Positions 1 through 64,000 of a stretch of 64,000 bases of DNA are shown here, one piece after another (positions within the stretch are counted from its first letter, which is position 1; the number at the start of each line of letters is the position of its first letter). Under the pieces are notes generated by a model. That model worked only from the letters and a program-made list of their open reading frames with translations, did no database searches and was not told the origin of the DNA. The position numbers and the translations under genes are program-made. The stretch covers positions 535,455 to 599,454 of the forward strand of contig NZ_CP124543.1 in NCBI RefSeq assembly GCF_029953635.1, given 5' to 3'. This DNA comes from Halotia branconii CENA392 (GTDB taxonomy: Bacteria; Cyanobacteriota; Cyanobacteriia; Cyanobacteriales; Nostocaceae).

Positions 1-2229
1 TGGAGCCATTCTGCCACCAGCAAAAGATAAATCTGATACTAGCGAAATTGTTAAGCGATCATCACCAAAACCGCCAAAAAGGTTTCTAGTTCTAGATGGA
101 ATGCCTTGATACTCAGCTCTTGCAAATAAACCAGGTAGAACCTGCATACTAGCACCTACAATTGGCCCAACATCTCCATCACTATATGCCATTCCTAAAC
201 GCCAACTCAGACCTGATAGACTGCGAGCATTACGATTAAGCGTCATTGTATAACGATTGGCTAAATTACCACCAAATTCGCCGCCCAATGATAGTAAATA
301 ATCTCGGTTTAAGTTATAGCTAAAATCGCTTGTATAAACATCACCAAAAGTATTAAACGACAGTCTACTATTTCGTGTTGGTTGATAAAAAGCATTGAAT
401 AAATAGCGCCCTTCAATATCAGGTCTACCTCTCAAAGATAAGCCTGAAAAAGGCCTCATATAGAAAGTTGGTGCAATGTGAGCAGTAGAGTTACTTTGAT
501 CTTGGTAATTGCGAGTAATAACTCCTAGATTAAAATCGTTATTAAACTTATATTGAAATTCCAGACTATGGTTAAAGCGATCGCGCGATTGATTACTATA
601 CAGATATCCCGATGGAAATAATTCTGAATTACCGATAATTTGTAATTTATCTAACTGAATATCTAAGTCTGCTGTATAACCAATTCCACCGCGAGATGTA
701 CCAACACTAGCAGCTAAAATTGCGGGATTAGCTAAACGCCAAACTAAGCCCGCTTGGGCTTGTGTTGTATCGGGTAAAACTTGTAATGCCCCTTCTAATG
801 TTAAATCATTAGAAATACCTTGGCGCACCTGATAAAATGCCGCAAGTTTACCTGAGTCAACAGAATTAAAATCATCAAACAAAGTATTTTGGATTAAGTT
901 TCCAGTTAAGCCTAACCCTCCTAGTTGAAGAGTTCCACCAGACGGTAGTAGCAAATCAGAAACATTAATCCTCAAAGAACGAATTTCAACTGGTAAATTT
1001 GGATTGTTTCGGTCAAATACTAAAAGTTCAATGTCGTTAGTTTGACTTGGAGGCAAATTGACATCTATAAATTCGTATTCTCCACTCAGTCCTACTTGCT
1101 GTTGAGCAACTATAACTCCGCTAACTCTTAACTGTACAAAACTTGCTGGTGGAACTACACCCCGAAATGTTTGTACAGGTTGAGAGCGTCTAGGTAAAAG
1201 CTCATTAGCGTTGTAAGCTGTAGAAAATCTACTTTTGGGTAGATTAGTATAACCAAATTGCGCTCCGGTTAAGTTAACGCCATTAATTAGAGGATGTAAA
1301 CTGATTTGTTGTCGTCCCACCTGATAAAGAAATTGACCAGAACGCTTAAAGAAAAAGTATTCAGTAATGTCAGGTTGGTTAACAAAATTGTTATCTAAAC
1401 GTACTCGCCATGCTCCGTCTAATAAACGTCCTCCTAAAAGAGTAGAACTACGCCAGCTTGTGTCTCCAGAATTGTTGGTAAACTGTAACTCTTGTCTGAG
1501 ATTTGAAAGCCCACTACTAGCAGGTCTAACTTCTGGTTGCAATTCAGCTGCTTGAGAACTAGATTGTCCATCACCTCTTCGCCAAGGTACATCCACAATC
1601 AAAGCTAAATCTGCTGAATTTAGTTCAATATTTGTAGCTAGTTTTTCGCGTAAAACAATATCACTGATATATGTAACACCGTTAATCTCTTTGAGATCGT
1701 CATCTGCGATCGCAACTACTCCTAAAGGAGTTTTAAGTTGGGTTTTACCGTCTATGTTTTCAACGGTAAATCCAGTAAGTTGGGCAAAATTTAATAATGG
1801 AAGTAATAATATTTTTCCCTCTTGCACAACATCTAAACTGCCAACTTCTCGCTGGTTAATGATTACTCCCAGTAATAAATTTTGTGATGTGGCTAAAATA
1901 TTATCACTGAGAGTATTTGTCGAATCATTATTTTTTTCTACTGGGGTTTCTTTGGTGTCAGTAGTAATCGATTTTGGCGAGGCGACTGGTAATGTGAGAT
2001 TTTGAGCAACTACTTGTTTTCCCATTTGTTCCTGAGAGCAGGACTGTAGTAAGTCATTTGGGGAAAATTCAGCTGTTGATAATATTTCTGGTGCAGCAGG
2101 CGCGGCGATCGCTTTTGCAATTATCTCAGATTTTTTGCTATTGTTATCATCCAGCGGTGGTTTGCAAGAAACATTCTCAGACTGTAAGATTGTAACTGTT
2201 GGGGGTGGTGTTGGGTTTTGGTAGAACAT
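1..2229 (-). CDS. Putative outer-membrane usher-like protein of an archaic chaperone-usher pilus system. The 5' part starts at 2229 (MFYQNPTPPPTV...) and the ORF continues past the window start.
   Basis: The minus strand has one long uninterrupted frame, and its start codon was verified by reverse-complementing 2191-2229. It sits immediately downstream of a PapD-like chaperone gene in the same orientation, which is the usual pilin-chaperone-usher order. No signal peptide is evident at the annotated start, so the true start or the family call may differ. Confidence 0.4.
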   Translation of the reverse strand, partial: MFYQNPTPPPTVTILQSENVSCKPPLDDNNSKKSEIIAKAIAAPAAPEILSTAEFSPNDLLQSCSQEQMGKQVVAQNLTLPVASPKSITTDTKETPVEKNNDSTNTLSDNILATSQNLLLGVIINQREVGSLDVVQEGKILLLPLLNFAQLTGFTVENIDGKTQLKTPLGVVAIADDDLKEINGVTYISDIVLREKLATNIELNSADLALIVDVPWRRGDGQSSSQAAELQPEVRPASSGLSNLRQELQFTNNSGDTSWRSSTLLGGRLLDGAWRVRLDNNFVNQPDITEYFFFKRSGQFLYQVGRQQISLHPLINGVNLTGAQFGYTNLPKSRFSTAYNANELLPRRSQPVQTFRGVVPPASFVQLRVSGVIVAQQQVGLSGEYEFIDVNLPPSQTNDIELLVFDRNNPNLPVEIRSLRINVSDLLLPSGGTLQLGGLGLTGNLIQNTLFDDFNSVDSGKLAAFYQVRQGISNDLTLEGALQVLPDTTQAQAGLVWRLANPAILAASVGTSRGGIGYTADLDIQLDKLQIIGNSELFPSGYLYSNQSRDRFNHSLEFQYKFNNDFNLGVITRNYQDQSNSTAHIAPTFYMRPFSGLSLRGRPDIEGRYLFNAFYQPTRNSRLSFNTFGDVYTSDFSYNLNRDYLLSLGGEFGGNLANRYTMTLNRNARSLSGLSWRLGMAYSDGDVGPIVGASMQVLPGLFARAEYQGIPSRTRNLFGGFGDDRLTISLVSDLSFAGGRMAP

Positions 2230-2348
2230 ATTTAAACACAAAAATTCCTACAAGCAGCCTAGAAAGCTTCTTGGCTGCAACATGATTTTTAAGAAAAACA
2301 AAAAATAACCCAGTTGCCGGGAAACTCAAAGCTTTGAAACTGCAAAAA

Positions 2349-3296
2349 CTATTTACTACGAAGAGAGTTTCGGAGGTTTCGCACAGCCGGTTTAACTTGA
2401 GCCTCGATAGTATTAGCTACTGGAACTGTAAATGGAATACCTTTGTTGATGGCTACACCACTCAAATCTCCATTAATGTCTAATACGTAATTTCCAGGCG
2501 GTAAATTTTTGGTAATTGGTAGCTGAAGTTGACGGCGGTTATTAGGTAGTACTGGTGAAAAGGGTAAATATCCTGCGTCTACTACATTTTCTGGGAGCTT
2601 GGCATTGGGCTTGTCTACATTAGCTATAGGTTTTGTAGCCTCAGAACCGGGATATTTAGCAGCAGGCCAAATGGCATATTGACCATTCAATCGCACATAA
2701 GCATTACCTTGATTAGAAACGTCAAATACCGCGTTTTGAGTTTTCTTTTTGGTGTCTACAGCTACAGAATTAAGTACACCAGTTCTTTTTACGTCTCCGA
2801 CATAACCATAGATGACAACACCTATTTGAGAGATGACCCTCATTTTGGTTTTAGGGTCAACTTGATTTTTAGGAGAAACTTCTTGGAGATAAAGTACAGC
2901 CCGGTGTTCTCCTGGTTTGGGTTGGGTTTTAGGACGAATTGCAAAGCGGATAGTTTGGGCGCCACGTGCAGGAATTATAAATCGGGAAGGGGTAAAAACA
3001 ATCCACTGGTCTAAAGATTCCGCAGTGGGTGCAACATCTTGTAGTTTGTTGTCTTGACTCATCACCCAAGACCGAACAAAAGCCTTAATTTCTACTGGTT
3101 TGGAAGAAAGGTTTAGAAGGCGAATAGACTGAGAACGAGTATTTTTGCTATTGATTTCTAATTCAAATCGGGAGGGAGTTACACCAACATTTAGTGCTGT
3201 AGCAGGTGGCATTCCCAGAGCTAACAACCCGATTGCACTTAAGGCTATATTTCTAAATTTTGGAAACATCTGCAATGAAATGATTGATTTTTGCAC
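2349..3296 (-). CDS. Periplasmic pilus chaperone, PapD/CsuC-like.
   Basis: It has an N-terminal signal peptide (LLALGMPPATA). The motif WIVFTPSRFIIPARGAQTIRF matches the PapD-family signature F-x-P-P-L-F-R-L-x-P-x-x-x-Q-x-L-R-I. It is a two-domain protein of 315 aa and is located between pilin-like genes and the usher-like gene. Confidence 0.7.
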   Translation of the reverse strand: MQKSIISLQMFPKFRNIALSAIGLLALGMPPATALNVGVTPSRFELEINSKNTRSQSIRLLNLSSKPVEIKAFVRSWVMSQDNKLQDVAPTAESLDQWIVFTPSRFIIPARGAQTIRFAIRPKTQPKPGEHRAVLYLQEVSPKNQVDPKTKMRVISQIGVVIYGYVGDVKRTGVLNSVAVDTKKKTQNAVFDVSNQGNAYVRLNGQYAIWPAAKYPGSEATKPIANVDKPNAKLPENVVDAGYLPFSPVLPNNRRQLQLPITKNLPPGNYVLDINGDLSGVAINKGIPFTVPVANTIEAQVKPAVRNLRNSLRSK

Positions 3297-3335
3297 ACAC
3301 TATAAAGACGCTATTTCTTGATGGAAATCAGAAAC

Positions 3336-3878
3336 TTAGTGTTGATTTATTGTCACCGTCAAATCGCCACCATAAGCACCAGCTGACTGAGCTGTTGAGA
3401 GATCCATTTTTAAGCGAACGCCTCCCTGTATCAGCGCTGTATTGCTATTTTGATCGCGAGAAACTTCAATGATAGGCAGTGGTTCTAAAGCAACTGAAAC
3501 AGCAGATTCAGAACGCCTATCATTACTAACTGCATTGCTTCGACCATTTTCAGCTCTAATTTCATAAGTGGCATTCAGAAAACCCACTTGCTCTAGGGGA
3601 ACTCGCATTTGCCAAAGTGCTGGCAATTCGCGGGTGATAATAGTATCGAAGCGGGGAGGAGCTAGCAAATTCTCCTGGGCAACTGACTCAGTGACAGCAG
3701 CAGGTGAAATTTCTGATGGTGCAAGAGGAGGAATTACTAGTTTTTGAGGAGTCGATAACTGATAAATTTCCGTAGGCTCGGCACTACTGAATAAATATTG
3801 TGCTAGAGTTTGGGGCTGGTGCAGTAAAAGAAGCGCTGCGATTGTGCCCAAGCAGCTAATGACTTGATTCCGTGACAT
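3336..3878 (-). CDS. Secreted pilus subunit-like protein with a spore coat protein U (SCPU)-like C-terminus.
   Basis: It has a signal peptide and a C-terminal ...GAYGGDLTVTINQH, resembling the conserved G-x-Y-x-D-x-LTVTV tail of SCPU/Csu pilins. It lies in the operon position of a minor subunit. Confidence 0.45.
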   Translation of the reverse strand: MSRNQVISCLGTIAALLLLHQPQTLAQYLFSSAEPTEIYQLSTPQKLVIPPLAPSEISPAAVTESVAQENLLAPPRFDTIITRELPALWQMRVPLEQVGFLNATYEIRAENGRSNAVSNDRRSESAVSVALEPLPIIEVSRDQNSNTALIQGGVRLKMDLSTAQSAGAYGGDLTVTINQH

Positions 3879-4151
3879 ATTGCTGACATCACAGTTATGT
3901 GTATTTGGTGAATTTTGGAAGGTTAGGGATTACAAAAGACTTCCAAAAGGGAGGTTGTAGGGAGTACTTTCAGTACTAAAAATCTAATAAATGGAGGCTA
4001 TGAAGAACAGGATTTAGTTGCACATCAGTAGCCTCGATTTAATTTAGTTAGCGCTTTGCTGAATCCTAGAATGAGGTATAATTAGAGAGTCTAATCTTCT
4101 AATAATTTTCCTTCGCTAAAATCAGCAATATCAGCCATAGAGAAGTAGCTG

Positions 4152-4757
4152 TTACTCAGCAGTAGCTGTAACTGTAATTTCGCCTCCAGTATAAGCACCT
4201 GCGTCAGAGATACCACCGGAGCCATTTAAGTTCAGGCTCAAAGTAACACCACTAACAAAGGGGTTGATTAAGCCAGGTACATTAGCGAAATTCATCATAG
4301 GAGTAACGCCGGCAATTTGGATTGTTGCACCATTAGTTGCGGTGAGAGTAGGAGTTTTTACAGTGGTAGCAACTGTAACACCATTGCCGCGAGGGCTGTT
4401 AGACCATATAGCGAACACCTCTGGGATGTCCTTGTTAACTTGGAGGTTTCCTCCTGTTAAATAAAAGGGTGATGTCTGATCCAGTCCACTGGTGGTTCCA
4501 TCTGCTATACCAGATTTATCTGTACCAAAAAATCCGGTTCCACTTGTATTTAGTGTTGCAGCGGTTAAATCTGTAGGTAGAATAGATACATCAATGGTGT
4601 CAACAGTTCTCAAATATAGTACTTCAGGTACAGTTACTTGAACATTGACATCACTAGAACCTGAAATTTGTGCGTGGGCTGGTGCAGCGAAAATGGTGCT
4701 ACCCAAAGCGGCGGCACTGGCGGCAATAATGGCTACAATTTTGCTCTTCATGATCAA
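4152..4757 (-). CDS. Secreted major pilus subunit candidate with an SCPU-like domain (CsuA/B-like).
   Basis: It has a signal peptide ending AHA-Q and a Thr/Gly-rich beta-strand-rich sequence. The C-terminal AGAYTGGEITVTATAE matches the SCPU-type tail. It is the first small gene of the putative operon. Confidence 0.5.
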   Translation of the reverse strand: MIMKSKIVAIIAASAAALGSTIFAAPAHAQISGSSDVNVQVTVPEVLYLRTVDTIDVSILPTDLTAATLNTSGTGFFGTDKSGIADGTTSGLDQTSPFYLTGGNLQVNKDIPEVFAIWSNSPRGNGVTVATTVKTPTLTATNGATIQIAGVTPMMNFANVPGLINPFVSGVTLSLNLNGSGGISDAGAYTGGEITVTATAE

Positions 4758-4904
4758 AAATTTCTCCCTATTTCTGTGTTTGTGTTAGTTCTGATACTTT
4801 GCTGGGCAAATAAATTGCCTAAACCTTAAAAATCTTGTGAACGCTAAACTACAATCAATCAATTTGGTTTATCACTGAATTTTTTTGTTTTACACATCAC
4901 CTCC

Positions 4905-7595
4905 TTAAATAACCCACAATTCTGTACCATTAGTCCCGTTGTTGGCAGTGAAGAACAGTCGCGTACCAACGACAGTCAGCTTCGCAGGATTAGCATTATT
5001 TGTAGAGTTGATATTGCTCATCTTGCGCGTACCTAAAGCTGTGCCGTCACTGCTCCACACCTCCCTATTGTTGCTAGCATCAGATGCTGCAAAGTATAAA
5101 GTGCCATTAAAATCAACGAGACTAGTAGGAATACTGTTATTTGGTTCGCCACCCACCCAAATATCTTTTACCAGTTCGGCATTGGTGCTGTTGCTTTTCC
5201 ATAGTTCCAAGCCACTGTCAGAGTTATAACCAGTAAAGTAAAGAGTAGTGCCAACACCTGCAAGATTGAATGCACCGATACCAGAAATATCACTGTTTAT
5301 TTGTGTAGTGCCTGTACTAGTACCGTCACTCTTCCACAGTTCTTGCCGAAAGTCACCATTGCTATCTGTAACAAAATACAGCGTATTCTCAACGGCGGTG
5401 AGAAATGCCGGTGCAAATCCATTTTTCCCAGGTGTAATATCTTTAACTAAACTAGCTGCTCCAGCTTCGTATTTCCAAACCTCAACCCCGCTTGTACCAT
5501 CATTAGCTGTGAAGTACAGCGTACTACCAATAGCAGTAAGATTACCAGGGGATGAGCCAAGTCCTCCCGACCTGATATCAATAACTTGAGTGCCATTGGT
5601 GCTACCATTGCTTACCCAAAGCTCTTGACCAAATTCGGGGTTCTGGGCTGTAAAATACAGCTGACCGTTAACATTGGTGAGATTCGTCGGATCAGAACTG
5701 TTAGCACCAGAGTAAATGTCTTTAACTAAAGCAACTGTTGTACCATTGTATGACCACAATTCAGCACCATTCGTGCCATCTTTAGCAATAAAGTAAAGCC
5801 TATTACCGACAACAGTCAGATGATCTGGGCTAGAACTAGCAGCACCAGGATTAATATTACTGAGCATCTGTGATGTAGTGCCGTCGTACACCCAAAGTTC
5901 TCTACCGTTGCTGCCATCGTTAGCAGTGAAGTAAAGCTTATTATTGAAGACAGTCAAATTACTGGGATTAAAACCACCAGGATTAATAGTAGTGATGCGG
6001 GTGTTAGTACTACCATTACTCTTCCACAGTTGCACATCATTACTACCATCATTGGCAGTAAAGTACAAATCGCTACCCCATGCTGTCAAATTATCAGGGT
6101 CAGAACTAGCTGTCCCTGGATACACTTCGAGCATTTGAGTTCTGGGATTTTGAGAAACATTTAGGGTGTAGAAACTGTTGGCTAAACCAGAGGTGTAAAC
6201 ACGAATGTAGTAAGTGCCTGTATTCAAATTGGTATTGATAGTTTCATCTGAGGTTCCTCCCATAGCAGATGACTGAATCACAGTACCACTGCTGTTAAGT
6301 AGTTGAACATCTGCATTGTCAATTAAATTTTTAAGAGTGAGACGAAACTCACTATTGATATTGAGACTAAAACGGTAGTAATCATTAGTATCAATATTGC
6401 CAACAAAATCGTTGAAACTTTGGGAACCAGATAATGTACCGATATCTCTGGCTGTGGCTCTAGTATTAGGAGCTTGGTCTGTCCCTATTGCCATAGCGGA
6501 GGCAGAGAGAGTGTAATTAGTAGCTACACCCGTCTCAGGAGTTACCAAAATGTAATATGTGCCGGAGTTTAAGCTGCGTCTAATCGAGTCTACAGCCGTT
6601 CCCGACAGATTAGAAGATTGAATACCATTTCCTGAGCTATCAAGTAGTTGTAGATTTGCATTTGCTGTTGCTGGGGTTAAAGTAAAATCAACTAAAGCAG
6701 CAGTAGCTAAATCAAAGCGGTAATAGTCTTTGTCATCACCAGAATTGACAAAGTCTGAGAAGCTTGTAGCAGTGGTATTTAAAGGGTTAATATTGCGAGC
6801 CGCTGTCAACGTATTCCCAGCATAATCGTCTGGGTCTGGGGTCAAAGAAAGCTGCAAGTTATAGTTTGTAAAATTACCTGCACCACCAAGATATACCTGA
6901 ATATAATATGTGCCAGCTGCCAGATCACGAACAATAGACTCTGATGCAGTGCCGACTTGATTTGAAGTTTGAAGAATATTTCCAAAACTGTTGCGTAGCT
7001 GCAAATCAGCATTGGCTCCTAGCCCATTTAAAGTGATGCCAATATTGCCGTTATTTGCTAGGGTAAATTTGTAGTAGTCACTGCTATCTTTAATTGCACC
7101 TGTAGCACCTGCGTTGCCTACAAAATCAGTGGTACTGTAGCTAGTGTTGATACTATTAAAAGTACCAATATCAAATGCAGTTGATATCAAATTATCAGAA
7201 CGTCCGCTTTCTTGAACGACTTCGGCTGATAAGCTAAGATCATAAAAAGTGTTACTGCCACCACTACCCAAATAAACCTGGGCGTAGTAAGTACCAACAG
7301 CTAAGTTAACTCGGAGTGATTCCGCTGTAGTACCAGATTGAGAAGAAGTATAAATAGAGTTGCCAGTACTGTTTAGCAGTTTTAAGTCTGCATTGCTGCT
7401 AAGGTTATCCAAACCTAAATTAACAATGCTAGAACTGCTAAGGGTAAATTTATAAGTATCGGAGAGGTCTGAACCGCCAATAGAATCTCTAAATATGTTA
7501 GTAGTGCTGGTTAGAGAACCGCCAATATAAGCTGCTGTATCTAAAGCTGTGGCTGTACTACTTCCTGGGTCGGTAAATCCTGAATAAGTTGCCAT
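4905..7595 (-). CDS. Large extracellular-type protein with four N-terminal PPC (pre-peptidase C-terminal) domains and about eight C-terminal ELWxxDGT repeats.
   Basis: There are four roughly 120-aa repeats, each with a DYYKFTL / DYYRFDL motif and GTYYIQVY / GTYYILV / GTYYIRVY, which is the PPC signature. The C-terminal half has repeated LYFTANDGSNGRELWVYDGT-type units (ELWxxDGT repeat). No N-terminal signal peptide is present. Confidence 0.6.
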   Translation of the reverse strand: MATYSGFTDPGSSTATALDTAAYIGGSLTSTTNIFRDSIGGSDLSDTYKFTLSSSSIVNLGLDNLSSNADLKLLNSTGNSIYTSSQSGTTAESLRVNLAVGTYYAQVYLGSGGSNTFYDLSLSAEVVQESGRSDNLISTAFDIGTFNSINTSYSTTDFVGNAGATGAIKDSSDYYKFTLANNGNIGITLNGLGANADLQLRNSFGNILQTSNQVGTASESIVRDLAAGTYYIQVYLGGAGNFTNYNLQLSLTPDPDDYAGNTLTAARNINPLNTTATSFSDFVNSGDDKDYYRFDLATAALVDFTLTPATANANLQLLDSSGNGIQSSNLSGTAVDSIRRSLNSGTYYILVTPETGVATNYTLSASAMAIGTDQAPNTRATARDIGTLSGSQSFNDFVGNIDTNDYYRFSLNINSEFRLTLKNLIDNADVQLLNSSGTVIQSSAMGGTSDETINTNLNTGTYYIRVYTSGLANSFYTLNVSQNPRTQMLEVYPGTASSDPDNLTAWGSDLYFTANDGSNDVQLWKSNGSTNTRITTINPGGFNPSNLTVFNNKLYFTANDGSNGRELWVYDGTTSQMLSNINPGAASSSPDHLTVVGNRLYFIAKDGTNGAELWSYNGTTVALVKDIYSGANSSDPTNLTNVNGQLYFTAQNPEFGQELWVSNGSTNGTQVIDIRSGGLGSSPGNLTAIGSTLYFTANDGTSGVEVWKYEAGAASLVKDITPGKNGFAPAFLTAVENTLYFVTDSNGDFRQELWKSDGTSTGTTQINSDISGIGAFNLAGVGTTLYFTGYNSDSGLELWKSNSTNAELVKDIWVGGEPNNSIPTSLVDFNGTLYFAASDASNNREVWSSDGTALGTRKMSNINSTNNANPAKLTVVGTRLFFTANNGTNGTELWVI

Positions 7596-8039
7596 AAATA
7601 TTTAATATTTTCTATAGAAATTCAACATCAACCATTAGCTACAAATTATTTGTAGCCATGCAATACAACTTCACTACTGTTCGTCAACCAATAATTACTG
7701 TTACTGCTGCCAAATTCCTGGTTTGTTTTATGAAGATATAACCTGCTTGGAAATAGGATTTTTGCTTTCGTAACGTGTTTGTATGAGGTTTGCTTGGTAG
7801 ATGTCAAAGTTTGAATTTTTGAGTTTTAGCAAGTGAATAAAACCTTGGGATTCTAACTTAAATGTTTTTTTTACAAATTTACGAAGTTATACACGAAGTA
7901 ACTTGTGTATTATGTGTCTATTTTAGATTTTTGCTGTTTTTTAGGTTATTTCCTTCTGGATTAAGTGCAACTAGAATTTAACTCCTGTAGAAAATGTCTA
8001 ACCACAGTAAAACTACTTAAAATGTAAAGTATGAGTGAT

Positions 8040-8243
8040 TTATAGTACGATATGCAGTCCAATCGCTTTCGGTCGATTTGCTTGATCAAGAAAATGGCAG
8101 CGTACCGCATCACGTAACATTTCTTTTAAGCTAGTAATATCATCAGCTTGAGTAAAAATTGATTCACCCAAAGCCTTCGCCGTGTAACCACCTTCTGGGT
8201 CTTCTTCAATTAAAAATATGATTTCAGTCGCTGTATTTTTCAC
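8040..8243 (-). CDS. HicB-like (UPF0150) antitoxin N-terminal-domain protein, apparently an orphan.
   Basis: EIIFLIEEDPEGGYTAKALGESIFTQADDITSLKEMLRDAVRCHF aligns with the UPF0150/HicB N-domain pattern (..E.D.E.GGY...P.L.G..T.G.T.EEA....EA......). No HicA-sized partner ORF is seen on either side. Confidence 0.5.
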   Translation of the reverse strand: MKNTATEIIFLIEEDPEGGYTAKALGESIFTQADDITSLKEMLRDAVRCHFLDQANRPKAIGLHIVL

Positions 8244-8337
8244 TATGGTTATGCTGACGTAGAAGTTTTACCTCAACCATAATTTAACATTCAAAAAGAT
8301 TTACTTTGATAACATTAGATCTTCTCTGCATTGCTTT

Positions 8338-9759
8338 ATGTTCCAGGCTACTCGTCGCCGTCTGGCTATTTGGTACACTGCTGTCACCGCTGTATTACTC
8401 CTCCTATTCGCTAGTGGAGTGTATTTATATGTCCGCAGTACATTAGTGGAGCGAGTTGACGATACCCTCAATCATGTAGTGGAAATTGTCGAGCGTTCTT
8501 TGGTAATTGAACCAGTTGACGATGAACCTGAGCAGTTTCGCATTAATGTAGAAGCCAGTTTTCGAGATAATGCTGACACCGTAGAAGATGATCACATTGA
8601 TTTAGAATGGTTCAGTCCTACTGGTAAGTTGATTTGGTCAACTTTATCGGAACCTCTAAATATTCCTATTCATGGCGATCGCACTGGTGAAACAGTTCGT
8701 GTAGTAAAGTCAGATAGGGAGATAGCAAAATGGGGAGATTCAGCACTTTTATTGCGACAAGTAACCCAGCGTGTACAAGTCGGACGGCAGGTTTTGGGAT
8801 ATCTGCGTGTAAGTCATCCTTGGTTTGAAGTTACTAAACCTAGTCGCCAGTTAATGATTGATTTGGCATTAGGTACTTGGTTAATGGTAATTTCTGTAGC
8901 TGCAAGTGGCTGGTTTCTTTCGGGTAAAGCGATGGAACCTGTAGGCGAATCTTACCAACGCCTGAAACAATTTACCGCTGACGCTTCTCACGAACTTAGA
9001 AGTCCTATTGCTTTGATTCAAACTAATGTACAAGTTGCTTTGGCTGATTTGGAGTCAGCACAAGCAGAAGCGACTACTTCCATAAACTATCGCCAACAGT
9101 TAAAGTTAGTAGAACGACTAACTCAGCGTTTGGGTAAGTTAGTCAATGATTTACTATTTTTAGCACGACAAGATAGTGGTATTAGCAAAGATAGTTTTTC
9201 ACCTTGTCCTCTAGATGCCTTGTTGATGGAGGTGGTGGAGGAACAACAATTGTTAGCTAGTGAAAAAAAAATCATTCTCACTTTAGACTTAGTTGATCCT
9301 TCCACTTCTACAACTGATCCTAAATTGTTAGAAAATTGGTTCACACTTATAGGCAAATGGGATCAATTAGTGCGGTTATTCACAAATTTAATTGGTAACG
9401 CCTTGCAATATACGCCAGCAGGTGGAAGAGTGAATGTAGAATTGATGCGTATAGAGGCCAGCAATCGCGTTTCTAGAATCCGTTACACCACCGACCAGTT
9501 GCAAATTAAAGTTACTGATACAGGAATTGGGATTCCAGTAGAAGCAATTCCACGCTTATTTGACCGCTTTTATCGAGTAGACCCAGCACGTACCCATAAA
9601 ACGAGAAATACAGCTACAGACAGTACTACAGGCTCAGGTTTAGGATTAGCGATCGCTCAAGCTATTGTCGAACATCACCAAGGTCAAATTCAAGTAGAAA
9701 GCAATATCGGCAAAGGCACTACTTTTATTGTCAATTTACCAATAACCCTAGAGTATTAA
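8338..9759 (+). CDS. Two-component sensor histidine kinase with two TM segments and a periplasmic sensor domain.
   Basis: The H-box is ADASHELRSPIALI. The N box is FTNLIGNALQYTP. The G2 box is GSGLGLAIAQAIVEHHQGQIQVES. Two hydrophobic segments flank a roughly 130-aa extracytoplasmic region. No adjacent response regulator is present. Confidence 0.85.
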   Translation: MFQATRRRLAIWYTAVTAVLLLLFASGVYLYVRSTLVERVDDTLNHVVEIVERSLVIEPVDDEPEQFRINVEASFRDNADTVEDDHIDLEWFSPTGKLIWSTLSEPLNIPIHGDRTGETVRVVKSDREIAKWGDSALLLRQVTQRVQVGRQVLGYLRVSHPWFEVTKPSRQLMIDLALGTWLMVISVAASGWFLSGKAMEPVGESYQRLKQFTADASHELRSPIALIQTNVQVALADLESAQAEATTSINYRQQLKLVERLTQRLGKLVNDLLFLARQDSGISKDSFSPCPLDALLMEVVEEQQLLASEKKIILTLDLVDPSTSTTDPKLLENWFTLIGKWDQLVRLFTNLIGNALQYTPAGGRVNVELMRIEASNRVSRIRYTTDQLQIKVTDTGIGIPVEAIPRLFDRFYRVDPARTHKTRNTATDSTTGSGLGLAIAQAIVEHHQGQIQVESNIGKGTTFIVNLPITLEY

Positions 9760-9953
9760 TTAAATATTGAGTATTTGTTTCCTGTGACAGATGAAGATAA
9801 ATAACTTTACACACTAACTTAGATTACAAAGATTACAATATTCAGCCAATATCTAACAGTTGGCTATTACTACTCGTAATCTTCAATAAGTAGTACTAAC
9901 TGCTAGCTTTAAGCTTGGCAAAACGCATCTACGACAGAATTTTGGAGGATTAA

Positions 9954-10820
9954 ATGCCAATAAGTATAAGAAAAGATGTAGCTTACATTTTACTCAAAAA
10001 AATTAATGAAACTGGGCAGGGAATGCACGAAGTTGAGTTTAATGAAGCTGATTTATTAGGTAAAAAAATAACACCAGCCGAATTTTTGGGGCATTTAGAT
10101 TACTTAAATCAACAGCACTACATTAATGCTGAATTTACAGGTAATGCCTACGGTAAACAAGAAGATGTTCCTGATTTTATTAATCCGCAAGAGTTTGAGA
10201 TGAGAATCGCCAATACCTATGCGTCACAGGATGGTCCTCTGCCTCACTTGATTACCTTTAAAAAAGCTGAACTCACAGAAAAAGGACGCAAAATCCTAGA
10301 GGAAATGGAAGCTAATCCACCCGAAAGTTTAAAGAAAGGTTCATCGACTCCCATTGCGACGAAAGATATGCCTTTTTTAGAAAAGGTGATGGCCAAGAGT
10401 GGACTACCCGACGTTTATGATGCTAGAGATATCACAGAAGTAACATATCGGGTAATGCGCGATTTAATGACTACAGAAGCCGCCGACCGAGTTGAAAGTG
10501 AACTGCACAAACCAGCCGAGATTACCGATGATAAATCGGTGCAAATGGAAATCGCTGATTTGTGGCATGATACAAATCCAATTGTGGGATTTTTAAGTCG
10601 GGTGCGTCCACCTTGGCAAGGCCCTGGTATTTTTAAAATTGATAGCGATCGCTTTTTATTCAGAGTAGCAAATGAAGGTGGTATGCCACAAAATGTAGAC
10701 CGTGAACAAGTAATCAAAGCGGTATTTTCTGCTACTAAGGATGAATTATCCTCAGAAAGGATTCAAGAAATAGCAAGTTGGTTGCCTGATAAAGTTCGTC
10801 AACTTTGGGAAGAAGCTTAA
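9954..10820 (+). CDS. Hypothetical protein whose C-terminal half is weakly DUF2267-like.
   Basis: It is a clean 288-aa ORF with no recognisable catalytic motif. The C-terminal region is reminiscent of the helical DUF2267 pattern. Confidence 0.4.
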   Translation: MPISIRKDVAYILLKKINETGQGMHEVEFNEADLLGKKITPAEFLGHLDYLNQQHYINAEFTGNAYGKQEDVPDFINPQEFEMRIANTYASQDGPLPHLITFKKAELTEKGRKILEEMEANPPESLKKGSSTPIATKDMPFLEKVMAKSGLPDVYDARDITEVTYRVMRDLMTTEAADRVESELHKPAEITDDKSVQMEIADLWHDTNPIVGFLSRVRPPWQGPGIFKIDSDRFLFRVANEGGMPQNVDREQVIKAVFSATKDELSSERIQEIASWLPDKVRQLWEEA

Positions 10821-10860
10821 ACTAGGCTGAAAGTCGCAGTTAACGGTCTATCAACCAAAA

Positions 10861-10975
10861 ATACTGGGTTGAGGCAGGTAGGAGAAGCAGAGGAAGCAGC
10901 AATTCGGCTTACTTCGGCTTCGCTCAGTACAAGACGCTCAGTGACCGGAAGCAGGGGGAGAAAAGAACTGGATTT
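10861..10975. repeat. Dispersed intergenic repeat with a purine-rich GGAAGCAG module and a CACTGAGCG..CGAAG core.
   Basis: It shares core segments with the copies at 21340-21420, 26788-26860, 33775-33815, 40311-40360 and 53388-53490. Confidence 0.6.
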
Positions 10976-11341
10976 TTTCCCATTAACCCAGCAAATTCAT
11001 CTTGACAGACCACTATATACATCAGACGCGTAGGCGGTCTTTCTTATTTTCTGGAAAGGCTGCCTACATGGATTTTAAACTCTTCCTTCTCTGATAATTA
11101 ATTTATTTTCTTCATGCTAAAGAATGAAATAATTATTTTAATTGATATTATTTTCAAGTCTATAGTTAGATAAAATCAAAATCTATAATTGTTATAATTC
11201 AATTAATTAATATTGTTAAGTATTCTTTTAAAAAAATTAAACTATACCGTTAAGTTTTAAATACTCTGATTTAATTTTAATTAATTGAAATAACTACTAA
11301 ATTCTTAATAAAAAAGCCGAGATATTTCTAGGAGCTAACTA

Positions 11342-12175
11342 ATGAATAATATTTTCTCAAATTTTCGCAAGTATGCCGGGTTATTCGGAGCTATTTGTGG
11401 AGGATTATTAATTAGTGTGCCAGTAATTCCAAAAGCAGCATTGGCACAACAGACTACTTCTAAAGTTAATCCTTGTCCAAGCATTTACTACGAAGAACCA
11501 CATAACAATCAAATTTTAACGCCACGCGGATGTCCTCCTAATGCACTAACTCGAAAGCTAGCTGCTCAAGGAACTCTTCCTATGACTCCCGCACCTGCAC
11601 CAACATCTTCATCACCATATCAAGGAGGAATGAGTGTAGGCGGTGAAGCTCCCCAATCAAGCACTCCTGGGATTAACCCTTGTCCTCGTATTTACTATGA
11701 AGAACCATTCAACAGTAGGAATGTAGTACCTCAAGGATGTCCACCTAATGCTCTTACCCAACAGATGCAACAACAAGGATTTACTCCTGGTGTAGTTGTT
11801 CCCGTGCGTCCAGCGGTTTCTGTACCTCAACCACCACTACCAAGTCAACGACAAACCGCCAGTACTCAGGTTGCATTGGCAGATGGAAAGGTGAGTATTA
11901 GATTAGTGAATGATACTGGGGCTGATGTAACTTACCAAGTAATTGGTGATACGCAATCTCGAATCTTAGAGGGTAAGTCAAATGTGATGTTGCAAGGTTT
12001 AAATGCACCAACAACATTGACACTCTACCGTAAAGATAGAGGATTGCTTCAGGTAATTCCCCAAGCTACTTCAACACCGGGAATGTTAGAAGTTAAATTG
12101 GATGAAACAACCGACCAAAATATGAATCAAGGTAGTGTCAGGGTTCAAGAAGACGGTACAGTATTCGTTAATTAG
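11342..12175 (+). CDS. Secreted hypothetical protein with an internally duplicated Cys motif.
   Basis: It has a signal peptide (LLISVPVIPKAALAQQ). There are two copies of NPCP(S/R)IYYEEP..N....P.GCPPNALT separated by a Pro/Ser-rich linker, followed by a roughly 110-aa C-terminal domain. It is preceded by 250 bp of more than 80% AT DNA. Confidence 0.55.
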   Translation: MNNIFSNFRKYAGLFGAICGGLLISVPVIPKAALAQQTTSKVNPCPSIYYEEPHNNQILTPRGCPPNALTRKLAAQGTLPMTPAPAPTSSSPYQGGMSVGGEAPQSSTPGINPCPRIYYEEPFNSRNVVPQGCPPNALTQQMQQQGFTPGVVVPVRPAVSVPQPPLPSQRQTASTQVALADGKVSIRLVNDTGADVTYQVIGDTQSRILEGKSNVMLQGLNAPTTLTLYRKDRGLLQVIPQATSTPGMLEVKLDETTDQNMNQGSVRVQEDGTVFVN

Positions 12176-12184
12176 GGCTTGCTG

Positions 12185-12375
12185 AAAAAGTCTTATCGTT
12201 GGGATAGGGAACAGGAAACAGGCTGGACAAGAAAGCAGGGGAGCAGGAAAAAATAGGTAATTTTTCTTCATCCCCCTTGCACCCCGCACCCCGAAGTTGC
12301 TCCACTTGGGGAGACACCAAGACCGCACTTCTCTTCTGCCCCAATTCCTCTTTCTTATCCCTCTTGTGTCACTCT
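12185..12375. repeat. Composite intergenic repeat containing GCAGG-type purine-rich units and a 38-bp segment, GGTAATTTTTCTTCATCCCCCTTGCACCCCGCACCC.
   Basis: The 38-bp segment recurs almost identically at 21303-21340. The CCCCAATTCCTCTT segment recurs at 21370. Confidence 0.65.
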
Positions 12376-12558
12376 CGGAAAACAATAATCGAAGCAAGAT
12401 TCTGAAACTTTTATTGAATAAAGCTTTGAGCCTTTATTTTCTAACAGTAACTAAAATTTGTAGCCTAACCCTGAAGATTATAACTCTGAAAGGCTTTTAA
12501 AGATTGGCTTCTCCCAAAGTGACAAAACAGGGTTATACTCAATGCCCTTTTCTATAAA

Positions 12559-13662
12559 CTACTTGACACGCCGCTTCAGCATTTGAGTTAGTCTATCCAC
12601 CAATAGCACTTCTTTTTTGCTATCTTCTAATGTGCGTGACAATACAATCGCTCTTTCATAAAAATTACGGGCAGTTGGGTAATTACCTAGCTGCTCGTAA
12701 ATTTGAGCGTAGGACTCAAAAGATTTCAACTCCTCACGCAGATTTTGTAATTCTTGAGCAAGGATGAGACGCTGTTCTAATAAATCAAAAGTACGTTCAT
12801 AACGACCTACAGCACTATGAGCTATGACTAAACCATCAATTGCTCGTAATTGGTTAGTGCGATCGCGGTTTATTTTAGCAATCCGCATTGCTGCACCATA
12901 ACTACCAATTGTATCTGAATAGTTCCCTGCTGCGAGATAAGCATCACCTAAATTATTTAAGGTATTCGCTTCACCGATGGTATCACCAGTTTGACGGCGG
13001 AAAGTTAAAGCCGTTTCATAAAGCTTAATCGCTTTGTTGTAATCTCCTAGCCTCACTGTTACTAATCCCAAATTACTCAAAGACAGTCCTTCACCTGTAA
13101 TATTTTTGACATTGTGAGCAATTGTTAGTGCTTCTTGGACTGTTTTACCAGCGGCGACAGGTTCTCCTTGTTGTAGTAGTAAAGTAGCAATGTTGTTGAG
13201 GGCAAAAATCTGAGATTGAAAATCTTTAGTATCACGAGCAATACCTAACTGTCGGCGTAATGCATTTTCTCCTTCTTTAAAACGACTCAGTTGGATATAA
13301 GCTCTTGCCAGTAAATTATAGGTTAGTCCTTGGGCTTTAATATCGCCAATTGAGTGGTAAATATCAAGCGCTTGCAAAGAAGAGTCAATTGTTTTATCGG
13401 CATACCCAGAGGCATACTGTTGTTCACCAATTCGTAACAAGCTATCTGCCTTATCTCTAGATTGTCGCCAACTAGAATTACTTAAAGGTTGGTGGAGTTG
13501 TTGGGTGATATCAGCAGCAGATGCTGCTAGGGGATTGAGCAAAGAAGTAAAAAGTAAAAAATAAAAAGTCAGCCGTGCAGCGAGTCCATCACTACGGCGA
13601 GGATTTACTAAGTATTCTGTACGAAGGATGAGAGCTAATGACAATAAATGCCGTTGTTTCAT
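12559..13662 (-). CDS. Secreted TPR-repeat protein.
   Basis: It has an N-terminal hydrophobic signal and multiple 34-aa TPR-like units (A..Y..LG.AY...G.Y..A). It is encoded directly downstream of a sigma-like gene on the same strand. Confidence 0.7.
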   Translation of the reverse strand: MKQRHLLSLALILRTEYLVNPRRSDGLAARLTFYFLLFTSLLNPLAASAADITQQLHQPLSNSSWRQSRDKADSLLRIGEQQYASGYADKTIDSSLQALDIYHSIGDIKAQGLTYNLLARAYIQLSRFKEGENALRRQLGIARDTKDFQSQIFALNNIATLLLQQGEPVAAGKTVQEALTIAHNVKNITGEGLSLSNLGLVTVRLGDYNKAIKLYETALTFRRQTGDTIGEANTLNNLGDAYLAAGNYSDTIGSYGAAMRIAKINRDRTNQLRAIDGLVIAHSAVGRYERTFDLLEQRLILAQELQNLREELKSFESYAQIYEQLGNYPTARNFYERAIVLSRTLEDSKKEVLLVDRLTQMLKRRVK

Positions 13663-13761
13663 AAAAATTAACCCGTGAAATTTCGGCTTTAATTAGAAGG
13701 TTTAAGAAGAAGTTTTATTTTTTCGTAATTATCGCTACATTTATACGTGTATATACTTGAA

Positions 13762-14391
13762 CTAAGATTGGACTAAATCTTCGTCCAAGTAGATGGTGCG
13801 GATATCTGTAGGTAATTTGTCCTCTAGCATACGATAGCCTTCTTGAAGAAAATTGGCTACTTCGGGAGGCGATATTTTTTCTCCTTCAGCTTGGAGATAG
13901 GCAGCGATTCTAGTCTCGCTCCAATGAAAAGTCTGAGCCATTAAGACCATCAATCGCAAAATTGGTGGTAATTGGTCTAATGCCTTTTCGACGTAGCACC
14001 ATAATGGCGGCGAAGTTGCTTGTAGAGAATAATGAATTGCTTCTGTGGGAGGTACTTGAAGCTCATTGATACAGAAAGCTGTAATGTTAATTAGCCAATT
14101 TTGTAGAGTTAAAGCTTCCTGTCCTGATTGGGGTTCAGTTAAATTGAGTCCACCGAGTTCGTAATAGATATGCCGCCAAGTCAGGGTAAACAGATAATCG
14201 GCTTGCACAGGCGATCGCGCTGAATGCTGAATTAAGGTGTAGACTATAGGGCTGTAGCGGCAAAAAATCACCGTAAAGTACCTCCCAGCATCTGGATTGC
14301 TTTGAAACAAATCCAGCAGTTCTTGGTCACTGTGATGGAACAGCGACTTAACTAGTGGGTGATTAGCTTCCGGAAAATGAGGAATTTGCAT
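13762..14391 (-). CDS. Divergent sigma-70 family (ECF-like) protein.
   Basis: Residues DAGRYFTVIFCRYSPIVYTLIQHSARSPVQADYLFTLTWRHIYYEL align to ECF region 2 (D..AF..L..RY...L.....R......DAEDL.QETFLRAWRAL). However, the acidic DAEDL patch is replaced. The C-terminal LPPILRLMVLMAQTFHWSETRIAAYLQAEGEKISPPEVANFLQEGYRMLEDKL aligns to region 4 (the HTH). Confidence 0.45.
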   Translation of the reverse strand: MQIPHFPEANHPLVKSLFHHSDQELLDLFQSNPDAGRYFTVIFCRYSPIVYTLIQHSARSPVQADYLFTLTWRHIYYELGGLNLTEPQSGQEALTLQNWLINITAFCINELQVPPTEAIHYSLQATSPPLWCYVEKALDQLPPILRLMVLMAQTFHWSETRIAAYLQAEGEKISPPEVANFLQEGYRMLEDKLPTDIRTIYLDEDLVQS

Positions 14392-14584
14392 AAAACCATT
14401 CGGTTGATAGTGGTTAAAATAATATTGGAAATGGTAGTCTTGTAGCTCACCCAGTTTATATTGGGTGTGCTGATGATCATTGCTAAGATTCAGACTACTT
14501 TAGTATTGATAAACTAGAAACAAAGACTTAATTTTTAGTCTTTATCGACAATAATAAAAGCGGCTCCTTTATACAATCTTTAAT

Positions 14585-15187
14585 TTGTTCATGGTTATAG
14601 CAGTCAGTGCAATGAATATTCTGCTCGCTCCCTTGACTTTAGGTTCTTTTTTGCCTTCTCTGCCCTTGGATAGTCTATTTTCTACTCAAGGCATTATGGT
14701 GATGCTGCTAGCAGCTTATGCAGGTGCTATGTGGATGTTTCTCACCAGCGCCCCCAAAGTACACACAGTTATGGTGTCTGATTTAGAGATTGCACGACAG
14801 TTGTATGAAGGGCTGCTAGACTTGCCAGCAGCTGAAGTGCCTCTGCACTACTACTACAACTACGAACAAACTATGGGCGCAACCGGGATCGATCCATTGT
14901 ATATATCCACTAGTCCTAGTTTGTCTGGCAGGATGATGAATAATGCCAATGAAGGATTGTGGTATCAAATGAAAAAAAATACTCAGCTACATGTCATTAC
15001 TGGAGCGAGTTTAGGCAGCAAAAATCAGCAACGTCACGTTTGTTTTGACCGCGACTGCCTAGACATGATTTTAATGCGAGTAGAAATGCGCGGTTTAAAA
15101 TTTAAGATTCGCAACCAGAAGCCCCTAAATTTTCTAGTTAAAGATTACGAAGGGCGCATTATTGAAGTAGCTGAAGTAGCGAATTAG
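14585..15187 (+). CDS. VOC (glyoxalase/bleomycin-resistance/dioxygenase) family protein with an N-terminal membrane anchor.
   Basis: HTVMVSDLEIARQLYEGLL matches the VOC beta-alpha-beta-beta-beta N-terminal motif (H..L.V.DLE.S..FY...LGF). There are two hydrophobic segments at the N-terminus. Confidence 0.5.
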   Translation: MFMVIAVSAMNILLAPLTLGSFLPSLPLDSLFSTQGIMVMLLAAYAGAMWMFLTSAPKVHTVMVSDLEIARQLYEGLLDLPAAEVPLHYYYNYEQTMGATGIDPLYISTSPSLSGRMMNNANEGLWYQMKKNTQLHVITGASLGSKNQQRHVCFDRDCLDMILMRVEMRGLKFKIRNQKPLNFLVKDYEGRIIEVAEVAN

Positions 15188-15322
15188 TTATAACAGGGAA
15201 CAAGGAATAGGCTTGAAAGTCTCTTGGTATCAGGGTTTTATGATCAGCTTATGTCCTAAACTATTTGGCAACAACTATATTGGTCATTTGTATAAATATA
15301 GATCCAAGTCAATGCTCAGTCA

Positions 15323-15354
15323 GATTCCCGACTTTTTCAAAAAAGTCGGGAATC
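15323..15354. terminator. Bidirectional hairpin between the convergent VOC gene and lysS.
   Basis: A perfect 15-bp inverted repeat, GATTCCCGACTTTTT / AAAAAGTCGGGAATC, with a 2-nt loop. It is followed on the plus strand by a T-rich stretch. Confidence 0.5.
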
Positions 15355-15385
15355 TTGTACTTCACGATCTTTTCTACTTATTTCA

Positions 15386-17071
15386 TCAACTCAGTTGTTC
15401 AAATTTAAATTTACCTTTTATAAATTTGTTAAAGTATTGACCTGTAGATGATGCATTGTCTAAGTCTTCTTTGATATTAGGAGGTACTTTGAAATACTCA
15501 TAAACACTGCCACTATCAAATTCAATAGTTAGTATTTGAGTTTTGGCAACATAGCTAAATTGCTTAATAAAGCTACCTTCAGGTTTGAGCAGAGGAAAGG
15601 CGATCGCATCGCGAATACTGGCACAATCAGTTAATAACATTACTAACCTGTCAATCCCAATTCCTAAACCACCTGTGGGTGGCATTCCATATTCAAGAGC
15701 TGTCAAAAAGTCCTCATCTACACCTTGGGCTTCTAAATCACCAGCTGCTTTTCTTTGCGCTTGTGCTTCTAAACGTTCTCTTTGGTCAATGGGGTCTGTT
15801 AATTCTGAGAAGCTATTAGCAGTTTCCCGCCCAACGATAAATAACTCAAATCTTTCTACCAAGCCAGCTTGAGAACGGTGTGGTTTTGCTAAAGGCGAAA
15901 TTTCCACCGGATAATCAATTACAAAGGTAGGCTGAATTAAGTTTGTTTCTACCTTCTCTTCAAAAGCTAAATTTAGTAGTTTACCAATAGATTGGCATTC
16001 CTCTACACCAGGAATAGCAGCATTTTTACTAGCTGTTTTTGCTTCTTCCAAGGTGGGGAACGAATTGAAATCTAAGCCAGTAAATTCTTTAACTACATCG
16101 TGCATTGTTACCCGTCGCCAAGGCAAAGTTAAATCTATAGATTCTCCTTGGTAGGTAATTTGCAAGGTTTCAAGCACCTCTTGGGCGACAGTGGTAATAA
16201 TCCCTTCCGTCAGCGCCATCATGTCGTTATAGTCGGCGTAGGCTTGGTAAACTTCTATGGAAGTAAATTCAGGGTTATGTCGCGTCGAAATTCCCTCATT
16301 GCGGAAAATTCGCCCTAATTCAAACACCTTTTCAAAACCACCCACAATCAACCGCTTGAGATGGAGTTCTGTAGCAATTCGCAGATACAAGTCCATTTCT
16401 AAAGTGTTGTGGTGAGTGACGAAAGGACGTGCATCTGCCCCCCCAGCTTCACTTTGCAGAACAGGCGTTTCAATTTCTAGAAAATCTCGTTGTTCTAAAT
16501 AGCGACGAATACCCGCAGTAATTTGGGCGCGGTGGCGGAAAGTTTGCCGCACTTCTGGGTTAACAATCAAGTCAACATAACGCTGACGATAGCGTTTGGC
16601 AACATCAGTTAACCCATGCCACTTATCGGGTAAAGGTAAGAGGGATTTGGTAAGGATGGTATATTGTTTAACATAAACAGATAACTCGCCCTTTTCAGTC
16701 CGTTTAATAGTGCCTTTGACTCCTAGAATGTCACCTGCATCTGTGAGTTGTTTCAAGTGATTAAAGGCATCAGCATCAATATCTGCCATGCTTTCTTGGA
16801 TGCGATTTTTATCCAGATAAAGCTGAATTGTGCCGGTTTCATCTTGCAATGTGAAGAAAGCCAACTTACCGAAAACGCGACGTGCCATAATGCGTCCAGC
16901 AATGGCAACTTCTAAATCAACTTCTTCACCGTTGGGCAAATCGGCAAATTTTTCTTGCAATTGCGCTGCGTGATGGGTTGATTGCCAACGATAGGCATAG
17001 GGATTAGTTCCTAGCTGCTTTAGTTGATCTACTTTTTCTAATCTGGCGGCACGAATATCTTCTTCCGACAT
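15386..17071 (-). CDS. lysS: Lysyl-tRNA synthetase, class II, with a C-terminal KTSC domain.
   Basis: It has an OB-fold anticodon-binding N-terminus ([27 protein letters not shown]) and class II motifs. The C-terminal roughly 70-aa KTSC-type extension ([33 protein letters not shown]) is typical of cyanobacterial LysS. Confidence 0.95.
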
Positions 17072-17343
17072 GGTAACGAACTCTCAAAGGGCAAGATTAA
17101 TTATAGATGCTGGAAAAGTAGTCAACACTAATCACGGATTGATAAGGATTGCAAGATGTGACTTTACCCATAACTTTGCCGCCAATAACTCTATAACCCT
17201 CATTCTTGCGTCAGCTAATTTTGGATGAAATTGACCGTTTGGAACCGTAACTTTGCCGCTAGTCCAAATTGGATGGTTATGTTGTCTATATTGCTTTGTC
17301 CAGTATTTGTCCTATCCTTCACGAACTAAAGTTTATAGTCTGT

Positions 17344-17575
17344 TTAAAACTTTGGTTCTTTTTGCTGCTGGCGTTTTTCGATTTCGTCGTAGATGGAAAG
17401 CAGGCGATCGCACTTCTCTACAATCCGTTTTTGTTCAGTAGTTGGTGGTAATGGAAAAATTGCTCTACGTCCATCTTCTGTACCCAACCTTGGTAAATTT
17501 ATACCGTCTTCATTGCGTATCTGGATACCTAGTAATGTTGCCAAGGCATTATATCCGTAAGGATGGGAATATCAG
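17344..17575 (-). pseudogene. 3' remnant of a type I restriction-modification specificity subunit (hsdS).
   Basis: ..AIFPLPPTTEQKRIVEKCDRLLSIYDEIE matches the conserved HsdS C-terminal coiled-coil motif (LPPL.EQ..IV..L..L...L). The frame opens directly after an in-frame stop with no upstream target-recognition domain, and the track's start is a TTG. The surrounding 17250-17960 contains only broken ORFs. Confidence 0.5.
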
Positions 17576-17963
17576 CACTTATGAGCTTTCTGTGTTCTTC
17601 GCTGTATTTGTGATGTTACAGTTCTAGAATTTGTTTAATGCTCGATGCTTGGGGTTGAAACAGTCTGCTTTTAAAGGTTTGTCTAATAACAAAGGATTCG
17701 TGGCGATCGCTATCACTATTTTGGTAGGTTCAACTTATCCTGATCAAATTTCCAATTTGGCAGCAACTGATTCATCAAACCTACAAAGTGATCACCGCGA
17801 TAACGTTCTCAAGACCGTTTAAGTCCCGACTTTGAAGTTTTTCAATATTGCACAGAGCTAATAACATACGGTGCAAAGAAACTTTGCTTATGTATTCGCT
17901 AAGGATATGAAGATATAGCACATATCAGGAACTCGCAAATTAACTTGCTTGCGATAGGTAATT

Positions 17964-18131
17964 TTATTGCGGTGGATTTTGTTGCTTCTCCCGCTCCTCA
18001 ACCGCTTTACTCACAATCCGAACCACGAGATTACTGATGGGACGGTCTTCTTCCTGCGCCCATCTTACCAAAGCCTCATGGATATCTTTGGGGAAATATA
18101 TAGAAGTTTGTACGCGATCGCTCTGGCTCAT
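17964..18131 (-). CDS. Ribbon-helix-helix (CopG/Arc/MetJ-like) DNA-binding protein of 55 aa, missing from the ORF track.
   Basis: Manual translation of the minus strand gives MSQSDRVQTSIYFPKDIHEALVRWAQEEDRPISNLVVRIVSKAVEEREKQQNPPQ. It starts with ATG. The beta-strand followed by two helices (SIYFP.D....L..WA.....P.S.LV...V) is the classic RHH antitoxin/repressor fold. A palindrome, GCAATGTTTTATGCTAATGTTAAAAACATTGC, lies 60-105 bp upstream. Confidence 0.55.
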   Translation of the reverse strand: MSQSDRVQTSIYFPKDIHEALVRWAQEEDRPISNLVVRIVSKAVEEREKQQNPPQ

Positions 18132-18743
18132 CAACACTTAAAGGATTTATCGCCAGTTAATCATACCCCAGCATCAGCTACTGAATCTCAACAATGTTTA
18201 GCAATGTTTTATGCTAATGTTAAAAACATTGCCATACTTTTTAAAAACGTGTGACAGATTGGTATACAGTTTTTGTCTTAGAAGTCGATGCCATTAGCGA
18301 CTTGAGCCATGTTAATGACTGGGCTTGCATTGATTGTGGCTAACTCCGCAAATTGGCAAAGTTGCCAGCAGATTTTCTGATACTGCAAGATGATCGAAAT
18401 TTTTATATGGCGATCGCGTCAAGTGGCAGCAGTACTGAAGAACCTTAAGTTTTAACTACACGAGCTAAGAAATTATTGATTTTCAGGAGAAGTTGGCCTT
18501 ATGACTCTCAGTTGGTGGTGGGTTGAAAGCTCAACTTCCTATGTGCATATTGCCGATGGCTGGTGTGGGTTTCAACAACCCTCTCAGCCGATGGTGGGTT
18601 GAAAGATTTGTACAACTATCTTCTCAGCAATCTCACTTTTACAGCCTTCTATCGTAAAATTATTCATTATGGTGGTTTGAAAGAAGCGCTTCAATGGCAT
18701 CTTGCCAGAGATGTGCTGTATTTATAATAATTTAATATACAAA

Positions 18744-18816
18744 TGGAGCTAAGCGGATTCGAACCGCTGACCCCCTCAATGCCATTGAGGTGCTCTACCA
18801 ACTGAGCTATAACCCC
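18744..18816 (-). tRNA. tRNA-Ala (anticodon GGC).
   Basis: The sequence folds into a cloverleaf. The acceptor is GGGGTTA/TAGCTCC with a G3:U70 Ala identity pair. The D-arm is GCTC/GAGC. The anticodon stem is CCTCA/TGAGG with the loop ATGGCAT. The T-arm is AGCGG-TTCGAAT-CCGCT. The discriminator is A and no CCA is encoded. Confidence 0.85.
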
Positions 18817-18890
18817 TTACAATGCGTTATTTATATTGCCTTAGCTGTTAATGCTTTGTCAAGTTTTTGCTCTAAACCCAACATCATTGT

Positions 18891-19082
18891 TTAAGAAACT
18901 TGCAACAAATAGGTCATACAGTGACCCATCAAAAAGTAAACTACTAGCATGGCAGCAGCAGCTAGAGCTACCAATGTGCCAGCCAGCATCATAGAAAATT
19001 CTTTGTTCTCAACGGCTTTTTCCATCAGGTGCAGTGACCATGCCACCAGCGCCACATCAAATAATAAAATAGGAATCAACAT
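18891..19082 (-). CDS. Small hydrophobic membrane protein of 63 aa, hypothetical.
   Basis: Two predicted TM helices. There is no homology cue and it could be spurious. Confidence 0.35.
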   Translation of the reverse strand: MLIPILLFDVALVAWSLHLMEKAVENKEFSMMLAGTLVALAAAAMLVVYFLMGHCMTYLLQVS

Positions 19083-19187
19083 ATTTCTTAATATTTATTA
19101 ATACTTGTACACCAATGTTAACACCCTTTTGGAGAACTGTATCTAACTTACGATAGATGTGATTAGTTTTCGATGATGTCTATCTAA

Positions 19188-19961
19188 TTAGGACAATAAC
19201 CGTACAGGTAGGTGACGATCGCGTAAGTAATTCTTAATTTCTGCCACACTTAGTTGTCCGTAGTGCAGTAATGATGCTAATAGTGCAGCTTCGGCTTTGC
19301 CTTCTGTAAGTGCTGTGTAAATATGTTCACAATTGCCTGCACCACCGGAGGCAATGACTGGAACTTGTACAGATTCAGCGATCGCTCTTGTCAGCCCTAG
19401 GTCATAGCCAGCTTGAGTACCATCAGCATCCATACTGGTAACTAGCAGTTCTCCTGCTCCTCGTTTTTCTACTTCTTGTGCCCAAAGTAGGGCATCTAAG
19501 CCAGTGTTTTCTCTACCACCTCGCACATACACATCCCAGCCTGGGTTATAGGGGTCAATTCTGCGTCTGGCATCAATAGCAACAACTATGCATTGATTAC
19601 CAAAGCGATCGCTTGCCCGACTAATTAAGTCTGGTTCACGTACTGCCGCAGAATTAATACTAACTTTGTCTGCTCCAGCCCGTAATAAAACTTTAACATT
19701 TTCTAATGATTGAATACCACCACCGACAGTTAATGGAATAAAGACCTGTTCAGCAGTGCGGTAAACTACATCAATAATTGTATTGCGATCTTCATGAGTC
19801 GCTGTAATATCCAGAAATACTAACTCATCTGCACCAGCTTCGTTGTAAACCTTTGCCAATTCAACCGGATCACCCGCATCTTTAAGATCAACAAAGTTAA
19901 CTCCCTTTACAACTCGTCCCGCCTTCACATCTAAGCACGGTAAGATTCTTTTAGACAACAT
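19188..19961 (-). CDS. hisF: Imidazole glycerol phosphate synthase cyclase subunit.
   Basis: [49 protein letters not shown] and the (beta/alpha)8 glycine-rich phosphate-binding motifs are characteristic of HisF. Confidence 0.95.
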
Positions 19962-20117
19962 AATAACTTTTGCACTCCTGGGTAATTGTCCGGAATTTAA
20001 ATTTTAAATTGGCGTGCGTATTCCCAAACTAAAATCTTCGCATCCCTTGTTGAATAGCAAGCATGGCGGCAGATATAGCGCTCACACAGTCCTCAAGTCA
20101 AAGTTGATAGCTGAATT

Positions 20118-21221
20118 ATGGCGATAATCTCCTCGAAAAAACAGCCTCAAGAACCCAACGGACAACCAAAGCAGCCTCAAGAGTCGGCGAAAGCGTCTCC
20201 CAAGGAAAACGTTTTGCAACCTGAAGCTGCTATTGATGAACAAGGTAAGCAAGAAGAGAGTATCCGACCACAGCGATTTGCTGATTACATTGGGCAAAAA
20301 GACCTAAAAGATGTCCTGGACATTGCCATTAAAGCAGCCAAGTCGAGAGGTGAGGTGTTGGATCACTTGCTGCTATATGGACCTCCCGGATTGGGTAAAA
20401 CGACAATGGCAATGATTTTAGCATCAGAAATGGGAGTAAATTACAAAATTACCAGTGCGCCAGCGCTAGAACGTCCAAGGGATATTGTAGGACTACTAGT
20501 GAATCTCAAACCCGGAGATATTTTATTTGTAGATGAGATTCATCGTCTTTCGCGGATGACAGAAGAAATTCTCTATCCGGCTATGGAAGATTACCGCTTA
20601 GATATCACCATTGGCAAAGGTTCCAGCGCCCGTACCAGAAGTTTACCACTATCAAAATTTACCTTAGTAGGAGCTACAACTCGTGTAGGTGCGTTGACTT
20701 CACCATTACGCGATCGCTTCGGCTTAGTACAAAAACTGCGATTTTACGAAGTTGATGAACTGAGCCAAATTGTCTCACGCAGCGCTCAATTTCTGCAAAC
20801 CCCGGTTACAGAAGATGGTGCTGTAGAAATTGCCAAGCGATCGCGGGGTACACCACGGATTGCAAATCGGTTACTCAAGCGAGTACGTGATTATGCAGAG
20901 GTAAAATCATCAGGAGAGATTACCGAAAGTATCGCAGCCGAAGCACTGCAACTATTCCAAGTAGATCCTCGTGGTTTAGATTGGACAGATCGCCAAATGT
21001 TGAATGTGATTATTGAACAATTCAACGGTGGTCCAGTGGGGTTAGAAACAATTGCTGCTGCTACAGGTGAAGATACCCAAACCATTGAAGAAGTTTACGA
21101 ACCTTACCTGATGCAAATTGGTTATTTAAGCCGGACTCCCCGTGGCCGAGTAGCGACAAAAGCAGCATATAAGCATTTGGGCTTTAAACCGCCCAATAAT
21201 GAACAGTTATCATTGCTGTAA
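20118..21221 (+). CDS. ruvB: Holliday junction branch-migration helicase RuvB, with a roughly 45-aa low-complexity N-terminal extension.
   Basis: The Walker A motif is [12 protein letters not shown]. The arginine-finger region and the winged-helix C-terminus are present. The N-terminus is [20 protein letters not shown]-rich. Confidence 0.95.
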
Positions 21222-21224
21222 TTA

Positions 21225-21445
21225 AGAGCTAAGGGCTAGAGACTAGGAAGCAGGGGAGGCAGGGGAAGCAGAGGGGCAGGGAGCAGGGAGAAAAGGAGAA
21301 AGAGGTAATTTTTCTTTATCCCCCTTGCACCCCGCACCCGGTCACTGAGCGTAGCCGAAGTGCTGCCCCAATTCCTCTTCTCCATGCCTTATGCCCCATA
21401 CTTCGGCTACGCTCAGTACAAGTGTCCAATGCCCAATGCCCTTAT
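21225..21445. repeat. Composite intergenic repeat with three modules: a GCAGGGGA purine-rich module, the 38-bp CCCCCTTGCACCCCGCACCC segment, and a long inverted repeat CACTGAGCGTAGCCGAAGTG ... ACTTCGGCTACGCTCAGT. It ends in a CAATGCC heptamer pair.
   Basis: The two arms of the inverted repeat are exact reverse complements (about 18 bp) separated by about 45 nt. The modules are shared with the repeats at 12185-12375, 26760-26875 and 53384-53494. Confidence 0.7.
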
Positions 21446-21457
21446 TCATAAACCCAG

Positions 21458-22264
21458 ATGATTAAATTGATTGGTATTGTTCTCAGTCTCGTACTTGTGT
21501 TTGGCTGGAGTAGACCAGTTATGGCAGTATCTCAACAGGCTAGCGTAACTCAAGAGCAACTCCAGCAAGGAGATGAGTGGGCAGATCAAGCCTTTGCAGC
21601 CACAAATCAGGGCGACTTTGCCAAAGCTGAAGAGTATTGGACAAAGATTATTGAGCAGTTTCCTACTAATGCTGGTGCATGGAGTAATCGAGGAAATTCA
21701 CGGGTGAGTCAGAACAAGTTACAAGCCGCTTTGACAGATTACAATAAAGCCATCGAACTAGCACCTAATGTTACCGATCCTTATTTGAATAGGGGTACAG
21801 CCTTAGAAGGCTTAGGAAAATGGCAAGATGCGATCGCAGATTATAATCATGTCCTAGAGCTTGATCCTCAAGATGCAATGGCATATAACAATCGTGGTAA
21901 TGCTAAAGCAGGTTTAGGAAAATGGCAAGATGCGATCGCTGACTATCAAAAATCAACTGAAATTGCCCCAAATTTTGCCTTTGCTCGTGCCAATTATGCC
22001 CTCGCTCTTTATGAAACAGGTCAAACCGATTCAGCAATTCGCGAAATGAAAAATATAATTCGTAAATATCCCAAATTTGCTGATATGCGTGCTGCTCTCA
22101 CAGCTGCTTACTGGGTTAGTGGCAACAAAGGCGAAGCAGAAAGTAACTGGGTAGCAGCTTATGGACTGGATAGCCGTTACAAAGACATGAACTGGGTGAA
22201 AAATATTCGCCGTTGGCCTCCCAGTATGGTTGCAGCTTTAGATAAGTTCTTGAAATTACAGTAG
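21458..22264 (+). CDS. Secreted TPR-repeat protein.
   Basis: It has a signal peptide (LVFGWSRPVMA). Tandem 34-aa TPR units recur with W.NRGN...LG.WQDAIADY. Confidence 0.7.
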   Translation: MIKLIGIVLSLVLVFGWSRPVMAVSQQASVTQEQLQQGDEWADQAFAATNQGDFAKAEEYWTKIIEQFPTNAGAWSNRGNSRVSQNKLQAALTDYNKAIELAPNVTDPYLNRGTALEGLGKWQDAIADYNHVLELDPQDAMAYNNRGNAKAGLGKWQDAIADYQKSTEIAPNFAFARANYALALYETGQTDSAIREMKNIIRKYPKFADMRAALTAAYWVSGNKGEAESNWVAAYGLDSRYKDMNWVKNIRRWPPSMVAALDKFLKLQ

Positions 22265-22361
22265 ATGCACGTTTAGGTTATTTTTTCCACCCCCAACGGA
22301 GGTATTTACTATAGAAGTATTTTTGGTTTAGGTTTTTGGAACAAAACTAGATGAATTTACC

Positions 22362-23636
22362 ATGACTCATTTTGGTATTCTCAGTCCTGGTGCAGCAACA
22401 GGCCCACTCAATACCATGCTTCCTCTAGGGCAAGAACTTCAACGGCGTGGTCATCGCGTTACTCACTTTGGAACCCTCGACACTCAACCCAAAGTATTAG
22501 CAGCAGGAATAGAATTTTCGCCCATAGGAGAGCAAGATTTTCCGGCTGGCTCATCAGCAGAATCTCTTAGCAAGTTAGGACAACTGCGTGGAATAGCTGC
22601 ATTTCAATATACGATTGAATTGCTTAAACAGATATCGGCTGTAACGCTGCGGGACGCTCCAGCAGCACTGCAAGCCGCAGGTGTAGAAGCTCTGCTAGTC
22701 AACCAAAGTTCAGTGGAGGGAGGAACAATTGCCGATTTTCTGGGAATCCCTTTTGTCTCTGTTTGTAGTGCGGTGGTACTGAACCGAGAACCTAGTATTC
22801 CTCCTTTTTTTACTAGTTGGAAGTATAGTCCAGCTTGGTGGGCACGCTTACGCAACCAAGCAGGTTACACGTTACTCAATCGCATTGCTAAGCCAATTCA
22901 AGAATTAGTAGATGAGTATCGTCAAGAGTGGAAATTACCTTTATACTCTCAACCTAATGATGGTTATTCTCAGTTAGCTCAAATCAGTAATGCACCTGCT
23001 GAGTTTGAATATCCTAGGCAAGAATTACCTCCTTGGTTTCATTTCACAGGCAGTTACCATACTTCAGCCAATCGGGCATCTGTTGCTTTTCCTGATGAAA
23101 AACTTACGGATAAACCTTTAATTTATGCTTCGATGGGAACATTACAAAATCGTTTGATTTGGGTTTTTGAAACTATTGCCTCGGCTTGTGAAGAATTAGA
23201 TGCTCAGTTAGTAATTTCTCTAGGAGGTTCCGCCAAACCAGAATCACTGCCAAACTTGCCGGGAAATCCTTTAGTAGTGGAGTATGCACCTCAATTAGAA
23301 GTGCTAGAAAAAGCCACCCTGATGATTACTCATGCAGGAATGAATACCACTATGGAATGCGTGAAGAAAGGTGTGCCAATGGTGGCAATCCCAGTTGCCA
23401 ACGACCAGCCAGGAGTAGCAGCCCGTATCGCTTGGACAGGGGTGGGTGAGTTTATCCCCCTCAAGAAATTGAATGTTCCTGGGTTACGAAATGCTGTAGA
23501 GCAAGTGTTAACAAAAGAATCTTACAAACAGAATGCTCTCAGGTTACAAGCAGCTACTCACCGGGCTGGGGGGGTAAGTCGAGCCGCTGATATTATTGAG
23601 CAAGCTGTATCTACGGGTAAGCCTGTTTTGGCTTAA
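22362..23636 (+). CDS. GT1-family UDP-glycosyltransferase (MGT/UDPGT type).
   Basis: It has a GT-B fold. The C-terminal UDPGT signature is THAGMNTTMECVKKGVPMVAIPVANDQP. The N-terminal acceptor-domain pattern is G..GP..TMLPL..EL..RGH.V. Confidence 0.7.
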   Translation: MTHFGILSPGAATGPLNTMLPLGQELQRRGHRVTHFGTLDTQPKVLAAGIEFSPIGEQDFPAGSSAESLSKLGQLRGIAAFQYTIELLKQISAVTLRDAPAALQAAGVEALLVNQSSVEGGTIADFLGIPFVSVCSAVVLNREPSIPPFFTSWKYSPAWWARLRNQAGYTLLNRIAKPIQELVDEYRQEWKLPLYSQPNDGYSQLAQISNAPAEFEYPRQELPPWFHFTGSYHTSANRASVAFPDEKLTDKPLIYASMGTLQNRLIWVFETIASACEELDAQLVISLGGSAKPESLPNLPGNPLVVEYAPQLEVLEKATLMITHAGMNTTMECVKKGVPMVAIPVANDQPGVAARIAWTGVGEFIPLKKLNVPGLRNAVEQVLTKESYKQNALRLQAATHRAGGVSRAADIIEQAVSTGKPVLA

Positions 23637-23643
23637 ACACAAC

Positions 23644-25035
23644 TTAACTAAAACTAGTCTGAAGAATGGGCTGACTTTGAGGATGTCTTTTTCCTTTCAC
23701 CACCATCTTTACACCTCCTTTTGGCGAAAACAGCAAACCTTTACGTACTGGCTGCACTGGTTTATGGTCAGCTAATTCCATTTGCCAGCGAGAAAGGATT
23801 GTCACTAAAACCAGTTTCATCTCAAACAAAGCTAGTGCCATACCAATACAGCGGCGATTACCACCACCAAAAGGTATGTACTCATAAGGAGTAAATTGAC
23901 GTTCTAGAAAACGCTCTGGTTTAAACTGCTTTGGTTGAGGATATAAATCTTCTCGATGATGAGTTAAATAAATAGAAGGAATCAGCAGAGTACCGGGTTC
24001 AAACTTGTATTCTCCAATTTGTAGCGGTGATTTGACCACTCGATTTAGTGCCGATATTGCCACTGGGTAAAGGCGTAGCGTTTCAGAACAAATAGCATTC
24101 AGGTATGGTAATTGGAAAATAGCATTTGGATCGGGGTTTTCACCTAACTTATCCAGTTCTTGCAGTAGTTTCTCTCGCACCTGTGGCAGATGGTGAACCC
24201 AGTACAATGCCCATGACAAGGAGGTTGCAGTCGTCTCGTGACCTGCTACTAAAAGAGTCATCAACTCATCTCGCAACTCTAAATCTGTCATTGGCTCTCC
24301 TGCTTCATCACGAGCAGCCATCATCAAAGATAGAATATCAGTTCGAGACGGGTCAAATTGCGCTTTGCGTTCTTGAATTTCGGCGTAGATAAGTTGATCA
24401 ATTTGCTGTCGTAAACGCAGGTATTTTCCCCAGGGACTCCATGCACCTAAATCGTGCCTTAGTGATGGGAAAATAAGCAGAACTGTCCTGATAATAGGTG
24501 TTTTGGGATTCAGTATTGCAATTAAAAGTTCCTTGAGCTTTTCATAACGTGACCCGTCTTCCAAACCAAAAACAGCTTTTAAAATCACTTGGAAAGAGAT
24601 TTCTTGCATGAACGGTAGAACTGTAAAAGGTTCCCCAATCTGCCACTGACTAGTCACTTGTGTAGTAATATTACCAATTAATTGACCATAAGAAAGCATC
24701 CGTTCTCCGTGCAAAGGAGGTGTCAATAGCTTTCTTTGTCGTTGGTGGGGCTTTCCGTCTAACGCCAGCAGTGATTGCTGCCCCAATAAAGGTGATTTAA
24801 TACCTGCTGCCCCACCGGAGTCCAACTGTTTGGGAGGAGTATTAAAAATCTGCTGAATTGCCTGGGGATTGCTAACGAATACTTGAGGGGTAGAATTTTG
24901 TCCTAATTGGAGAGTAAATAAGTCTCCGTAGCGTTTGGCACAATCTTCCATGTACTCCAAGGGGCTAACTAACCATTGGAGTGTCTGAAGCCAGGGTTGA
25001 GTTTGGGGGCCTTTGGGCAGTTGCTGTACAGACAT
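23644..25035 (-). CDS. Cytochrome P450.
   Basis: The heme-binding loop is FGGGNRRCIGMALA (F..G.R.C.G). The ETLRL (K-helix ExxR) motif and the AGHETT I-helix motif are present. Confidence 0.85.
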   Translation of the reverse strand: MSVQQLPKGPQTQPWLQTLQWLVSPLEYMEDCAKRYGDLFTLQLGQNSTPQVFVSNPQAIQQIFNTPPKQLDSGGAAGIKSPLLGQQSLLALDGKPHQRQRKLLTPPLHGERMLSYGQLIGNITTQVTSQWQIGEPFTVLPFMQEISFQVILKAVFGLEDGSRYEKLKELLIAILNPKTPIIRTVLLIFPSLRHDLGAWSPWGKYLRLRQQIDQLIYAEIQERKAQFDPSRTDILSLMMAARDEAGEPMTDLELRDELMTLLVAGHETTATSLSWALYWVHHLPQVREKLLQELDKLGENPDPNAIFQLPYLNAICSETLRLYPVAISALNRVVKSPLQIGEYKFEPGTLLIPSIYLTHHREDLYPQPKQFKPERFLERQFTPYEYIPFGGGNRRCIGMALALFEMKLVLVTILSRWQMELADHKPVQPVRKGLLFSPKGGVKMVVKGKRHPQSQPILQTSFS

Positions 25036-25177
25036 TTTTATTAATCTCCCAATAATTGGAGCAAAACTAGCGTTTTATGCAACCATTGTTTGATTGATCT
25101 TAGAACATGGATGTAGGCGATCGCCTCGTCAACCAATTAAGGTAAAAGGTAAATAAACTTTACCTTTTTGTTTGGCA

Positions 25178-26635
25178 CTACTTTTGTAACCAAACTGACA
25201 CTGAACCACCCGAACAAGGAAAATTTCCCCAGCCATCATCATTCGTATAAACGATTTCTTGGATATGCTCTGTAGCATCGTAGAAAGCTGCATCGGGTCG
25301 GAACATATTCATCCACTTGCTTCCGGCTTCGCCGTTGGTCATCACTACAGCCATTGCTCCAGGATGTTCGCTATTACCCAAACGCGTCCAACCGATAGTA
25401 TTGGGGTGATCAAAGTAATCGTGTTGGTCGCCAAAACCATATTCTTTACGAGCTTTCAAATATTTTTCAATTAGGAAACGGTGAGAATATAGAGTAGCAT
25501 CGCGTCCTTTATCGTGATATTGCGCCCCGTAATAGTCTGCATAAAAAACGCAAGGATAACCTTCACGACGTAATAAGATCAGTGCATACGCTAATGGTTT
25601 AAACCAAGGTTCAACAGGCGATTCTAGCGATTGACATGGTTGAGTATCGTGATTTTCTACAAAAGTGACTGCTAAGGCTGGTTGTTCTTTGACTAAGGTT
25701 CTGTCAAAAATAGTCCGTATATCAAAACTACTACCCTGGCGACTGGCTTGGTGAAATTTGAAGTGTAGCGGCACATCAAATAAAGACATCAGCCCTTCGG
25801 TTGCAGCCAGGTAGCCATGTAAATCATCGATATTTTGAGACCAATACTCGCCACAGTTGAACAGTTTTCGTCCACTAAAATGAACTCGTAAGTGGTTGAG
25901 CCAATCGCGGAAAAATGAAGAACGGACATGTTTGACGGCATCAATACGGAAACCATCTACGTTGGTGCTGTCAATAAACCAACGTCCCCAATACATCAAT
26001 TCGCCGCGTACCAGTTCGTTACTCGAATCCAAATCATTGGCTAGTAAGTAGTCATAGTTACCGTGTTCGTAGTTAACTTCCGTCTCAAAATTTTTATCTT
26101 TGATGCGGTAGAGCTTGTCTGTATTTTGGGTATCTGCATTGTAAGACAATGAATCGAAGCACCACCAATGCCACTTCATGCTGGAGTATTTATCTCCACG
26201 CCCAGGAAAATTGAACTTGGTATAAGCACCAATTTCGTACCAGTCACTAATAGCGCGGTTGCGATCATTCCAATCCATTTCTTGGGCTAAAATGCGTTCT
26301 ATTTCATCTCCGCCGTCTTTGTGGTTAAAAACTACATCAGCATAAATTTGAAGGTCAACACCTTGGGCTGTTTTAATGGCTTTTAAATATTCTTCCCGTG
26401 TGCCGTATTTTGTCCGAACAGTACCTTTTTGATCAAACTCACCCAAATCAAACAAATCGTAAACTGCGTATCCCACATCCCATGTACCGCCACTACCTTT
26501 GTATGCTGGCGGCAGCCATAAGGCAGTAAAGCCTGCATTAGCTAGATCATTGGCTGTTTTATTCAGCTGGTTCCACAGGTTGTCCTCATTTAAGACGTAC
26601 CAATGGAAATACTGCATTATTACACCGTTGCTCAT
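25178..26635 (-). CDS. Cytoplasmic GH13 alpha-amylase.
   Basis: The N-terminus GVIMQYFHWY...FTALWLPPAYKG and the catalytic-region motifs (GFRIDAVKH, FVENHDT) resemble Bacillus and E. coli AmyA-type amylases. No signal peptide is present. Confidence 0.85.
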   Translation of the reverse strand: MSNGVIMQYFHWYVLNEDNLWNQLNKTANDLANAGFTALWLPPAYKGSGGTWDVGYAVYDLFDLGEFDQKGTVRTKYGTREEYLKAIKTAQGVDLQIYADVVFNHKDGGDEIERILAQEMDWNDRNRAISDWYEIGAYTKFNFPGRGDKYSSMKWHWWCFDSLSYNADTQNTDKLYRIKDKNFETEVNYEHGNYDYLLANDLDSSNELVRGELMYWGRWFIDSTNVDGFRIDAVKHVRSSFFRDWLNHLRVHFSGRKLFNCGEYWSQNIDDLHGYLAATEGLMSLFDVPLHFKFHQASRQGSSFDIRTIFDRTLVKEQPALAVTFVENHDTQPCQSLESPVEPWFKPLAYALILLRREGYPCVFYADYYGAQYHDKGRDATLYSHRFLIEKYLKARKEYGFGDQHDYFDHPNTIGWTRLGNSEHPGAMAVVMTNGEAGSKWMNMFRPDAAFYDATEHIQEIVYTNDDGWGNFPCSGGSVSVWLQK

Positions 26636-26759
26636 GCGATCGCCTTTTCCTGCTAAAAATATCTGGTGCTAGGGTAAGTCGTTTTGATCACACAACCAAT
26701 GTATTATCCAAATTTATTTATGTTTGAATAGCAACTTGGTAAGTAGGTAATTGGGCATG

Positions 26760-26875
26760 GGGCTAAAAGAAGCAAGGGGGCAGCACTTCGGCTTCGCGGT
26801 AGTTGAGCGCAGTCGAAACTCAGTGACCGGGTGCAGGGAGCAGAGGGAGTAAAATCAAGGGGCATTTAACATGGA
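26760..26875. repeat. Dispersed intergenic repeat (the CACTTCGGCTTCGCGGTAGTTGAGCGCAGTCGAAACTCAGTG core plus a GCAGGGAGCAGAGGGAG module).
   Basis: It is a near-identical copy of the core at 40311-40360 and is related to the copy at 53388-53490. Confidence 0.65.
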
Positions 26876-26894
26876 AAGATAATAATTCCTCACT

Positions 26895-27737
26895 CTAGCT
26901 ACTAAGCATTATTTCTTGAATTTTGACTGGATTTAGTTGCTCGACATTACTTAAAACTACTGCTGCTCCTGCTGTTAGGAGTGTTTGGGCGTATGCATCA
27001 CGGCGCTGTGCTGTTTCTTGTACATGAGGCGGTAAAACTCCCACACCAATCCAAATCCGGTGAGGATTGATTTCTCGCGCTTTGACTACTGTGTACATAT
27101 CAGCGACTGTATCGCCGACATAAACAATTACTGACAATTCATCCAGATTATTCTCTAACTGTTGCACAGTAGCAAAAAGTCCTGTAGGGTCTGGTTTACC
27201 TGGTGCATCTTCCATTGCAATCAACACTGGAGACTTCAAACCCAAACGTTTTTCTAAAACATAGTTAGCGGAAGCACGAGTTGCACCACTGAAAAATCCC
27301 CAAGCAATTCCGGCTTGTGTCAGTTGTTCTAAATAGCTGGCTTGTAACAATAAAGGTTCATTACAGATATACCCAGTGAAATTGTCGGGATCTGTACCTC
27401 GGTAACGGGACTGGAAGAAATCCACAATTGCTTTGTAGTCCAGTTGCAGTTGTTCGCGGGACTGTCCTTGTCCTGCCAAGTAGCGGTAAATTAATTCTTG
27501 GGAGGCTTCCCAATCGTTATTCCAAACACCTTCAGATTTTAATTGATCAATGTCTAGGGGTGTCGGACGATAGGCTTTATTCGTAAAATACTCTACTGTA
27601 TCTGCGATCGCTCGACGATAGGAACCGCTAACATCGCGTACAACACCATCAATATCGAAAATAACAATTGCTTTTTGAATCATGGGGCATGGGGCATTGG
27701 GCAAGGGGCATGGGAAATAGTAAAACTTGTGACCCAT
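26895..27737 (-). CDS. HAD-superfamily hydrolase. The true start is probably the internal ATG at 27682.
   Basis: The HAD motif I is VIFDIDGV, with downstream motif II/III-like segments. The first 18 codons of the tracked ORF (MGHKFYYFPCPLPNAPCP) are the translation of a GGGGCAT heptamer array. MIQKAIVIFDIDG, beginning at 27682, is the plausible N-terminus. Confidence 0.7.
   Translation of the reverse strand: MGHKFYYFPCPLPNAPCPMIQKAIVIFDIDGVVRDVSGSYRRAIADTVEYFTNKAYRPTPLDIDQLKSEGVWNNDWEASQELIYRYLAGQGQSREQLQLDYKAIVDFFQSRYRGTDPDNFTGYICNEPLLLQASYLEQLTQAGIAWGFFSGATRASANYVLEKRLGLKSPVLIAMEDAPGKPDPTGLFATVQQLENNLDELSVIVYVGDTVADMYTVVKAREINPHRIWIGVGVLPPHVQETAQRRDAYAQTLLTAGAAVVLSNVEQLNPVKIQEIMLSS
27681..27715. 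repeat. Heptamer tandem array, (ATGGGGC)n-like, five units, STRR-like.
   Basis: atggggc atggggc attgggc aaggggc atgggaa, read directly from the sequence. Confidence 0.8.
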
Positions 27738-27754
27738 TTTTTATTACTTAGTCC

Positions 27755-28120
27755 CTAATGTCTGTTGCCTATGGATTTTAGATAGGCATTGAGCTTAGGT
27801 AAAAGATCATCAAGGAGGGGTTTAAATTTGTTTATATGTTCGCTTGTTAATAGCTTTCTAGCGTAGGCTAATCTCAACCAACTGATTGTTTCATACAAAG
27901 ATCCTCTGGCAATCTTGACAAAACGTCGATTGTCTTGGTCGTTGTACCTACCTCTACCTTCAGCTATATTCGCACAAATACTATCAGCAGACCGCACAAT
28001 TTGCTTACCCAATGTATCCTTAGTGAAATTATCCCATTTCTTCACAATCTCCCAAATTTCATTAGCTAACCTTTCAGAAAGTTTATAAACTTCCAGATCC
28101 TCAAAATCAGGTCTCCCCAC
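27755..28120 (-). CDS. Four-helix-bundle protein (TIGR02436 / 23S rRNA intervening-sequence protein family; Avd-like).
   Basis: FEDLEVYKLSERLANEIWEIV...QIVRSADSICANIAEGRGRY...RRFVKIARGSLYETISWL matches the family pattern FEDLEVWQ.A..L..E.Y.......LT.Q..RAA.SI..NIAEG.GR.....F..IARGSL.E..T.L. Confidence 0.8.
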   Translation of the reverse strand: MGRPDFEDLEVYKLSERLANEIWEIVKKWDNFTKDTLGKQIVRSADSICANIAEGRGRYNDQDNRRFVKIARGSLYETISWLRLAYARKLLTSEHINKFKPLLDDLLPKLNAYLKSIGNRH

Positions 28121-28154
28121 AATATTTCCTTAAGTCAAATCACCCCATACCTCA

Positions 28155-28213
28155 TAATGCCCAACACCCAACGTCAAATACTCAATGCCCCATGCCCCAT
28201 GCCCCATGCCCTA
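28155..28213. repeat. Heptamer tandem array, (ATGCCCC)n-like, in inverted orientation relative to the array at 27681-27715.
   Basis: ...aatgccc catgccc catgccc catgccc t..., read directly. Its unit GCCCCAT is the reverse complement of ATGGGGC. Confidence 0.8.
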
Positions 28214-28294
28214 TTTCCCATTTGGTAAGTATTGCGTTAAAATAAGCGATCGCAATCTTAGTAATTAATGCCCGGATATTCCCCGGAGGTGTGA

Positions 28295-28594
28295 TTGACC
28301 AAATTTATTCTAAAAATTCTGTGGTTAGACGAAAACGTCGCCCTTGCAGTTGATCAAATTGTAGGCAAAGGCACAAGTCCTTTGACGAAGTACTTTTTCT
28401 GGCCTAGAAACGATGCTTGGGAAGAGTTAAAAAAGGAACTAGAATCCAAACACTGGATTACCGATGTAGATCGCGTCGAATTGCTTAATAAGGCAACCGA
28501 AGTGATTAATTACTGGCAAGAAGAAGGCAGAAATCGCCCAATGGCTGAAGCTCAGTTGAAGTTTCCCGAAGTTGCTTTTACAGGTAGTGCTTGA
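28295..28594 (+). CDS. ycf65: Probable 30S ribosomal protein PSRP-3 / Ycf65-like.
   Basis: [52 protein letters not shown] matches my recollection of the conserved Ycf65/PSRP-3 core ([46 protein letters not shown]). This is a recollection, not a database hit. Confidence 0.55.
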
Positions 28595-28604
28595 TATTGC
28601 CTAA

Positions 28605-30392
28605 TTAGCTTTCCTGCTGTTCTACAAGTTGCCACAGTTTGATGGTCTTATCCTTGCTACCACTAGCAATTAGTTGTGCAACTTGACTGACAGCAACGGC
28701 AGATACTGAGTCTACATGACCAAAGAGAGTAGCAAGTTCTTCTGCTGTGCTTACCCTCCAAAGTTTAACTGTCTTGTCCCAACTGGCACTAATTACCGTT
28801 TCGCCATCGGCAGTGAAAGCTATTGCCACCACTGACCAAGAATGGCCTGAAAGTGTAGTAATTAGCTGACCAGTACTTACTTCCCACAATTTTATAGTGT
28901 TATCATCGCTACCTGTCGCCAGAATTTTACCATCTGGACTAAAAGCGATCGTCAAAACCGCCCGTGTATGCCCTAAAAGGGAGCCTAACAAGGTACAACA
29001 TGGGTGGTTTTGAAATTGTCCCTCAGACTTTTGTGTTGTTAATTGCCACAGGTGAATCGTTCTGTCAAAACTAGCGGTGGCTAATAGTTTTCCCTGGGGG
29101 CTAAAAGCTACCGAACTCACCTGTAATTGGTGTTTTGTGAGAGTGTAAATTTCTGTATTAGTATTTATATCCCAGAGTATGACCTTCTTATCCCAACTAC
29201 CACTAGCGAGAATCTGTCCATCAGGACTAAAAGCAATTGATTTGACTGCGTGTGAATGTCCACACAAAGTCACTATTTCATGAAATGTATTGAGATTCCA
29301 CAATTTAATAGTTTTATCGTCGCTAGCGGTGGCTAATGTTTTGCCATCGGGACTAAAAGCAACTGATGTCACGCTTTGGGAATGCGCTTCTAGGCTAGTT
29401 AATAATTTTTTCGTATTTAAATCCCATAGTCTGATGATTTTATCATCGCCACTGGCTAAAGTATTATTATCAGAACTGATAGATAGGGCATTGACACTGC
29501 TTAACGTAATAGAATTTTCTGTTATGGTGTGTAAGCATTGCCACGAAGAACTGGAAATTTTAAATTTAAAATTTTGAATTTTAGACTCTATACCCATCGC
29601 TTTCATGACCTCATCTGCTGATTGAAAGCGCTGACTAACAGAATTTTGAAGGAGACGATCAAGAATTTGTGCCAAATGTTCGCTGATTCTAGAGGTGAGA
29701 TATTGTTGCCAAACCCAGCAATCATTAGCAACATCAAATAAATCAAAGGGAGAAATTTGGGTAAGTAAATAAATACAAGTCACACCCAAACTATAAAGAT
29801 CACTAGCAAAAACTGCTTTTCCTTTTGTTTGCTCAGGTGCTGCATATTCTGGGCTACCAATGCTATGTTCAGCAATTAGCAGGTCAATGTCTGTAAAGAC
29901 TTTAGCTGTACTAAAATCGACTAAAACTAGATTCCCCTCTTTATTTTTTTGGGGAAATCTGCGAATAATATTTTCTGGTTTAATATCACGGTGGATGAGA
30001 TTGCGTAGGCGTAGCCCGCCGCAGGCATCGCTAATAAATGTAATCACTGGCAATATATCTGCTAAAAGTTGCCAAATCTGACTTTCATTAAAAGCGCCCT
30101 CTTCTTCAACTATTTGAGCTAAATTGATGCCTTCAATAAACTCCTGTACTAAATAAAAGTACTCATCATCTTGAAAATATGCTATCAAAGCAGGAATTTG
30201 AGGATGTTTACCTAATTCTTTGAGGCACTGTGCTTTTTGCTCAAATACTGTAAGTGTTGTATTTTGTGGCGAAAATTGTTGCACTACACAAGGAATTGGG
30301 GGAAACTGACCTTCATCAACTGCGAGAAAGGTTTTACAAAATCCCCCTTTACCAATCTGCTTAAGTAAACGATAACGTTCTTGGATTAGCAA
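28605..30392 (-). CDS. Serine/threonine protein kinase fused to C-terminal WD40 repeats.
   Basis: Hanks kinase subdomains are present: GKGGFCKTF, HRDIKPENII, DFSTAK and SPEYAAPE. About seven WD40 units follow, containing SVAFSPDGK..ASGS.DKTIKLW. Confidence 0.85.
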   Translation of the reverse strand: MLIQERYRLLKQIGKGGFCKTFLAVDEGQFPPIPCVVQQFSPQNTTLTVFEQKAQCLKELGKHPQIPALIAYFQDDEYFYLVQEFIEGINLAQIVEEEGAFNESQIWQLLADILPVITFISDACGGLRLRNLIHRDIKPENIIRRFPQKNKEGNLVLVDFSTAKVFTDIDLLIAEHSIGSPEYAAPEQTKGKAVFASDLYSLGVTCIYLLTQISPFDLFDVANDCWVWQQYLTSRISEHLAQILDRLLQNSVSQRFQSADEVMKAMGIESKIQNFKFKISSSSWQCLHTITENSITLSSVNALSISSDNNTLASGDDKIIRLWDLNTKKLLTSLEAHSQSVTSVAFSPDGKTLATASDDKTIKLWNLNTFHEIVTLCGHSHAVKSIAFSPDGQILASGSWDKKVILWDINTNTEIYTLTKHQLQVSSVAFSPQGKLLATASFDRTIHLWQLTTQKSEGQFQNHPCCTLLGSLLGHTRAVLTIAFSPDGKILATGSDDNTIKLWEVSTGQLITTLSGHSWSVVAIAFTADGETVISASWDKTVKLWRVSTAEELATLFGHVDSVSAVAVSQVAQLIASGSKDKTIKLWQLVEQQES

Positions 30393-30559
30393 AATTTTCC
30401 TGTCAGAGTTATCAACCGATATAGCACCAATGTAGCCTGATTGTGTACTAATCCTTCTGCAAGTTCATATCTAAAAAGAGGTCAAAAAATCTTAGAGGGT
30501 TATTGGTCAATACGGTTCAGTTAAGCATTTCTTTCTGGGAGCATCCCACTTTTTTGAAT

Positions 30560-30647
30560 GTCATTGCGAACGAAGCGAAGCAATCGCAAAATCCTCCAAC
30601 TAAGAGCGAGTCGATGCGATTGCTTCGTCGTTCCTCCTCGCAATGAC
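30560..30647. repeat. Long imperfect palindrome (hairpin element).
   Basis: The left arm is GTCATTGCGA-ACGAAGC-GAAGCAATCGC. The right arm's reverse complement is GTCATTGCGA-GGAGGAACGAC-GAAGCAATCGC. This gives 10-bp and 11-bp perfect stems with an internal loop and a 28-nt apical loop. Confidence 0.6.
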
Positions 30648-30944
30648 AGTTATTATCTCATTGGAAAATAAAAACTGGGATGCACCCTTTCTTTCTTCTC
30701 TTTGCGTCCTTTGCGTCCTTGGCGGTTCGTTAAAAAAATTGACTTTGGCAAAGGATTTCAGTCTTAACTGAACTGTATTGGGTTATTGGTGGTAAAAGTA
30801 ACCTAAAATCTTTATTTAAGAATCCCTAAGAAGAGTATTTTATAGAATATCTTTTGGAAAAACTTACGCGCGATCGCACAAAACAAAATATCGAATTAAT
30901 AGCACTTTAGTCCTTTTTAATTGCTAAAGTGCCAACTATTTACT

Positions 30945-33077
30945 TTAATTATCTTCAGGCAATTCTACAACAAACTGAGTAGCACCATTTGGCGTGATTG
31001 GTGGTGTTTTAGTAACTATTGGTTGTGGATACAATGGCGTTGGTATGTCTTCACTTGGTTTGGCTGTTTGATTCCATAAAATCATCGATAGTAGACCATC
31101 TACCAAACCGTTAGTGCTGCCATTACTACCACCCACAAGCACATCTGGAATCAAGCGGACATTGCGATCGCCTATAATCTGCATTAGCTGCATCGCTGTA
31201 TAACCTGATGAGCCTAAAGCTTCCACACCAGCTTGATATGTCTCAGCTTTAGCATTACCTGTAGCCCGAATCCCTTCAGCCTCGGCAATTGCCCGCAATT
31301 TTGTACCTTCTGCTTCACCGGTTGCTTGCTTAATCTGTGCTTGGGCTTTCAAATCGGCAATATGCACACTTTGCTCTGATTTCACCATTTCTTGTTGGAT
31401 ATCAGCCAGAGCTGTTTCCCGAACTAGTTGCTGCCGCTGGGTTTGTGCCATCTTTTGCACTTCATAAGTCTTGCGTTCCTCTTCAGCAATTTTTCGGTCA
31501 GTTTGTGTCTCCATCAATGATGCTGGTGGCTGAATATCACCAATTAGGGTATCAATCGCTTGCACATCATAAGCCCGCAGTGCTGCTTTGATATACTCAG
31601 ATGCTTCAGTTTGACGCTCACTCCGGGCATTCAAAAAGTCTAGCACTGTGTAATCTTGAGCCGAGTTACGGAAATAATTACCAATGCTTGGCTCTAGCAC
31701 ATTATCCACTAAATTCTGCATTGAGCCAACACGAGAAATTACTTTTGGAGCATCTAAAGCACCAACATGGATAATTTGAGACACTTCCAAATCAAAAGCG
31801 AACCCATCTCTAGAACGTACAGTTAAAGCTGCCAAATGGACATCATATTTGTGCCGTTCGGTGCGCCCTGACCAGTTCAACACTATATTAGTGGTTGGTA
31901 CTAGTTCTACTTTCATGATGCGTGTATTCAACGGATGTTTACCAGGATACAAAGGCTCAACCCACACGCCTTTATGTCCAGGATTCACCAAATTACCGTG
32001 GGTGAAGGCAGCACCGCTAACATCTTCAGTAGCTCTCCCTACAAAAGAAATTACCACGCCTACATACCCAATCGGAATTTCTGTCATTGGGACTTGTTCA
32101 ACCTGAACAAACCAAGGATTTAGATTCCAAGAACCAGAAAGCAGAATCTGTTCTTGTAAACCTCGTCGTCCCTGTCCATTGAGAAATTTCTGACCATTTT
32201 GAAAATTATCATGTCCTTCAATCACGGGGCCAGCAATTTCACCACCGGAAATTGGTACACCATCGAGAGTAGTGACAACGCCAACCTTGTCAGACGCGAT
32301 GCTATACACCCGTAACTGTTCTGGACTCATGCCATGAGCAGTAGCATTGGCTGCCATGATCACTTTAAATAGAGCAGTGTTGATCCGGTATGTACCAGCA
32401 GTCAAAAAACCCATTTGCCGACCTTTTTCCCCACCTTGGGTCAAAAATTTGCGGGCATCTTGAAAATTATCACAATCGATAATTTTTCCCAAAATACGTT
32501 CTGGCGGGTTGGATGCACCATCAGCTGCCACAATTAAAGCGATTTCACCTTGGGGAACGACAATTACTTGTTCTTTACGAACTGAGTACTGCCAAGGCCA
32601 GTAGCCCCAATGCCAACCAGGAGCCAGAGTATCTGCCTGCAAACCTGCTTCACCATTAAGGGCAATTAAAGAGCCGGCTGGAAGTCCACGACCAGAAACA
32701 GTAAATTTTCTGACTACAATGCCAACTTCACGTTCGCCAATAACTACAAGTCCACCAAAGAATAAAGGGACAAATATGATAAGACCACCAACTACCACAA
32801 TAGGGATGACTCCCCACGGCGACAACTGCATTGCTTGATATTGAGTTTTATTGATTTGTAACTGAGCAATTACAGGTTTTATCTGCTCTAGCTGAACGGA
32901 TACAGAATTAATTTCTTGTGCAGTAATTGTTTTTAGGGAACTAGCATTAGCAGAATTGATACTGCTAGCTAACGCTAATGTTGCTATGAGCGATGTTGCA
33001 ACACCAGCTAATTTATTTTGTTTACGTTTACCAAAGGAAGACAGAAGATTTTTCATAATTTGTGCCCATTTGGGCAA
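30945..33077 (-). CDS. SPFH/band-7 (flotillin-like) membrane protein of 710 aa.
   Basis: It has an N-terminal signal/TM and a second TM (IPIVVVGGLIIFVPLFFGGLVVIG), followed by a PHB/SPFH core. The flotillin-type Ala/Glu-rich heptads (AEAEGIRATGNAKAETYQAG..) are present. Confidence 0.7.
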   Translation of the reverse strand: MPKWAQIMKNLLSSFGKRKQNKLAGVATSLIATLALASSINSANASSLKTITAQEINSVSVQLEQIKPVIAQLQINKTQYQAMQLSPWGVIPIVVVGGLIIFVPLFFGGLVVIGEREVGIVVRKFTVSGRGLPAGSLIALNGEAGLQADTLAPGWHWGYWPWQYSVRKEQVIVVPQGEIALIVAADGASNPPERILGKIIDCDNFQDARKFLTQGGEKGRQMGFLTAGTYRINTALFKVIMAANATAHGMSPEQLRVYSIASDKVGVVTTLDGVPISGGEIAGPVIEGHDNFQNGQKFLNGQGRRGLQEQILLSGSWNLNPWFVQVEQVPMTEIPIGYVGVVISFVGRATEDVSGAAFTHGNLVNPGHKGVWVEPLYPGKHPLNTRIMKVELVPTTNIVLNWSGRTERHKYDVHLAALTVRSRDGFAFDLEVSQIIHVGALDAPKVISRVGSMQNLVDNVLEPSIGNYFRNSAQDYTVLDFLNARSERQTEASEYIKAALRAYDVQAIDTLIGDIQPPASLMETQTDRKIAEEERKTYEVQKMAQTQRQQLVRETALADIQQEMVKSEQSVHIADLKAQAQIKQATGEAEGTKLRAIAEAEGIRATGNAKAETYQAGVEALGSSGYTAMQLMQIIGDRNVRLIPDVLVGGSNGSTNGLVDGLLSMILWNQTAKPSEDIPTPLYPQPIVTKTPPITPNGATQFVVELPEDN

Positions 33078-33221
33078 CTAATCACCCAAATTAACACTTC
33101 ACTTTGGTTGTGCCAAATTTCTTAAACTTGGTGTAATTTTGTTCAAGTTTATAAAAAGTGACGGTAGAATCTTTCTTTATAGGCAATTTCCCAACTTGAG
33201 GCACTGACATCATTATTAACT

Positions 33222-33262
33222 ATGCCCCATGCCCTATGCCCCATGCCCTATGCCCTATGCCC
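33222..33262. repeat. Heptamer tandem array, (ATGCCC[C/T])n.
   Basis: atgcccc atgccct atgcccc atgccct atgccct atgccc, read directly. Confidence 0.8.
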
Positions 33263-33275
33263 TTATATAAATACT

Positions 33276-33306
33276 GTGGGGTGGACAAACAAATAGCCCA
33301 CCCCAC
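33276..33306 (-). terminator. Putative intrinsic terminator downstream of the ATP synthase epsilon gene.
   Basis: A 9-bp perfect stem, GTGGGGTGG / CCACCCCAC, lies 25 nt after the stop codon, with a T-rich AGTATTTATATAA run following on the minus strand. The loop is long at 13 nt. Confidence 0.35.
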
Positions 33307-33330
33307 AAAGCAGCAGTAAAAAATAAAATT

Positions 33331-33744
33331 TTAGACCAAACCACCAGCAGCTTGAAAGCGGGCGCGGGCGCGTTTGAAGGCTTGATTTGCCTGGATTTGA
33401 GCTTGGCGATCGCCTGCTGGCACTTGAGAAAGACGTGTTTCTGCTTGGGTATAAGCAGCACGAGCTTCTTCAAGGTTAATTTTGTCGCCACGTTCAGCGC
33501 TGTTAACCAGAATTGTCACTTCGTTTTCTTCGACTTCGGCAAAACCACCCAAAAGAGCGATCGCTTGCCAGTTCTGATTTTTAGCAGCACGCACGCGCAT
33601 CACACCAATATCCAAAGCGCTCAACAGTGGCGCGTGTCCACTAAGGATACCAAGCTGACCAGTAGTGCTGGGCAAAATTACTTCTTCAGCCGGAGCATCC
33701 CACACTGTTTTGTCTGGGGAAATTACACGAACGGTTAATGTCAT
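33331..33744 (-). CDS. atpC: ATP synthase F1 epsilon subunit (atpE in cyanobacterial nomenclature).
   Basis: [52 protein letters not shown] is the canonical epsilon beta-sandwich N-domain. It is co-oriented directly after the beta subunit gene. Confidence 0.95.
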
Positions 33745-33769
33745 TTGTCGTTTGAGAGTTATCGTTTGT

Positions 33770-33860
33770 GAGTTGTCAGCGCTGCACTGAGCGTAGTCGA
33801 AGTGTTGTCAGTTGTCAGTTTATTTTTTATGACTGACCACTGACCACTAACTACTGACTA
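33770..33860. repeat. The dispersed-repeat core fragment (CAGCGCTGCACTGAGCGTAGTCGAAGTG) followed by a TGACCAC/TGACTAA heptamer-like array.
   Basis: The core matches the reverse complement of CACTTCGACTACGC found at 53388. The array is ctgacca ctgacca ctaacta ctgacta. Confidence 0.6.
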
Positions 33861-33861
33861 A

Positions 33862-35337
<1,476 letters not shown>

Positions 35338-35483
35338 TCAGATAAGGTCGTAAAAGACATAAAATTTAGCAATGTCATCTTTCACATTAGCACTTAACGA
35401 CCCTACTCTTTGCCATAAATTGATTCTTAAGACTGGGGTCTGCAAGTAAAGTTAAGCTAGCTTCCAAAGCTTGGCAAGCTCAC

Positions 35484-35524
35484 AATAAAAAACTGCCATG
35501 TCTTTATAATTGCAGACACGGCAG
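35484..35524 (-). terminator. Rho-independent terminator downstream of the PEP-CTERM protein gene.
   Basis: The minus-strand sequence is CTGCCGTGTCTGCAATTATAAAGACATGGCAG. It forms an 11-bp stem with one mismatch, followed by TTTTTTATT. Confidence 0.6.
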
Positions 35525-35569
35525 TAATATTAAAAAAGACGCTGGATCAATTTAGAATTTAAGCTGAAT

Positions 35570-36769
35570 TTAGGCTACAGCTTTCTGTTTTTGTTTACGC
35601 TTGAGTATGGTTCCACCAGTACCCAAAACCAACAACCCTAGCAAAGCAGAAGGCTCAGGTACAGACTTTGTGTCCTTTGTGTCTTTGACATCAACGTTAA
35701 CTAATGTTTCACCAAAGCCTGGGGCAACAAGTTTTAAGACATCATCAGCATCATCGATACCATCAGCCAGTAAGTTAACTGTGAAGGTTCTCGTTGCACC
35801 TTGCGGTACGCCACTGAATGAAGTTGGTGTAATACTTTGTACATAACCATAATCATCACTCACTGCGGTCAGAGTAATGTTAGCGAAGGCATCTGTTAGA
35901 CCAGCGGTTATTGCACTTACCAAGTTGGAACTATTACTTGAAAGAGTCACAACCGAGCCAAATCCTAAATCACTTACCAAACTCTGATAGGTAGATAACA
36001 CATTGGAGGTAACTGCAAAAATCGGGATAATATTGGCAGCCTGTAACGCAGCTTTAACTTGGGCGATACTGGGATAGTCTTCGCCTGTACCTGCTGGACT
36101 ACCGTCAAGAACTGCATCTCCGTTATTTGCAGGTCGAGAAGAAAAATCACCAGCTTGATGGAATGTAGCATCTGTAGTAATAACAGCTACTTTAAATGCA
36201 TCATCGCGGAAACCAATTTCTGTTTTAGCTCGTACTGCTGTTTGCAACAATGCTTCTAGCTGTGATTCAGGAAAATCGCTACCACCTTTAAGAGTAAGTC
36301 CATTAACAGATGCTTGAAAAGCAGTTGTATTAGCAGTTAAACCTAAATCGGTTTTGTAAACATAGTCACTAAAAGAACCAAATGGGCTAATTGGTTTGTC
36401 AGCAAAAGAACCAAGACCAAATTGGGTATCAGCAACTGTACCTGTTACAGAACTAATTAAACTTGGTACTAAGGCTTTGACTACAGGTAAATCATCCGAA
36501 AAAGAACCTGTTAGATCTTGCAACAAGAACAAGTCAAGTTTGTTAGGTGATTTAGGGACTGTCACATTGACGGTTATAGAAAGGGGATTATTAGCATCTA
36601 AAAATACATCATATTTAGTTGGACTAATTGCCGAGCCTACAGGTGCTGGAGTAATATTTGTAATTGAGCTGACAGCATGAACTTCAGATGGTACAAGCAC
36701 TCCAGTGATGCCAACTGTGCATACTGCGCCAACTGCTAATTTTGAAATTTTTTTCATGGAATTTAACAT
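35570..36769 (-). CDS. PEP-CTERM sorting-domain surface protein with a possible vWA-like/MIDAS region.
   Basis: It has an N-terminal signal peptide. The C-terminus VPEPSALLGLLVLGTGGTILKRKQKQK combines a PEP motif, a TM helix and a basic tail, which is the exosortase signal. LDLFLLQDLTGSFSDD resembles a D.SGS MIDAS start. Confidence 0.7.
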   Translation of the reverse strand: MLNSMKKISKLAVGAVCTVGITGVLVPSEVHAVSSITNITPAPVGSAISPTKYDVFLDANNPLSITVNVTVPKSPNKLDLFLLQDLTGSFSDDLPVVKALVPSLISSVTGTVADTQFGLGSFADKPISPFGSFSDYVYKTDLGLTANTTAFQASVNGLTLKGGSDFPESQLEALLQTAVRAKTEIGFRDDAFKVAVITTDATFHQAGDFSSRPANNGDAVLDGSPAGTGEDYPSIAQVKAALQAANIIPIFAVTSNVLSTYQSLVSDLGFGSVVTLSSNSSNLVSAITAGLTDAFANITLTAVSDDYGYVQSITPTSFSGVPQGATRTFTVNLLADGIDDADDVLKLVAPGFGETLVNVDVKDTKDTKSVPEPSALLGLLVLGTGGTILKRKQKQKAVA

Positions 36770-37358
36770 TTATAAAATCTCCAAAGAAGTATTTTTTGAC
36801 ATGGAAAAACTATGAGATGAGCTTTACTAACTCCTCGTAATAAAGGGGGTGAAATTATTACATATTGTCTGGAGTCCAAGAGGCTATTAAGCAGCCTTTT
36901 GTGACGATCGCAGATTTAAGAAATGATGAAAATGACTAAAGCATTTAATTAGCTTTAGTCCTCAAATTAGAGGTGAGATTTTTATCAGTATTTGCCTCAC
37001 CTGTGTATTTACATAGCTTACTGGCGATTTTTTTTGTTGACTATAGTTTCTACGTGTATTTACACAAAAAATACACTTGAATTTGGATTAAAAATGAATG
37101 AAAACTTATCTTCAATCAGGCTTACGTTTGTAGCACTAGATCAATAAATAAATAAAACTTTGTAAAAATATATTGTCTCTTTAAAACAGGTTTATATTAG
37201 TAATCTGAGGCTATACACTCTGCATTAATAAAAGTAGGTATTTGCCAATTCTTTTACAGTAAATGTTTATTTTAGTCAATTTAAAATCCTGAAGACTTTG
37301 TAAAAATTATGTTTCCCAATTTTCTTAAATATCTCTAAAATAAAATTAGTACACAAAA

Positions 37359-38231
37359 ATGGTGTCATTAGACCCGCCTCATCCTCACATCTCTACTGAG
37401 CAATTGCTTATGAATTTATCGTCAGCGCGACAATATTTTTATCAGGAAATTCATCAACCTGACGAGCATATCAACTTAGCAAAGGCAGCTTTGTATATTG
37501 CACAGGAAGAATATCCTGACCTTAACCCAGAAGAATACCTTAATGCCCTTGATACGATGGCAAGTGAAGTCAAAGAACGCTTACCTGCATCACGGTATCC
37601 TCTACGGTTAATTCAAAGCCTAAATCAGTATTTTTACGAAGATTTAAAATTTTCTGGTAATCAATCAGACTACTATAATCCTTGTAACAGTTTTTTAAAT
37701 GATGTAATCGACCATCGGTTAGGGATTCCTATTACCTTGGCACTAGTTTATCTAGAAGTTGCCCACAGAATTGATTTTCCAATGGTAGGGATAGGAATGC
37801 CAGGACACTTTTTAATTCGCCCAGATATTCCAGATGTGGAAATTTTTGTTGATGCATTTAACCGGGGTGAGGTGATGTTTGCACAAGATTGTCAAGAACG
37901 ACTCACTCAAATGTTTCAACAACCCGTAAACTTAAACCCGGAATTTTTAGCTCCCGTCAGTAATGGACAATTTCTGATGCGAATCCTCACAAATTTGAAA
38001 TATATCTACCTGAAACAGCAAAATTTAGCGAAAACTTTAGCTGCGGTTGAACGAATTGTGTTGTTGTTTCCTAACGCGATTTTAGAAGTGCGCGATCGCG
38101 GTCTACTTTACTATAAACTTGGTCATTACCCGCAAGCTGCTGATGATTTGCAAACTTATCTAGCAAAAGTCCCTGATGCTGAAGATGCACCAGTGATTAG
38201 GCGGTTACTTGATGAACTGGGAAAGGGATAA
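37359..38231 (+). CDS. Transglutaminase-like / SirB1-N domain protein with C-terminal TPR-like repeats.
   Basis: GIPITLALVYLEVAHRIDFPMVGIGMPGHFLIR matches the UPF0162 / transglutaminase-like core (G.PI.L...Y.E.A.R.G.P..G...PGHFL.R). Confidence 0.65.
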   Translation: MVSLDPPHPHISTEQLLMNLSSARQYFYQEIHQPDEHINLAKAALYIAQEEYPDLNPEEYLNALDTMASEVKERLPASRYPLRLIQSLNQYFYEDLKFSGNQSDYYNPCNSFLNDVIDHRLGIPITLALVYLEVAHRIDFPMVGIGMPGHFLIRPDIPDVEIFVDAFNRGEVMFAQDCQERLTQMFQQPVNLNPEFLAPVSNGQFLMRILTNLKYIYLKQQNLAKTLAAVERIVLLFPNAILEVRDRGLLYYKLGHYPQAADDLQTYLAKVPDAEDAPVIRRLLDELGKG

Positions 38232-38262
38232 ATAGCAACTGACTACTGACTACTGACTACTG
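38231..38262. repeat. Heptamer tandem array, (TGACTAC)4, STRR2-like.
   Basis: actgact actgact actgact actgact c, read directly. It spans the convergent stop codons of the two flanking genes and encodes the ..SVVSSQ tail of the minus-strand gene. Confidence 0.8.
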
Positions 38263-38695
38263 ACTCTGCTACTTGCTTAAGGCGACGCAGCTGAGCTTGC
38301 ATATCTTTTTGAGTCCAAGATGCTGCAAAGGTTTTGAAGCCCCAACTCACGAGGGAGTTGGGAATATTGAACTCAAAACGGTTCAATAAACACGTTCCCT
38401 GTTCTAATGGTTGACATTCCCAGCGATCGTATCCTTGGAAAAAACCTTGAAATTCCCACACTACCACACCTGATTGACGTTCTATAACAACACTTTTGAG
38501 CGTGGGTTCAAAAAAAGGAATTTGAATTATAAAGCGACTTTGACTGCCAATATCTGTACTCCAGGCTCCGCCTACAGGTTCGCAACGCAGGACAGGATTA
38601 AGCCAACGGTGCATGAGATTTAAGTCGGTAATGCAACTCTCGACTACCGTAGGTGTGGCATTAATTTGAATTGATTGCTCAAAAGCTTGGGACAC
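38243..38695 (-). CDS. SRPBCC (polyketide cyclase/dehydrase-like) family protein, tentative.
   Basis: It is about 150 aa. The pattern, including W..D/WEF, is compatible with the SRPBCC ligand-binding fold. It has no catalytic signatures. Confidence 0.45.
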   Translation of the reverse strand: MSQAFEQSIQINATPTVVESCITDLNLMHRWLNPVLRCEPVGGAWSTDIGSQSRFIIQIPFFEPTLKSVVIERQSGVVVWEFQGFFQGYDRWECQPLEQGTCLLNRFEFNIPNSLVSWGFKTFAASWTQKDMQAQLRRLKQVAESVVSSQ

Positions 38696-38823
38696 TTTAC
38701 ATTTTATGCTTTTTATGCAGTTGCTCTTAGGAATGCATCTTACTTCCTTGTTAAAATCAACTTTACATTAATTAGTGTTAAAAATATTATTCTGAGATTT
38801 TAAATCACAAGCGATCGCATTAC

Positions 38824-39654
38824 TTATATGTAATTTTTACTGATTCGCCCCCTAATCCACAACGCCAACACACTCATAAACAATACCCCTATCACTCCTT
38901 GCAGGGGATTCTGATTCACGCCAGTTATCCAATCAGGAACTTGACTTGAATATTTAACTAATTCCCCAACATTAATAATGTAGTAACCCCAAACTAAACC
39001 TCCGTGTAGACCAATTGGTAAACCTAATCGTCCTCTACGCCAGCGTTTTCCCCATACCTGCGTTAGCCCTAGCAATACTAAAGCTGGAAATTGTGGCAGT
39101 ATTTGAATAATAACTTCCCAAGGTTTAATAAAGTGCAAAACAGCAAACGCAACGGCATCTGTCCACAATGCCACACGCGGACTGTAATCACGCTGTAACT
39201 CATTTAGTAACCAGCCTCGAAATAATAATTCCTCTGCAAAACCAATAGCTAAACTAACTATTAAACCCTCTAAAATCACTTTTAACAAAAAAACCTTTGG
39301 TTGTTGCCATACCAACCAACCCAAAAAGCCTTGTACACCAAAAAGTATCAGAATATTAATTAATCCCAAAGCCAAGCCACGCAACAAATCTAAACCGTTT
39401 TTCCGTGTGATTTCTAAGCCATACTGCCGCAGTATCTGGGGTTGCCGATAGACATGTTTTCCCCATAGCTTCAAAAGAAAAATAAACTCTGTATATAACA
39501 ATACCATTGTCAATATACTTACTAAATTAGCATCATGCACTAATAAGTAAATTGGTGCAGCGAAGGGCAACCATAGCAGTAATAAAATTGTAATAAAATA
39601 ACCCAGCCTAATAGGGGCAGGGTTTTGGGCTACACGGTTAAAGTTTATTTTCAT
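38824..39654 (-). CDS. CPBP-family intramembrane metalloprotease (CAAX protease / Abi domain).
   Basis: It is polytopic. Motif 1 is EELLFRGWL, and FAVLH with the downstream His motifs matches CPBP motifs 1-3. Confidence 0.75.
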   Translation of the reverse strand: MKINFNRVAQNPAPIRLGYFITILLLLWLPFAAPIYLLVHDANLVSILTMVLLYTEFIFLLKLWGKHVYRQPQILRQYGLEITRKNGLDLLRGLALGLINILILFGVQGFLGWLVWQQPKVFLLKVILEGLIVSLAIGFAEELLFRGWLLNELQRDYSPRVALWTDAVAFAVLHFIKPWEVIIQILPQFPALVLLGLTQVWGKRWRRGRLGLPIGLHGGLVWGYYIINVGELVKYSSQVPDWITGVNQNPLQGVIGVLFMSVLALWIRGRISKNYI

Positions 39655-39814
39655 ACCACTCAGTAGTCGATTATTAAGCTGATGTGCAGCTAAATTGTAT
39701 AAGGCGAAAACGTAAAATTATTGTAGTGCGGGCAGGGTTCGACTGAACGCTCACACCAAAGTCTTGCTTGCGTCCCATATACAAATTAAATACGCAATAG
39801 CTTAATTGTTCGCT

Positions 39815-39846
39815 TTTTAACTGACTACTGACCACTAACTAATAGA
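39815..39846. repeat. Short heptamer-like array (CTGACTA CTGACCA CTAACTA).
   Basis: Read directly. It belongs to the same TGAC(C/T)A family as 33816-33860 and 38231-38262. Confidence 0.6.
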
Positions 39847-40128
39847 CTATTCATCAGGTTCAATAGTGCTACTTAAACCGTGACTTTTCAATGTTTCACA
39901 ATAGAACTCAGCGTGTTCTTGAGCGCAAGTAATGACTAAAGCTAGTCCATTAGTATGGGCTTCCATCATAATACTCACAGCTTGGGGTTGAGTAAGACTC
40001 GACACCGTAGTTAATAATGCTTGAACCACATGCTCCATAGAGTTGTAGTCGTCGTTATGAAGCAAAACGCGATACCGAGGCGCGAGCTTGCGGGACGTGG
40101 AACGCTTCTCAATAGTTTCGACTGACAC
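39847..40128 (-). CDS. clpS: ATP-dependent Clp protease adaptor ClpS.
   Basis: YRVLLHNDDYNSMEHVVQAL is the conserved ClpS core. Confidence 0.85.
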   Translation of the reverse strand: MSVETIEKRSTSRKLAPRYRVLLHNDDYNSMEHVVQALLTTVSSLTQPQAVSIMMEAHTNGLALVITCAQEHAEFYCETLKSHGLSSTIEPDE

Positions 40129-40295
40129 TGCTCTTGCTCTTTCTGCGATGGTTTACTACAACATACTTTGTTTCTGTCTTGCGTTTGCTTAACAGTTATT
40201 CACTATATTCTATAGCATTTTCATTTCAACTTTATAGGACTATAGGAATCCGATTTGATTAATGAACATATTTGCGTAGGGAGGAAACAGGGAAC

Positions 40296-40380
40296 TCTTA
40301 ACGGGGAACACTTCGGCTACGCGGTAGTTGAGCGCAGTCGAAACTCAGTGCATCGCAGGAAAAAAAGGATTTAGGGGTGT
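40296..40380. repeat. Dispersed intergenic repeat (CACTTCGGCTACGCGGTAGTTGAGCGCAGTCGAAACTCAGTG core), flanked by the 18-bp direct repeats ATAGGAATCC(G/T)AT(T/A)TGAT at 40241-40258 and 40399-40416.
   Basis: The core is about 95% identical to 26798-26842. The flanking direct repeats were read directly. Confidence 0.65.
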
Positions 40381-40590
40381 ACTGAGTTTTTTCAAAAACC
40401 AAATATAGGAATCCTATATGATATTTTGCGGCAAAGGATTGAGGTAATGAATGCTACAGAGATAATTTTGAGGCATTTGCCTTAGATAATTAATTACAGA
40501 TGCGACAATGCTACATTAATACTACAAAAAATATACATAAAATTAAGAAAGCTGCAAGATAATCCTTGCCACTAAACTAGCTGCATAATT

Positions 40591-40941
40591 ATGGACATGA
40601 GCCTAGATTTTCAACCAGGACAAATTGTGTCTTTAGAATATGGTGACAGGAATCTGTATGCAGAAGTCATTCAAGTTGTGGTTTCCCGTCAGTTGTGTTG
40701 GGTACGTCCTTTATTGCTAGTCACCTACACCCAAGAGCTACCGTTAGTTACTGACTTAAGAGATGCTTCTGACTTGCTTTGGCCTGACAAGTTATTTCGA
40801 CCGGCCTTAGATACAGAAGTAATTACCTTGTTAAGCCAGGTATTGGCAAAAGACCCAAAAGCTGAGACTGACTCAGCTGCCAAGCAACAACTTAATCAAT
40901 TTATTTACCAACTTTGGCAAGCTTATAAGGATAACGGATGA
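40591..40941 (+). CDS. Hypothetical protein of 116 aa.
   Basis: A clean ORF with a plausible start. No recognisable motif. Confidence 0.45.
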   Translation: MDMSLDFQPGQIVSLEYGDRNLYAEVIQVVVSRQLCWVRPLLLVTYTQELPLVTDLRDASDLLWPDKLFRPALDTEVITLLSQVLAKDPKAETDSAAKQQLNQFIYQLWQAYKDNG

Positions 40942-41158
40942 AAGATAAAATTTCTCAAGGCAGCAAGACTGTAGACCAAAATAAAGTTAACTATTTTAAA
41001 GCTTAATCTTTCTAGTATAGTACGGCATAAATAAGCAGACCATTAAAAATGGCAAAAAATTGTAGATAATACAAGTCTTTTGACTTCCAAGGCAGCGGTA
41101 TTAGTTTCTTGTAAAAAAAACTTTGGCTCGAGAAAACTGGTAATACCCATACCTAGAA

Positions 41159-41374
41159 CTAATATACCCAGCTAGGGACTAATTTAACCCGACCTGCATC
41201 CATCTCTGCCATCAGTAACTCTAGAGCTTCGTAATCAACATCAGATATATAACCATTTTCAGTGAGTTCTGAGTTGATCTCATTTTCTATCTCAGGAGTT
41301 AGTTTTTTAATATCAAGAGCTTTTTCTACCAATTGACGAATAGCGTGCTTAGTTCTCATAAATAGATCATCCAA
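41159..41374 (-). CDS. Hypothetical acidic protein of 71 aa.
   Basis: A short ORF that cannot be verified further. Confidence 0.35.
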   Translation of the reverse strand: MDDLFMRTKHAIRQLVEKALDIKKLTPEIENEINSELTENGYISDVDYEALELLMAEMDAGRVKLVPSWVY

Positions 41375-41833
41375 CTTTAAAATATGGTACTAATTATCCG
41401 AGATTAAGTCTGGTATAAAATGTGATCTACATACTAGTATCTGAGTGATATAGATCACAAGCTGATGAGATAGTTAATTTGATATCAACCCTACTATCTG
41501 CCACAAGCAACCCTGAAACTCAAAGCGTTTGACCTAAAACTATATCTTGATCAAATCAGCTTTAAGTCATAGACCAATCAAGTTTTCTCAGCATAGTTAT
41601 GCTTGATGGATCTTCTTTACGGCTGTATCTGTTGATTGTTTTGGAACCGATGCTGAAAAAAAGTATATATGAATACATTTTACCCTGTATTTATGACAAT
41701 CTTTAAACAGACCCACTAAAGCAATAAAGATTCAGCAAAGAGTGACCAAACCTATGGTCGATGCTAGGGAAAACAGTTTATGTTCAGATAAATATGGGCT
41801 TCACAGTTCAATAACTTCAATTAGGATGTTGAT

Positions 41834-42136
41834 ATGCAAGCAGTACTGGAGTGTCCAAAAACTACTGTTATTCGTCCTCAAGGCATTTTAAACGCAGCCA
41901 ATGCCTTGGAGTTGGAAAAAGATTTGACAACAGCGTTAACCCAAGATAATACTTCAATCTTGCTAGTAGATTTAGCCGCAGTAGAATCTTTAGACAGTGC
42001 TGGCTTAATGGCATTGGTCTCTGCGCTCAAGCTTGCTCAGAGTTTAGGAAGGAGTTTACAGTTGGATTCTGTTTCTCCATCAGTGAGAATGATTTTTGAA
42101 CTTACACAGCTTGATGGAATTTTTGAGATAATTTAA
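41834..42136 (+). CDS. STAS-domain anti-sigma-factor antagonist (SpoIIAA-like).
   Basis: A roughly 100-aa STAS fold pattern (..VIRPQG.L......L...L.......ILVDL..V..LDSAGL..LV). The conserved phosphorylatable Ser lies in the LDSAGL context. Confidence 0.7.
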   Translation: MQAVLECPKTTVIRPQGILNAANALELEKDLTTALTQDNTSILLVDLAAVESLDSAGLMALVSALKLAQSLGRSLQLDSVSPSVRMIFELTQLDGIFEII

Positions 42137-42321
42137 AAGCTAAACCAATTTGTCAGGTGTATGAATTTTATATAATCTTTTATACTACCATTGAATGTAG
42201 CTTATTCAGCAAACTTGTGTAACAAAATTGTAAGTTTTCCAGATAAACCTGATTGAACGAACTAATCAATGTTAAGGTTACAAGTGATTAGCTGTAATTA
42301 AGGTAGCTAGAAGATAGCACA

Positions 42322-44937
42322 GTGGCTGTTGCAGTTGAAAAATTAATCACACCGGAAATTTTAAAGCCAGCGCGTTATCTGGGTAACGAACGCCTAGCAG
42401 TGCATAAAAATTGGGATACGGCAGAAATACGTTGGGTACTAACATACCCAGAAGTATATGAAGTAGGCTCGTCCAATTTAGGGCATATCATTTTATATAA
42501 CATCTTGAATGCCCAACCACGACAGTTATGCGATCGCGCTTATCTACCAGGGACAGACTTGGCAGCTAAACTCCGACAGACAGATACACCCTTATTTGCT
42601 GTAGAGTCAAAGCGATCGCTCACACAATTCGACATCTTAGGCTTTAGCCTCAGTTACGAACTCGGTGCAACTAACATTCTAGAAATGTTAGATTTGGCTG
42701 GAGTTCCCCTCACATGGCGAGAACGGGCAAAGGGAGAATATCCTTTGGTTTTTGCTGGTGGACAAACAGCAACTTCTAATCCTGAACCTTATGCCGACTT
42801 CTTCGACTTTTTCGCCCTCGGAGACGGTGAAGAACTTTTGCCAGAAATTGGCTTGGTCTTAGAAGAGTGCAAAAGAGCAGGACTAAACCGGGAACAGACT
42901 TTACTGGACTTGACACAAATACCAGGCGTATATGTTCCTCAGTTTTACGACATGGCAGCAGATGGCTCAGTTCATCCTCACCATTCAAATGTCCCAAAGC
43001 AAATTTTGCGCCGAGTTTCCACCCCGATACCAGCTTATTCCATTGGGTTAGTTCCTTACGTAGAAACTGTACATGACCGTTTGACAATTGAGATTCGGCG
43101 GGGATGTACTCGCGGATGTCGCTTCTGTCAACCAGGAATGCTGACCCGACCAGCACGGGATGTAGAACCTAATCAAGTTGTAGAAGCAATTGAACAGGGA
43201 ATGCGGGCAACTGGTTACAATGAATTTTCTTTGTTATCTCTAAGTTGTTCCGATTATTTGTCCTTACCTGCGGTGGGGATGGAAATTAAAAATCGATTAA
43301 AAAATGAAAATATTTCTTTGACTCTTCCTAGTCAACGAGTTGATAGATTTGATGAAAATATTGCCAACATCCTAGGCGGTACACGGCAAGGTAGCATTAC
43401 CTTTGCTCCAGAAGCTGGAACCCAACGGATGCGCGACATTGTAAATAAAGGTTTAACGAATGAAGAATTGCTAAGAGGCGTGAAAACAGCTTGGGAGCAA
43501 GGTTGGGACAAGATCAAGCTGTATTTTATGATTGGCTTGCCGGGTGAGACAGATGCCGATATTGTAGGCATAGCAGAAACAGTCAGCTGGCTGCAAAGAG
43601 AATGTCGGGGTCAAAGAAGAAAACCGCTTAACTTTAACTTAACAATTTCTAACTTTACGCCCAAACCTCATACTCCCTTTCAGTGGCACTCAGTTTCTAC
43701 TACGGAATTTAAACGTAAGCAAAATTTGTTGCGGTACGAATTTCGCCGGATTAGAGGAGTGAAAGTGAATTTCACCGATGTCCGGATTTCGGCAATGGAA
43801 GACTTTGTGGGTAGGGGCGATCGCAGTTTGGGTAAGGTAGTACGCCGAGCCTGGGAATTAGGCGCTGGCATGGATTCCTGGTACGAAAATTTGGATCAAG
43901 CTTTTGGTGCTTGGGAATCGGCGATCGCAGAAGCCGGCTTAGACTGGAAATATCGCCAAGTGGAAAACGGCGAATGGAATTTGATAGAAAGTATGAAGGA
44001 AAATAACCTTCATGCTTTATTTGATGCTCCCCTACCTTGGGATCATATAAATACAGGTATAGATAAAAAGTGGCTGAAGGAAGATTTACAACGTGCTTTA
44101 GAAGCTGCAACTGTTTTAGACTGTTCCTTTGAAGGTTGTTCTCACTGTGGCGTTTGTGGCACAGATTTTGGTCACAATATCGTGATCTCGCCACCTGCTA
44201 TTCCCCAATTTGCTGGTGAGTTTGTTCCCAACACAACTAAAGCCCAAAGACTGCGTGTCTGGTTTGGTAAACAAGGCGATATGGCTTTGTTAAGTCATCT
44301 AGACTTAATGCGCCTATTTGATCGAGTTTTACGGCGAGCAGGCTTGCCTATTGCTTTTACTGGTGGGTTTCATCCAAGTCCACGTATTTCTGTAGCCAAC
44401 GCCTTGGCTTTAGGAATTACCAGCAGTGGCGAAATTGTGGATTTTGAGTTAACACAACCAGTAGCAGTAGATATTTTTCGAGAACTGCTGGCTCACGAAC
44501 TACCCACAGATATACCTATATATAATGTGGTGCAGTTGGATTTAAAAGTTCCCGCTGCTAGCCAAATCATGGAAGCAGCAGAGTATTTGATTACAGTGGC
44601 AACACTTAGCACAGTTACATTTGCACAATGGCAAGAATGGATTGAAACAATCAAAGCAAAAGACGAACTCTGGTGGGAGCAAATAACCAAGTCAGGTAAA
44701 AGCCACTTAGTAAATCTGCGCTCGCGTTTGTTTGCACTAGAATTAGTACAGACTAACGATAATACAGCCCAAGAGTCTACAGTTGTCCTGCGTTATGTAG
44801 GTAGCTATCGTCCTGATGGGGTGCTGTTGCGTCCTGAACAAATCCTGTTTATGCTGGAAAAAGTAACAGGTGTAGAATTTCAACTTCTGCACATTCATCG
44901 CAATCAGTTATTTTTAGCTGACTCGCACTCTAACTAA
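42322..44937 (+). CDS. Radical SAM protein (TIGR03960 family) fused to a C-terminal DUF2344 (TIGR03936) domain.
   Basis: It has a GTG start. It has an N-terminal B12-binding-like region. The radical SAM cysteine triad is CTRGCRFCQPG. The C-terminal ~300 aa resemble DUF2344. Confidence 0.8.
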   Translation: MAVAVEKLITPEILKPARYLGNERLAVHKNWDTAEIRWVLTYPEVYEVGSSNLGHIILYNILNAQPRQLCDRAYLPGTDLAAKLRQTDTPLFAVESKRSLTQFDILGFSLSYELGATNILEMLDLAGVPLTWRERAKGEYPLVFAGGQTATSNPEPYADFFDFFALGDGEELLPEIGLVLEECKRAGLNREQTLLDLTQIPGVYVPQFYDMAADGSVHPHHSNVPKQILRRVSTPIPAYSIGLVPYVETVHDRLTIEIRRGCTRGCRFCQPGMLTRPARDVEPNQVVEAIEQGMRATGYNEFSLLSLSCSDYLSLPAVGMEIKNRLKNENISLTLPSQRVDRFDENIANILGGTRQGSITFAPEAGTQRMRDIVNKGLTNEELLRGVKTAWEQGWDKIKLYFMIGLPGETDADIVGIAETVSWLQRECRGQRRKPLNFNLTISNFTPKPHTPFQWHSVSTTEFKRKQNLLRYEFRRIRGVKVNFTDVRISAMEDFVGRGDRSLGKVVRRAWELGAGMDSWYENLDQAFGAWESAIAEAGLDWKYRQVENGEWNLIESMKENNLHALFDAPLPWDHINTGIDKKWLKEDLQRALEAATVLDCSFEGCSHCGVCGTDFGHNIVISPPAIPQFAGEFVPNTTKAQRLRVWFGKQGDMALLSHLDLMRLFDRVLRRAGLPIAFTGGFHPSPRISVANALALGITSSGEIVDFELTQPVAVDIFRELLAHELPTDIPIYNVVQLDLKVPAASQIMEAAEYLITVATLSTVTFAQWQEWIETIKAKDELWWEQITKSGKSHLVNLRSRLFALELVQTNDNTAQESTVVLRYVGSYRPDGVLLRPEQILFMLEKVTGVEFQLLHIHRNQLFLADSHSN

Positions 44938-45612
44938 AAAGTGAGCATCGGAATGCGTGTAAGTTGAGGCTATGCAAGCCTGTGACAACCACACAAATCT
45001 CTCGCAAACGCAGCGATCGTTCTGATATACTTCTTGGTAAAGCAACATAAACCCGGCAACGATTGCGAAAGTTAAGCAATCAGTATCGTGAAAACTAAAC
45101 GGTCAAAGTAGCTAGTTATGATTGTTACCAAAATTTGTGTCTTGGAAGGACTCTTGCCCTTGGAGGGAATATAAGACCAACAAAGCTATGGAGTTCTAAA
45201 GGCAGTTCCTGATTAATTGGAAAACTTCCATTGTACCGCAGGTCAATGTGTAGTAGTTCGCGAGTATAATCCCTGAAGGGTAACTTGCTAGTAGTTCCCT
45301 TAATGTGGAAGATCATGGGAATTGATTTTCAGTAAGGTTGCGTTAGAATCAGATGAAGAGAAATTTTCTGGCGCTGCATTGAATGAACTGGTTCACTACT
45401 CTGGTACTCAGGGTGCGGAAGCAAAGATATTAGAGTGTAACTTCTAGGATTTTATCCCAGACAAACAGCAGGCAGATCAAAGAACACTCTCTCTTGATAG
45501 CTATCTTGTGAACTAGTAACTAACAATAAGCTCCGTCGGCACCTCTGACTCTATGCTTTTTAAAACAACTGCTGAATACCTAATCCCTAGATGGTGAAGG
45601 TATCGCATCAAA

Positions 45613-45640
45613 AATCAACCACAGACGGTTGATTTATTTG
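45613..45640 (+). promoter_or_regulatory. Hairpin plus U-rich element in the long leader upstream of rne (attenuator-like).
   Basis: AATCAACC-acagac-GGTTGATT followed by TATTTG. It lies about 190 nt upstream of the rne start, within an 890-bp non-coding region. Confidence 0.3.
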
Positions 45641-45826
45641 CTTAAACAATATGCAGCCGTTCTGGAATAATCAGGCGTGTAAACGCAATTTCTTAGTCAA
45701 TAGCTCCTTAACTTTGAGCTTGAATCCACAATATTTATTACAAGCGGCACCTTTTAGGGCTGGCAGGGGTGAGAGGCATAACAAACCCCCAAGCCAATTA
45801 GTGCTGCCAATTTTTGAGGAAATTGA

Positions 45827-47923
45827 ATGCCAAAACAAATTATTATCGCGGAGCAGCATCAAATTGCCGCTGTCTTTTCTGAAGATCAAATACAAGAACT
45901 CGTTGTGGCCACCGGTCATCACCAAATAGGTGATATCTATTTAGGTGTAGTAGAAAATGTCTTACCTGGGATAGATGCGGCCTTTGTCAATATTGGTGAT
46001 CCAGAGCGTAACGGTTTTATTCATGTGACTGACTTGGGGCCTTTGAAGCTCAAGCGTACAGCTGCCGCAATTACAGAACTATTAGCACCACAACAAAAAG
46101 TGTTGGTGCAAGTGATGAAAGAACCAACGGGAACGAAAGGCCCTAGGCTCACAGGTAATATTACTTTGCCCGGACGCTACGTAGTGCTGATGCCTTATGG
46201 TAGAGGTGTAAATTTATCCCGACGGATCAAGAATGAAAGTGAGCGTAACCGTTTACGGGCATTGGCAATTTTGGTTAAGCCGGCAGGAATGGGTTTGCTA
46301 GTGCGTACAGAAGCAGAAGGCAAACCAGAAGAAGCGATTATGGAAGATTTGGAGGTGCTGCAAAAGCAATGGGAAGCCATTCAGCAAGAAGCACACTCCA
46401 CTCGTGCCCCGGCATTACTCAATCGAGATGATGACTTTATCCAGCGTGTATTACGGGATATGTATGGTGCAGATGTCAATCGGATTGTTGTGGATTCTAG
46501 TACTGGCTTGAAGCGGGTCAAGCAATATTTGCAGAATTGGAGTGGAGGTCAAACACCGCAAGGATTGTTAATTGACCATCATCGCGATCGCTCTGGAATT
46601 TTAGAGTACTTCCGCATCAATGCCGCAATTCGAGAAGCCCTCAAACCCAGGGTAGACTTGCCCTCTGGAGGTTATGTCATTATTGAGCCGACTGAGGCAT
46701 TAACGGTAATTGATGTGAACTCTGGTTCTTTTACGCGATCGGCAACAGCCAGAGAAACAGTTTTATGGACTAACTGTGAAGCTGCCACGGAAATTGCCCG
46801 TCAGTTACGTCTGCGAAATGTTGCTGGGGTAATTGTTGTTGACTTCATTGATATGGAATTGCGGCGCGACCAATTGCAAGTTCTAGAGCATTTTAACAAA
46901 GCGCTGAAAGCAGACAAAGCTCGTCCCCAAATTGCCCAATTGACTGAATTGGGTTTGGTAGAACTTACCCGTAAGCGCCAAGGTCAAAATATTTACGAAT
47001 TGTTCGGTGAAACATGTCCTACTTGTGGCGGTTTAGGACATATTGTGCATCTACCTGGAGAAAACGAAAACCGATTACCAACACCAGTAGAAATACCAGA
47101 GCGCTTTGTATCTCTGCCTCATAAAGAACCACGTTTACCCGCTGCTCGCATCACAGAAACACGGGAAAACTACGATGCCTTCCAAGAAGGATTTGATGGT
47201 GACTCTGACGTGAGCGCCTTGAATTTAATCAATCATCCTAGTTATCAAGAACTCGGCGATAACAACAAGCGTCGTACTCGCACTCGCCGTAGTCGGATTG
47301 GCATCAATGGGACGAACGGAAAAGATGAAACCCGGATTAATACTCATCCATTAGCTTTTGATAATGAGCCAGATTTAGACTTAGATGCTGAGGCAGAGCT
47401 AGAGTCTACACCAGATATCCCCTTACCTAATCTTGGTAAATCCGGTTGGACTGAACGGGCAGAACGTCATAAAGTTACCAAGGTAGAGCCAATTAAACCA
47501 GTGGTAGAACCACCGGAGATTAGGACTGTAGAAATGACCATTCCAGAACAGGATGTTTTTGCCTTGATGGGAGTTTCTCCTTTAGTGAAGTTAGAGCAAG
47601 AGGTCAAAAATCCTAAGTCCGTAATTATTAACATTGTTCAGCCTGGACAACTACCAAATGTGCCTGCTGAATTAGATGCAGAATCAACTGTTACTAAAAC
47701 AAAAAGAGAAAGTATTGATGTAAATACGAACACATTACAAATTGAAACAAAGCAGAAATCTTTACCAGAAGATGCATTAAAGCCAGAAGAGTTTGAAGCT
47801 AACCCTGTTGGAGGTTTCACCAATACAGAGGAAACTGAAGCTAGCAGCACTTCTATAGGCAACCGTCGTCGCCGTCGTCGTTCATCTGCGCTAGACGATA
47901 CATCTACCGCAGATGATAATTAA
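45827..47923 (+). CDS. rne: Ribonuclease E.
   Basis: It has an S1 domain (IGDIYLGVVENVLPGIDAAFVNIG), DNase I-like and Zn-link (CPTCGG) regions, and the cyanobacterial C-terminal Arg-rich tail (GNRRRRRRS). Confidence 0.9.
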   Translation: MPKQIIIAEQHQIAAVFSEDQIQELVVATGHHQIGDIYLGVVENVLPGIDAAFVNIGDPERNGFIHVTDLGPLKLKRTAAAITELLAPQQKVLVQVMKEPTGTKGPRLTGNITLPGRYVVLMPYGRGVNLSRRIKNESERNRLRALAILVKPAGMGLLVRTEAEGKPEEAIMEDLEVLQKQWEAIQQEAHSTRAPALLNRDDDFIQRVLRDMYGADVNRIVVDSSTGLKRVKQYLQNWSGGQTPQGLLIDHHRDRSGILEYFRINAAIREALKPRVDLPSGGYVIIEPTEALTVIDVNSGSFTRSATARETVLWTNCEAATEIARQLRLRNVAGVIVVDFIDMELRRDQLQVLEHFNKALKADKARPQIAQLTELGLVELTRKRQGQNIYELFGETCPTCGGLGHIVHLPGENENRLPTPVEIPERFVSLPHKEPRLPAARITETRENYDAFQEGFDGDSDVSALNLINHPSYQELGDNNKRRTRTRRSRIGINGTNGKDETRINTHPLAFDNEPDLDLDAEAELESTPDIPLPNLGKSGWTERAERHKVTKVEPIKPVVEPPEIRTVEMTIPEQDVFALMGVSPLVKLEQEVKNPKSVIINIVQPGQLPNVPAELDAESTVTKTKRESIDVNTNTLQIETKQKSLPEDALKPEEFEANPVGGFTNTEETEASSTSIGNRRRRRRSSALDDTSTADDN

Positions 47924-47931
47924 TTTATTTT

Positions 47932-48594
47932 ATGGTTGAGACACGGCATGACGCTCTTCATTCGCTAGCATCCTTAAGTGGATCAAATTGGCTGGAGTTG
48001 TCCTCTAATTTATTAGGCATTTCAGGTTTAATTGTGGGGGTGGATGAAGTCGGACGAGGTGCTTTATTTGGCCCTGTAGTAGCAGCAGCAGTGATACTAC
48101 CACCTTGTGCTATATCAGAGCTAATGGCAGCTGGGATTAAAGATAGTAAAAAGTTGTCTAGTTCTCGTCGAACTCAAATGGCACAGCTAATTTCTACCCT
48201 AGCAATTGATTGGAAAATCGGTTTTGCTTCCACTGCCGAAATCGACCAAATAAACATTTTGCAAGCTACATTGTTAGCAATGAAGCGGGCTGTACTCAAA
48301 CTCAAGGTACAGCCTGTAATCTGCTTGGTTGATGGCAATCAGCCAATGAAGGACTTGCCTGTACCACAACAAACAATAGTTAAGGGAGACGAGCGATCGC
48401 TTAATATTGCTGCTGCTAGTATTATGGCTAAAGTTTGGCGTGACGCTTTGGTGATGCGTCTGGCATCCAAGTACACTAAATACGACATAATACATAACAA
48501 GGGTTATGGTAGTCAAAAGCATTTGGTGGCACTGCAAGAATACGGTCCCTCACCCTTACATCGCAAGTCCTTTCGTCCTTGCCAAATTCAGTAG
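47932..48594 (+). CDS. rnhB: Ribonuclease HII.
   Basis: The GVDEVGRGALFGPVVAAAVIL active-site motif is present. The gene follows rne by 9 bp, the conserved cyanobacterial rne-rnhB arrangement. Confidence 0.9.
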   Translation: MVETRHDALHSLASLSGSNWLELSSNLLGISGLIVGVDEVGRGALFGPVVAAAVILPPCAISELMAAGIKDSKKLSSSRRTQMAQLISTLAIDWKIGFASTAEIDQINILQATLLAMKRAVLKLKVQPVICLVDGNQPMKDLPVPQQTIVKGDERSLNIAAASIMAKVWRDALVMRLASKYTKYDIIHNKGYGSQKHLVALQEYGPSPLHRKSFRPCQIQ

Positions 48595-48622
48595 GGGCAT
48601 GACATATACATGTACGCCCCTA
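48590..48622. terminator. Hairpin between convergent rnhB and the downstream minus-strand gene.
   Basis: An 8-bp stem, GTAGGGGC/GCCCCTAC, with a 17-nt loop. There is no clear U-tract. Confidence 0.25.
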
Positions 48623-48646
48623 CAACCAATTCATTGATTACAAAAA

Positions 48647-49234
48647 TTACTCTATGTTAAAAATTGGTAATTCACCATTTTCATCATCTAAAGCTTTTTC
48701 TTTTGTTTGCGAGATTACCCAGTGACGATAATCTGCTAGTAGTTGATGTAGCAACCGTTGTTTAATTGTCAACAACACACTCTTGAGTAAACCATTGCCA
48801 GTTGCTTCTAAAAGGGGTTTGGGAGTTAAAGAAAATGGTAGTGGCAATTCCACTTGCACTTCTAAATCGGCTTTTCCTTGTAGACGAGTACCAGTATTGA
48901 ACTGATAGGGAGACAAATGTCCTTGTAAATTTAAAGCAAAGCGCTGATTAACATACTCAAAACCAAGGATTTCACAACCTACTGACCGCAAAAAAATTGT
49001 TCCATTTGATTCTGCCCAGACTTTCATGTCTACAGTAGGTTGAAGACTTAGGGACATAAAAGTCAGAGGACGCATTTTCAAACGAAATACTTCCTTTGAA
49101 AGCTGCTGAATCCGTCGACTGTCCACCAAGGTATTAACCAAACGTTGAGGCTGACGCAAGTAATGCTGGATAGGAATAGGCTGCTGTGGAACAGTAATTT
49201 CTACCGATTGGGAGGCTGTGAACTTGGTAGCCAT
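48647..49234 (-). CDS. Conserved hypothetical protein (possibly DUF1997-like).
   Basis: A 195-aa ORF. The family assignment is from memory only. Confidence 0.4.
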   Translation of the reverse strand: MATKFTASQSVEITVPQQPIPIQHYLRQPQRLVNTLVDSRRIQQLSKEVFRLKMRPLTFMSLSLQPTVDMKVWAESNGTIFLRSVGCEILGFEYVNQRFALNLQGHLSPYQFNTGTRLQGKADLEVQVELPLPFSLTPKPLLEATGNGLLKSVLLTIKQRLLHQLLADYRHWVISQTKEKALDDENGELPIFNIE

Positions 49235-49549
49235 AGTTGCAGGAAGTAATTGTTATATATCTCTATTATTCATGATTTTTTTATATTTATTAATTTTAAT
49301 TGAGCAAAAATATTTATCTTGGGTTGGTTTATTTGAATAAGTAGATTTATTTATAGTTCTCATTCATCATTTAGATAGATTTAAAAATTATGTTTACTAA
49401 CTTTAGAGAGATAAATTATCAATCAACCGATAGGTAATTATTTAGCTAATGGCAATTACTTTAAAACATAACTTATATCACGATTTAATCAGGCTTTACT
49501 GTTGTTGAAAAAAGTAATTTTTGAACTAAATTAATTTGACATCGCGTTA

Positions 49550-51235
49550 ATGAAAAACCGCTATCATCTATTGCTAATACTACTATGGTTGGCTATTGGC
49601 ACTTGTCTACGCTTTTGGCGTTTGACATCTCTACCTCCTTGGACTGATGAGTGTGCAACGATAGTTTTTAGCTTAGGTAATAGTTTTCATACAGTACCAC
49701 TTAATCAGGTCATTAGTTCGGATGTGTTGTTACAGCCACTAAAAGCTATACCTACTGTAGGAATCAATGCAGTTATCGAGCATTTATTGCATGAAAGTAC
49801 TCATCCCCCAGTCTATTTTGTATTGTCCCACTTTTGGATGAAATGGTTTTCTTCCATAGGAGAGCTAACTTCTATTTGGGCAGCGCGATCGCTCAGTGCT
49901 GTATTTGGGATAGTATCAATTCCTGCTATGTTTGGCTTTGGCTATTTAGCCTTTCGTTCCAAATTAATTGGGCAGATGGCGGCAGCAATGATGGCAGTTT
50001 CACCCTACACTATTTTCTTGGCTAGAGATGCACGTCATTACACCTTGGTAATTTTGTTAGTAATTGCTTCTCTATGTTGTTTTGTTAAAACAGTTCAAAG
50101 TCTTCATCGCCAACAATCTTTACCACTTTGGATAGTATTTGCCTGGGTAGTAAGCAATACTTTGGGGGTAGCAACCCATTACTTTTTTACTTTAACTCTT
50201 TGTGCTGAAGGCTTTGTATTATTGAGGCAAATTTGGCACAACAGAAAACAGAAAGAATCGATGCAATCTAATTTATGGCGTATCGGAATAGTTGCTGTAG
50301 GTACTCTGATGGGATGTCTTGTCTGGATACCAACTATCAAAAATATTCCTGGTAATGAACTGACAACCTGGGTAGCAAGTAGCAATCCTCATGTGAGATG
50401 GTTAGAACCAATAGGACGGCTACTACTTTGGATACTTAGTATGCTATTTTTGTTACCTTCAGCAATCACAAACTTACCCGTGGCAATTGTGATTGTTTCT
50501 GGTGTAGTCACCTTGCTATTTTTGCTTTGGAGTCTGCCTCATCTTGTAAATGGGCTAAAAATCCAGCAGCATAACCATGATACTGATCTAGCAATACAAA
50601 TATTGATTGGATATGTAATTGGGGCGATCGCTTTGTGCTTATGCTTCACTTATGGTCTAGAGATGGACTTAACCTTGGCTGCTCGTTTCCAATTTATCTG
50701 TGCACCAACCATAATTTTACTATTAGGTGCTGCATTAGCAGGCTGTTGGCAGCGATTACAAAATTTCAAACTGCATCCGTTGGTAAATGGGAAAGTAGTA
50801 GTCAGTATAATTTGGCTAATGGCAATGTTTGGAGGAGTAACAGCAACTTGGAATCTAGGCTACTTGCAAAATCAACGCCCTGATCTTCTTGCAGCTGTGA
50901 TCCAAAAAGCATCTCACTCCAATGTACTAATTGCCACTACTCATTTACATCATGGGCAAACCGGCAGAATGATGGGGTTAGCCTGGGAATTTTTACACCT
51001 ACCTGCTCAAAATGTCCAGTTTTTCTTGGCTCACCAAGATTCAGATACACAAGATTATACCCAGGCGATACAAACGTTTGATGAACAACTTACTGAAATT
51101 CCCAGACCTTTAGATTTATGGTTAGTCGAGTTCCGGACTCAAGTTGATCTGGAATCGCAGCACTGTGTTATTGACAACCAGTACGGTAAATCTGCTGGTG
51201 AATACAGTTACAAACTTTATCATTGTGCAACATGA
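49550..51235 (+). CDS. GT-C type glycosyltransferase, family 39 / ArnT-PMT-like polytopic membrane protein.
   Basis: It has at least 10 predicted TM helices. The N-terminal loop carries WTDE (a DE/DD motif in the first periplasmic loop, as in ArnT/PMT). A large C-terminal soluble domain is present. Confidence 0.55.
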   Translation: MKNRYHLLLILLWLAIGTCLRFWRLTSLPPWTDECATIVFSLGNSFHTVPLNQVISSDVLLQPLKAIPTVGINAVIEHLLHESTHPPVYFVLSHFWMKWFSSIGELTSIWAARSLSAVFGIVSIPAMFGFGYLAFRSKLIGQMAAAMMAVSPYTIFLARDARHYTLVILLVIASLCCFVKTVQSLHRQQSLPLWIVFAWVVSNTLGVATHYFFTLTLCAEGFVLLRQIWHNRKQKESMQSNLWRIGIVAVGTLMGCLVWIPTIKNIPGNELTTWVASSNPHVRWLEPIGRLLLWILSMLFLLPSAITNLPVAIVIVSGVVTLLFLLWSLPHLVNGLKIQQHNHDTDLAIQILIGYVIGAIALCLCFTYGLEMDLTLAARFQFICAPTIILLLGAALAGCWQRLQNFKLHPLVNGKVVVSIIWLMAMFGGVTATWNLGYLQNQRPDLLAAVIQKASHSNVLIATTHLHHGQTGRMMGLAWEFLHLPAQNVQFFLAHQDSDTQDYTQAIQTFDEQLTEIPRPLDLWLVEFRTQVDLESQHCVIDNQYGKSAGEYSYKLYHCAT

Positions 51236-51600
51236 CATATTTTATGATCTGTTGTTACCAACACTGCTATATTGAAATCAAAAAATGATCAGACATGATC
51301 TTATTGTGATCTGATTCTGTTGAAGAAGCGCTGTGGATCGCTTTTAGAGCATTGGAGGAGAAAGCTTTTCTCACAGACCGCCTAGCAGCACGGATGAATA
51401 AACATAAACAAACCCTGTCAGCAAAACCATTAACCCAAAAGGCGAAAGCTACTCGTCAGCATTCCGCCATCATTAAAGAACTGCTGATGAAAAGCAATAA
51501 GACGGAAACAAATACTTTTGGAGAAGAATAACTTTATAGTGCTTCTCGGTGCGGTAGCGAGTCCGCAAGCGTTTTACAATTTTTAATTAATAATTTTTAA

Positions 51601-52491
51601 TTGGAGCAAAGCGACTTGACCATATCTATTGCCCATTTAGGGCCTCCTGGCACTTACGCAGAACAAGCAGCAGTTTTCTATGTTAACTGGCTAGCTGAAA
51701 ATACAGGAATTGCAGCTACTTTATGCCCTTATCCTAGTATTGCTCAGTCACTCCAAGCTGTTGCGGCTGGACACACTCAATTAGCTGTTGTGCCAGTGGA
51801 AAATTCTATTGAAGGCAGTGTAACCATGACGATGGATACACTTTGGCAGTTAGAAAATCTGCAAATTCAGTTAGCTTTAGTCATGCCTATTGCTCATGCC
51901 TTAATTTCCTGTGCAACTGGTGTAGATAACATTAAAACTGTTTATTCACATCCACAAGCTTTAGCCCAATGTCAGGGGTGGTTAGAGCAGTTTCTGCCAA
52001 ATGTACAGCTAATTCCTGCCAATTCTACAACTGAAGCCCTACAAAGACTAGAGCAAGAATTAACAACAGCTGCGATCGCATCTACTAGAGCAGCCCAACT
52101 TTACAATTTGCCTATACTAGCTAGTAATATTAACGACTACCCAGAAAACTGTACTCGTTTTTGGGTGGTAAGTAAGGTAGGAGCAGAGGCTATTAAACAA
52201 ACATCTTCAGTTCATGCAACCCATACTTCGCTGGCTTTTAGCCTACCAGCCAATGTACCAGGAGCATTGGTTAAACTCCTACAAGTATTTGCTCAACGAG
52301 AAATTAATCTTAGCCGAATTGAGTCTCGTCCAACCAAGCGATCGCTAGGCGAATACTTGTTTTTTATTGATATAGAAGCAGATGCAAGGGAAGCACGAGT
52401 CCAATCGGCTTTAGCAGAACTAAATATTTACACAGAAGTTTTAAAAATTTTGGGCGCTTATAATGTTTTATCAATTGGCGCTATGCAGTAA
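51601..52491 (+). CDS. pheA: Prephenate dehydratase.
   Basis: It has a PDT domain (IAHLGPPGTYAEQAA), the TRF/ESRP motif (NCTRFWVV, ESRPTK), and a C-terminal ACT domain. Confidence 0.85.
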   Translation: MEQSDLTISIAHLGPPGTYAEQAAVFYVNWLAENTGIAATLCPYPSIAQSLQAVAAGHTQLAVVPVENSIEGSVTMTMDTLWQLENLQIQLALVMPIAHALISCATGVDNIKTVYSHPQALAQCQGWLEQFLPNVQLIPANSTTEALQRLEQELTTAAIASTRAAQLYNLPILASNINDYPENCTRFWVVSKVGAEAIKQTSSVHATHTSLAFSLPANVPGALVKLLQVFAQREINLSRIESRPTKRSLGEYLFFIDIEADAREARVQSALAELNIYTEVLKILGAYNVLSIGAMQ

Positions 52492-52540
52492 GGAGTAATC
52501 AGTCAATTGTGAAAAGTTCTGACTAATGACTAATGACTCC

Positions 52541-53191
52541 TCATGGATTCTGATTAAAAGTATCTTTCAACACAGAACGAGCTGCTAAGTGATTACGAGT
52601 AGTAGTCAAAATTTCTGCTTCTCTTTCCAACCGAGCAATAGTATCTTGCATTTCTAATAGTGATTGTTGCTCTGCGGCTACACCATAGAGATTACTGGCT
52701 ACCCAATAAGATAGCTCTGTTGGTAGATCGGGTAATTCTTCTGGCAATTCAATATTTTGTTCGGTTAACTTAGCTGAAAGACGCACGACATCCCGCAGTA
52801 GTTGTTCTACTTCAGAAGCAAAAGGTCGTAAGTCTTGACTTGGGGGCTGGTCTTCTAACCACTCTACCAAACCAACGCGGTAAGGCTTTTCCCGAACATA
52901 CTCTAAGACACGAAACCTTTGCTGTCCCAAAGTCAACATTTTCATCCGGTCATCTGGCAAGCGTTGGTAATGAATGATTTCTGCACAACAACCAACGTTC
53001 GCTATCGTACCTTGAACTGGATCGACCATTAAGACCCCAAACCTGCGATCGCTTTCCAAAATCGTGTTCATCATGATTCGGTAGCGAAATTCAAAGATGT
53101 GCAGGGGTAATGGTCTAGTCGGAAAAAGAACTACTTCGGGTAACGGGAACAGAGGTAGTTCGCGGACTGCAATTTTAGAAGAGGATGTCAT
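52541..53191 (-). CDS. LON N-terminal substrate-binding domain protein (LonN-like, no ATPase).
   Basis: LPLFPLPEVVLFPTRPLPLHIFEFRYRIMM matches the Lon N-domain start (LPL.PL...VLFP.....L.IFE.RY). Confidence 0.75.
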   Translation of the reverse strand: MTSSSKIAVRELPLFPLPEVVLFPTRPLPLHIFEFRYRIMMNTILESDRRFGVLMVDPVQGTIANVGCCAEIIHYQRLPDDRMKMLTLGQQRFRVLEYVREKPYRVGLVEWLEDQPPSQDLRPFASEVEQLLRDVVRLSAKLTEQNIELPEELPDLPTELSYWVASNLYGVAAEQQSLLEMQDTIARLEREAEILTTTRNHLAARSVLKDTFNQNP

Positions 53192-53333
53192 TGTTACCTT
53201 GGTATAAATTTAATCTTTAACAAATTTATTCTTCTCTGCTTTTCCCGTACTCTGTTTACATTCTATCATTTGTTTCCTAGGCAATAAAAAGCCCTAAAGA
53301 AATTTCTTCAGAGCTAGGTAAATATTCATACTA

Positions 53334-53383
53334 AAAAATTTCAGTTGTTAGTGGTCAATTGCTTTTCTGTAACTAACAACTGA
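53334..53383 (-). terminator. Putative terminator at the end of the str-S10 cluster.
   Basis: On the minus strand, an 11-bp stem CAGTTGTTAGT / ACTAACAACTG with a 19-nt loop is followed by AAATTTTTT. It lies downstream of rpsJ and of the complex repeat hairpin. Confidence 0.4.
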
Positions 53384-53494
53384 CCACACTTCGACTACGC
53401 GGTAGTTGAGTTTCGGCTACGCTCAACTGCCGCGCAGCGCTGCACTGAGCCTGTCGAAGTGTCGAAACTCAGTGCATCGCTGACCACTGACTAA
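53384..53494. repeat. Dispersed intergenic repeat with nested inverted repeats (CACTTCGAC..GTCGAAGTG and GCGGTAGTTGAG..CTCAACTGCCGC), ending in a TGACCAC TGACTAA array.
   Basis: The core is shared with the 26.8-kb, 40.3-kb, 21.3-kb, 10.9-kb and 33.8-kb copies. The inverted-repeat arms were verified by reverse complement. Confidence 0.7.
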
Positions 53495-53812
53495 TTACAA
53501 TTTGACTTCAATATCTACACCTGAGGGTAAATCAAGTTTCATCAAAGCATCAATAGTTTTAGAAGAAGGCTGATATATGTCTATAATCCGACGATGGGTA
53601 CGGGTTTCAAAGTGTTCTCGCGAATCTTTATCTACGTGAGGCGATCGCAGTACGCAGTAGATTTTGCGTTTTGTTGGTAAAGGAATCGGTCCTATAGCTG
53701 TAGCGTTAGTCCGGTTAGCCGTGTCTACAATCTTCTCGCAAGATGTATCTAATAAACGACGGTCAAAAGCCTGTAAACGTATTCTAATCTTCTGCTGCTG
53801 TAGAGTTGCCAT
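53495..53812 (-). CDS. rpsJ: 30S ribosomal protein S10.
   Basis: IRIRLQAFD...[16 protein letters not shown] is the canonical S10 sequence. It follows tuf, as in cyanobacteria and plastids. Confidence 0.95.
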
Positions 53813-53954
53813 CTTTAATTTTCTAGGTTCTGATATTAAGGGTACAGGTTACGTACATAAAGCTGTAACCTGTCATTTTATTGGGAGAGGGAAGAGAAAG
53901 GAGCAGAAAGGGTTTTGTACCATCTCTACTCCTTTATTATCGGGGCAAAAAGTG

Positions 53955-55184
53955 CTATTTCAAGATTTTGGAGACAACACCAGCACCGATGGTACGACCA
54001 CCTTCACGAATAGCGAAGCGCATTCCTTGCTCGATTGCGATCGCATTAATTAGTTCTACTGTCATTTTGATGCGATCGCCTGGCATTACCATTTCTGCTT
54101 CGCTGCCATCATCAGAAGTGAAAGCTTTGATAGTGCCAGTTACATCGGTTGTCCGCACGTAGAACTGAGGACGATAGCCAGAGAAAAATGGAGTTTTGCG
54201 ACCACCTTCTTTTTCGGTCAGTACGTACACTTCACCTTCAAATTGAGTGTGAGGTGTAATCGAACCGGGTTTAGCAATTACCATACCCCGTTCAATGTCA
54301 GTTTTTTGGATACCCCGCAGTAGTACACCTGCATTATCTCCAGCCATACCTTCATCAAGACTCTTCTTAAACATCTCGATTCCAGTAACAGTGGTGTTGC
54401 GAGTATCTCTAATACCCACCAATTCCACTGTATCGCCGACTTTTACCTTACCGCGTTCAATCCGACCGGTAGCGACCGTACCCCGACCTGTGATCGAGAA
54501 TACGTCTTCTACAGCCATTAGGAAGGGCTTATCAACAGCGCGATCAGGTGTGGGGATGTATGAATCTACAGCATCCATTAATGCATAGATTTTATCTACC
54601 CACTCATCTTCTCCCCGTTGTGTCTTGGCGTTAGTAGTCATTTTTTCCAGTGCTTTGAGACCGGAGCCTGTAACAATGGGGATATCGTCGCCAGGGAAAT
54701 CATAGGCACTTAATAGTTCCCGGACTTCTAGTTCTACTAACTCTAGTAGTTCAGCATCATCTACCATGTCTTCTTTATTTAAGAAGACAACTAGACTAGG
54801 TACACCCACCTGCTTTGCTAACAGGATATGTTCGCGGGTTTGGGGCATGGGACCATCAGCAGCCGAAACCACAAGGATTGCACCATCCATTTGGGCAGCG
54901 CCGGTGATCATGTTTTTCACATAGTCAGCGTGTCCGGGGCAGTCTACGTGAGCATAGTGCCGATTACTGGTTTCGTACTCAACGTGGGCTGTATTGATGG
55001 TAATACCCCGCGCCTTTTCTTCGGGTGCGTTATCGATTTGATCGTAACCTCTACCAACCGCTTGACCAAGAGCCGCTAAGGTCATGGTAATAGCTGCTGT
55101 TAATGTAGTTTTACCATGATCAACGTGGCCAATAGTACCGATATTAACGTGAGGTTTATTCCTTTCAAACTTTGCGCGTGCCAT
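53955..55184 (-). CDS. tuf: Elongation factor Tu.
   Basis: [18 protein letters not shown] and NKEDMV GTPase motifs. 409 aa. Confidence 0.97.
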
Positions 55185-55206
55185 GAATGCTCGTTTCCTT
55201 TTCTAA

Positions 55207-57285
55207 TTAAGCGTTCCCTTTGCTTTTTGCAATGATTGCCTCAGCCACGTTGCGAGGCACTTCTTCGTAATGGCTAAACTCCATAGAGAAGATACCCCGA
55301 CCTTGGGTCTTCGACCGGATATCAGTGGCATAACCAAACATTTCTGCTAATGGGACTTTAGCAGTTACTTTGGCAAGACCATCATCAGATCCCATGCCCT
55401 CAATTTGTCCACGACGTGAATTGAGGTCGCCCATAACATCCCCAAGGAAGTTTTCGGGAACTTCGACCTCAACTTTCATCATAGGTTCTAAGAGAGCTGG
55501 TGAGGCTTTCATTACTGCCTCTTTCATCGCCATTGAGCCAGCGATTTTGAAAGCCATTTCTGAAGAGTCTACATCGTGGTATGACCCATCAATCAGTGTT
55601 GCTTTGACATCAATCAGTGGATAACCGGCTAAAATACCCGATTCGCAGCTTTCTTTCATTCCTTGTTCTGCGGGGCCGACGTACTCTTTGGGTACGCTAC
55701 CACCGACTATCTTGGAAACAAATTCAAAACCGCTACCAGGTTCTCCTGGCTCCAGATCAATAACAACGTGACCGTATTGGCCTTTACCACCACTTTGACG
55801 GATGAATTTCCCTTCTATTTTGGTGACGTGCTTACGAATTGTTTCGCGATATGCTACTTGCGGCGCACCGACATTTGCTTCCACTTTAAATTCGCGTAAC
55901 ATACGGTCTACCAGAATTTCCAGGTGCAGCTCTCCCATTCCGGCAATTACCGTTTGGTTGGTTTCCGGATCAACGTGGACACGAAAGGTTGGGTCTTCTT
56001 CTGAGAGAGATTGCAGAGCTTTGGAGAGCTTATCCATGTCATTCTTAGTTTTGGGTTCAACCGCCACTGAGATTACAGGCTCAGGAATAAATAGAGATTC
56101 CAGAATTACTGGCGATGCTTCATCAGTAATAGTGTCACCTGTTAAGGTGTCTTTCAATCCTAATGCTGCTCCTAAATCTCCTGCCCGCATTTCATCGACA
56201 TCAAGTCGTTCATCTGCTTTCAAAATCACCAGACGAGAAATCCGTTCTTTCTTGTTCTTGGTAGCGTTGAGGACATAGCTACCTTTTTTCAGCACACCAG
56301 AATAAACGCGAACAAAGGTTAGGCGGCCATAAGGGTCAGCCATAATCTTGAATGCCAGCGCTGACAAAGGTTCGTCATCATCAGCCCGACGCTCTACAGT
56401 TTCGCCATTCGGCAGTGTGCCTTGAATTGGTGGTACTTCAGTTGGCGCAGGTAGATAATCTACAACTGCATCCAACATCAACTGTACGCCTTTGTTTTTG
56501 AATGCAGAACCACAAAGTACTGGTACAATCGTTCCCGCCGTTGTACCTTTACGCAGAGCAGAACGAATTTCCTCTTCTGTAAGTTCTTCTCCCTCGAAGT
56601 ACTTATTCATCAGATTGTCATCAGTTTCCGCCACAGCTTCTATCAGCTTGGTGCGGTATTCTTTTGCTTTTTCTTGCAATTCTGCTGGAATTTCTGTTTC
56701 TTCAATATCAGTTCCTTGATCGTTGTTGTAAATATAGGCACAATTACGTACTAGATCAACGATTCCTCGGAACTCAGTTTCACTACCAATTGGTAGTTGA
56801 ATGGCAATAGCATTAGCCCGCAGGCGATCGCGCATTTGCTCGTGAACTCTATAAAAGTTCGCGCCTGTACGATCCATTTTGTTAACAAAAGCGATTCGAG
56901 GCACTTTATAGCGGTCTGCTTGTCGCCACACTGTCTCTGATTGCGGTTGCACACCGCCCACAGAACAAAATACTGCGATTACACCATCCAACACGCGCAT
57001 GGAACGTTCAACTTCAATTGTGAAGTCAACGTGACCTGGAGTATCGATAATGTTAATTTGATGATCTTTCCAGCTGGTACTGATAGCAGCAGCAGTAATA
57101 GTAATTCCCCTTTCCCGCTCCTGATCCATCCAGTCGGTTACGGCAGTTCCTTCATGAACTTCACCAATTTTATGAATTATGCCAGAGTAAAACAATATTC
57201 TCTCGGTTGTCGTTGTCTTGCCCGCATCTATATGCGCCGCAATACCGATATTGCGTACTCTCTCTAGCGGGATCGTACGTGCCAC
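55207..57285 (-). CDS. fusA: Elongation factor G.
   Basis: [20 protein letters not shown] and NKMD motifs. 692 aa with five domains. Confidence 0.97.
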
Positions 57286-57403
57286 AGTAGCCTCCTATAG
57301 TTTTTGCCTCATGATATCTTGTATATTACTCTTTGTTAAGATTCTATACTTTTACGGAAAACCGTCTTGGTTTTTGTAAATTCGCGATATATCGCTTTTT
57401 CCC

Positions 57404-57874
57404 TTAGTAACGATAATGTGCGAAGGCTTTGTTGGCTTCCGCCATCCGGTGTGTTTCTTCGCGTTTACGAATTGCGTTACCGCTTTCATTGGCTGCATCC
57501 ATTAACTCGTTAGCTAACTTACTGGCCATTGTGCGGCCTGGTCTCGACCGAGAAAATTGTACTAGCCAACGTAGCGCCAGAGTAGTACCCCGATCTGAAC
57601 GTACTTCCATTGGTACTTGGTAGGTTGCCCCACCAACTCGGCGAGCCTTGACTTCTACTAAAGGTGTGGCATTTCGCACTGCTCTTTCAAAGGTTTCCAA
57701 AGCAGCGCTGCCGGTACGTTCTTCAATAGTTTTTAAAGCATCATAAACAATACGTGCGGCTAGAGATTTTTTCCCATGATGCATAATTCGCCGGATTATC
57801 ATGCTCACAAGGCGACTGTTGTATACAGAGTCAGGCGGAACTGGCCGCCTTTGAATAACACCACGACGAGACAT
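57404..57874 (-). CDS. rpsG: 30S ribosomal protein S7.
   Basis: The canonical S7 sequence is present (..KFVN..MKDGKKSLAE-like; here [18 protein letters not shown]). Confidence 0.95.
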
Positions 57875-58231
57875 ACTTCAACCTTTAATGCGGATTTGGC
57901 AACGAAATTATATGCTATCAGACACTGGATCTTTAGGCAGCGATCGCTGTCTAGACTTAGTTAATTTTTCTCTACAGTTGCAGCAAAGGTGAGCTATGGT
58001 CTGGCTGCTTGCAACTGGACATACAAGGCAACAGCATTTAAAAGCCTTATATTTGGGATTAAAATGCTGTAGCACTGATCGGATACTACTTAAAAATTAC
58101 CTACACTTGCTCACTTAACTCAAGGGTGTAGCTGGATTTTATTGAAAAAGTCAGCACAGCTAGTTTTTGTTTCTTCGCTCACACTTTTAGAGAACGGTTA
58201 ATCGCATCAATCACGATTAATCGTCTCTGTT

Positions 58232-58615
58232 TTATTTTGTAGCCTCTTTTGGGCGCTTCGTTCCGTACTTGGAACGTCCTTGTTTGCGGTCTTTGACTCC
58301 GGCTGTATCTAGCGTGCCACGAATAATGTGGTATCTTACGCCTGGTAAATCTTTAACCCGACCGCCACGAATCATTACCACAGAATGCTCTTGCAAGTTG
58401 TGGCCAATTCCGGGGATGTAAGCTGTGACTTCAAATCCAGAAGTAAGCCTGACTCTCGCTACTTTACGTAGAGCTGAGTTAGGTTTTTTCGGTGTAGTCG
58501 TGTATACTCTAGTACAAACACCCCGGCGTTGTGGGCATTGCTTCAGAGCTGGAGACTTGGTTTTCTGACGCGCTTTCTCGCGTTGATTATGTATGAGTTG
58601 CTGTATTGTTGGCAT
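58232..58615 (-). CDS. rpsL: 30S ribosomal protein S12.
   Basis: [13 protein letters not shown]...[39 protein letters not shown] is canonical S12. Confidence 0.95.
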
Positions 58616-58665
58616 GAGTTACAGCGCGTGAAGCTGCTTAGTGGTCTAAGTTTTAACAAATCCTG

Positions 58666-58695
58666 ATTATATCTTTTTTTTTAACTATATGTCAA
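58666..58695 (-). promoter_or_regulatory. Consensus sigma70-type promoter for the rpsL-rpsG-fusA-tuf-rpsJ operon.
   Basis: The minus strand reads TTGACA-N18-TATAAT. The -35 is at 58690-58695 and the -10 at 58666-58671. It lies about 50 nt upstream of the rpsL ATG. Confidence 0.55.
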
Positions 58696-58722
58696 ATTAT
58701 TATGTTATTTTTAAATTTTTTC

Positions 58723-59064
58723 TCAATCAATAGCATTTGGTGCAGTGATAGAGAAAGAATTACCACAGCCACAGGTGGCGATCGCCTGGGGATTATGGAA
58801 GCGAAAACCACCGCCTATCAAGTCTTCTGAATAATCTACGGCCAAACCGTTGACGTAATCTAAGCTTTCAGCATCTACGACTACTTGAATGCCATTCAAG
58901 TCAAAAACGCGATCGCTAATTTCTACTGTTTCATCAAAAGACATATCATAAAACCAATCGTAACAACCACCCGCTTTAACCGCTAATCTAAATAAGATAT
59001 TTGGCTGTTGGTTTGACTTTAATCTTCTGATTTCATTTGCCGCTGTTTGACTTAGATTAATCAT
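58723..59064 (-). CDS. Iron-sulfur cluster insertion protein, IscA/HesB family.
   Basis: FRLAVKAGGCYDW with a C-terminal ..CGCGNSF. The three conserved Cys residues are present. Confidence 0.8.
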   Translation of the reverse strand: MINLSQTAANEIRRLKSNQQPNILFRLAVKAGGCYDWFYDMSFDETVEISDRVFDLNGIQVVVDAESLDYVNGLAVDYSEDLIGGGFRFHNPQAIATCGCGNSFSITAPNAID

Positions 59065-59234
59065 AAAACTTGTTTTGGCAATTCAAACCCCATCTTAAAA
59101 AGTATATCGCACTAAATATCCCCACCTAAAATAGGCAGGGATACTTGACGTGCTGTGATTAATTCAGATAATTTGCACAAAAAAATATTTAATTTTTAGC
59201 TCCCAATTGTAGCCCTATGAATATTATATCAGTT

Positions 59235-59675
59235 TTAATTTCCGGTACGGGCATAGTCGTCTTGGTAGCGGATAATATCATCTTCGCCCAAGTATTCGCC
59301 ATTTTGCACTTCAATTAAAACTAAGGAAATTACGCCAGGATTCTCTAAACGATGAGATGTACACTGAGGTACATAAGTTGATTGATTATTGCCCAACAGA
59401 ATTTCTTGCTCGCCACAAGTTACCCTAGCTGTACCAGAGACGACAATCCAATGTTCGCTGCGGTGGTGATGCATTTGCAGACTGAGACGGTGTCCTGGCT
59501 TAACTTCGATACGCTTGATTTTATATCCACGCCCTTCTTCCAACACAGTAAAAGAACCCCAAGGACGTAGTTCAGTTGCAGCAACGCCTCTGGCAGTGAG
59601 CGCGGTGGGTAGGGGCAGAGTGTTAATTTGTGTGGTTTCTTGATATTGAGCCATAGTTACCTCATTTAAAGACAT
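59235..59675 (-). CDS. Cupin-domain protein of the type II mannose-6-phosphate isomerase (ManC C-terminal) type.
   Basis: RPWGSF...KIKRIEVKPGHRLSLQMHHHRSEHWIVVSGTARVTCGEQEILLGNNQSTYVPQCTSHRLENPGVISLVLIEVQNGEYLGEDDIIRYQDDY matches the ManC cupin core nearly motif for motif. Confidence 0.75.
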   Translation of the reverse strand: MSLNEVTMAQYQETTQINTLPLPTALTARGVAATELRPWGSFTVLEEGRGYKIKRIEVKPGHRLSLQMHHHRSEHWIVVSGTARVTCGEQEILLGNNQSTYVPQCTSHRLENPGVISLVLIEVQNGEYLGEDDIIRYQDDYARTGN

Positions 59676-59884
59676 AACAAACCGTCATTATTCTTAACAA
59701 CTGATGGAAAAATCTGGCGCAATCTTGCAACCGTGAAAATCAGCAATTCAATTCCACCTTGCTAAAGATAGCAAAATCAGACTTTGTGGTGTAAAGAATT
59801 ACTACTAAAACTGTCGAGTCTACATCAAGTCTTCATCCAGCAAAATGGCTGCTTGTTCTAAACTTTAAAAAATGATTGGAAATG

Positions 59885-59990
59885 AGAAATGGGGAATGGG
59901 GCATGGGGCATGGGGCATGGGAGATTAATTATTATTTGTTATTCTCCCCTGCTCCCTGCTCCCGTGCTCCTCTGCTCCCCTTGCTCTTCA
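59885..59990. repeat. An (ATGGGGC)4 heptamer array followed by a pyrimidine-rich CTCCCCTGCTCCCTGCTCCC module (the reverse complement of the GCAGGGAGCAGG module).
   Basis: Read directly. It overlaps the 3' end of the downstream minus-strand gene. Confidence 0.7.
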
Positions 59991-59991
59991 T

Positions 59992-62022
59992 TCATTGCTT
60001 TTGTTGTAGGAAAATCCCAATGCCGTTGTGGACACGAGCAGCGGTATTAGGAGAACGGTCGAGTAGTTGTCCTCCTAGATAAAGACTGGTAGAGCTACCA
60101 CCGTCTAAATTTAGGGCATTTACACAACCTAAAAGCTTCATCAGTTGAGCATGTTCTGCCAAATTAGGGCCTGCCCCACCAGCGCGATTATGCACCGCAG
60201 CAATCATTAGTGTGCCTGTTGCAGTTGTACAAATACCGCTACGAATAGCTTTTTCGGCAATAAAAGCATCGCTAAATTTCTCGCTTTTGGCATCAAGGAC
60301 AATTTGATTGTTTTGTACTAACAATGGCCCGGCTCCGACAATGTAAGGGTAACGGTTAAAGTCAGCAGGGGTAGTGTTACTAGAAATACTGACTGTAGTA
60401 CCAATTGGTAACTGTGATGCAGTACTAGCAGCATTTTTGCGTAAAGTTAATAGATAGCCATCTGGGGGAATAGGAACGGCAGTTTCACTAGCTTTACCTC
60501 CTGGTAACTGTTGGATAATTTGGTTTTTGTTAATTACAAGAATAATTTCGTTGTCACTCAGGGGCGTATAACTAGCTCCCCAAGCTGGAGTGTAGCGGGC
60601 AATACCACTTTGTACGTAGCCGCTGTTGAGAAACAAAATTGGTAATTGCAGGTTGTTGGGAGCAACTAAAGTTTCTTGTAAAGTCAGACGACCGAAATAA
60701 AATTGTCCAGAATCATTCCAGGCGATCGCGCCCCGATTAAGAATAGGGCCTGATAACCATTGATTATCTCGACGAATTGCACCTAAGGGTAATTTATTAT
60801 TGCGGTTAAAATAACCACCATTAATTGCCGCTGCTGCTAAGTACTGCTGTGCTGTTTGAATTAAGGGCGCAATACCTGTTAAAGTATCGGAATTTGCCCG
60901 AATAGGTTTTAATGTAATTCCAACTTTGCGGGGATTGACTTCTAACCAAACTACAGGAAAGCTTTCTGCATCTAAATTGATAAATTGTTGTCGCCAGCGT
61001 AATCCCGATGCCCAAGTAATATCCCGCGGCAGCATGGCATCGGGACGAATGTCAATCATCAGGCGATTGGGGTTAGCTACAGTGCTAATCCGGGGAGACA
61101 TGCCGAAGGGAACGCTTAAATGAATGATTGTTTGGTTATTGACCACCTCTACTTGTTGAATTAATGCATCAGGATCTGGTATTGCTGGTAGTTGTTTGAG
61201 CAAATCTGGCAGTGATGGCGGCGGTGGTGGTAGGGGAGTATAGCGTTGAACTAAGAGGGGATCGGCTATTCCATCTAAGGTAACTGTCCACTCTCTATTC
61301 GGTGGCGTAGTAGATTTAGGGGTGGGAATATCGGGATCTAAGGTTGGAAGTTGAGGCTTTTTGATGGGTAAACCTTGTGAAACTTGCCAAGGAGTTGGGC
61401 GATCTAAATCTACAACAATGCGATCGCTCTGCAAAGGTGCAACGCTTTTCTCTGAGGGTTGCTGGCTTTGAAGAATATTTTTCACTTGTGCTTTAGGGAT
61501 GGCAATTACCAAAATATTGCCATTGGCTTGCAGCTGCCATCCGGCTGTTTGAGCAAAATTAGTAATGTCTAAATAGCGATATCCTCCCAACAATTGGGCA
61601 GCTAAAATTGGTCGCTTAGTTGATGAAAACCAATCTATTGGTTGCCTAGCTGGATTACTGCTACTTAATAAATCTATGCCGATTAATTGTCTGAGTACTC
61701 CGTCACTGATATGAGTTTTAACTTTACCTGTGGTTAGCGATCGCTGTAACCAAGCTCCTGGTACGATACGACCATTGAGGGAAATTTGATTTCCGGCAAA
61801 AGATTGTGGAGTTTTTGCTGGAGTTGGTTTGGCGTTTGTTGGAGGCTTTTGAGCGTTTGTAGTATGGGTGCTAGATAAGCATAATACTGTGGCAATTATT
61901 GGCGGCACAATAGCCCAAAACAACCTACTTACACGCCATTTTGGCGGTTTGTTGTTGGCATTACCTTGATTAGTCAAAGCACTGTGGTCTTGTTGGCAGC
62001 AGTAATTCGGCATTTTTACCAT
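59992..62022 (-). CDS. Phosphodiester glycosidase family protein (NAGPA/DUF2233 domain) with a signal anchor and a Pro-rich linker.
   Basis: The C-terminal domain ends ..ALNLDGGSSTSLYLGGQLL, the hallmark of the phosphodiester glycosidase fold. The N-terminus has a TM segment and PTPK/PPPP linkers. Confidence 0.7.
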   Translation of the reverse strand: MVKMPNYCCQQDHSALTNQGNANNKPPKWRVSRLFWAIVPPIIATVLCLSSTHTTNAQKPPTNAKPTPAKTPQSFAGNQISLNGRIVPGAWLQRSLTTGKVKTHISDGVLRQLIGIDLLSSSNPARQPIDWFSSTKRPILAAQLLGGYRYLDITNFAQTAGWQLQANGNILVIAIPKAQVKNILQSQQPSEKSVAPLQSDRIVVDLDRPTPWQVSQGLPIKKPQLPTLDPDIPTPKSTTPPNREWTVTLDGIADPLLVQRYTPLPPPPPSLPDLLKQLPAIPDPDALIQQVEVVNNQTIIHLSVPFGMSPRISTVANPNRLMIDIRPDAMLPRDITWASGLRWRQQFINLDAESFPVVWLEVNPRKVGITLKPIRANSDTLTGIAPLIQTAQQYLAAAAINGGYFNRNNKLPLGAIRRDNQWLSGPILNRGAIAWNDSGQFYFGRLTLQETLVAPNNLQLPILFLNSGYVQSGIARYTPAWGASYTPLSDNEIILVINKNQIIQQLPGGKASETAVPIPPDGYLLTLRKNAASTASQLPIGTTVSISSNTTPADFNRYPYIVGAGPLLVQNNQIVLDAKSEKFSDAFIAEKAIRSGICTTATGTLMIAAVHNRAGGAGPNLAEHAQLMKLLGCVNALNLDGGSSTSLYLGGQLLDRSPNTAARVHNGIGIFLQQKQ

Positions 62023-62591
62023 AATTTACTAGGTATTGTTGAAAGCGATCGCCCAAAAAATAGGTTAACTAAAGTTATTGGCAAATATTAAAAAATCATG
62101 ATTTAACTTTTGAATAAAAATGATATTATATATATTGGCTTATTGTCTCTCATCCAATTTAGCCAACCACTTGCGCTATAGAAACTACAGTAAGTAACTG
62201 TTTTGACTAAGATTATTTTCCTACCAGACTATACACAATTAGTCTTGGTTATAGCAGCTTGATCAAGCTGTTTCTTACTAGACAATAGTTGTTATTGTTG
62301 GGTACTGAAGTGAAGTTTAGTTTTTATTAACACCGATGACGACAAATAAACAGCAAAACTATAGACAAGAGAAATATTTAGGAATTGTCAAATGGCCATT
62401 TAGTGTAATACGCTGATTTTATTGCTGAATCAGGATAATTGTAAGTTTTAAAAACAGTAAAGCGTTTAGTTTGAGTTTTGTTACAGGTAAGGCAAAACAT
62501 CCTTTATTTAAAAAATAGCTTTCATCTGGAAAATAAAGAATTGAGAAAATACATAGCTTCACGATATAAATAAAAGACTGTCAGGGCAAAG

Positions 62592-62605
62592 GTAGTTTGT
62601 TTTAC
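62592..62605 (+). promoter_or_regulatory. Match to the NtcA-binding consensus GTA-N8-TAC upstream of glutamate synthase.
   Basis: GTAGTTTGTTTTAC, read directly, lies about 190 nt upstream of the gltB ATG. The nearest TAN3T (-10) candidate, TATTTT at 62637, is 31 nt away rather than the canonical ~22 nt. Confidence 0.3.
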
Positions 62606-62795
62606 ACAGCATAAACACACAAAAAAATAACGCAGCTATTTTAACACGGGTAAATCAAAAAGAAAAACCGAAGTTAAAATTTTTTTTCCCTAAATTTCGG
62701 TAACTTTATGTATTTTTTTTAAGAACGAAATTTAGTAATTTTTCCTCACAAGTACTGGCAAAATTTGTGACTCCACATTATTTCAGGGATGGGCT

Positions 62796-64000
62796 ATGAA
62801 TGATCAACCGATGAATCAATTACAAACAATGACATTTTCGGATACCTACCAAGGACAAAGATGGTTAGTAGATGAACGAGATGCCTGTGGTGTGGGTTTC
62901 ATTGCTCATCGCCAAAATCATGAGAGTCACGAAGTTTTGGTTAAAGCTTTAGCTGCTTTGACTTGCTTAGAACACCGGGGCGGTTGTAGTGCAGACCAAG
63001 ACTCTGGTGATGGTGCAGGGATCTTGACAGCTATTCCTTGGGAGTTGTTCCAACTAGATTATTCTCCAGTTAAGATCAAAGATTTATCTCCTAGCAATTT
63101 AGCTGTGGGGATGATATTTTTACCGCCAGATGCAGAATTAGCTCAAAAAGCTAGATTAGCAGTTGAGCAAATAGCCAAGCAAGAAAAATTAACTGTACTG
63201 GGCTGGCGAGTAGTACCAGTGCAGCCTAATTTACTGGGAGTCCAAGCCAAAGAAAATCAACCCCAGATAGAACAAGTTTTTTTAGCTGCTGCTGAAAAAA
63301 GTGGCGATGAACTAGAACGGCATTTGTATATTACCCGCCGCCGTATTAGTACAGCGGCAAAAGATATTTCAGAAGACTTTTATGTTTGCTCGTTGTCAAG
63401 TCGCACAATTGTCTATAAGGGCATGGTGCGTTCTGCTGTGTTGGGCAACTTTTATGAAGATTTAAAAAATCCGGCTTACAAAAGTGCGTTTGCAGTTTAT
63501 CACCGCCGCTTTAGTACCAATACCATGCCCAAATGGCCTTTAGCTCAACCGATGCGGCTTTTGGGTCACAATGGCGAAATTAACACCTTGTTGGGTAACA
63601 TCAATTGGATGATGGCGCGAGAAGCCAGTCTCAATCATCCAGTATGGGGCGATCGCATTAGCGAACTCAAGCCTTTAGTCCATATCGATAACAGCGATTC
63701 AGCCACTTTAGACAATGTGCTGGAGTTACTGGTGCGTTCTGGACGTAGCCCTTTGGAAGCTTTGATGTTTATGGTTCCAGAAGCTTACCAAAATCAGCCA
63801 TCTTTAAGTAAATATCCAGAAATTGTCGATTTTTACGAATATTACAGCGGTTTACAAGAAGCGTGGGATGGGCCAGCACTTTTAGTATTTAGCGACGGAA
63901 AAAAAGTCGGTGCATCACTAGATCGTAATGGCTTAAGACCAGCTCGTTACGCAATCACTAAAGATGATTACATCGTCGTGGCTTCAGAAGCAGGTGTAGT
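62796..64000 (+). CDS. gltB: Ferredoxin-dependent glutamate synthase large subunit, 5' part only; it runs off the window end.
   Basis: The Ntn-amidotransferase N-terminus is ..[51 protein letters not shown]. It is not in the ORF track because it has no stop codon in the window. Confidence 0.9.

What the first reader, a model, noticed from the sequence alone, without database searches (positions are those of the whole stretch)
1..7595. Archaic (sigma/Csu-type) chaperone-usher pilus operon in a cyanobacterial chromosome, with an unusually large co-oriented PPC/ELWxxDGT protein at its head
Five co-oriented minus-strand genes run in this order: an 896-aa PPC-repeat protein, two small secreted proteins with spore-coat-protein-U-like tails (..GAYTGGEITVTATAE and ..GAYGGDLTVTINQH), a PapD-type chaperone carrying the F-x-P-x-x-F-x-x-P-x-x-x-Q-x-x-R motif, and a large usher-like ORF of more than 740 aa that continues off the window. 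Chaperone-usher pili are uncommon outside Proteobacteria. To my knowledge, in cyanobacteria only a Synechocystis CU-like pair has been touched on experimentally. A Csu-like gamut of two pilins, a chaperone and an usher, preceded by a giant repeat protein, would be a distinct surface-appendage locus.
Basis: partly seen in the sequence, partly recalled or inferred. Interest (0 to 1): 0.7.

Follow-up and report, generated by a model that had tools for sequence, protein, structure and literature searches.

The report
Divergent chaperone-usher fibre operon in Nostocales
The locus is a real chaperone-usher-type surface-fibre assembly operon, but it belongs to a large, deeply divergent and almost unannotated relative of the "archaic" Csu-type pili that standard domain models miss, and the giant repeat protein at its head is only a variable neighbour.

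Summary
The five co-oriented minus-strand ORFs exist as described. The window is Halotia branconii chromosome, and the cut ORF is a 950-aa protein.

There is no Pfam Usher hit and no SCPU hit, and PapD_N scores 24 bits against a cutoff of 23. Deeper tests still support a chaperone-usher (CU) system:
- An AlphaFold model of the large protein matches FimD/PapC over about 900 columns (Foldseek E 1e-25).
- Family profiles match archaic (sigma) ushers at hhalign E 3e-17 and sigma chaperones at E 1.7e-11. They match classical ones much less well.
- CsuC Pro59, Arg89 and Arg174 are conserved in the chaperone.

The two small proteins are paralogues of each other. Their similarity to SCPU pilins is limited to the C-terminal strand.

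The pilin-pilin-chaperone-usher module is syntenic in 80 mostly Nostocales genomes. It recurs in other cyanobacteria, a Chlorobium MAG and metagenome contigs. More than 110 clusters at 50% identity match full length.

The PPC/ELWxxDGT protein lacks a signal peptide and is present in only 32 of 80 loci. In other loci RTX proteins or nothing occupy its place.

Verdict: a new variant of a known kind. It is not a Csu-family member by the usual criteria.

The parts
1..2229 (-). Outer-membrane usher, N-terminal 743 of 950 aa. Layout: a disordered, signal-peptide-less ~115-aa leader, an N-terminal domain (~117-213), and a beta-barrel with a plug domain (~352-420) after the sixth strand. The two C-terminal transthyretin-like (CarboxypepD_reg) domains lie outside the window.
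   Evidence: The full-length protein is P0001. The AF2 model has pLDDT 74.5. Foldseek gives FimD/PapC E 1e-25 to 1e-22 over ~900 columns, and the isolated translocation domains give E ~1e-13. The family profile against sigma ushers gives hhalign probability 98.9%, E 3e-17. There is no PF00577 hit.
2309..2321 (-). Short G+C-rich hairpin followed by a T-run, lying between the chaperone and usher genes. It could be an attenuator. This is a weak consensus match only.
   Evidence: Terminator-like sites are not enriched over shuffles (9 found, 6.2 expected).
2349..3296 (-). Periplasmic PapD-like chaperone (315 aa, with a signal peptide) carrying the non-classical (archaic/alternative-type) Arg anchor.
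   Evidence: PapD_N scores 24 bits against a cutoff of 23. 74 of 78 orthologues hit PapD_N, best E 1.4e-9. hhalign against 8 sigma chaperones gives probability 97.3%, E 1.7e-11 over both domains; against classical chaperones the probability is 23%. CsuC Pro59 aligns to P103 (78/78), Arg89 to R132 (77/78), Arg174 to R202 (70/78) and Tyr196 to P248.
3336..3878 (-). Second secreted subunit (180 aa). It is a remote paralogue of the 201-aa protein and a candidate minor, adaptor or tip subunit.
   Evidence: hhalign A3 against A4 gives probability 97%, E 1.2e-10. A signal-peptide-like N-terminus is present. It is conserved next to the chaperone in 56-64 of 80 loci, depending on the search used. No Pfam family is found apart from weak DUF4402 hits in 4 of 65 orthologues.
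4152..4757 (-). First secreted subunit (201 aa; 199 aa from the ATG at 4751). It is the candidate major fibre subunit. It has an Ig-like sandwich, a conserved N-terminal alternating-hydrophobic segment (VNVQVTVPEVLYLRT) and a C-terminal strand (AGAYTGGEITVTA).
4905..7595 (-). PPC x4 / ELWxxDGT x9 repeat protein (896 aa, no signal peptide). It is a lineage-specific occupant of a variable slot upstream of the operon and is not a core component.
   Evidence: It is present in 32 of 80 loci. The slot holds RTX proteins of ~525 aa or 1600-2270 aa in at least 8 loci and is empty in many others.
8338..9759 (+). Divergently transcribed sensor histidine kinase, a conserved syntenic neighbour. It may regulate the operon, or it may only mark a conserved chromosomal site.
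   Evidence: HisKA plus HATPase_c domains. It lies upstream and divergent in 58 of 80 loci at 66-93% identity.

Best explanation
Window 1-4757 (minus strand) encodes a four-gene chaperone-usher-type module. It most likely builds a thin surface fibre on the filaments of Halotia branconii.

Proposed mechanism:
1. Two paralogous Ig-fold subunits (201 aa, probably the major one, and 180 aa, probably minor) are exported by Sec.
2. In the periplasm they are captured by a two-domain PapD-like chaperone. It would complete their fold with its G1 strand and hold their C-terminal carboxylate with an F1-strand arginine (R132), as archaic chaperones do.
3. The complexes are delivered to an outer-membrane usher. 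This usher has an N-terminal domain, a plugged beta-barrel and two C-terminal beta-sandwich domains.
4. At the usher, the conserved N-terminal strand of each incoming subunit would replace the chaperone strand (donor-strand exchange), and the polymer is extruded.

What is shown: the usher fold and its sequence-profile homology to known ushers; chaperone homology and three of four CsuC anchor or hallmark residues; signal peptides on the subunits and chaperone; the Ig-like subunit fold; and conserved gene order across phyla.

What is inferred: donor-strand complementation and exchange, fibre formation, which subunit is major, and any biological role such as adhesion, aggregation or sheath attachment.

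Taxonomically the module is not a Csu/SCPU system. It belongs to a large, deeply branching family related most closely to archaic sigma systems. Its ushers carry CarboxypepD_reg-type C-terminal domains and are annotated only as 'carboxypeptidase regulatory-like domain-containing protein'.

The PPC/ELWxxDGT protein is a variable neighbour. At most it is co-regulated, and it is not an evident usher substrate.
For: Usher:
- Foldseek of the AF2 model against PDB gives FimD and PapC as the top 18 hits (E 1e-25 to 4.5e-12).
- DSSP shows six barrel strands, then a beta-sandwich insert (352-420), then about 20 more strands, then two beta-sandwich domains.
- Enriched family profile against 8 sigma ushers: probability 98.9%, E 3e-17. 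Three-sequence sigma subsets give E 5e-14 to 3e-12. Against 3 classical ushers: probability 93.9%, E 1.6e-7.

Chaperone.

Subunits.

Signal peptides: the median maximum hydrophobicity of the first 60 residues is 2.2-2.4 for the chaperone and subunits.

Synteny:
- 80 loci share the gene order.
- In most of these loci the cluster sits at the same chromosomal site, between HK/DUF2267 and ppk1.
- The same module occurs in remote contigs L082, L083 and L095-L098.
- The L082 chaperone matches the family profile at E 6.7e-48 and the L082 subunit at E 6.4e-9.

Family size: 521 representatives at E<=1e-30, with more than 110 full-length matches.
Against: - No Pfam or NCBIfam usher or SCPU model hits, and no PapD_C.
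- PDB sequence and profile searches find nothing.
- No donor strand has been demonstrated.
- The usher of Nostocales and Microcoleus has no recognisable Sec signal peptide (median hydrophobicity 1.05). Its route to the outer membrane is therefore unexplained.
- CsuC Tyr196 is not conserved.
- No chaperone structure was predicted.
- There is no expression or phenotype data.
Confidence: 0.75

Rival explanations
1. The locus is an ordinary member of the archaic sigma/Csu clade. On this view the SCPU-type pilins, sigma chaperone and sigma usher have simply diverged in cyanobacteria.
For: - Sigma systems are the closest known relatives by hhalign, for both usher and chaperone.
- CsuC Pro59, Arg89 and Arg174 are conserved.
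- The C-terminal G-x-Y-x-G-x-[LI]-T-V motif aligns with the C-terminal strand of SCPU pilins in three independent profile builds.
- The subunits-chaperone-usher gene order matches csu.
Against: - PF00577 and PF05229 do not hit any member tested.
- Sigma and classical ushers are far closer to each other (E 1.2e-39) than this family is to sigma (E 3e-17). The same holds for pilins: SCPU against classical gives E 2.9e-9, while this family against SCPU gives probability <30%.
- tblastn with CsuD finds 308 plasmid ushers, including Caf1A. The window usher finds none.
- The C-terminal domains are CarboxypepD_reg-type.
- There is no CsuE-like tip gene.
- True sigma-type clusters recognised by Pfam exist separately in cyanobacteria (PMC4390875, PMC5853447).
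Confidence: 0.12
2. The machinery is CU-type, but the product is not a pilus. It could be an afimbrial or capsule-like polymer, a sheath or surface-coat component (as with Caf1 or Myxococcus protein U), or monomeric secretion of the two small proteins.
For: - There are only two single-domain subunits and no two-domain adhesin.
- The subunits are Ser/Thr/Gly-rich and cysteine-free.
- The Synechocystis CU-like system is reported to secrete an adhesin rather than build an obvious separate pilus (bioRxiv 10.1101/130278).
Against: - The sequence does not distinguish a fibre from a coat.
- The strongly conserved N-terminal alternating-hydrophobic segment and C-terminal strand are what polymerising subunits need. 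That fits a polymer, whether fibre or coat.
Confidence: 0.15
3. The usher-like barrel exports or anchors the large head protein (PPC/ELWxxDGT, or RTX in other loci), with the small proteins acting as accessories.
For: Three unrelated kinds of large repeat protein recur at the same position directly upstream and co-oriented. They are the PPC/ELWxxDGT protein, ~525-aa RTX proteins, and 1600-2270-aa DUF4347/RTX/Calx-beta proteins.
Against: - Many of the loci with enough upstream sequence have no head protein at all, and the six remote contigs examined lack one too.
- The head proteins have no Sec signal peptide, so they cannot meet a periplasmic chaperone in the usual way.
- RTX repeats point to type I secretion.
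Confidence: 0.05
4. In Nostocales the system is a decayed or repurposed relic, because the usher has lost its signal peptide.
For: 92 of 113 remote family ushers have a hydrophobic N-terminal signal peptide. The Nostocales and Microcoleus ushers instead start M-x-Y-x-x-P-P-T-P-P-P and carry a ~115-aa disordered leader.
Against: - All four ORFs are intact in nearly all of the 80 genomes.
- There are dozens of invariant residues in the usher and chaperone.
- The atypical N-terminus is itself conserved, which argues for function.
Confidence: 0.05

Closest known systems
Archaic (sigma) chaperone-usher pili: Acinetobacter baumannii Csu (CsuA/B-A-B-C-D-E) and Pseudomonas aeruginosa CupE
   Same: - The gene order is subunits, then chaperone, then usher.
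- The chaperone aligns to sigma chaperones over both domains (E 1.7e-11) and keeps CsuC Pro59, Arg89 and Arg174.
- The usher profile matches sigma ushers at E 3e-17.
- The C-terminal G-x-Y-x-G-x-L-T-V strand motif is shared.
   Different: - The subunits are not SCPU domains by Pfam or by profile-profile comparison.
- The usher is missed by PF00577 and has CarboxypepD_reg/transthyretin-like C-terminal domains.
- CsuC Tyr196 is replaced by Pro.
- There is no two-domain tip adhesin gene.
- The chaperone is ~60-80 aa longer.
- The Nostocales ushers lack a signal peptide.
Cyanobacterial canonical CU clusters: Synechocystis CccS (Slr1667) / CccP (Slr1668) / UshA (Slr0019), and the Nodularia BMF81_00267-00270 cluster
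   Same: Same phylum and the same general pathway. A PapD_N chaperone sits next to small secreted subunits. Both are discussed in the context of adhesion and surface structure (PMC4390875, 10.1101/130278, PMC6755745, PMC5853447).
   Different: Those clusters were defined by Pfam SCPU plus PapD_N plus Usher hits. The family here fails two of the three, so such surveys would not have found it. I could not obtain the Synechocystis sequences, so direct similarity was not measured.
Classical chaperone-usher pili (E. coli Fim/Pap, Yersinia Caf1)
   Same: The overall usher architecture is shared, and these are the best PDB structural matches (FimD, PapC). The chaperone N-domain motif N...W...TPxxF...Q..R is also shared.
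   Different: - Sequence relatedness is much weaker (usher E 1.6e-7; chaperone probability ~20%).
- The classical subunit-anchoring residue pattern was not assessed. The F1-strand Arg that marks the non-classical mode is present instead.

Membership tests
Chaperone-usher pathway (general) | Outer-membrane usher with an N-terminal domain, a ~24-strand beta-barrel with a plug domain inserted after strand 6, and C-terminal beta-sandwich domains | tested here: met
   The AF2 model and its DSSP layout. Foldseek gives FimD/PapC full-length E 1e-25 and translocation domains E ~1e-13. hhalign to known ushers gives probability 94-99%. DSSP counts ~26 barrel strands, not exactly 24.
Chaperone-usher pathway (general) | Periplasmic two-Ig-domain PapD-like chaperone with the superfamily-invariant D1 proline | tested here: met
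   PapD_N hits 74 of 78 orthologues. P103 aligns to CsuC Pro59 and is invariant. hhalign covers both domains of sigma chaperones. A signal peptide is present.
Chaperone-usher pathway (general) | Subunits with an incomplete Ig fold completed by an N-terminal donor strand of the neighbouring subunit | tested here: inconclusive
   The model is an Ig-like sandwich and its best full-domain matches are CU pilins, but the scores are modest. The most conserved mature segments are an N-terminal alternating-hydrophobic stretch and the C-terminal strand. Strand complementation itself could not be tested, since no complex prediction was available.
Chaperone-usher pathway (general) | All components exported by Sec (cleavable N-terminal signal peptides) | tested here: not met
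   The subunits and chaperone have signal peptides. The usher in this clade does not. Most remote family members do.
Archaic sigma / Csu-type CU systems | Subunits carry the spore-coat-protein-U (SCPU, PF05229) domain | tested here: not met
   No hit in either window protein or in 72 plus 65 orthologues at E<=1. hhalign to CsuA/B or to 14 SCPU pilins gives probability 0.3-29%, over the C-terminal ~28 columns only.
Archaic sigma / Csu-type CU systems | Usher recognised by the Usher model (PF00577) and grouping with the sigma clade | tested here: not met
   No PF00577 hit at E<=1 for the window usher and three further Nostocales orthologues, or at E<=0.01 for 10 remote relatives. The family is nearer sigma than classical by hhalign, but far more distant than sigma is from classical. 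No phylogeny was built.
Archaic sigma / Csu-type CU systems | Non-classical carboxylate anchor in the chaperone: F1-strand Arg (CsuC Arg89) with D2 residues Arg174 and Tyr196 (PMC4654587) | tested here: inconclusive
   Arg89 aligns to R132 (77/78) and Arg174 to R202 (70/78), both conserved. Tyr196 aligns to P248, so it is not conserved. The mapping rests on an hhalign alignment, not on a structure.
Archaic sigma / Csu-type CU systems | Two-domain tip adhesin gene (CsuE-like) after the usher | tested here: not met
   The end of the usher lies outside the window. In most related loci with enough downstream sequence the next genes are polyphosphate kinase and a single-domain response regulator.
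Cyanobacterial tubular (CT) pilus, MrpC type | Pilin with two long beta-hairpins plus a helix-turn-helix, and a gene cluster with O-GlcNAc transferase and FkbM methyltransferase | tested here: not met
   The architecture and gene neighbourhood are different (PMC12397347; compare).

The most novel reading that the evidence does not exclude
The locus may represent a previously unrecognised, deeply branching class of chaperone-usher systems, comparable in rank to the classical, alternative and archaic classes.

Its distinguishing features would be:
- its own non-SCPU subunit family;
- ushers with transthyretin-like C-terminal domains;
- in filamentous cyanobacteria, an usher that reaches the outer membrane without a Sec signal peptide.

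The system is inherited at a fixed chromosomal site in most sampled Nostocales genomes and is also present in non-cyanobacterial lineages. It would then specify an as-yet-undescribed surface fibre of heterocystous cyanobacteria.
Probability: 0.4. Interest if true: 0.72.

Novelty: new variant of a known kind. Interest (0 to 1): 0.58.

Why it matters
Surveys of chaperone-usher systems, in cyanobacteria and generally, rely on the Pfam Usher, SCPU and PapD models. This family passes only one of these, and only at threshold. A conserved surface-assembly system found in most sampled Nostocales has therefore been annotated as 'carboxypeptidase regulatory-like' and 'hypothetical' proteins.

Recognising it has three consequences:
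- It gives a concrete genetic handle on non-type-IV surface fibres of heterocystous and symbiotic cyanobacteria, which bear on adhesion, aggregation, sheath formation and host contact.
- It extends the known sequence space of ushers, chaperones and donor-strand subunits.
- It raises a specific question in membrane biology: how an usher without a signal peptide is exported.

Tried and rejected
- Direct sequence and profile searches of all four proteins against PDB sequences found nothing relevant.
- NCBIfam gave no family for the usher, chaperone or subunits.
- hhalign of the Nostocales-only profiles against single sequences (FimD, FimC, FimA, CsuC, CsuD, CsuA/B) was insignificant. Homology to known ushers and chaperones became significant only after I enriched the usher profile with remote members and used alignments as templates.
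I used the full-length A1 profile instead and separated usher matches from CarboxypepD_reg-only matches by the matched profile range.
- The third word-indexed protein search, with remote ushers as query, returned only 10 hits and added little.
- tblastn of the usher against 72,556 plasmids found no match.
- The CT pilus (MrpC) of Microcystis was considered and rejected as unrelated.
- Literature searches for DUF4402, 'Cna B-type' and 'carboxypeptidase regulatory-like' with Nostoc found no description of this family.
- I could not retrieve the Synechocystis Slr0019/Slr1667/Slr1668 sequences for a direct comparison.
- The taxonomy of most remote metagenomic members could not be established.
Full report
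**Observation.** The region holds five co-oriented minus-strand ORFs exactly as described:
- an 896-aa protein (4905-7595);
- a 201-aa protein (4152-4757);
- a 180-aa protein (3336-3878);
- a 315-aa protein (2349-3296);
- an ORF starting at the ATG at 2229 that runs off the window.

The quoted C-terminal tails are correct. The chaperone motif has four residues, not three, between P and Q. The window is from Halotia branconii. The truncated ORF is a 950-aa protein annotated 'carboxypeptidase regulatory-like domain-containing protein' (P0001, 100% identity).

Pfam gives 4 PPC domains and NCBIfam gives 9 ELWxxDGT repeats in the 896-aa protein. For the chaperone, PapD_N scores only 24 bits against a cutoff of 23, and there is no PapD_C hit. 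Neither small protein hits anything: no SCPU in the window proteins or in 72 + 65 orthologues. The large ORF hits nothing either. Even full-length orthologues hit only two C-terminal CarboxypepD_reg/SdrD_B/SpaA-type beta-sandwich domains, never PF00577. PDB sequence and profile searches were empty. Taken literally, the stated refutation criterion is nearly met.

**Usher.**
- An AlphaFold2 model of P0001 built with 48 orthologues has pLDDT 74.5.
- Its layout is a disordered residue 1-115 region, a mixed beta/alpha N-terminal domain (117-213), six beta-strands, a beta-sandwich insert (352-420), about twenty further strands, and two beta-sandwich domains. This is the usher layout, with the plug after strand 6.
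- Foldseek against PDB returns FimD and PapC as the top 18 hits. Full-length complexes score E 1e-25 to 1e-22 over ~900 columns, and isolated translocation domains score E ~1e-13 with TM 0.54-0.57.
- Profiles of the Nostocales orthologues alone showed no significant similarity to single FimD or CsuD sequences.
- A profile enriched with remote family members matches an alignment of eight sigma ushers at hhalign probability 98.9%, E 3e-17. Three-sequence sigma subsets give 5e-14 to 3e-12. Three classical ushers match at probability 93.9%, E 1.6e-7.
- The control comparison of sigma against classical gives E 1.2e-39.

The protein is therefore a genuine usher homologue and is nearest to the archaic class. 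However, it is much further from that class than the established classes are from each other. Consistent with this, tblastn with CsuD finds 308 plasmid ushers including Caf1A, whereas the window usher finds none.

**Chaperone.**
- 74 of 78 orthologues hit PapD_N (best E 1.4e-9).
- The family profile aligns to eight sigma chaperones across both domains (probability 97.3%, E 1.7e-11). It aligns only weakly to classical ones (probability ~20%). Sigma against classical gives E 3.7e-7.
- I verified that the CsuC numbering matches PMC4654587. In the alignment, the superfamily-invariant Pro59 maps to P103 (78/78).
- The Arg89 carboxylate anchor, described in that paper as the most characteristic feature of non-classical chaperones, maps to R132 (77/78).
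- Arg174 maps to R202 (70/78).
- Tyr196 maps to a conserved proline, P248.

**Subunits.**
- The 201- and 180-aa proteins both have signal peptides.
- They are remote paralogues of each other (hhalign probability 97%, E 1.2e-10).
- The 201-aa protein models confidently (pLDDT 84.3) as a beta-sandwich ending in the C-terminal strand.
- Foldseek hits are individually weak (best E 6.7e-3). Still, the top ~35 are almost exclusively chaperone-usher pilins: CfaB, CS17, SafA, CsuA/B, Caf1, FimA, FimI and PapA.
- Against CsuA/B (sequence verified against PDB 7zl4), or against 14 SCPU pilins, only the last ~28 columns align. This is the G-x-Y-x-G-x-L-T-V strand, at probability 0.3-29%. By contrast, SCPU against classical pilins gives E 2.9e-9.
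- The most conserved mature segments of the 201-aa family are the N-terminal alternating-hydrophobic stretch (TVPEVLYLRT) and the C-terminal strand. That is the pattern expected for donor and acceptor strands, but complementation was not tested.
- Weak DUF4402 hits recur: 4 of 65 orthologues, one remote subunit, and one UniRef name.

**Conservation and distribution.**
- A genome scan recovered 80 loci, nearly all Nostocales. In tblastn the chaperone is found next to the usher in 79, a 201-aa-type subunit in 67 and a 180-aa-type subunit in 56. Loci without a tblastn hit still carry two ORFs of matching size at that position, or are short contigs.
- The cluster occupies a fixed chromosomal site in most loci. 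On one side lies a divergent sensor kinase (66-93% identical, 58 of 80 loci) with a DUF2267 gene in many of them. On the other side, in most loci with enough downstream sequence, lie polyphosphate kinase and a single-domain response regulator. This indicates old, vertical residence, and there is no tip-adhesin gene after the usher.
- An exhaustive profile search found 521 representatives at E<=1e-30. More than 110 of them, 780-1000 aa long, match from the N-terminal domain to the last C-terminal domain. None of ten tested hits PF00577.
- I examined six remote contexts: a Chlorobium sp. MAG, a cyanobacterial contig with ChpXY/NDH-1 neighbours, and four metagenome contigs, one of which has SusC-like neighbours. 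Five show small protein, small protein, ~270-315-aa protein, then usher; the sixth (L083) has one small protein before the chaperone and two after the usher. No Pfam hits are on record for these small proteins.
- The Chlorobium chaperone matches the family at E 6.7e-48 and its first subunit at E 6.4e-9, with the same N- and C-terminal motifs.
- Remote chaperones score 16-21 bits on PapD_N, below the cutoff. This explains their lack of annotation.

**The head protein.**
- The PPC/ELWxxDGT protein has no signal peptide.
- It is present in 32 of 80 loci, all close relatives.
- Elsewhere the same slot holds ~525-aa RTX proteins (L011, L028, L052, L070), or 1600-2270-aa proteins such as the DUF4347/RTX/Calx-beta protein of L029 (also L034, L036, L039), or nothing.
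- Genomes with two paralogous clusters carry the giant protein next to the copy that is not beside the kinase.
- The recurrence hints at a functional or regulatory association with large secreted adhesin-like proteins. These are not core components, and they are unlikely to be usher substrates.

**Unexplained.** The usher of Nostocales (and Microcoleus) begins M-x-Y-x-x-P-P-T-P-P-P, has no hydrophobic signal segment, and carries a ~115-aa disordered leader. A stop codon lies just upstream of the ATG. By contrast, 92 of 113 remote family ushers have ordinary signal peptides directly followed by the N-terminal domain.

**Comparison with the literature.**
- Archaic CU systems are already stated to occur in cyanobacteria (PMC10104325).
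- Synechocystis CccS/CccP/UshA and other cyanobacterial clusters were catalogued by SCPU + PapD_N + Usher Pfam hits (PMC4390875; 10.1101/130278; PMC6755745).
- A canonical cluster is described in Nodularia (PMC5853447).
- The family here fails two of those three criteria, so such surveys would have missed it.
- I found no paper describing it. One JGI record does name an orthologue 'outer membrane usher protein FimD/PapC' (P0031).

**Verdict.** This is a real, conserved chaperone-usher-type operon. The Csu/SCPU label and the role of the giant protein are not supported. It is best described as a new, deeply divergent variant related to the archaic class.

Noticed in passing
window 1885-2229 (minus strand; usher residues 1-115) and orthologues P0001-P0119: The usher has no Sec-type signal peptide. 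It starts M-x-Y-x-x-P-P-T-P-P-P and has a ~115-aa poorly conserved, low-pLDDT leader. Most remote family members have normal signal peptides. How this outer-membrane protein is exported is unexplained.
   Followed up: partly
L011, L028, L052, L070 (~525 aa); L029, L034, L036, L039 (1600-2270 aa), upstream of the first subunit gene: In other genomes, RTX-repeat proteins take the position held here by the PPC/ELWxxDGT protein. The giant L029 protein also carries DUF4347 and Calx-beta domains. This is a variable 'large secreted protein' slot next to the operon.
   Followed up: partly
Calothrix NIES-4101 (L039 + L044), Rivularia OY762007 (L029 + L065), Calothrix UHCC 0171 (L036 + L077): Some genomes carry two paralogous copies of the four-gene module. 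The copy beside the histidine kinase has no head protein, and the other copy has a giant (~2100-2270 aa) head protein, which in L029 carries RTX repeats.
   Followed up: no
window 8338-9759 (+) and 9954-10820 (+): A sensor histidine kinase lies divergent from the operon in 58 of 80 related loci at 66-93% identity. A DUF2267 protein lies just beyond it in many of them. The kinase is more conserved than the CU genes themselves.
   Followed up: partly
L001 13083-15876 and most other loci, downstream of the usher (outside the window): In most related loci, polyphosphate kinase (ppk1) and a ~138-aa single-domain response regulator follow the usher in the same orientation.
   Followed up: partly
window 2309-2321 (minus strand): A terminator-like hairpin with a T-run sits in the 119-bp gap between the chaperone and usher genes. 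It could lower usher expression relative to the chaperone and subunits. Such sites are not enriched over shuffles.
   Followed up: no
window 11342-12175 (+): A 277-aa secreted-looking protein with no Pfam family. It contains an internal duplication of a Cys-containing motif (NPCPSIYYEEPHNNQILTPRGCPPNALT / NPCPRIYYEEPFNSRNVVPQGCPPNALT).
   Followed up: no
L082 (Chlorobium sp. MAG GCA_005862285.1), L095, L096, L098: The same subunit-subunit-chaperone-usher module occurs outside cyanobacteria, with no Pfam annotation on the small proteins. In L096 the three small genes are convergent with the usher rather than upstream of it.
   Followed up: partly

What the first reader, a model, noticed from the sequence alone, without database searches (positions are those of the whole stretch)
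4905..7595. 896-aa protein with 4 PPC domains and about 8 ELWxxDGT repeats that lacks any N-terminal signal peptide
The domain composition implies an extracellular location. PPC is typical of secreted proteases and adhesins, and ELWxxDGT repeats are beta-propeller-like. Yet the N-terminus (MATYSGFTDPGSS..) is not hydrophobic. Either export is non-classical (T1SS-like, or coupled to the adjacent pilus machinery as a tip or accessory component), or the start is mis-set. Its position immediately 5' of the pilin genes, with a 147-bp gap, makes a tip-adhesin-like role worth testing.
Basis: partly seen in the sequence, partly recalled or inferred. Interest (0 to 1): 0.55.

Follow-up and report, generated by a model that had tools for sequence, protein, structure and literature searches.

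The report
Signal-less secreted adhesin beside fimbrial operon
This is a real, conserved 896-residue cyanobacterial protein made only of calcium-type binding domains and a nine-bladed propeller; its close relative is found outside the cell although it has no recognisable export signal, and it sits next to, but is probably not built into, a chaperone-usher fimbria system.

Summary
ORF 4905..7595 (-) encodes 896 aa with 4 PPC domains and 9 (not about 8) ELWxxDGT repeats. It has no hydrophobic N-terminus, and a 147-bp gap separates it from the next gene.

The start is not mis-set. A stop lies three codons upstream, and about 66 Nostocales orthologues share the same signal-less N-terminus and the same ...ELW-V-I end.

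An extracellular location is supported. The Anabaena PCC 7120 orthologue Alr3588 appears in two published exoproteomes, with peptides from residues 45-892 of 908. Composition is also typical of secreted proteins: 0 Cys, pI 4.2, 44% S/T/N/G.

The neighbouring genes form a genuine chaperone-usher (CU) system. The usher model matches FimD/PapC (E 1e-26) and the chaperone hits PapD_N.

A tip-adhesin role is not supported. The protein has no signal peptide and no pilin domain. The same CU operon exists without this gene in Calothrix, Tolypothrix, Rivularia and Mastigocoleus.

Best reading: a Ca2+-dependent adhesin- or lectin-like exoprotein, exported independently of Sec and probably by a TolC/type-I-like route, and co-located and possibly co-transcribed with the fimbrial operon.

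It lacks the RTX tail that other cyanobacterial ELW proteins carry and the T9SS tail of the Bacteroidota ones. The export signal therefore remains unknown.

The parts
4905..7595 (-). Complete CDS (896 aa plus stop) of the PPC x4 / ELWxxDGT x9 protein
   Evidence: 100% identical to Halotia branconii protein P0001
6141..7595 (-). Four tandem PPC beta-sandwich domains (residues about 1-126, 127-253, 254-369, 370-485). Each carries a conserved D-x-x-D-x-Y-x-F motif at residues 43, 170, 287 and 402. The first domain begins at about residue 3, which leaves no room for a leader.
4908..6140 (-). Nine ELWxxDGT repeats (residues 486-896), predicted as a nine-bladed beta-propeller. The protein ends with strand ...TELWVI.
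4896..4905 (-). AGGAGGTGAT, a perfect Shine-Dalgarno / anti-16S-tail motif abutting the stop codon. It is conserved across orthologous loci. Function unexplained.
   Evidence: Single copy in the 64-kb window, 0.05 expected; conserved in 13/13 aligned loci and in L088/L089; also present upstream of the pilin gene in the ELW-less Tolypothrix and Mastigocoleus loci
4758..4904 (-). 147-bp intergenic gap to the first pilin-like gene; no terminator-like hairpin
   Evidence: No terminator-like site in the gap; fold z-score +1.08; no consensus structure in 11 orthologous gaps
4152..4757 (-). 201-aa secreted pilin-like subunit with a signal peptide (orthologue of alr3589)
   Evidence: C-terminal motif AG-Y-G..tVt is shared with the next gene (hhalign E 5e-5). 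No Pfam family hit.
3336..3878 (-). 180-aa second pilin-like subunit with a signal peptide (orthologue of alr3590)
   Evidence: no Pfam family hit
2349..3296 (-). Periplasmic PapD-like fimbrial chaperone. The NCBI start is at 3269, giving 306 aa.
   Evidence: PapD_N 24 bits against a cut-off of 23, 27.4 bits in the L001 orthologue; NCBI name 'fimbrial biogenesis chaperone'; start position
1..2229 (-). Outer-membrane usher, residues 1-743 of 950; the gene runs off the window start
   Evidence: Identical to the P0247 prefix; AF2 model; the Foldseek top 18 PDB hits are all FimD/PapC ushers, best E 1.3e-26 over about 900 columns
8338..9759 (+). Divergently transcribed sensor histidine kinase (RppB-like). 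It stays with the ELW/CU block even where the flanks are rearranged.
   Evidence: HisKA + HATPase_c; NF041735 at 283 bits, below its cut-off; synteny

Best explanation
The gene encodes a soluble, non-enzymatic extracellular binding protein. It consists of four Ca2+-type PPC beta-sandwiches (the fold of clostridial collagen-binding domains) followed by a nine-bladed ELWxxDGT beta-propeller.

It leaves the cell without a Sec or Tat signal peptide, essentially full length. The most likely route is a one-step TolC-dependent (type-I-like) pathway, as shown for the signal-less propeller exoprotein HesF of Anabaena, using a determinant that is not an RTX tail.

It lies directly upstream of a genuine chaperone-usher fimbrial operon (two pilin-like subunits, a PapD-like chaperone, a FimD-like usher) and a divergent sensor kinase, and it is probably expressed with them. 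It most likely acts in the same surface-adhesion or matrix process as an accessory, separately exported adhesin or lectin.

It is not a usher-assembled tip subunit.

Shown: domain anatomy, the conserved signal-less start and end, extracellular detection of the orthologue, the true CU nature of the neighbours, and conserved adjacency. Inferred: the export route, Ca2+ dependence, ligand binding, co-transcription, and functional coupling to the fimbriae.
For: Anatomy:
- PPC x4 and ELW x9.
- AF2 pLDDT 90.2.
- ColG collagen-binding-domain matches.
- Nine-bladed propeller matches.

No leader:
- Stop codon 3 codons upstream.
- About 66 orthologues of 885-919 aa all begin M-x-T-Y-S-G-F-x-D-P-G and nearly all end ...ELW/Y-x-[IL].
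- Hydropathy 0.87 against 2.3-2.6 for the neighbours.

Outside the cell:
- P0121 is Alr3588. It lies five genes upstream of ppk1 = alr3593, and the peptide positions and the 96,325 Da mass match exactly.
- Alr3588 is the top-scoring protein of gel band 3 in the NH4+ exoproteome, with 12 unique peptides covering residues 45-892.
- It is listed by both Oliveira 2015 and Hahn 2014.
- Composition is the extreme of the window: 0 Cys, 44% STNG, 6.9% KRE, pI 4.2.

The ELW module is extracellular elsewhere:
- Bacteroidota relatives have a signal peptide plus a C-terminal Por_Secre_tail.
- Other cyanobacterial relatives have no signal peptide plus C-terminal RTX repeats.

Type-I hints:
- The HesF precedent: no signal peptide, HgdD-dependent (PMC4390845; FG-GAP-like peptides).
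- The distant homologue P0084 lies beside an AprE/HlyD-type membrane-fusion gene.
- In Calothrix NIES-4101, a 3238-aa propeller/RTX protein occupies the same position upstream of a second CU cluster.

Linkage:
- The order HK<-|ELW-pilin-pilin-chaperone-usher is found in 19/19 loci.
- No terminator lies in the gap.
- The usher fold is confirmed.
Against: - No RTX repeats or other recognised C-terminal secretion domain. The last residues form a confident beta-strand of blade 9, unlike typical unstructured T1SS signals.
- No ABC or MFP genes in the 64-kb window.
- Published exoproteomes also contain abundant cytoplasmic proteins, so lysis or vesicles cannot be excluded. Alr3588 was absent from a third, larger exoproteome list.
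- HgdD dependence of Alr3588 could not be checked because the Hahn et al. paper is not held.
- Synteny within Nostocales is generally high, since ppk, the response regulator and DUF2267 are also conserved nearby. Adjacency is therefore weaker evidence of shared function than it looks.
- The CU operon works without this gene in other genera.
- The usher itself also lacks a canonical signal peptide. Absence of a recognisable signal peptide is therefore not absolute proof of Sec independence in this cluster.
Confidence: 0.55

Rival explanations
1. The protein is a tip or accessory subunit of the adjacent chaperone-usher pilus. It would be delivered to the periplasm, bound by the PapD-like chaperone and threaded through the usher.
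For: - Strict adjacency, same strand and a short gap without a terminator in 19/19 loci, including two with rearranged flanks.
- The neighbours are a real CU system.
- The usher in this cluster also lacks a canonical signal peptide, so unconventional targeting is conceivable.
Against: - No signal peptide. The first PPC domain starts at residue about 3.
- No C-terminal incomplete-Ig pilin domain for donor-strand exchange. The C-terminus is a closed propeller strand.
- A folded 45-kDa nine-bladed propeller is far wider than an usher pore. This rests on established knowledge of FimD/PapC and is an inference.
- The orthologous CU operon lacks the gene in Calothrix, Tolypothrix, Rivularia and Mastigocoleus.
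- The orthologue is found free in culture medium, while the pilin-like Alr3589 and Alr3590 were not detected.
- The distant homologue P0084 is not next to CU genes.
Confidence: 0.08
2. The protein is cytoplasmic, or reaches the medium only passively through cell lysis or outer-membrane vesicles. On this view the extracellular-type domains are misleading, as proposed for the signal-less PPC-calpains of cyanobacteria.
For: - No export signal of any recognised kind.
- The exoproteome lists contain many cytoplasmic enzymes.
- It is absent from a 347-protein exoproteome list.
- Cyanobacterial PPC-calpains are predicted to be cytosolic (PMC9380684).
- Many cyanobacterial PPC proteins begin directly with a PPC domain and have no signal peptide.
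Against: - It is the top-scoring protein of its gel band, although it is not an expected abundant housekeeping protein, and it was found by two laboratories.
- 0 Cys, pI 4.2, 44% S/T/N/G and 6.9% K/R/E. This matches the adjacent secreted pilin and is far from every cytoplasmic protein in the window.
- Every other ELW-propeller lineage examined carries an export signal, either T9SS or RTX.
- It lies in a surface-structure gene block.
Confidence: 0.17
3. The start codon is mis-annotated or the gene is frameshifted, which would hide a normal signal peptide.
For: Only the absence of a signal peptide in a protein made of extracellular-type domains.
Against: - An in-frame TAA lies three codons upstream.
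- About 66 orthologues from many genera share the same N-terminal sequence and length.
- The AF2 model places residues 3-24 inside PPC1 at pLDDT 86-93.
Confidence: 0.01
4. The protein is exported by a route or determinant not yet described in cyanobacteria. One possibility is recognition of the N-terminal PPC array or of the terminal acidic-hydrophobic E-L-W-V-I end by an unidentified transporter. This would be shared with the many signal-less PPC-first proteases and calpains of cyanobacteria.
For: - It lacks both sorting devices that relatives use, the RTX and T9SS tails.
- The conserved termini are the only invariant non-repeat features.
- Many cyanobacterial proteins start with a PPC domain at residue 2-5 and have no signal peptide.
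- The literature states that most Anabaena exoproteins lack signal peptides and that the outer-membrane protein export channels are unknown.
Against: - There is no positive evidence for such a pathway.
- Several orthologues carry short C-terminal extensions after ELWVI. This argues against a strict terminal motif.
- A TolC/HgdD route with a cryptic signal is a simpler explanation.
Confidence: 0.18

Closest known systems
Alr3588 (UniProt Q8YR62) of Anabaena/Nostoc sp. PCC 7120
   Same: It is the orthologue: about 52-55% identity over the full length, with the same 4xPPC + ELW architecture and the same signal-less N-terminus and ...ELYVI end. The gene neighbourhood is the same (alr3589-alr3592 CU genes, ppk1 alr3593). 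It has been detected in exoproteomes.
   Different: It comes from a different genus. It is annotated only as 'Alr3588 protein / no similarity'. No functional, secretion-pathway or localisation study was found in the library searched.
HesF (Alr0267), heterocyst-specific attachment factor of Anabaena PCC 7120
   Same: It is an abundant exoprotein with no signal peptide and has beta-propeller-type (FG-GAP/VCBS-like) repeats. It functions in filament adhesion and aggregation, and its secretion depends on the TolC-like HgdD (PMC4390845; peptides).
   Different: It is an unrelated repeat family, only 44 kDa, without PPC domains and not next to CU genes. HgdD dependence has not been shown for the ELW protein.
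ELWxxDGT repeat proteins (TIGR04534) of Bacteroidota and of other cyanobacteria
   Same: The same propeller repeat, 33-43% identity over residues about 480-896.
   Different: The Bacteroidota members have an N-terminal signal peptide and a C-terminal T9SS Por_Secre_tail. The Microcoleus, Oscillatoria and other cyanobacterial members have no signal peptide but do have C-terminal RTX repeats. The Nostocales family has neither, and it has four N-terminal PPC domains instead.
Collagen-binding domains (PPC/CBD s3a-s3b) of clostridial collagenases ColG and ColH
   Different: In collagenases the domains are C-terminal to a catalytic domain, and the protein has a signal peptide. Here they are N-terminal, there is no enzyme domain, and the ligand is unknown.
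Chaperone-usher tip adhesins (FimH, PapG) and the cyanobacterial CccS/CccP/Slr0019 (AdhA/ChpA/UshA) system of Synechocystis
   Same: It is encoded at the 5' end of a CU operon, where adhesin genes can lie. The neighbouring operon has a PapD_N chaperone and a FimD-like usher, as in the Synechocystis system.
   Different: There is no signal peptide, no pilin domain, and a much larger, different fold. The pilin-like subunits here give no SCPU (PF05229) hit, and the usher gives no PF00577 hit by sequence. The ELW gene is absent from related CU operons.

Membership tests
ELWxxDGT repeat protein (NCBIfam TIGR04534) | Tandem repeats of about 47 aa that score above the curated cut-off | tested here: met
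   371.3 bits against a cut-off of 65, 9 stretches; nine ELW motifs
PPC domain protein (Pfam PF04151) | PPC beta-sandwich domain above the gathering score | tested here: met
   109.5 bits against 25.9, 4 stretches; structural match to ColG CBD
Chaperone-usher pilus subunit / tip adhesin | Cleavable Sec signal peptide for delivery to the periplasm | tested here: not met
   N-terminal hydropathy 0.87 against 2.3-2.6 for the neighbours; conserved signal-less start in about 66 orthologues. SignalP itself was not available.
Chaperone-usher pilus subunit / tip adhesin | C-terminal incomplete Ig-like pilin domain that accepts a donor strand | tested here: not met
   In the AF2 model the C-terminal 410 residues form a nine-bladed propeller that ends in a blade strand
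Chaperone-usher pilus subunit / tip adhesin | Gene is a constant member of the CU operon | tested here: not met
   Adjacent in 19/19 orthologue loci, but the syntenic CU operon lacks it in 4 genera and in Calothrix NIES-4101 L091
Type I secretion (T1SS) substrate | No N-terminal signal peptide; acidic, cysteine-poor polypeptide | tested here: met
Type I secretion (T1SS) substrate | C-terminal RTX (GGxGxD) repeats and/or an uncleaved C-terminal secretion signal | tested here: inconclusive
   No HemolysinCabind hit, unlike the cyanobacterial ELW relatives. The extreme end E-L-W-V-I is acidic plus hydrophobic, but it is a repeat strand, and it is extended in some orthologues.
Type I secretion (T1SS) substrate | Dependence on an ABC transporter, MFP and TolC-like outer-membrane protein (often encoded nearby) | not testable with these tools
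   No ABC or MFP genes in the window. An AprE-type MFP lies next to the distant homologue P0084. A genetic test in hgdD or ABC mutants is needed.
Type IX secretion (T9SS) cargo | N-terminal signal peptide plus a C-terminal sorting domain at the very C-terminus | tested here: not met
   The TIGR04183 hit is internal (residues 417-470) and overlaps PPC4. There is no signal peptide. True T9SS relatives have the tail at the C-terminus.
Double-glycine leader / PCAT substrate | Short N-terminal leader ending in GG with hydrophobic residues at -4, -7 and -12 | tested here: not met
   The conserved I24-G25-G26 aligns with the equivalent loop of PPC2-4 and lies inside the folded PPC1. The spacing does not fit the consensus, which was recalled from memory.
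Chaperone-usher system (for the neighbouring genes) | Usher: N-terminal domain, 24-strand barrel with plug, C-terminal domains | tested here: met
   AF2 model of P0247. The Foldseek top 18 PDB hits are all FimD/PapC, E 1.3e-26 over about 900 columns. No Pfam Usher hit by sequence.
Chaperone-usher system (for the neighbouring genes) | PapD-like periplasmic chaperone and pilin subunits | tested here: inconclusive
   The chaperone scores 24-27 bits on PapD_N, just above the cut-off of 23. The two subunits have signal peptides and a shared C-terminal strand motif, but no SCPU or Fimbrial Pfam hit and no PDB hit. Their fold was not modelled.

The most novel reading that the evidence does not exclude
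The Nostocales 4xPPC-ELW family may be the clearest example of a class of large cyanobacterial surface proteins that start directly with a PPC domain, end with a structural strand, and still reach the medium. Related proteins that begin the same way include signal-less PPC-proteases and PPC-calpains. On this reading they use an export determinant or channel that has not been described. That determinant might be tied to the adjacent fimbrial machinery, whose usher also lacks a canonical signal peptide.
Probability: 0.15. Interest if true: 0.75.

Novelty: new variant of a known kind. Interest (0 to 1): 0.45.

Why it matters
Most proteins found outside Anabaena/Nostoc cells have no recognisable signal peptide, and the routes across the cyanobacterial envelope are an acknowledged open question.

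This family offers a clean test case. It is a large, well-folded, non-housekeeping protein. Relatives in other lineages carry either a T9SS or an RTX/T1SS tail, and this family carries neither. The orthologue in a genetically tractable model (alr3588) is already seen in the medium.

Its fixed position upstream of a previously unrecognised but structurally bona fide chaperone-usher operon is also useful. So is the positional analogue in Calothrix, where an RTX giant sits in the same place. Together they suggest a recurring pairing of fimbriae with a separately secreted propeller adhesin. That pairing could be relevant to filament adhesion, biofilm or symbiosis in heterocystous cyanobacteria.

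Tried and rejected
- **N-terminal extension or frameshift.** Rejected: upstream stop, conserved start.
- **T9SS cargo.** Rejected: the CTD-like hit is internal.
- **Double-glycine leader at I24-G25-G26.** Rejected: it is part of the PPC1 fold and is paralleled in PPC2-4.
- **Identity with the Microcystis 'CT pilus' cluster (PMC12397347).** Rejected. That cluster has glycosyl- and methyltransferases and no PapD chaperone, and the pilin-like proteins here have no PDB sequence match.
- **SCPU or Fimbrial Pfam membership of the two pilin-like genes.** No hits in 18 + 20 orthologues.
- **PDB sequence search with the ELW protein.** Nothing found.
- **Remnant of the ELW gene in ELW-less loci**, to decide gain versus loss. 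None found, so the direction is undetermined.
- **CRP (TGTGA-N6-TCACA) or NtcA (GTA-N8-TAC) sites** upstream of the ELW gene or in the gap. No conserved site.
- **Conserved RNA structure, terminator or small ORF in the gap.** None found.
- **T1SS genes in the window.** None found.
- **Hahn et al. 2014 (HgdD secretome) and Mitschke et al. 2011 (TSS map).** Not held.
- **Supplements of two further Anabaena papers.** No alr3588-3592 data.
- **Velcro closure of the propeller.** It cannot be decided from the DSSP string alone and is not claimed.
Full report
**1. Observation**

The minus-strand ORF 4905..7595 is real and encodes 896 aa.

- Pfam finds four PPC domains (109.5 bits, cut-off 25.9).
- NCBIfam TIGR04534 finds nine ELWxxDGT repeats (371 bits, cut-off 65). 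Nine [EQ][LV]W motifs lie at residues 522-892.
- The N-terminus is polar. The maximum 12-residue hydropathy in the first 60 residues is 0.87, against 2.3-2.6 for the three downstream genes, which have obvious signal peptides.
- An in-frame TAA lies three codons upstream of the ATG.
- The gap to the next gene is exactly 147 bp (4758..4904).
- The protein is 100% identical to a Halotia branconii entry.

**2. The start and end are genuine**

About 66 full-length orthologues (885-919 aa, 50-77% identity) come from Nostoc, Anabaena, Aliinostoc, Halotia, Dendronalium, Fischerella and Pelatocladus. All begin M-x-T-Y-S-G-F-x-D-P-G. None has a hydrophobic leader. Nearly all end ...G-T-E-L-W/Y-V-[IL].

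An AlphaFold2 model built on 50 sequences is confident (mean pLDDT 90.2, no segment below 50).

- Residues about 3-485 form four beta-sandwiches.
- Residues 486-895 form nine groups of four strands.
- The final strand is 891-895 (ELWVI).

All four PPC units keep a D-x-x-D-x-Y-x-F motif (invariant columns). I infer Ca2+ binding by analogy with the collagen-binding domains. This was not tested.

There is no catalytic domain, no RTX repeat, no PEP-CTERM and no transmembrane segment. The NCBIfam Por_Secre_tail hit (38 bits) is internal, at residues 417-470 inside PPC4, and so is not a T9SS sorting domain.

**3. Is the protein really outside the cell?**

The PCC 7120 orthologue P0121 (BAB75287.1, 908 aa) lies at 4,334,541-4,337,267 on the chromosome, five genes upstream of polyphosphate kinase. 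ppk1 is alr3593 (PMC7564538). The orthologue is therefore alr3588, and the CU genes are alr3589-alr3592.

The identity is confirmed by the supplementary tables of Oliveira et al. 2015 (PMC4390845). 'Alr3588, Q8YR62, 96,326 Da' is listed with peptides whose sequences and positions match P0121 exactly.

- In that study Alr3588 is the top-scoring protein of gel band 3 in the ammonium-grown exoproteome (25 spectra, 12 unique peptides).
- The peptides span residues 45-892 of 908, covering both the PPC and the propeller parts. The released form is therefore essentially full length.
- It is also listed for nitrate medium.
- A later comparison table places alr3588 in both the Oliveira 2015 and the Hahn 2014 secretome lists, but not in a third list of 347 proteins.

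Composition agrees with an extracellular protein. It has no cysteine, pI 4.2, 44% S+T+N+G and only 6.9% K+R+E. That is the extreme of all 34 ORFs examined in the window and resembles only the adjacent secreted pilin-like protein.

One caveat applies. These exoproteomes also contain cytoplasmic enzymes, so passive release is not excluded.

**4. What relatives say about export**

ELW propellers elsewhere always carry a recognisable export device.

- Bacteroidota relatives have an N-terminal signal peptide and a C-terminal Por_Secre_tail.
- Relatives from Microcoleus, Oscillatoria and another cyanobacterium have no signal peptide but do have C-terminal RTX (HemolysinCabind) repeats, the hallmark of T1SS substrates.

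The Nostocales 4xPPC-ELW family has neither. That is the real anomaly.

Three indirect hints favour a TolC-dependent one-step route.

- HesF (Alr0267) of Anabaena is a signal-less propeller-repeat exoprotein whose secretion needs the TolC-like HgdD (peptides).
- The only distant full-architecture homologue, P0084 (37% identity, HIP1-rich cyanobacterial contig), lies next to an AprE/HlyD-type membrane-fusion protein gene and a PPC-CAP protein.
- In Calothrix NIES-4101, a second CU cluster has a 3238-aa gene with propeller (PD40), Ig and seven RTX repeats in the position of the ELW gene.

Three points count against it.

- No ABC or MFP genes are in the window.
- The C-terminus is a structured strand.
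- Some orthologues extend beyond ELWVI.

I could not read Hahn et al. to see whether Alr3588 was HgdD-dependent.

**5. The neighbours are a true chaperone-usher system**

Downstream on the same strand lie four genes.

- A 201-aa protein with a signal peptide.
- A 180-aa protein with a signal peptide.
- A 315-aa protein with a PapD_N hit (24 bits here, 27 bits in an orthologue; cut-off 23).
- A 950-aa protein that runs off the window start (residues 1-743 at window 1..2229).

NCBI names the last one only 'carboxypeptidase regulatory-like domain-containing protein', and Pfam finds no Usher domain. Its AF2 model (pLDDT 71) nevertheless has FimD and PapC ushers as its top 18 PDB matches (best E 1.3e-26 over about 900 columns).

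The two small proteins share only a C-terminal motif, GG..L.L....AG.Y.G.ltVt (hhalign E 5e-5). From memory this resembles the C-terminal strand of archaic (SCPU/Csu-type) pilins, but no Pfam or PDB sequence hit supports it.

The known cyanobacterial CU system is CccS/CccP/Slr0019 of Synechocystis, made of an SCPU subunit, a PapD_N chaperone and a PF00577 usher. The present cluster is a more divergent relative.

**6. Is the ELW gene part of that system?**

For:

- The order HK<-|ELW-pilin-pilin-chaperone-usher is kept in all 19 orthologue loci examined.
- That includes Fischerella PCC 9605 and a second Hapalosiphonaceae-type genome in which the genes flanking the block are different.
- The gap of 124-211 bp has no terminator-like hairpin and no conserved structure.

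Against:

- In Calothrix PCC 7716-like, Tolypothrix NIES-4075, Rivularia IAM M-261 and Mastigocoleus contigs, the same block (HK, two pilin-like genes, chaperone, usher, ppk, response regulator) is present without any PPC/ELW gene. The same is true of Calothrix NIES-4101 locus L091.
- The fimbrial machinery therefore does not need the gene.
- No remnant of the gene was found in those loci, so gain versus loss is undecided.

A CU-assembled subunit needs a Sec signal and a pilin domain, and both are absent here. I therefore reject the tip-adhesin mechanism while keeping probable co-expression and a shared surface-adhesion role.

One caveat applies. The usher itself has no canonical signal peptide. 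It has a conserved M-[LF]-Y-..-PPTPPP start followed by about 110 disordered residues in 17 homologues. Signal-peptide logic should therefore be applied with some caution in this cluster.

**7. Comparison with what is known, and novelty**

The family is already named in databases ('ELWxxDGT repeat protein' / 'pre-peptidase C-terminal domain-containing protein'). The PCC 7120 member has been seen in exoproteomes as 'Alr3588, no similarity'. I found no paper that discusses its architecture, its missing export signal or its linkage to a CU operon.

It works like a secreted adhesin or lectin such as HesF. It is a member of the ELWxxDGT and PPC families. It is not a member of the CU-subunit, T9SS-cargo or canonical RTX-T1SS classes.

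I rate it a new variant of a known kind, of moderate interest. The interest lies in the unexplained export and in the recurrent pairing of a propeller exoprotein with a CU operon.

**8. Verdict**

Extracellular location and non-classical export: yes. Mis-set start: no. Tip adhesin: no.
- Confidence in the overall best explanation is 0.55.
- The most novel reading not excluded is an undescribed export determinant or route (probability about 0.15).

Noticed in passing
window 4896-4905 (-); also L084 about 8369, L086 about 8453: AGGAGGTGAT, a perfect complement of the 16S rRNA 3' tail, abuts the ELW stop codon. It is conserved in every orthologous locus, whereas the ELW gene itself has no Shine-Dalgarno sequence. 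The same motif lies 200-270 nt upstream of the first pilin gene in the ELW-less Tolypothrix and Mastigocoleus loci, and in Tolypothrix it precedes a 54-aa ORF. No conserved small ORF or RNA structure follows it. Function unknown.
   Followed up: partly
window 1-2229 (-) and homologues P0247-P0366: The FimD-like usher lacks a canonical signal peptide. It has a conserved N-terminus M-[LF]-Y-(L/Q)-..-P-P-T-P-P-P, followed by about 110 residues predicted to be disordered before the usher N-terminal domain. It also carries a C-terminal CarboxypepD_reg domain. By sequence it is unrecognised as an usher by Pfam and by NCBI naming.
   Followed up: partly
L090 1-6900 (Calothrix sp. NIES-4101, AP018280.1): A second CU cluster in this genome is preceded, in the position of the ELW gene, by a 3238-aa protein with PD40 propeller repeats, Big_12, a choice-of-anchor Q domain and seven RTX repeats. 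It is a positional analogue that looks like a T1SS substrate. Its N-terminus lies outside the fetched locus.
   Followed up: partly
window 8040-8243 (-): A 67-aa ORF (MKNTATEIIFLIEEDPEGGYTAKALGESIF...) lies between the histidine kinase and the ELW gene. It has no Pfam hit. It resembles HicB/UPF0150-type small proteins, from memory only. The HK-ELW spacer varies from 369 to 3094 bp among genomes.
   Followed up: no
window 35570-36769 (-): A 399-aa protein with an integrin-beta-type VWA domain (PF00362, E 6.8e-38) and a weak C-terminal PEP-CTERM motif, next to the ATP synthase beta subunit gene.
   Followed up: no
window 28605-30392 (-): A Ser/Thr protein kinase fused to seven WD40 repeats. This is a typical Nostocales multidomain signalling protein.
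   Followed up: no
proteins P0067-P0120: Many cyanobacterial S8 peptidases and calpains related through their PPC arrays also begin directly with a PPC domain (for example MPVDYAGNTL...) and have no signal peptide. Planctomycete relatives, by contrast, have N-terminal signals. This may be a general cyanobacterial architecture with an unresolved localisation.
   Followed up: no
L083, L085, L091 (Calothrix/Rivularia loci): In the ELW-less loci, one or two ABC exporter genes (ABC_membrane + ABC_tran, about 590-600 aa) lie just beyond the histidine kinase. They are not present at the corresponding place in the window.
   Followed up: no

Follow-up and report, generated by a model that had tools for sequence, protein, structure and literature searches.

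Within the 64-kb stretch of Halotia branconii CENA392 DNA analysed here (the window), the region between the upstream flank of lysS and a tRNA-Ala(GGC) gene contains one small intact gene, which encodes a ribbon-helix-helix (RHH) protein, together with fragments of other genes, CRISPR-type repeats and short sequences resembling transposon ends (Table 1). An earlier sequence-only reading had interpreted this region as the scar of an eroded restriction-modification (R-M) or toxin-antitoxin island, situated 900 bp from a tRNA gene. The tRNA is indeed present, its distance from the start of the RHH gene being 613 bp.

Table 1. Features between the lysS flank and tRNA-Ala(GGC), in window positions
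Feature	Position	Strand	Basis or remark
Putative distal terminus of a second Tn7-like element (TnsA-TnsB-fusion, tRNA-targeting)	17157-17285	+	end alignment
C-terminal piece of HsdS, the specificity subunit of type I R-M systems	17344-17544	-	similarity at ~17362-17505
P-type cation ATPase, two collinear cargo fragments	17518-17550 and 17547-17728	+	blastn against L014/L015
YgjP-like gene, C-terminal fragment	17701-17808	-	tblastn and blastn
arc_2, intact gene of a 55-aa RHH protein	17964-18131	-	Pfam RHH_5 and identity to the L015 protein
arc_2-cas12k divergent intergenic (promoter) region	18132-18500		nearly whole; 95.9% identity to L015
Candidate Arc_2 operator	18192-18232		CAATGTTT at 18192 (+), 18202 (+) and 18224 (-)
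cas12k start codon and deletion junction (ATGA/CTCTCAG)	18501-18504	+	comparison with sister loci
CRISPR repeat, 3' 25 nt, CTCTCAGTTGGTGGTGGGTTGAAAG, joined to the cas12k ATG	18505-18529	+	repeat family
39-nt spacer	18530-18568	+	absent from the L015 array
Complete 37-nt type V-K CRISPR repeat, GTTTCAACAACCCTCTCAGCCGATGGTGGGTTGAAAG	18569-18605	+	Rfam CRISPR-DR15
Conserved 63-nt linker from array to truncated repeat, no variable spacer	18606-18668	+	
Truncated repeat R* of the homing (delocalized, anchor) crRNA, ATGGTGGTTTGAAAG	18669-18683	+	
17-nt anchor spacer, AAGCGCTTCAATGGCAT	18684-18700	+	pairs with tRNA-Ala protospacer GAGCACCTCAATGGCAT
Left-end remnant	18701-18741		inner part 18701-18723; terminal 18 bp, ATAATAATTTAATATACA, 18724-18741
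tRNA-Ala(GGC), homing target	18744-18816	-	ARAGORN; Rfam tRNA, 65.8 bits
PAM GGTA and protospacer	18799-18796 and 18795-18779		within tRNA-Ala(GGC)

The unannotated open reading frame that had been proposed to encode an RHH protein does so: it specifies 55 aa from its ATG (57 aa from an upstream GTG), and residues 5-48 match the Pfam RHH_5 model with 41.3 bits (cutoff 26; E 1.3e-10). A PDB sequence search with this protein returned weak matches only, the best with E 0.16 (the RHH proteins HP0222, ORF56 and CdbA). Its 55 homologues in Nostocales are 60-98% identical to it, and 44 of them have E <= 1e-20, which is the homology threshold for Arc_2 in the paper defining that class (Ziemann et al., 2023, PMC9938897). 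Arc_2 is defined there as an RHH_5 (cl06769) protein of 53-72 aa, encoded upstream of cas12k and divergently from it, and V2 systems are described as having Arc_2 exclusively as regulator (Ziemann et al., 2025, PMC12416283). The window protein agrees with this definition in size and domain, and also in its reverse orientation upstream of cas12k, of which the ATG at 18501, 369 bp from the arc_2 start, is left in the window. In L015, a metagenome contig with the same hisF-tRNA-Ala site, the gene of a 100% identical RHH protein diverges from an intact Cas12k gene; the same divergent pair occurs in L037 (Scytonema NIES-4073) and in L097-L099, and in every context sampled cas12k, whole or fragmentary, is the divergent neighbour of the RHH gene. 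Close homology to a recognised CAST Arc_2 is given by the 92.7% identity to the protein of NIES-4073, the published V2 model strain, which bears a complete V2 CAST with Arc_2 (Ziemann et al., 2025). No toxin ORF was found as a partner of the RHH gene in the window, and in relatives the next gene is either hsdM, ~195 bp downstream, or unrelated cargo. By sequence comparison the 55-aa protein is an Arc_2-type regulator of a V-K_V2 CAST, and not an antitoxin. DNA binding and repression by Arc_2 are themselves given as predicted functions in the literature (Ziemann et al., 2023).

The perfect 10-bp inverted repeat noticed earlier upstream of this gene is real, its position being 70-101 bp upstream of the ATG. 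Its arms, GCAATGTTTT at 18201-18210 and AAAACATTGC at 18223-18232, are the inner pair of CAATGTTT copies in a repeat block: of the six copies of CAATGTTT in the 64-kb window, three are located inside 18192-18231. The block recurs at -70 to -110 in all nine contexts compared, and the hexamer is matched 2-5 times per 160 nt, the background being 0.10; the window copy is without one 10-bp unit that relatives have, the L015 and NIES-4073 versions having four units. Its conservation and position point to the CAATGTTT block as a candidate Arc_2 operator, and make it plausible that the RHH protein and the palindrome are a repressor-operator pair. In this case RHH dimers would bind the 10-bp-spaced CAATGTTT repeats cooperatively in the divergent arc_2/cas12k promoter region, and the binding would repress cas12k and probably arc_2 too, in the manner of CvkR, the MerR-type regulator of V1 systems. 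A scan of the intergenic region for consensus promoters gave nothing convincing. In the passages searched, the two papers (Ziemann et al., 2023, 2025) describe no Arc_2 operator.

As to the repeats, the complete one scores 37.4 bits against Rfam CRISPR-DR15 (gathering score 36; E 2.7e-5) and is 89-92% identical to the repeats of L014/L015. The repeat 3' motif GGTGGKTTGAAAG is present in three copies, solely at 18517-18683, against 0.15 expected, and the repeat type is that of V-K systems, i.e., 37 nt with a conserved 3' GGTGGGTTGAAAG. The stretch 18606-18720, which includes the linker, is 93.9% identical to L015. This mini CRISPR array (18505-18700), lying between the RHH gene and the tRNA, does not appear in the sequence-only reading. 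The delocalized (anchor) homing crRNA of V-K CASTs reportedly goes back to Saito et al. in 2021. Its definition is given by Ziemann et al. (2023), and the window agrees with the overall CAST layout in Fig. 1 of that paper. Like the V-K delocalized crRNA, the window sequence has a 17-nt spacer behind a truncated repeat, just inside the tRNA-proximal end, and matches the tRNA gene beside a GTN PAM; unlike it, the window anchor matches at 14/17 and is accompanied by neither Cas12k nor tracrRNA in cis. The mismatches fall at PAM-proximal positions 1, 5 and 7, so that the present copy might not have homed here unaltered; we tentatively attribute them to decay, or to the element having come from a host whose tRNA variant was different. 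The sister anchors match their own tRNA better, at 17/17 (L015) and 16/17 (L037). From the PAM to the left-end tip at 18741 there are exactly 54 nt, the constant distance in V-K_V2 systems (Ziemann et al., 2025). The tip matches the terminal sequence of L037 at 16 of 18 positions, its canonical terminal TGTACA being mutated to TATACA. By the published mechanism, the anchor crRNA would have guided Cas12k to the anticodon arm of tRNA-Ala(GGC) beside the GGTA PAM, and insertion by TnsB, TnsC and TniQ would then have taken place at a point 54 nt downstream from the PAM and 2 bp beyond the 3' end of the tRNA.

The arrangement of L015 (RHH, Cas12k, tracrRNA, repeats, anchor, left end) identifies the window locus as a gutted type V-K_V2 CAST. 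L014/L015 has the same site order as the window (ruvB-hisF-63aa-tRNA-Ala), carries a tracrRNA region, five repeats, the fully matching anchor and a full left end, and its 673-aa ORF is Cas12k (E 2e-139 against ShCas12k); more intact sisters are located at the same tRNA in Scytonema NIES-4073 and in the Tolypothrix-type genomes L097-L099. The window and the sister CAST share collinear blocks of 91-96% identity, which delimit each deletion and bear out the earlier suggestion that a mobile element has eroded at the tRNA. The steps of decay, established by this comparison, are as follows. One deletion, by which the cas12k ATG now runs straight into a CRISPR repeat at its middle, took cas12k from codon 2, the tracrRNA and most of the array with its leading repeats (~2.7-2.9 kb are missing); a second took the ~190-bp interior of the left end with all three internal TnsB-type repeats (TGGACAATAATTCTTTAAAACTG); further deletions cut the cargo down to YgjP-like and P-type ATPase fragments, while tniQ, tnsC, tnsB and the right end were lost. 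In all, at least five deletions removed cas12k, the tracrRNA, the internal TnsB sites and most of the cargo.

The searches of the window are in line with this scheme. Apart from the start codon, tblastn and blastn with Cas12k of L009, L001, L015 and L037 found no cas12k in the window, and neither blastn with the L015 and L037 tracrRNA/leader regions nor Rfam gave a significant tracrRNA match there. Across the 64 kb there are no internal TnsB sites and no V-K right end, 18 bp being left of the left-end tip, and a Pfam scan of the seven large ORFs of the window found housekeeping or unrelated proteins only, with no TnsB, TnsC or TniQ among them. Since neither a right end nor a target-site duplication was found, the original extent and the order of the two insertions (for the second, see below) are inferred. 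What survives is arc_2, most of the operator, the anchor and a mini-array with two repeats, of which one is complete and the other truncated. Having lost its effector, tracrRNA, transposition genes, right end and left-end interior, the relic is unable alone to transpose or to form a functional guide complex. Hosts that share ~86% identity in hisF have CAST DNA with 94-96% identity, an illustration of how such elements spread horizontally and then erode.

Two kinds of cargo fragments can be traced to sister loci. The P-type ATPase pieces are 93.9% and 94.5% identical to L014/L015 (blastn) and, measured against the intact sister CAST, are set apart by deletions of ~1.5 kb and ~3.0 kb; the L015 ATPase gene (13216-16179) encodes Cation_ATPase and E1-E2_ATPase domains. 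The YgjP-like piece matches residues 201-230 of L003 YgjP (tblastn, E 1.7e-5), and 17727-17809 is 77-78% identical to L003-L008 (blastn); in relatives the YgjP-like gene is the last one in the type I R-M cargo operon behind the RHH gene. The third piece had been read as the C-terminal remnant of an hsdS gene. Its score against Pfam Methylase_S, 18.1 bits (E 0.0034; ~45 residues, one conserved region), is under the cutoff of 22; however, a search of a 5.8-billion-protein set gave significant HsdS matches, P0057, with a Pfam Methylase_S domain (E 3.5e-8), and P0058, annotated as 'restriction endonuclease subunit S' (E 2.3e-6), which have the motif LPPxxEQKRIVEKCDRLLSIxDxIEKRQQQK in common with the window fragment. 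The piece is a fragment, a pseudogene remnant and not a gene. Thus, both observations on which the sequence-only reading had staked itself, the conservation of the RHH protein and the significance of the hsdS similarity, hold. We considered whether the HsdS piece came from the R-M cargo located behind arc_2 in relatives, and rejected this, because it has just the generic LPPxxEQ motif in common with that hsdS (L003, L037; 29-43% identity over 31-45 aa). It is situated between the V-K-derived DNA and the end of the second Tn7-like element, and belonged as cargo to one of these two relic elements, either being possible.

The putative second element is represented by the segment that adjoins the 85-bp lysS upstream flank. 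It consists of the terminal sequence TGTGACTTTACCCATAACTTTGCCGCC, followed by transposase-site-like repeats at 17240-17262 and ~17265-17285, and aligns with both ends of the decayed L033 copy and with the tRNA-proximal ends of L030, L094 and L058. L030 encodes TnsAB, TnsC and two TniQ proteins (large, TniQ/TnsD-like), and the L030 and L033 elements are located 16-32 bp downstream of the same tRNA-Ala. The sequence RTAASTTTGCCG was found in 5 of 95 loci, namely L012, which is the window itself, and four in which it belongs to an element beside this tRNA. We also considered whether ATAACTTTGCCGC is a dispersed repeat or the hairpin of a terminator; this was rejected, since the motif is found nowhere but beside this tRNA, where it makes up the terminal inverted repeats of an element. 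The segment is, by these alignments, the putative distal end of a second Tn7-like element, which is of the TnsAB type and targets the same tRNA flank. Cyanobacterial tRNA-targeting Tn7-like transposons with a TnsA-TnsB fusion have been described (Hsieh and Peters, 2023, PMC9881144). Like the ends of L030 and L033, the segment has a terminal TGT and repeated transposase-site-like motifs; unlike these elements, it is a single surviving end, with no genes in the window. In none of 80 other species-level genomes (the set is without the species of the window; best hisF identity 93%) was lysS found within 10 kb of this tRNA, nor did their tRNA-downstream DNA match the window. As lysS is never the neighbour of this tRNA in these genomes, rearrangement may also be involved.

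Taken as a whole, the reading that 17518-18741 is the remnant of a V-K_V2 CAST, that the RHH protein is its Arc_2-type regulator and that 17157-17285 is the end of a second element has, in our estimate, a probability of about 0.9. The locus comprises two transposon end scars, a mini-array and an unannotated 55-aa gene, which accounts for the 1.6-kb "empty" intergenic region, and the relic at tRNA-Ala is an ordinary degraded representative of a known family (Cas12k, type V-K). With the Nostocales V-K_V2 CASTs, of which L037 is a complete example (Ziemann et al., 2025), it shares the tRNA-Ala(GGC) homing site, the 37-nt repeat type, the truncated repeat with 17-nt anchor, the GGTA PAM and its spacing, as well as a closely similar Arc_2, the repeat block upstream of it and the left-end terminal sequence. 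It differs from L037 in the absence of tracrRNA_V2, internal TnsB-binding repeats, tnsB, tnsC, tniQ and right end, and of cas12k except for its ATG, and from complete V2 CASTs in the reduced array, the three anchor mismatches and the fragmentary cargo. As in the Arc_2 class (Ziemann et al., 2023), a small RHH_5 protein is encoded divergently from cas12k, with an intergenic repeat/palindrome block. By analogy with CvkR, which is of the MerR type and represses cas12k and tnsB in Anabaena 7120, its role is presumed to be repression of CAST genes. However, CvkR has a MerR winged helix-turn-helix fold and an experimentally defined binding site, while the function of Arc_2 is predicted, and the window differs from intact systems of both kinds in that the target gene of the regulator, cas12k, is deleted.

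Could the relic be under selection as a domesticated control module, in which the intact arc_2 silences incoming or resident V-K_V2 CASTs in trans, or which supplies a homing crRNA? arc_2 is the sole intact gene in the relic, and its three nucleotide differences from L015 are all synonymous (0 nonsynonymous), with the adjoining non-coding DNA diverged by 4-6%; however, three substitutions are too few for a test of selection, and a 168-bp gene is a small target that may survive deletional decay by chance. arc_2 is intact also at other loci with a broken cas12k (L001, L003-L009, L096), but these loci were retrieved with the RHH protein as query, which favours intact copies in the sample. Most of the operator and promoter region is kept, and the cas12k promoter region now leads directly into the mini-array and the homing guide; against this, one operator unit is gone, the anchor has its mismatches, and neither Cas12k nor tracrRNA is known from this genome, as far as the 64-kb window was searched. 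We regard such a control function as improbable.

Somewhat less probable still is an eroded R-M or toxin-antitoxin island that a site-specific recombinase had inserted at the tRNA, with the RHH protein as antitoxin or R-M controller acting on its own operator. The HsdS fragment is present, and in most relatives the RHH gene is located ~195 bp upstream of a co-oriented type I hsdM-hsdS-PIN-hsdR operon, a position and orientation in which it could co-regulate that cargo. However, the hsdS fragment of the window differs from the hsdS of that operon, in L001, L015 and L100 the RHH homologue is accompanied by cas12k and not by R-M genes, and no integrase, attachment-site duplication or toxin gene was found here or in any relative. 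The flank has instead a CRISPR array, an anchor guide and a Tn7-type end, and the intact sister loci largely refute the island label: the element is a CRISPR-guided Tn7-like transposon. That the repeats and the tRNA match arose by chance, the RHH protein being an unrelated orphan regulator, has a negligible probability, for although a single full repeat exceeds the Rfam threshold, and narrowly, and the anchor match is imperfect, the motif excess, the exact PAM-to-end spacing and the 91-96% collinear homology to complete CASTs at the same site, spanning repeats, linker, R*, anchor and tip, have already refuted it.

In general, the result is a correction of annotation, an apparent R-M or toxin-antitoxin scar being shown to be a gutted CRISPR-guided transposon, preferred here as the V-K_V2 CAST remnant. 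Together with its relatives it makes up a series of decay at one homing site, from intact (L015, L037, L097) to gutted (the window). Should the relic after all serve as a control module, it would have a transposon-immunity function like that of a prophage-remnant repressor, or would provide guides for Cas12k encoded elsewhere. At least two different families of Tn7-like elements make use of the tRNA-Ala(GGC) 3' flank, where they can leave tandem scars, and the position-fixed, conserved CAATGTTT block is a concrete candidate for the operator of the Arc_2 regulators, which are still uncharacterised.

Judging by its sequence, the locus between lysS and hisF (see table) is a relic of a V-K_V2 CAST (Cas12k CRISPR-associated Tn7-like transposon), a decayed representative of a known family. 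The RHH ORF, the palindrome and the HsdS-like fragment, which the sequence-only reading had pointed out, are all real features according to coordinates, Pfam and protein search. Its suggestion of an eroded mobile element at the tRNA also holds, except that the element is a CAST relic and not the R-M or TA island it had named. GCGATCGC sites, of cyanobacterial style, are numerous in the window.

Features of the locus, with the blocks collinear to the metagenome contig L014/L015
Feature	Window position	Strand	Remarks
lysS	15386-17071	minus	
HsdS-like ORF	17344-17544	minus	Pfam 18.1 bits, under threshold 22
RHH ORF, 55 aa	17964-18131	minus	Pfam RHH_5 41.3 bits, cutoff 26
10-bp inverted repeat GCAATGTTTT/AAAACATTGC	18201-18210 and 18223-18232		70-101 bp upstream of RHH ATG
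3' 25 nt of second repeat	18505-18529	plus	
Complete 37-nt repeat	18569-18605	plus	Rfam CRISPR-DR15 37.4 bits, gathering score 36
Truncated repeat ATGGTGGTTTGAAAG	18669-18683	plus	
tRNA-Ala(GGC)	18744-18816	minus	
hisF	19188-19961	minus	
L014/L015 block	17547-17728 and 17518-17550		Two pieces of P-type ATPase cargo gene
L014/L015 block	17727-18504		Downstream of RHH gene up to cas12k ATG
L014/L015 block	18569-18728		Last repeat, conserved 63-nt linker, truncated repeat, anchor, inner left end
L014/L015 block	18724-18741		Left-end tip

Overlooked at first was a small plus-strand CRISPR array between the RHH gene and the tRNA, containing three copies of the motif GGTGGKTTGAAAG, which has no other mismatch-free copy in the 64 kb (0.15 expected). 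The truncated repeat is followed by 17 nt (AAGCGCTTCAATGGCAT) complementary to the neighbouring tRNA gene in its anticodon arm, with agreement at 14 of 17 positions; GGTA precedes the protospacer, and exactly 54 nt lie between the end of this PAM (18796) and the end tip (18741). The array, truncated repeat, anchor, PAM and divergent regulator follow the V-K CAST layout described in passages of PMC9938897: the tRNA is directed at the transposon left end, a truncated repeat carries a 17-nt anchor spacer matching the tRNA beside a GTN PAM, and the anchor guide is followed by array, tracrRNA and cas12k, from which a small regulator gene diverges. The same passages define the Arc_2 regulator class by its RHH_5 domain, while those of PMC12416283 describe V-K_V2 as a Nostocales-only subgroup with an alternative tracrRNA, exclusively Arc_2 regulators and a constant PAM-to-left-end distance of 54 nt, Scytonema sp. 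NIES-4073 being its in-vivo model.

The assignment to V-K_V2 rests on this spacing and on sister loci. The L014/L015 contig encodes an identical 55-aa RHH protein at the same ruvB-hisF-63aa-tRNA-Ala(GGC) locus, together with a divergent 673-aa Cas12k (E 2e-139 to ShCas12k structures), a tracrRNA region, five repeats, a truncated repeat GGGTGGTTTGAAAG with the anchor GAGCGCTGCAATGGCAT (17/17 to its own tRNA), and a left end of about 240 bp having three TGGACAATAATTCTTTAAAACTG repeats and terminal TGTACA 2 bp from the tRNA. Complete CASTs occupy the same tRNA-Ala(GGC) in Scytonema sp. NIES-4073 (L037; RHH 92.7% identical to that of the window, Cas12k 72% identical to that of L015, anchor GAGCACTTCAATGGCAT matching its tRNA at 16/17) and in Tolypothrix-type genomes (L097-L099). 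Further relatives (L001, L003-L009) reside at tRNA-Ala(CGC) with a corresponding anchor (17/17 in L009) and cas12k at various stages of decay; degenerate cas12k beside such regulators was already noted in passages of PMC9938897. In the Anabaena/Dolichospermum-type loci (L003-L008, about 8990-9610), cas12k is cut to a 110-aa N-terminal stub and a single repeat is left, while arc_2 and a complete hsdM-hsdS-PIN-hsdR cargo operon are kept.

The anchor match was observed to follow the local tRNA allele: 17/17 in L015 (about 6513-6529) and L009 (about 6784-6800), 16/17 in L037 (about 11515-11531) and 14/17 in the window (18684-18700). The L037 anchor matches perfectly the tRNA allele of three other genomes (L027, L035, L049), and that of the window resembles a hybrid of two alleles. 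Since the CAST-derived DNA (17727-18728) is 94-96% identical to L015, as against only 85.6% for hisF and 90% for the tRNA, the comparison indicates horizontal spread or independent homing of close elements into different species.

The extent of the losses was read from the junctions of the L014/L015 blocks (91-96% identity). At ATGA|CTCTCAG the cas12k start codon is joined to repeat nucleotide 13, with about 2.7-2.9 kb (cas12k, tracrRNA and leading repeats) lost; the left end lacks about 190 bp of its interior, including all internal TnsB-type repeats, and its terminal TGTACA has become TATACA. The candidate operator block lost one 10-bp unit, the cargo suffered deletions of about 3.0 kb and 1.5 kb, and nothing is left beyond the cargo pieces, tniQ, tnsC, tnsB and the right end included. 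A search of the 64-kb window for cas12k, tracrRNA, TnsB sites and the right end found no trace of them. The relic is thus a non-functional member, cas12k, tracrRNA, transposase genes and ends having been tested for and found absent. A chimeric 33-aa ORF (MTLSWWWVESS..., 18501-18602, plus strand) begins at the kept cas12k ATG with its Shine-Dalgarno sequence and continues through the repeats; the mini-array would now be transcribed directly from the former cas12k promoter.

The RHH gene diverges from whole or fragmentary cas12k in every sampled context and is followed by hsdM in most, not all. The palindrome belongs to a conserved repeat block that was found in 9/9 contexts, with 2-5 hexamer matches per 160 nt where the background is 0.10. 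In relatives this block, placed at -70 to -110 relative to the start codon, consists of three 10-bp (A/C)ACATT(G/A) units in tandem plus a single CAATGTTT in inverted orientation. RHH dimers such as Arc, MetJ, CopG and omega typically bind short repeats that are arranged in tandem and inverted orientation with helical spacing. By analogy with CvkR, which represses cas12k, Arc_2 would bind this block and repress the divergent promoters. Its function is still termed predicted in the literature, and no Arc_2 operator is described in the searched passages of PMC9938897 and PMC12416283. In L037, L097, L003, L009 and L001 a further small palindrome, TAGCCTTGTAACAAGGTT, is located some 45-65 nt before the RHH start; in most relatives it is flanked by the CAATGTTT block on one side and by a conserved -10-like GGTATGAT motif on the other. 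The window (18165-18190) and L015 have unrelated sequence in its place. The three substitutions separating arc_2 of the window from that of L015 are all synonymous, neighbouring non-coding DNA being 4-6% diverged, a pattern compatible with purifying selection in numbers too small for proof. Retention of the repressor and guide module for a trans-acting role seems very improbable to us.

On the lysS side, 17157-17285 contains TGTGACTTTACCCATAACTTTGCCGCC and two further related sites and aligns with termini of a different Tn7-like family, which other genomes have downstream of the same tRNA-Ala, at a distance of 16-32 bp. One such element (L030, 11251-18434) is apparently intact, with genes for a TnsA-TnsB fusion, TnsC and two TniQ-plus-HTH proteins; another (L033, 11267-14144) is a decayed 2.9-kb copy with both ends, and only the tRNA-proximal end is visible in L094 and L058. 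PMC9881144 describes the corresponding family, tRNA-targeting elements with a TnsAB fusion, and by this alignment nothing of it but the distal terminus, abutting lysS, is left in the window. The HsdS fragment, situated between that terminus and the DNA derived from the V-K element, matches HsdS proteins in a search of 5.8 billion proteins (E 3.5e-8 and 2.3e-6) and shares with them the motif LPPxxEQKRIVEKCDRLLSIxDxIEKRQQQK. Its derivation from the V2 cargo operon was rejected by comparison with the hsdS of that operon. By eye, L033 (12190-12428) contains pieces resembling an HsdR C-terminal fragment and an insertion-sequence-type ORF; if this call holds, type I R-M cargo may travel with the TnsAB-type family. 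A collinear direct similarity between 17281-17314 and 18826-18874 (21/26 and 14/17, 13-nt gap), the first stretch lying just within the end of the second element and the other in the promoter region preceding tRNA-Ala, may be due to chance in AT-rich DNA.

In none of the 80 other cyanobacterial genomes (L016-L095) is lysS within 10 kb of this tRNA-Ala, and their tRNA-downstream DNA has no match in the 64-kb window; therefore the relic coincides with a synteny break, and synteny ends exactly at the transposon scars (15386-17156 compared with L016-L095). The tRNA-Ala(GGC) 3' flank seems to serve several element families as a hotspot. A distinct V-K CAST (Cas12k 42% identical) lies there in L063 (11224 onward), a matching solo end-like stretch (TTGTCGTCGTTAACAG) in L092 (11212-11260), a third repeat type (…TTATGCTTGTC…) in L027 and L036 (about 11240-11340), and transposon-end-like sequence just after the tRNA in L035, L046, L075 and L077. 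The locus is of value chiefly because it offers a candidate operator for Arc_2, forms part of a clean series of decay stages at a single homing site, and shows two families exploiting the flank of tRNA-Ala.
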